From contig JBILDU010000087.1 of NCBI GenBank assembly GCA_044352465.1, positions 1 to 12,188 of the forward strand: DNA of 12,188 nucleotides, given 5' to 3'. This DNA comes from Bdellovibrionota bacterium (GTDB lineage: Bacteria > Bdellovibrionota_C > UBA2361). The notes under the pieces were generated by a model, which had not been told where the DNA came from, made no database searches, and saw only the letters and a program-made list of their open reading frames with translations. Numbering within the stretch: the stretch's first letter is position 1; every line of letters starts with the position of its first letter. Both the position numbers and the translations under genes were made by a program. Below, piece after piece: positions 1-12,188 of the stretch.

Positions 1-838
1 GCAACTCACGGAGGGTGCGGATCGCCCCCGCATAGTTCGCTCCCGATGAGGGTCCCGCTGGGATTCCACACCGGCGGATGAGGGTGAGCATACCGTCGAT
101 AGCGTCGGCGGAGCTCACGGCGACGAGGTCGTGGTAAGCCGCGCGGTGAAAGACCCCATTCTCCCACAGCTCAGCAGCGCTCCGGATACCCGGGATATTG
201 TCGTGAGCGTGCGTGGTGAGGCCGATGAGTTTTAAGTCTGGGTTGTGCTCTCGTAAAGTCGTGGCGGTGCCGCCTGAACTACCCGCGGTACCGACACCGG
301 CGATTAGGTAGTCGACCCGGGGGAGGTCACGGGCGATCTCAGCCCCGGTGGAGCGGGCGTGCTCCGCCGGGTTCGCGGGGTTGGTGAATTGGGAGGTGAA
401 AAAGAGCTGCTCCCCGCTCGCTGCAGCGCGCCGCTCGAGCTCGTATTGGGGGTCGTTTGGGTCGTTCGGGTCGAAACAATCGCTCGCCTGGGGAACTTCC
501 TCAACGGTAGCGCCCATGAGTTTCAATACATCTCTCTGCTCCGGCACGCGGGCGAGACCGCTCACGAGGGAGAACGGAATGCCCTCGCTCGCACACAGCG
601 CTTGGAGTGCTTTGGCTGTGTTCCCGCTTGAATTTTCAACAACGCCGGCGCCGACTCGTTTGAGTCGCTCGCGGTGCGGCGTCAACATGGCGTGGGCGAT
701 GCGGTCTTTGATAGAGCCGAACGGATTTAACAGCTCAAGTTTAGCGTAGAGTTGGACCCCGTCGCACCGGTGCACTGCGGCTGGAATCTCGATGAGGGGG
801 GTGTTTCCGATTATGTCGGCGAGAGAGGAGATAATCAT
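1..838 (-). CDS. Cysteine synthase-like PLP (fold-type II) enzyme, copy A; 3' end lies outside the window
   Basis: Absent from the ORF track; translated by hand from the ATG at 838: MIISSLADIIGNTPLIEIP...LYAKLELLNPFGSIKDRIA (PLP Lys)...ENSSGNTAKAL...FTSQFTNPAN...GVGTAGS...IPGIR...GPSSGA. The frame stays open to base 1. The start overlaps the upstream stop (ATGA, 835-838). Paralog of 4318..5700. Confidence 0.93.
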   Translation of the reverse strand, partial: MIISSLADIIGNTPLIEIPAAVHRCDGVQLYAKLELLNPFGSIKDRIAHAMLTPHRERLKRVGAGVVENSSGNTAKALQALCASEGIPFSLVSGLARVPEQRDVLKLMGATVEEVPQASDCFDPNDPNDPQYELERRAAASGEQLFFTSQFTNPANPAEHARSTGAEIARDLPRVDYLIAGVGTAGSSGGTATTLREHNPDLKLIGLTTHAHDNIPGIRSAAELWENGVFHRAAYHDLVAVSSADAIDGMLTLIRRCGIPAGPSSGANYAGAIRTLREL

Positions 839-2340
839 CGTAGCCTCCATGCGTGGGGGCGGTACTCGGGATCAAGCGCCCAGTCGAACACGTCCGCCCT
901 CTCAGTGACCGCGACTTTGCGGGCGACCGGTTGGTGAAGGGTGGATGATTCGGCGAAATCCATCATGTACGCCGCCGTGTTGATAAACGCGAGGATATCC
1001 CCCGATTCGATCGGGGTTGAGAAGTAGACCTTCCGCGGGCTTAAAAGCTCGTTGGCGACGCACAGGTTGCCGACGAGGAAGTATCCCCTCGGTTGCTGCT
1101 GACGTTCCGCTGAGGTGGGCAGCGCGATTGGATCGGTAAGTAGGGTAAGCTCGTGAGCGTTGAGATTAGAGCGGTTCATGGCGAGGCGGAGGAGGGGCTC
1201 GCCTCGCTCGGACGAGCGCACCGTGGTGACCGTGGCGAGGGTGAGCCCCGCTTGGTCGAGCAGCGCTCGTCCCGGTTCGATCCATACCTCGACGAGCGAC
1301 TCGCTGAGGAGCCTGCCGGCCGTTATCCCGTTGAAGCGGGGGAGGGGGGATTTAAGGAGGCTACACAGTTGGTCAGCCGGAGGCAGCTCCTCGGCGTGGT
1401 TCATGAAGCGGGGTTGTCCCTTTATCGTCGCGCCATCGACGTGAAACCCAAGCCCCGAACGGTTCCACGTATGGAGCGGCCCGTTACTGCGGAGAGAGTC
1501 CTTTAGAGCGAGGAGGAACCGGGCCCATTCGGCGGTGTCCTCGGCGTACCGGACCCGGAATCCACCGCCGAGATTGACAATGCGAGGACTATGACCGTGA
1601 CGGCGCGCCTCAAACAGGAGATGCAGTGATTCCTCGAGAGCTACCGCGCGATACTCGATGGAGTCGGTATTTAGATGAAAGGCAAAGCCGAGGAGTTCGA
1701 TCTCGTTTTTCATCGCATCGAGGCGATTCCACAACGCCGGGATGTCAGTTGGAGTTACTCCAAAGGTCCCGTCGCTGACGGCGAGGGAGCGCTGGGGGGC
1801 GAACCCGCTGAGTCGGATGAGGATACGGCTTGCGCCGCGGATACCGAGGGAGCGGCGGAGCGAGCGGATATCTTCGAGCTCAGTAAGGGAGTCGACGTTC
1901 ACGATTATGTCATGAAGGAGTGCCAAGCTCAGATACGTCTCATCCTTCGGCCCTGTGGCCTCGAGACGGTGGGAGGGGATTCCTGCGGAGAGAGCCGCCG
2001 CGAGCGAGCCGGCGGACGACACATCGACCCCGAGGTCTGTCGCGGCCACCTCGCGCAGAATCGCGGTGGAGCGGTTCGGCTTCGTTGTAAAAAAAATCCG
2101 TCCATCGATACCGTAGTGTTCGAATGTCTCCTGGAGGCTCGCCGCGTTTCGAATAACTTCGGTGGGAAAGATTAGATTGAGGGGGGAGCCGAGCGAACTT
2201 ACAAGCTGGTGCGCGGTCTTGGGGGCAGCGATGAGTTTTTGCGCCATCATGCCTAAGCGCGGGGCGAGGCCGGGGTACCCGGGCCCGAAAGATGTCCCGA
2301 CCGGCGCAGCTGGGGAGGATGTGGAACACATGTTTTCCAT
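835..2340 (-). CDS. Fold-type III PLP-dependent decarboxylase-like protein (Y4yA/LysA/Orn-DAP-Arg family), copy A
   Basis: 501 aa. Motifs FTTKPN (PLP Lys), FAFHL, VNLGGGF, IEPGRAL, GNLC (catalytic Cys position) and FINTAAY. The start could instead be the second ATG at 2331. Confidence 0.9.
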   Translation of the reverse strand: MENMCSTSSPAAPVGTSFGPGYPGLAPRLGMMAQKLIAAPKTAHQLVSSLGSPLNLIFPTEVIRNAASLQETFEHYGIDGRIFFTTKPNRSTAILREVAATDLGVDVSSAGSLAAALSAGIPSHRLEATGPKDETYLSLALLHDIIVNVDSLTELEDIRSLRRSLGIRGASRILIRLSGFAPQRSLAVSDGTFGVTPTDIPALWNRLDAMKNEIELLGFAFHLNTDSIEYRAVALEESLHLLFEARRHGHSPRIVNLGGGFRVRYAEDTAEWARFLLALKDSLRSNGPLHTWNRSGLGFHVDGATIKGQPRFMNHAEELPPADQLCSLLKSPLPRFNGITAGRLLSESLVEVWIEPGRALLDQAGLTLATVTTVRSSERGEPLLRLAMNRSNLNAHELTLLTDPIALPTSAERQQQPRGYFLVGNLCVANELLSPRKVYFSTPIESGDILAFINTAAYMMDFAESSTLHQPVARKVAVTERADVFDWALDPEYRPHAWRLR

Positions 2341-2352
2341 AAAACTTGTCGG

Positions 2353-2391
2353 ACTCTATCGTATTAAGCTCAGTAGTGCAACTTGGTTGCG
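2353..2391 (-). promoter_or_regulatory. Predicted sigma70 promoter (TTGCAC-N17-TAGAGT) overlapped by one GCAAC-N3-GTTGC operator
   Basis: On the minus strand the -35 is at 2376-2381 and the -10 at 2353-2358, with a 17-bp spacer. The palindromic box TGCAAC-ttg-GTTGCg at 2377-2391 matches the boxes at 4080-4116. Confidence 0.65.
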
Positions 2392-2835
2392 TTATGAGTG
2401 GTGGCAGCGTGGGCACCGTCCGAGCACGGCATGGGTGCTTCGCTCAACGAGATATCCGGGGGGGGTGGGTAGAGTGACCACCGGAGTCTTAGGCCCAAAG
2501 TCCGTCACTCCGCGACACATGATGCAGATAAAAAAGCTGCGGTGAGCGGAGTTGGTCGTAAGGTAATAGTGGGCTTCCCCACACACACCACCGATCGTTC
2601 CGACGAGCCCGTGAGCTGCAAGCTCGTTTAAAAAACGGTATACGGTCGAGCGGTTCACTCGGGGAGCGATCCGCATCGTAGCTCTCAGTATCTGTAGAGC
2701 CGTCAGCGGGGTCGGGGTGGTTTGTAAGAGTTCGAAGATGTAGCGCCTTTGGCGGCTACCTCGCCCAAAAAGGATAGCACCACCGGCGATCTGTTTCACA
2801 CCGGTGCAGCGCATCTGTCTCTCACGTTCCACCAC
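2392..2835 (-). CDS. Fur-family transcriptional regulator (Zur/PerR/Fur-like), atypical
   Basis: 147 aa. QRRYIFELL, winged-helix RSTVYRFLNEL..GLV, and two CxxC motifs (CIMC, GRCPRC). The GTG start is preceded by a GGAGG Shine-Dalgarno just after the upstream stop. Confidence 0.85.
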   Translation of the reverse strand: MVERERQMRCTGVKQIAGGAILFGRGSRQRRYIFELLQTTPTPLTALQILRATMRIAPRVNRSTVYRFLNELAAHGLVGTIGGVCGEAHYYLTTNSAHRSFFICIMCRGVTDFGPKTPVVTLPTPPGYLVERSTHAVLGRCPRCHHS

Positions 2836-2847
2836 GTCGTCCCTCCC

Positions 2848-4056
2848 CTACGCCCCGACGTGGGGCGTGTCCTCACCATCAAGCGCTACGGTCCAAACGG
2901 GAAACGGGTCCTCGAAATCTCGCCACGCCGCAGCGCCTGCGGCGAGTTCGAGGTCGGTCAGGAGACACCGATCGAGCATCGCGGTGAGCGCAGGTCGATC
3001 CATCTCTACCCCGATAAGGACGATCTCTTGCTTTCCCGGAACGGCGTTTTTAGCTGAAGTGAGGACCTCTTGCTCCGTACCGATTTGAGCCCAGAATCCC
3101 GCCGGCTCGGTGCGGCACGCCGCGCCAGCCTGTGACCATAATCCGGCGATCTCGGGGCGTGAGGCGAGCCAAAAGAAGCCCTTTGAGCGTACGACCCCAG
3201 GCCACTCAGACTTGATACACTCTGAGAATCGGGCAGGATGAAAGGGGCGATCGCGGCGATACACGAAGCTCGAAATGCCGTACTCCTCCGTCTCGGGGGT
3301 GTGTCCTCCAGCGAGCTCTTTGGCCCACCCGGCGCTCTGGGCGGCAACCTCAAACGAGAAACGTCGCGTGTTGAGTACCGTACCGAGATCAAGTTTGCTG
3401 AAGCGGGTGTGGACGATCCGCGCTCCGGGATTGAGCTTACGGATGATTCCCTCGATAAGTCGTAGCTTCTGCGGATCAACGAGATCGAGCTTGTTCAGCA
3501 CAACCACGTCCGCGAATTCGATCTGGTCGACCAAAAGGTCAACGATGGTGCGGTCATCGCTTTCATCGGCGGAGAGTCCCCGATCGAGTAGGTTTTCGGC
3601 TGATTCAAGATGGCTCAGAAAATTTGCGCCATCGACGACCGTCACCATCGTATCGAGTCGGGTAAGGGATGCTAAGGTGTTCCCGTCCTCGTCCTCGTAA
3701 GCGAAGCTTGCTGCTACCGGCATCGGTTCACCGATCCCGGTCGATTCGATGAGGAGGTAATCGTACCGTTTGGCCTCGGCGAGCTCCCGCACCTGTTCGA
3801 TGAGGTCTTCACGGAGGGTACAACAGATACACCCGTTCGACATCTCAACGAGCTTCTCTTCGGTGCGATCGAGCCGCGCCTCACCGTTTTTAACGAGCTC
3901 CGCATCGATATTCACTTCACTCATATCGTTGACGATGACGGCGACTTTGAGCCCTTCTCGATTAGAGAGAACGTGGTTCAAGAGAGTCGTTTTCCCGGCG
4001 CCGAGGAAGCCCGAGAGAACGGTGACGGGAAGTCGATTGAGAGTTTGTTTTTCCAT
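2848..4056 (-). CDS. COG0523/CobW-family metallochaperone GTPase, ZigA/YciC-like
   Basis: GFLGAGKTT (Walker A), [25 protein letters not shown] (CxCC), [27 protein letters not shown] and [12 protein letters not shown]. Start moved to ATG 4056 because the ORF-track start (4098) lies inside the operator palindrome and family similarity begins at LPVTVLSG. Confidence 0.95.
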
Positions 4057-4066
4057 AATGGCGTTG

Positions 4067-4116
4067 GTTGTACCAAAAACGCAACTCAGTTGCAACATTG
4101 TTGCAACTGAGTTGCG
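4067..4116 (-). promoter_or_regulatory. Triple operator (37-bp palindrome) over a predicted promoter TTGCAA-N17-TACAAC; probable Zur/Fur-family site
   Basis: 4080-4116 reads cgcaactcagttgcaaca-t-tgttgcaactgagttgcg, with perfect 18-bp arms. It contains GCAAC-N3-GTTGC at 4081, 4092 and 4103. The -35 is at 4090-4095 and the -10 at 4067-4072, preceded by TGn. Confidence 0.75.
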
Positions 4117-4317
4117 AGTGGGTGCGGGCTCGCACTACGGATAGGCGCTACGCCGCGTAATTAGCGGCGCGCGTGGGCGACTCATGACAATCCACGTCGG
4201 AAAAGAAACGGTTGCCCCCCACAAAGAGGGGCTAGTCCACAGTGATTTGCGAGAAAGCGTCCAGTCTAGGTCATTCCCGTGTGCTCGAAGGTTTGGATGG
4301 GGCCTCGCGGGTTAGCT

Positions 4318-5700
4318 TCACTCGGCACGAGCTCCGGAACCTAAAAAACCACCAGGCACCGCTTGAGAGAGGGGCATTGTGGCCGCAGTCTCCCCGGTAG
4401 AGCACGCTACTCCTGAACGCCACGCAGTGAGGCCTCCTTCAAGGGAGTAGCCCTGACCACCGAGACGGCAAAGCTGAGCTGCCAGACGGCGCGATTGCTC
4501 TCCAACTGGGCATACGAATAGAACAACCCGCTCTGGGCCAGTAAACGGCGTTCGGGCATCGAGGAGTCGCTCTAAAGTTTCAGTCGGTATACTCACCGCA
4601 CCGGGGAACGATCCTGCTTCAAAGGCGATCGGGGAGCGAATATCGATCACAAGGGCCCCCTTTTTTCGAACCCAACTCTCAGCCTCCACGAAGGAGATCG
4701 AAGGGGCACGACGGATGTGCTCCTCTGTCAGTTTAAAGATAGAGAGGGGGCGAGGGCGTCCCCCGAACAGCTCAGGGCGCCGCTCCCGGATATAGGAGAG
4801 GTACCACTCGACTCGGTCACAGACTATCGTAACGGCTGTGGCCCGGCGATCGAGCTTTCCATCAATCGCACGTAGGTACTCGAGCGTCCCCGAGAAATGC
4901 GCTCCTGACGATGGACCACCCATGACACCACATTCGCGCAGGAGGCGGAGCATCCCGTCGATCGCCTGAGCTGAATCAACAGAGATGATCGTTTCGTACT
5001 GCGCAGGATCAAAGATCCCTGCTCCCATAAGTTGATCAACGGTCCGGATCCCGGGGATAAAGTCACCTTTGCCTGCAGTAATCCCAATAAGTCGTAACTG
5101 CGGATTTACCTCACGGAGTCGCTCAGCGATGCCGAGCGTCGAGCCAGCGGTCCCCAAACCCGAGCAAAAAAAATCAACCGATCCCAGGTCGCTGAGGATC
5201 TCCTCGGCTGTGGTCTCCCGGTGTGTTCGGGGATTCATGATGTTCGTGAACTGGCTCGTGAAATGAAGCCTCCCCTTTGAGCGGAGGACTTCTCGCTCAA
5301 TGAGATACTGTGGATCGTTGGGGTCGCTCGGGTCGTAACAGCTCAACGACCCCGCGACCTCTTCAAGCTCCACACCCAGGAGTTTAAGGATGTCCTTTGT
5401 CTCCTGCACCTTCACCATTGCACTCACGAGCTTAAACGGAATCCCCGCTCGTCGCGCGAGAACCGCAAGCGCCTTTGCGGTATTGCCGCTTGAGTTTTCG
5501 ATGAGCTTTCCGTCGGTTCTTCGGATCTCATCGACAACTCCCTTGAGCATGCCCCACGCGATTCGATCTTTCACACTGCCGAAGGGATTAAAAAACTCAA
5601 GCTTTGCGTAGAGGTCGATATTTTTAAGCCCGGTTACCGTTGGGTTAATCCGTAAGAGGGGGGTCCCTCCGATCGCCTCAGTGATGTCCTCAAGAATCAT
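4318..5700 (-). CDS. Cysteine synthase-like PLP enzyme fused to a C-terminal rhodanese domain, copy B
   Basis: 460 aa. IGGTPL, AKLEFFNPFGSVKDR, ENSSGNT, SQFTN, GLGTAGS, IPGIR and GPSSGA. The rhodanese part reads VIDIR...FPGAVSIP...FVCPVGEQS...SLEGGLTAW. ATGA overlap with the upstream gene at 5697-5700. Confidence 0.93.
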   Translation of the reverse strand: MILEDITEAIGGTPLLRINPTVTGLKNIDLYAKLEFFNPFGSVKDRIAWGMLKGVVDEIRRTDGKLIENSSGNTAKALAVLARRAGIPFKLVSAMVKVQETKDILKLLGVELEEVAGSLSCYDPSDPNDPQYLIEREVLRSKGRLHFTSQFTNIMNPRTHRETTAEEILSDLGSVDFFCSGLGTAGSTLGIAERLREVNPQLRLIGITAGKGDFIPGIRTVDQLMGAGIFDPAQYETIISVDSAQAIDGMLRLLRECGVMGGPSSGAHFSGTLEYLRAIDGKLDRRATAVTIVCDRVEWYLSYIRERRPELFGGRPRPLSIFKLTEEHIRRAPSISFVEAESWVRKKGALVIDIRSPIAFEAGSFPGAVSIPTETLERLLDARTPFTGPERVVLFVCPVGEQSRRLAAQLCRLGGQGYSLEGGLTAWRSGVACSTGETAATMPLSQAVPGGFLGSGARAE

Positions 5701-7220
5701 CGCTCACTCCGTATTCGCCGCACGAGCACAGGGTTTACCACATCGTCGTCGAGACTAATGAAGTCTCCCTGGCGCTCAAATGCTGCAACCTTTCGCGCCA
5801 CATGTTGATGGAGAATCTCCGACTCTGCAAAATCCATGTGGTATGCGGCGGTATTTATGAATGCAACGAGATCTCCTCTTCCGAGGCTGAATCCAGGATA
5901 GACTTTTTGATATTGAATGAGGTCGCTCGCGATACAGAGATTCCCAAAGATAAAGTAAGAAGCTGTTGATTTCTCGCGCGGTGAACGCGGGATAAAGACC
6001 GGCTGGGTAAGGAGCTTTTGCTCGCGACTCAGAAGATTCGTATGATTCATCGACACCATCAAGAGAGGTGTCCCCGCGGCTGATTCCTTGACCGCTACCA
6101 CCTCGGTAACGGTGAATCCCGCTTGATCGAGGAGTGCTCGACCCGGCTCCACCCTCAGTTCGAGCATCATATCGCGGACGAGCTCCCCCACTGGACAATG
6201 ATCAAAGTAGGGAGAACGGGTATCGAGAAACGCCCCGAATTCCTGCGCTCCGACCGCAGTCGGGTAGTGATCTCCAACCGTGAGATTTCCCACGACTCGC
6301 CCTTGCTCAAGTCTGAGCCCCAGTCCTGTTCCATCCCAGGTGATCGGTTCCACTTTCCCAAGCAGTGATGCCCGAAGATAGCTCTGAAAATTGAGCCATT
6401 CCTCGTTATGTTCGGCGTAACGAATTTTAAAGCCCCCTCCGATATTGAGGATGCGTGGACGTAACCCGAGTCGATATGCTCGTCGAATCGTGTCTAACGA
6501 ATTCTCAAACGCGACGAGGCGTTCCTCACGTTCCCCTCCGAGAAGATGAAAATGAGTGCCGAGAAATGTTGCGCGGTCCCCGAATCGGTCGAATCGCTCA
6601 AGCACCGTGTCAACATCGTCGAGACGAATTCCAAAGGGGGTATCCGATGACGGGAAACGAACACGTTCCGAGGTGAATCCACTGAGACGAAGGAGAAGTT
6701 GCGCCGGTGGAAGACTCGTATCGGAGCGAACCAAGTCCTCGATCATCTCCAGTTCCGAAATGCTATCGACACTGACCGTGACGCCGTGAGCAAGGGCCAG
6801 ATATGCGTAGTCGAGATTCTTCGGTCCCGAGGCTTGAATGCGGTGGCCTGGCACTCCCTGGGAGAGAGTGTGCCGAAGCGCACCGGCCGACGAAACATCG
6901 ACCGGCGCACCGCTCTCTGCTAAAGCGGCGAGTATCGCTGACGAGCGATTAGGTTTGCTCGTGTAGAGTACCTGTCCGGCGATGCCTCGACTCGAGAGCT
7001 CAGCTGAGAAGCTCGCCCGGTTTTGAAGGACGACCTCGGGAAAGACCACGTTTACGAGCCCACCCTTTGCGGTGACGAGATCGAGGAGCGGTCGTGTGGC
7101 TGCGAGGTATCGAGCCGTCGTCTCGCCGATACGGGGAGTGATGGCCGCAATTTTTCGACATCCGCATGTCCCGCAACACACACTTGTCTCGGGGGTCTCG
7201 TTCGGCATTAAACGTTCCAA
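5697..7220 (-). CDS. Fold-type III PLP-dependent decarboxylase-like protein (Y4yA-like), copy B
   Basis: 507 aa. YTSKPN, THFHL, LNIGGGF, VEPGRAL, GNLC and FINTAAY; colinear with 835..2340. Start is TTG 7220 or ATG 7208. Confidence 0.9.
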   Translation of the reverse strand: MERLMPNETPETSVCCGTCGCRKIAAITPRIGETTARYLAATRPLLDLVTAKGGLVNVVFPEVVLQNRASFSAELSSRGIAGQVLYTSKPNRSSAILAALAESGAPVDVSSAGALRHTLSQGVPGHRIQASGPKNLDYAYLALAHGVTVSVDSISELEMIEDLVRSDTSLPPAQLLLRLSGFTSERVRFPSSDTPFGIRLDDVDTVLERFDRFGDRATFLGTHFHLLGGEREERLVAFENSLDTIRRAYRLGLRPRILNIGGGFKIRYAEHNEEWLNFQSYLRASLLGKVEPITWDGTGLGLRLEQGRVVGNLTVGDHYPTAVGAQEFGAFLDTRSPYFDHCPVGELVRDMMLELRVEPGRALLDQAGFTVTEVVAVKESAAGTPLLMVSMNHTNLLSREQKLLTQPVFIPRSPREKSTASYFIFGNLCIASDLIQYQKVYPGFSLGRGDLVAFINTAAYHMDFAESEILHQHVARKVAAFERQGDFISLDDDVVNPVLVRRIRSER

Positions 7221-7292
7221 AAATGGAGGTCCTTCCGGGGGGTGAAGAAACCTAAAAGAGAAAAGCCTGTGTATATCCCCCGCAGGCCCGAA

Positions 7293-7616
7293 TCATCCGC
7301 CGCAGCAAGACCGCTTGGTCGAACTGCTTGAATTATTCGTGGTGTCTGACGAGCCGAGGCGTGCACGGATGAGCGTGAGCGCCTTGGTCCCGTTGCCTTG
7401 GTCTGCTGGGAGTGCGAGGAGCTCTTTCAAGAGTTCCTCACGCTTCTTCGCGACCCGATCGAGGAGGAGAAGGGGACCAGTCGCACCACTCCCGGGGTTC
7501 TGAGCGAACCAGTCGAGAAAGGCGGGACGGAACTCATGACCAGCGAGAGCCGTGATCACAAGCCCTTCCTCCATCGTGACGCCCGGTGCACACAAGGCAT
7601 CATGGAAGATACACAT
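7293..7616 (-). CDS. Hypothetical 107-aa protein with N-terminal CxxHxxxC and C-terminal SCCGG
   Basis: Perfect AGGAGG (7623-7628) 6 nt before ATG 7616. This is the C-terminal part of the 200-aa track ORF; this start avoids overlap with the upstream membrane-protein gene. Confidence 0.7.
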   Translation of the reverse strand: MCIFHDALCAPGVTMEEGLVITALAGHEFRPAFLDWFAQNPGSGATGPLLLLDRVAKKREELLKELLALPADQGNGTKALTLIRARLGSSDTTNNSSSSTKRSCCGG

Positions 7617-7686
7617 CGAAAACCTCCTAGTTGTAACCTTCGCTCCCCGGAAGGAGCGATTTTCGAGATCGTTTGAAGGCACGATC

Positions 7687-8004
7687 TCACTTGCCTGAAC
7701 CGTACACGATGGGTCGAACCACTCGGATCGCCCATCCACCGACGTGAACGCCAGCCCGACGAACCCAGTTCTCCTCGTGTTTCCAGAGGATGAAGGATCC
7801 ACGTCCGAGGAGCGATGCCCCAAGAACGTACAGAACCCACGCCGGGCTCTCCCAATCTCCCCAGAGATTTCCCGCCGCGAAGACGAGAGAAACAACGGAG
7901 AGGGGAAGGCCGATCTTCACATCCGTCATCACGACGAGGACGAGTCCCACCGTGAGCCAAAAAAAGACCTGAGCAACCAAAGCTGCCCAACACAGGGGAC
8001 ACAT
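7687..8004 (-). CDS. Small hypothetical membrane protein (about 3 hydrophobic segments) beginning MCPLCW
   Basis: 105 aa, hydrophobic, with a GAGGG Shine-Dalgarno upstream, in the same orientation as the operon. Confidence 0.7.
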   Translation of the reverse strand: MCPLCWAALVAQVFFWLTVGLVLVVMTDVKIGLPLSVVSLVFAAGNLWGDWESPAWVLYVLGASLLGRGSFILWKHEENWVRRAGVHVGGWAIRVVRPIVYGSGK

Positions 8005-8083
8005 GGATCCCTCACTTCCCGGGCGATGCGCCCAAAGAAAACCTGCTCGGTGTAACGATCGTCACACTCATTCGAGCCCTCCA

Positions 8084-8130
8084 TGTATACCGGCCGCTAG
8101 GAAGGATTTAAATGCGGCGTTTCTGCCGCA
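8084..8130 (-). promoter_or_regulatory. RegA/PrrA/RegR-type binding site abutting a weak predicted promoter
   Basis: 8113-8130 on the minus strand reads TGCGGCAGAAACGCCGCA, fitting the YGCGRC..GNCGC inverted repeat. It is immediately followed by TTTAAA (8107-8112), a 17-bp spacer and TATACA (8084-8089). Confidence 0.6.
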
Positions 8131-8228
8131 CCTCTCACCAGAGGGTATTACGAGGGGGGAATAACGACTGAGGCCCCCGTAGGATTGCGGCCTACAGCTT
8201 AAAGAAATGGACAAATCACGAACGAGCC

Positions 8229-8747
8229 CTAGCGGAGCGTTGGTGGTTTTGCGAGGCGGCGCTGCAGGGAGCGTCGATCCATGCCGAGCACCTTCGCCGC
8301 ACGCGTCACATTGCCGTTACAGTCAGCGAGGATTCGCTGAATATGATCCCACTCAACCTGTTCAAGCGATGGAAGCGGGATCTCCTCCGGCTTGAGGGAG
8401 AGGGGCGGCTCAAATGCTGCAAGTATCCGCTCAATAGAGCAAGGCTTCGTCAGGTATCCTACCGCGCCTCGTCGGATAGCCTCTTGTGTCGTCGCAATAC
8501 TACCAAATCCCGTCAGGACCACTGTGGGGACCGCCGGCGCATGGTCGCCGAGCCACGCGAGCAGGTCGAGTCCAGAGGCTCCTCCCATCCGCAGATCGAC
8601 AAGCACTCGTTCGGGTAATTCCGTCTTGAGTAGGTTTATCGCCTCATCGGTGCTTGGGGCAGCCATCACGGAATGGCCACGTTTTTCAAGCGCCGTGCGC
8701 AAGCGACTGCGATACACGGCATCATCATCGACAATTAGGTACCTCAT
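8229..8747 (-). CDS. regA: RegA/PrrA/RoxR-family response regulator (receiver + Fis-type HTH)
   Basis: LIVDDD, VDLRM, LTGFGSIAT, YLTKP and the C-terminal LEQVEWDHIQRIL..CNGNVTRAAKVLGMDRRSLQRRLAK. Confidence 0.92.
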   Translation of the reverse strand: MRYLIVDDDAVYRSRLRTALEKRGHSVMAAPSTDEAINLLKTELPERVLVDLRMGGASGLDLLAWLGDHAPAVPTVVLTGFGSIATTQEAIRRGAVGYLTKPCSIERILAAFEPPLSLKPEEIPLPSLEQVEWDHIQRILADCNGNVTRAAKVLGMDRRSLQRRLAKPPTLR

Positions 8748-10027
8748 TGACTCGCCCTAGAAATCGCTACACCACGCAGGTAGAAGCTGACGGTGGTCCC
8801 GTGATTCGGTCGACTTTCAATCGATAATTGACCACCGTATCTCTCGATAAAGAGGTTCGCGACAAAGAGACCGAGCCCCATCCCCCGACTCGCTGCTTTC
8901 GTCGAGAAGAACGGCTCACCTACTCGCTGGAGGATTTCAGCGGGGAAACCACACCCGTGGTCGGAGACCACCACGCTTAGATCCGTACCGTTTACACAAA
9001 GGAACACCATCACCTCGGTGCCCTCATCGCTCGCCTCGATCGCATTCTTAACGAGGGCATGAAGGACATGAACGAATCCATCGATCGGAAGAGCGATTCT
9101 TTGGGCAGAATCATATGAGCAACGGACGCGAGCCTGAGTCGTCTTTTCAAACCGGTTGAGAGCTTCGCTGACGCACTCTCCAAGGGAGGCTCGGCGCGGC
9201 GTGTCCGCAAAGAGAGCCCCTGAAGAGCTATTCAGCCGGCCCAGAGCGTCAGTGCATCGCGCGAGCTCGGATTGGAGAACCTCGACGGGTTGGCGAAGCT
9301 CTGGGCTTGCGGACGGACTATTACTCACACCCTTGATCTCCTCGAGTGCAAAGACCATAGACCCGAGTGGGGTTCCGAGCTCGTGGGCGACCGAGGCCGC
9401 GACGGTAGTAATCGCCGCTAACTTCTGCTCGTTCGACCGCCGTCGCTCCAACTCGGATTCGTGCGACATAATCTCAGCGCGCATGCGCTGAATCGCTCCA
9501 CTTACGAGCAACGCGAGGATGACAAAACTGACTAACATCCCTTGAAGATGCAGATCGAATTCCCCACTCCCATGATGATGGTGATGTCCTCCGGAAAGGG
9601 CAGGGATCGGCACGTGCCAACGAAAGAGAGCGACGTAGCACGCTGTCGCGAGAGTGGTAAGTCCCCACGTCCATCGGGAATCGAGGAGCATCGCTGCGAG
9701 CATGATTTGGAGAAGGAGTAGGGTGCTAAAGGGGTTGGCATGTCCGCCGTAGGCGATAAGTAGGGCGGTTAGAAGAAAGATGTCGACCACCATGACGGTG
9801 CCCCGCATCCAGGTGGGTAACGAGTCATGTCGTCGCACAAGGAACTCAAGTCCGGCATTTGAAGCGATTAACAGTAGTGAGACGACAACGAAGGTCGTAG
9901 CCTCGAGAGTAAGCCCGAGCACATGGACTGCAAAAAGGAAGACGATCGTCTGACCGAGCGCCGCGAGCCAGCGTATCGTTATGAGCCACTTAAGCCCGTC
10001 TCGGCGCGTTCGTGTCGATTGAAACAT
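8744..10027 (-). CDS. regB: RegB/PrrB/RoxS-family membrane sensor histidine kinase
   Basis: N-terminal IRWLA..GQ, multiple TM helices, GGHANPF (GGxxNPF), H-box AHELGTPL, a conserved-position Cys (ARC), and the ATPase motifs NAIEA, DHGCGF, PFFSTK and GMGLGL. ATGA overlap with regA. Confidence 0.92.
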   Translation of the reverse strand: MFQSTRTRRDGLKWLITIRWLAALGQTIVFLFAVHVLGLTLEATTFVVVSLLLIASNAGLEFLVRRHDSLPTWMRGTVMVVDIFLLTALLIAYGGHANPFSTLLLLQIMLAAMLLDSRWTWGLTTLATACYVALFRWHVPIPALSGGHHHHHGSGEFDLHLQGMLVSFVILALLVSGAIQRMRAEIMSHESELERRRSNEQKLAAITTVAASVAHELGTPLGSMVFALEEIKGVSNSPSASPELRQPVEVLQSELARCTDALGRLNSSSGALFADTPRRASLGECVSEALNRFEKTTQARVRCSYDSAQRIALPIDGFVHVLHALVKNAIEASDEGTEVMVFLCVNGTDLSVVVSDHGCGFPAEILQRVGEPFFSTKAASRGMGLGLFVANLFIERYGGQLSIESRPNHGTTVSFYLRGVAISRASQ

Positions 10028-10428
10028 GGGCTAGGATCCCTAAACTCCGCTGCACGATGCTCTGCGGCTACCTCTGAACCTGCATGAGTACGAGAGACGA
10101 TGCTGCCGTGGAGCCTCCAAAGGGTCAACTGAGAGCGGTGGAAAAACATAGGTGGCTAGCGGATTGGGGCTTGCCCGAGCCGGTTACTCTCCTGGGGCCT
10201 GTCCCAATCCGATGGGAGTCTGACGTGAGCAGTGATAAAATCGCCCGATAATGTCTTAACTAATTGGATAGATTAATTATTGCTGCGATCGAGCGCTAGG
10301 CTCGGCGAGATGATTCTTGCTGCCAAAGGGGGCGCCTCGGTCGTTCTCATCGAGCCTGGAAATCCGACATCGCGCGAGGAGGCTCCGCCTGCGTCGCTGA
10401 GGGTCGATGACTCTCGGTATCTGCTTGA

Positions 10429-10576
10429 GGATAGCCGTACGGGGTCGCCTGTTCCAGATGCGTTCCACCCTGTACCGGGGCTATCCATACGGCAAGGTGC
10501 TGGCCCAGGGGCGCTCCATCATCCAACACCAAATACTCGATCTGCCCCGAGTAGCCGCCCCGGTTCAGCGGGGAAA
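10429..10576. repeat. Degenerate REP-like repeat copies (left cluster)
   Basis: 10468-10486 is the reverse complement of ggatagccccggtacaggg. Degenerate forward copies lie at 10429-10444 (ggatagcc---gtacgggg) and 10540-10576 (atctgccccgagtagccgccccggttcagcggggaaa, compare 12076-12107). Confidence 0.6.
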
Positions 10577-10620
10577 TTCTGTAATTTCAATCACCCCGCT
10601 CATACGCTAGGCTTAAGCGT

Positions 10621-11715
10621 ATGGCATCTCTTATGACGCAAGGCGATTGCTCCTTTCTCCGCGATGCGAGAGTACTCATCACCGGTCATACCGGATTTAA
10701 GGGCGGATGGCTCTCGCTCATGTTGCACGATGCAGGGGCTCGAGTTTTCGGCGTCGCCCTTGGTGCCGAACAGCCAAGTTTCTTCTCGGTCTGTCCCCTG
10801 AACGCTCTCATGACCGAATCGCATCTCATCGACATTCGAGATTTCGGCCGATTTCAACGCATTGTGACAGCCATCGCCCCCGATGTGGTTATTCACTTGG
10901 CGGCACAATCGCTCGTCCGGGCTGCGATCAAAGACCCGGTGGGAACATTTGCTACGAACGTCCTCGGCACAGCGCATGTCCTCGAAAGCATGAGAGGTTG
11001 CCCCGGACTAAAAGCCGCCCTGATCATCACCAGCGACAAATGTTACGCTCCGAGCCCCGACCGCATCCCCTTCAGCGAAAGCTCCCCACTCGGCGGCGAG
11101 GAGCCGTACGCCGCCAGCAAAGCTGCGGCGGAGATCGTCGTCGCTAGCTACCGCGCCGCTGGCCTCATCGGCTTTCCCCTCGCATCGGTCCGAGCCGGCA
11201 ATGTAATCGGGGGCGGGGATTGGGCCGTGGGTCGACTAATCCCGGACTGTATTCGAGCGCTCTGCAGTGGCGCTCGCCCGCTGGTGCGTAACCCACACCA
11301 TGTTCGCCCCTGGCAGCATGTCCTCGAGCCGCTCAGCGGCTACCTCCTCCTCCTCGAGCGCCTTCTCAATGCAGGCACAGAGTTCAACGGCGCGTGGAAT
11401 TTCGGGCCAAATCCCGGAGAGGAAGCCACGGTTGAATCGGTCGTTGACTTGGTCTGTGAGGGCTGGGGGGCCTCGATATCTCCACAGTTCGCCACGACAC
11501 CAAATCTCGATGAAAACCCCTGGCTCGTCATCGACTCAACAAAAGCGAAGCAACTGCTTCAATGGAGCCCACAATGGGATCTCCGCACGAGTATCACACA
11601 GACGGTCGATTGGTATCGGGCCTGGTCGCGTCATGAGGATATGCTCCGCTTCACCCGTGAGCAACTCGCAACGTACCGGGGATTGCACTCGAAAAGGTGG
11701 GCAAGCACGGAGTGA
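10621..11715 (+). CDS. rfbG: CDP-glucose 4,6-dehydratase (extended SDR)
   Basis: ITGHTGFKGGWL, HLAAQSLVR, TSDKCY, YAASK, RAGNVIGGGDW and RPWQHVLEPLSGYL are all RfbG-type motifs. Confidence 0.93.
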   Translation: MASLMTQGDCSFLRDARVLITGHTGFKGGWLSLMLHDAGARVFGVALGAEQPSFFSVCPLNALMTESHLIDIRDFGRFQRIVTAIAPDVVIHLAAQSLVRAAIKDPVGTFATNVLGTAHVLESMRGCPGLKAALIITSDKCYAPSPDRIPFSESSPLGGEEPYAASKAAAEIVVASYRAAGLIGFPLASVRAGNVIGGGDWAVGRLIPDCIRALCSGARPLVRNPHHVRPWQHVLEPLSGYLLLLERLLNAGTEFNGAWNFGPNPGEEATVESVVDLVCEGWGASISPQFATTPNLDENPWLVIDSTKAKQLLQWSPQWDLRTSITQTVDWYRAWSRHEDMLRFTREQLATYRGLHSKRWASTE

Positions 11716-11909
11716 TCGTCAGCGCGCCGGGCGATAGCTGTGATTTTGTCGTGCGTGCATTTTTTCCAGCGCTTGGCATCCCAGAGGATCCAGTGACAGG
11801 CACTACCTACACGGTGCTCGCGCCCCACTACGTGGCTATTACCGGGAAAAGTCATTTCCGAGCCCGGCGACTCTCCGCCCGTGGCGGCGAGGTCGAGGCT
11901 ACACTATAA
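11682..11909 (+). pseudogene. Fragment of a PhzF/YddE-family isomerase (part of the C-terminal region only)
   Basis: GVIVSAPGDSCDFVVRAFFPALGIPEDPVTG...RARRLSARGGEV matches the PhzF-family EDPVTG region. An in-frame stop at 11658-11660 leaves no room for the N-terminal two-thirds. The left boundary is approximate. Confidence 0.75.
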
Positions 11910-11935
11910 CCGTCCACCCTCACCCCTCCTTTGTT

Positions 11936-12107
11936 CTCTGTACCGGGGCTACTCGGTGCAGATGGAGGTATTCATTTAGAGTGGGAGGAGGGATCGCTCC
12001 TCGCTCTGCGCCCTGCAAAAAGTAGCCCCGGTACAGGGGAAGTAGCCCCGGTACAGGGGAAAGGGGAAAACCTCTATCTGCCCCTCGAGTAGCTCCGGTA
12101 CAGAGGG
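11936..12107. repeat. REP-like repeat cluster GTAG-CCCCGGTACAG(G/A)GG: one inverted and three forward copies
   Basis: Inverted copy at 11936-11955; exact 20-bp tandem agtagccccggtacagggga at 12021-12040 and 12041-12060; and a copy at 12086-12105 that matches the inverse of 11936-11955 at 19 of 20 bases. Confidence 0.8.
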
Positions 12108-12188
12108 CTAGAGCTCGAGAGCGAAGTCTGATTAGGCTACAAGGAGCTTCAGCGCCAGCGCTTAGATTTTATCGGGCTCCCAGCGTCC

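Follow-up and report, generated by a model that had tools for sequence, protein, structure and literature searches.

Among the closest described systems is staphyloferrin B synthesis (SbnA/SbnB/SbnH), in which CysK-fold beta-replacement on O-phosphoserine and a fold-type III decarboxylase belong to one pathway. The substrate of SbnH is a citryl conjugate, and the system is regulated by iron. The [S,S]-EDDS (aes) operon of Amycolatopsis japonicum is a small-ligand pathway controlled by Zur and thus by metal starvation; in 2016 Spohn and co-workers reportedly described it as joining SbnA/SbnB-like genes with a DAP-decarboxylase-like gene. In Mycobacterium tuberculosis, CysM takes sulfur from the protein-bound donor CysO (a thiocarboxylate) and not from free sulfide, and the product is plain cysteine. 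Among metal-handling proteins, CooC/MinD-class enzymes are P-loop ATPases with a conserved Cys motif (C-x-C in CooC), and COG0523 (ZigA) GTPases carry CxCC. In Sinorhizobium fredii, the enzyme that gave the Y4yA family its name is encoded next to a cysteine-synthase gene in the cluster y4yB-y4yA-y4xP-y4xO-y4xN-y4xM. The cysteine synthase presumably lacks a rhodanese domain there, and y4xN is taken to be IucA/IucC-like. This cluster differs from the present one in being a flavonoid-induced type III secretion locus, and a passage of a 2014 review calls its function enigmatic (PMC3973906). The sole solved or characterised proteins with the PLP plus rhodanese-like two-domain build discussed below are AMA synthase (PDB 8H4H/8H4Q) and Fusarium Fda4/Fda3. 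They yield metal chelators or L-Dap, and AMA synthase and Fda4 perform C-N, not C-S, chemistry, according to a section of PMC12751119.

The locus analysed here is an entire contig of 12188 bp (C26; the window) of an uncultured freshwater bacterium of predatory type. Domains were assigned with Pfam and NCBIfam models, and NCBIfam scores were judged against curated cut-offs. The minus strand carries all genes of two dec-cysL pairs together with a COG0523 GTPase gene and a Fur-family gene. In copy 1, dec1 (7220..5697) encodes a Y4yA-family fold-type III PLP decarboxylase-like protein of 507 aa (PF02784 78.7 bits, plus PF00278), and cysL1 (5700..4318) encodes 460 aa with a CysM-like PLP domain (PF00291, 157 bits) and a rhodanese domain (PF00581, 41 bits). 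Then come the gene of a ZigA-like COG0523 GTPase with a GCICCT motif (4098..2848; PF02492 188 bits, PF07683 78 bits) and that of a divergent Fur-family regulator of 147 aa with two CxxC pairs (2835..2392; PF01475 45 bits). Copy 2 consists of dec2 (2340..835; 501 aa, Y4yA-family decarboxylase-like, PF02784 71 bits) and cysL2 (850..2; PF00291 180 bits), of which the N-terminal 283 aa are present before the gene runs off the contig end. Contigs from independent runs (X6 2612-4634 and X4 4000-4507) bridge the cysL1/zigA junction with zero differences, so the gene arrangement is not an assembly chimera.

A sequence-only reading had described the same pair occurring twice, diverged and colinear, with COG0523 and Fur-family genes between the copies. 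This was confirmed: the dec products share 41% identity over 488 aa (E 4e-119) and the cysL products 50% over 279 aa. The ATGA coupling it reported is found at both junctions, in copy 2 only if cysL2 begins at its second ATG (838), which aligns with the start of cysL1. It also proposed reading leftward of the window; the adjoining contig C25 carries the cluster onward, with the linker and rhodanese domain of cysL2 (L001 9820..9347). This domain is 39% identical to residues 292-444 of cysL1, and a sister-genome contig covers both pieces of cysL2, with 30 nt separating them.

Compared with staphyloferrin B synthesis, both cysL copies score 141 bits with the SbnA model (cut-off 350), and, as had been noted for the window, no NIS synthetase, SbnB-like gene or NRPS occurs there or on C25. 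The proposed logic of beta-substitution followed by decarboxylation is nonetheless a fair analogy; on a Sulfitobacter plasmid, a sibling Y4yA gene is translationally coupled to an annotated sbnA and a gene for an FAD/NAD protein. A rhodanese fusion, a desulfurase and a CooC-like ATPase are all missing from the aes operon, whose product contains no sulfur. AMA synthase and Fda4 lack a coupled decarboxylase, a desulfurase and the C-x-D-P-x-D-P-N-D-P loop that is a family motif of cysL. CysM and cysL have a PGIR loop in common in the alignment, but the CysM/CysO system has no decarboxylase, and the donor here would be a persulfide of the fused rhodanese. Unlike CooC, the MinD-like ATPase bears an invariant C-x-H motif. 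The GTPase reaches 567 bits with the ZigA model NF038288 (cut-off 600); the match begins at residue 23, and the true start is likely the internal ATG at 4056.

In 80/80 related loci from about ten phyla, dec lies directly upstream of cysL on the same strand. In 45 of them the two genes overlap by exactly 4 nt, in 34 the spacing is within 30 nt, and one has 363 nt. The two genes are a fixed, translationally coupled module, for which no published characterisation was found. Its carriers are mostly Bdellovibrionota, Micavibrio, Melainabacteria, Patescibacteria and Streptomyces/Nocardia. Both PF00291 and PF00581 are present in all of the 120 best cysL1 homologues. In 61/80 loci a cysteine desulfurase gene lies within 10 kb; two non-orthologous kinds occur, an IscS-like one in Micavibrio and a SufS-like one in Bacillales and CPR. 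A CooC/MinD-like ATPase is found near the module in 22/80. The fused rhodanese and the desulfurase, the partners conserved most strongly, suggest a relay of persulfide sulfur. Among the 80 loci, no exporter or receptor is conserved beside the module, nor did domain searches of the window and C25 reveal an exporter, receptor or uptake system in this cluster. Sibling Y4yA clusters are paired with CysK-family genes, an ArsR/SmtB regulator and MFS/MATE exporters. The sequence-only reading contained neither a persulfide relay nor the rhodanese fusion, orf107 and the operator palindromes described below.

The active sites of both copies are intact. Invariant residues of dec1 are K89, D108, H225, G261-G262, E358-P-G-R361, C429 and Y460, with D433 nearly invariant; dec2 has all invariant columns of the alignment (A2). 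The folds closest to the dec1 model (AF2 pLDDT 90.3) are D-Orn/D-Lys and meso-DAP decarboxylases, and rhizobial and Sinorhizobium plasmid matches are about 30% identical to dec1. In cysL1 (AF2 pLDDT 85.3), rhodanese Cys397 is aligned with the GlpE active-site Cys and is invariant in 25/25 sequences of alignment A1. The family-invariant residues are retained in cysL2 at 52/56 N-terminal and 14/14 C-terminal positions, the rhodanese Cys included.

The word duplicated, as applied to the module earlier, did not hold. Copy 2 and zigA-fur share about 98% identity with a congener, against about 73% in the flanks; this part is thus a recently exchanged cassette and not a tandem duplicate. The 98.6%-identity block common to the window and the related locus L002 ends at 4116, at a palindrome array. 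The locus therefore holds a resident copy and an exchanged, differently controlled cassette. The resident set is regBA-orf107-dec1-cysL1. Here orf107 (7293..7616, minus strand) encodes a 107-aa Cys-motif protein without a Pfam family, which begins MCIFH, ends KRSCCGG and has an AGGAGG ribosome-binding site; its homologues immediately precede dec in L002, L003/L004 (as a tandem double) and L006. The RegB/RegA-type (ActS/ActR) two-component pair (8229..10027, minus strand; NF033792 225 bits and NF033791 138 bits, both below cut-off) is a possible regulator of copy 1, and the order regB-regA-orf-dec-cysL recurs in L002, L003 and L004. The second set is zigA-fur-dec2-cysL2-minD-like, adjoined by a ThiO-like oxidase gene and a long CobW-like gene. 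In a quick tree, dec2 is sister to the L015 protein with support 100.

The palindrome GCAAC-N3-GTTGC occurs at the promoters of zigA-fur, copy 2 and a second COG0523 gene and is absent before copy 1. One exact site (GCAACTTGGTTGC, 2378..2390) is located just past the fur stop, 38-50 nt before the dec2 start; three overlapping exact sites (4081, 4092 and 4103; array 4081..4115) precede zigA. Only 6 non-overlapping exact sites exist in 3.13 Mb, of which 4 are in promoter positions on C25 and C26, and one precedes a MerC-like gene adjoining this genome's other Fur gene. When up to 2 mismatches were allowed, the window count of 7 sites was not above chance (mean 5.0; 55/200 shuffles reach 7). Equivalent promoters in L002, L003, L005 and L015 bear the same motif, which in L015 stands 28-40 nt upstream of the start of the dec2 orthologue. 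Typical Fur/Zur boxes are AT-rich, unlike this palindrome. As a predicted operator, the common palindrome links copy 2 with the COG0523 genes.

The link with metal limitation that had been proposed is borne out in part. The module recurs beside metal genes and metal regulators of unrelated families, with Fur-family regulators in 18/80 loci (14/29 of the non-actinobacterial ones, nearly all within 3.6 kb), COG0523 in 14/80 and ZnuA in 6/80. By tblastn, however, no more than 29/80 loci have a Fur, COG0523, ZnuA or His-rich gene within 10 kb, and most actinobacterial loci have none of them. In L026 a znuA-ABC-3 set follows the module, Micavibrio module operons encode His-rich membrane proteins and a regulator with Zur as its best match, MerC-like genes occur near module loci, and in Streptomyces loci an L28 paralogue adjoins COG0523. 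The local Fur-family protein is at most a candidate Zur; its best NCBIfam matches (PerR/Irr/Fur/Zur) are weak and all far below cut-off. This protein is 99% identical to that of L002.

The reading we favour, at a probability of roughly 0.45, is a metal-starvation-controlled pathway that places persulfide sulfur into a serine-derived amino acid and then decarboxylates it to an N,S ligand. We infer the substrates, product and metal as follows. Sulfane sulfur would be loaded onto the rhodanese catalytic Cys by a cysteine desulfurase, which in this genome would be a housekeeping enzyme from another locus. The CysM-like PLP domain would convert O-phospho- or O-acetylserine into aminoacrylate and use it to trap the tethered persulfide, perhaps in two rounds. 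The result would be a cysteine- or lanthionine-type amino acid bearing a thiol, persulfide or thioether group. The coupled Y4yA enzyme, DAP-decarboxylase-like and with a full catalytic set, would remove a carboxyl, leaving a small cysteamine- or thialysine-type N,S ligand. Handling of the metal, most likely zinc, would fall to the CooC/MinD-like ATPase and the COG0523 GTPases. Copy 2 may be repressed by the Fur-family protein as the putative binder of the GCAAC-N3-GTTGC boxes, with the box-free copy 1 presumably under other control. If cysteine were the product, supplying a cysteine-synthase-like enzyme from a desulfurase would seem circular.

Nitrogen chemistry of the AMA/Fda4/EDDS type is an unlikely but serious competitor. 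The CysK-like domain would form a bond between O-phosphoserine and the nitrogen of an amino acid. The ThiO-like FAD enzyme would serve here as the oxidase that frees 2,3-diaminopropionate, unless the conjugate is used directly, and Y4yA would decarboxylate to an ethylenediamine-type ligand, the rhodanese domain being structural or regulatory. Since the fungal enzymes of the same architecture perform C-N chemistry, the rhodanese need not carry sulfur. AMA synthase (8h4q) is the top Foldseek match of the two-domain cysL1 model (E 3.8e-23, 469 columns), and its profile match runs past the PLP domain; yet the identity is 21%, CysM, OASS and CBS score about equally, the rhodanese part of AMA synthase has no match to cysL at the sequence level, and the family motif is in no solved chain. 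Fda4 with the FAD oxidoreductase Fda3 leads to L-Dap in the account given in part of PMC12751119. The coupled sbnA, FAD/NAD-protein and Y4yA genes of the Sulfitobacter plasmid would fit as well. A ThiO-like FAD oxidase belongs to the copy-2 cassette here and in L015, but is found in just 1/80 loci apart from this genome. Zur-controlled EDDS is given as an accepted zincophore in a passage of PMC6103462. Invariance of the rhodanese Cys and recruitment of two unrelated desulfurase types argue for the sulfur relay instead. There is also a small but appreciable chance of an intracellular role in place of a secreted ligand. The module would then be a sulfur/metal trafficking unit for making or mending a metal centre when metal is short, in which the CooC-like ATPase and COG0523 act as insertases, or else a zinc-sparing bypass of a zinc-dependent step. 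The lack of a conserved exporter or receptor is consistent with it, as are two kinds of metallochaperone-type NTPases, small Cys/His-motif proteins and the occurrence of a four-gene core (MinD-like, dec, cysL, desulfurase) in tiny CPR genomes, such as a 1.17-Mb Dojkabacteria chromosome, beside a Fur-family gene. Zinc-independent replacements are often part of Zur regulons. We know of no client enzyme for the ATPase or GTPases, however, nor does the gene cluster contain an evident client metalloenzyme; it is hard to see what a decarboxylase would do in cluster assembly, and sibling clusters contain MFS, MATE, RND or MacB exporters.

An antimetabolite weapon, a lysine/DAP analogue (e.g. lanthionine and then thialysine) with which predators, epibionts and actinomycetes would attack prey or competitors, is very unlikely. 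It would suit the range of carriers, the DAP-like diamino acids on which the folds nearest dec act, and the match of cysL to the Fusobacterium lanthionine-forming enzyme 5xem, its best local match (150.7 bits, against 153.4 for CysM). These arguments consist of lifestyle labels and weak similarity only, an immunity gene is not apparent, and the Fur/Zur, COG0523 and ZnuA context and common operator would be left unexplained. Duplicated ordinary LysA and CysM/CysK of housekeeping function can be given hardly any credence. Although lysA and cysKM are the best NCBIfam names and this 95%-complete genome has no other LysA above cut-off, the scores are one third to one half of the curated cut-offs (TIGR01048 97-102 bits against 298 for dec; cysKM 153-169 against 344 for cysL), in agreement with the earlier view that these are not the ordinary enzymes. 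The rhodanese fusion, strict coupling and metal context are foreign to LysA or CysM, Y4yA is a separate family name in Streptomyces, Micromonospora, Actinoplanes and Nocardia records, and a separate CysK homologue of this genome is located on contig C52.

The genome to which the window belongs comprises 3.13 Mb in 170 contigs (95% complete), has its relatives among the Bdellovibrionota, and contributes the window as one entire contig (C26) of 12188 bp. The genes of interest all lie on the minus strand and are read in the order RegB/RegA-type pair, orf107, dec1, cysL1 and then, after a spacer of 219 bp, a ZigA-like COG0523 GTPase gene (zigA), a divergent Fur-family gene (fur), dec2 and cysL2, which is cut off by the contig edge. 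According to Pfam and NCBIfam, dec1 and dec2 encode fold-type III PLP enzymes (PF02784), and cysL1 joins PF00291 to a rhodanese domain (PF00581). The GTPase combines PF02492 and PF07683, carries a GCICCT motif and belongs to COG0523; it scores 567.4 bits with the ZigA model NF038288, short of the cut-off of 600. The Fur-family protein reaches only 45 bits with PF01475 and 20 bits with the Zur model PRK11639 (cut-off 167). The sequence-only reading had described two diverged ATGA-coupled gene pairs around the COG0523 and Fur genes. This is confirmed, since the copies are colinear, 41% (dec) and 50% (cysL) identical, and joined by ATGA at both dec/cysL junctions.

Inspection of the sequence to the left, proposed in that reading, showed that the end of a neighbouring contig (C25) carries the missing linker and rhodanese domain of cysL2. 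A single contig of the congeneric genome G123 covers window positions 1-2224 and then, 30 nt further on, the end of C25. From public runs, contig X1, a possible source, and the independent X5 extend about 5.7 kb beyond window position 1, and independent contigs span the cysL1/zigA junction with zero differences. On C25, the copy-2 cluster continues with a MinD/CooC-like ATPase gene (L001 8357-9301, minus strand), a 198-aa gene belonging to no family and giving no BLAST match in the 80 loci described below, a divergent ThiO-like FAD oxidase gene and a 573-aa CobW-like gene. Besides its P-loop (GKGGSGKT), the ATPase family has an invariant G..C.H motif, which could be a metal site at a dimer interface. 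Genes for a PIN-domain protein, a trypsin-like protease and a BamE-like protein occupy the far end of C25 (L001 435-794, plus strand).

The dec proteins fall well below the LysA equivalog TIGR01048 (96.7 bits for dec1 and 102.5 bits for dec2; cut-off 297.9). Their assignment to the Y4yA family rests on full-length similarity to proteins so named, no NCBIfam HMM of that name being among the matches: identity to them is 32-38% over 87-94% of the query (E 1e-73 to 1e-85). Many of these proteins are from actinomycetes, and plasmid genes annotated Y4yA match at 30%. Across 25 dec sequences that include both copies, residues K89, D108, H225, G261-G262, E358-P-G-R361, C429 and Y460 never vary, and D433 hardly does. 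By analogy with ODC and DAPDC, these presumably include the PLP lysine, the ring-stacking histidine, the glycine loop, the EPGR motif, the active-site Cys and the C-terminal Tyr, and together they make up the complete set known from ornithine and DAP decarboxylases. The nearest folds to the AF2 model of dec1 (pLDDT 90.3) are those of D-ornithine/D-lysine and meso-DAP decarboxylases, with 16-20% identity. The residues of both copies and the modelled fold conform to the group IV (fold-type III) PLP decarboxylases.

The cysL proteins score 127-169 bits with the CysK/CysM models (TIGR01136/01138/01139; cut-offs 344-394), and both copies give 141 bits with the SbnA model TIGR03945 (cut-off 349.95). 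The absence of an SbnB-like gene from the window, stated earlier, holds with C25 included. The PLP lysine, the SSGNT loop, a Gly-rich loop and a CysM-like PGIR loop are invariant in cysL, as is a C-x-D-P-x-D-P-N-D-P loop that is cysL-specific and shared by no solved chain. In the rhodanese domain, C397 (VCPVGEQS) aligns with the catalytic Cys of GlpE, is invariant in the cysL alignment, is present in cysL2 and, by sequence, lies in the CxxGxxS/R loop of catalytic rhodaneses. The fusion of PLP and rhodanese domains is found in all 120 best relatives of cysL1. Of the residues invariant in the family, cysL2 retains 52 of 56 in its N-terminal part and 14 of 14 in its C-terminal part. By these active-site comparisons, both copies look functional. 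The predicted complex of dec1 and cysL1 scored 0.01, which weighs neither for nor against association.

At least 599 related stretches turned up in a scan of one genome per species, and the analysis used the best 80 loci. These come from Bdellovibrionota including Micavibrio, Melainabacteria, one cyanobacterium, three Patescibacteria (CPR) and Bacillota, the rest being gamma- and alphaproteobacterial MAGs and about 50 actinomycetes. In all 80, a Y4yA-like gene lies directly upstream of cysL on the same strand; the junction is an overlap of exactly 4 nt in 45 loci (ATGA 38, GTGA 6, TTGA 1), lies within 30 nt in 34 and measures 363 nt in one. Among Bdellovibrionota, a Y4yA-like gene (E < 1e-40) occurs in 24 of 124 genomes and 17 of 73 high-quality ones, and 8 of those 24 have two or more. 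Two sibling clusters are plasmid-borne. On a Sulfitobacter plasmid (L094), sbnA, a FAD/NAD protein gene and Y4yA are translationally coupled; on a Mycobacterium plasmid (L095), a CysK-family gene, MFS, an ArsR/SmtB regulator, Y4yA and MATE stand together, with a Tn3 transposase adjoining.

Neighbours were counted within 10 kb of the 80 loci by tblastn and HMM. A cysteine desulfurase is present in 61 loci (49/51 actinobacterial, 12/29 others), being IscS-like in Micavibrio and SufS-like in Bacillales and CPR. In the genome studied here no dedicated desulfurase was found near the cluster; two occur on contigs C139 and C23, the latter beside mnmA. A MinD-like ATPase gene accompanies 22 of the 29 non-actinobacterial loci and none of the 51 actinobacterial ones. 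Fur-family genes were counted in 18 loci (14 of the 29 non-actinobacterial), nearly all within 3.6 kb, COG0523 in 14 and ZnuA in 6. Micavibrio operons also encode membrane proteins that carry long stretches of His, along with a protein bearing HxH and CPAC motifs. One CPR locus runs on into znuA and an ABC-3 permease gene, MerC-like genes occur in two loci, and in Streptomyces loci an L28 paralogue stands beside COG0523. The tie to metal limitation suggested earlier is therefore borne out in part: Fur, COG0523 and ZnuA recur near the module, but Fur, COG0523, ZnuA or His-rich genes were found in only 29 of the 80 loci (tblastn), which counts against a universal metal link. The dedicated exporter and uptake receptor or binding protein expected of a secreted metallophore were not found on C26 or C25; among the 80 loci, MacB occurs in 4, RND in 4 and the ZnuA noted above in 6.

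A palindrome, GCAAC-N3-GTTGC, has six non-overlapping sites in the 3.13-Mb genome. Two are located before zigA, where a further copy at 4092 overlaps them, and one lies 38-50 nt upstream of dec2. Another on C25 sits in the promoter region from which the long CobW-like and the ThiO-like genes diverge; one on contig C97 (76850; L092 2851-2863) precedes a MerC-family membrane protein gene, and the last is within an unrelated gene. About three sites are expected by chance for 10 fixed bases in 3.13 Mb; it is the clustering that matters and not the total. With two mismatches allowed, the count in the window is at chance level. The palindrome may define a small metal regulon, because it also precedes the MerC-like gene, which adjoins the second, more typical Fur-family gene of this genome. 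Among related loci, L015 has exact copies upstream of its dec2 orthologue and between thiO and cobW, L002 before zigA and after fur, and L005 before a Fur-family gene. In L003 (13253-16034) and L005 (8233-11017) there is also a third-type dec/cysL pair, about 30% and 38% identical to copy 1, which diverges from a long CobW-like gene with the exact palindrome between them.

Upstream of orf107 or dec1 no palindrome was found, and the order regB-regA-orf107-dec-cysL is kept in L002, L003 and L004; thus, the two copies appear to be wired differently. The RegB/RegA (ActS/ActR)-type redox two-component pair (8229-10027, minus strand), with a His run in the membrane part of the kinase, is syntenic with orf107-dec1-cysL1 in four genomes and may control copy 1. 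The intervening orf107 (7293-7616, minus strand) encodes 107 aa with an MC-x-[FY]-H N-terminus and a C-terminal CC motif, and is kept immediately upstream of dec in L002 and L006 and, as a tandem double, in L003/L004. A similar N-terminus is seen in the His-rich membrane proteins of Micavibrio operons. No Pfam family matched orf107 at E up to 1; its Atlas matches (below 0.9, TM < 0.5) were leads only and were dropped.

In a quick tree of 53 rows, including 6 of about 38 Streptomyces loci, dec1 groups with L002-L005 and dec2 is sister to L015 with a support of 100; both groups fall inside one Bdellovibrionota clade, whereas a deep branch of their own is made up by the second pairs of L003 and L005. 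DNA identity to G123 is 98.6% for zigA-fur and 97.7% for dec2-cysL2, falling to 89.7% over the cysL2 end, MinD-like and 198-aa genes, 81.8% for the ThiO-like and CobW-like genes, 73% for orf107-dec1-cysL1 and about 68% for regA-regB. The near-identical segments (window 2297-4116, L002 4-1823; window 1-2224, L096 1-2224) form a block whose edge coincides exactly with the operator array, and G123 has the cassette on the opposite side of the regBA unit. This identity pattern points to recent horizontal exchange or recombination. To judge from the sharp changes in identity, the edge of the block at the operator array and the different placement, copy 2 with its regulator and GTPase is a recently exchanged cassette beside a resident copy. 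The duplication read earlier from the window stands as two diverged colinear pairs, but not as a tandem duplicate. A simple inversion as the cause of the different cassette position was rejected, the window above 9743 having no match in L002.

The preferred reading, given a probability of roughly 0.45, is that dec and cysL form a small-molecule pathway switched on by metal shortage, in which, as we infer, a sulfane-sulfur relay precedes decarboxylation. It is favoured because the pair is fixed, the rhodanese appears catalytic, cysteine desulfurases of non-orthologous types have been recruited repeatedly, and the metal regulators nearby come from unrelated families, including the ArsR/SmtB protein encoded with MFS and MATE in the mycobacterial sibling cluster. 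Sulfane sulfur would pass from the desulfurase through the rhodanese domain to a CysM-like aminoacrylate, and the sulfur-bearing product would then be decarboxylated. The main competitor, nitrogen chemistry, is unlikely. AMA synthase (8h4q), the sole solved structure with the same two-domain build, is the top Foldseek match of cysL (469 columns, 21% identity), and in Fusarium the PLP and rhodanese-like Fda4 makes L-Dap with the FAD oxidase Fda3 (PMC12751119). The ThiO-like oxidase of the copy-2 cassette and the coupling of sbnA, FAD protein and Y4yA on the Sulfitobacter plasmid would fit such chemistry. However, cysL does not appear to be closer kin to AMA synthase than to CysM: a profile search gave 143.8 bits for 8h4q and 153.4 for CysM (2bht), and the Foldseek E-values for 8h4q, CysM, OASS and CBS differ by less than a factor of ten.

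A role inside the cell, in trafficking or zinc sparing, is about as unlikely, although the missing exporters and the presence of the module in a 1.17-Mb CPR genome fit it. Less likely are an antimetabolite role, which is rated very low, and ordinary LysA/CysM function, which is scarcely credible, as dec and cysL score only between a third and a half of what the curated cut-offs require; in its favour, no other LysA above the curated cut-off was found in the 95%-complete genome, where the best remaining matches are long SpeA-like frames on contigs C168 and C162. A bolder form of the metal-shortage pathway, itself doubtful, would be a widespread persulfide-dependent route to small N,S metal ligands of a new class ('thia-amines'), on which bacteria as different as CPR epibionts and Streptomyces would draw when starved of zinc or another metal. 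The CysM-like domain would put rhodanese-tethered sulfur into one or two serine-derived units, and the DAP-decarboxylase-like Y4yA enzyme would trim the product. Here, copy 1 would be under the redox two-component system and copy 2 under the Fur-family box, the two sets giving two products or regimes.

The Zur-controlled EDDS pathway and the synthesis of the staphyloferrin B precursor follow the same logic as that proposed for the metal-shortage pathway. Unlike both, the dec/cysL module has a rhodanese fusion, a desulfurase and a CooC-like ATPase. No characterisation of the bacterial module was found in the literature searched, and the portion of the metallostasis review PMC11672702 that was searched makes no mention of it. 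New here are the presence of two copies under different control, the operator, the recent exchange of the cassette and the orf107 family. If the metal-shortage reading is true, the pair annotated 'diaminopimelate decarboxylase' and 'cysteine synthase B' is mislabelled in hundreds of species and marks an uncharacterised metal-starvation pathway in which two PLP enzymes and a rhodanese work with cysteine desulfurases. The few ligand pathways under Zur control (EDDS, opine metallophores) would gain a sulfur-based branch, and a defined biosynthetic partner would be found for COG0523 and CooC-like NTPases. The GCAAC-N3-GTTGC operator offers a direct starting point for predicting regulons in uncultured Bdellovibrionota. 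The rhizobial y4yA/y4xP genes could likewise be explained; in S. fredii, these name-giving genes were still called enigmatic in 2014 (PMC3973906).
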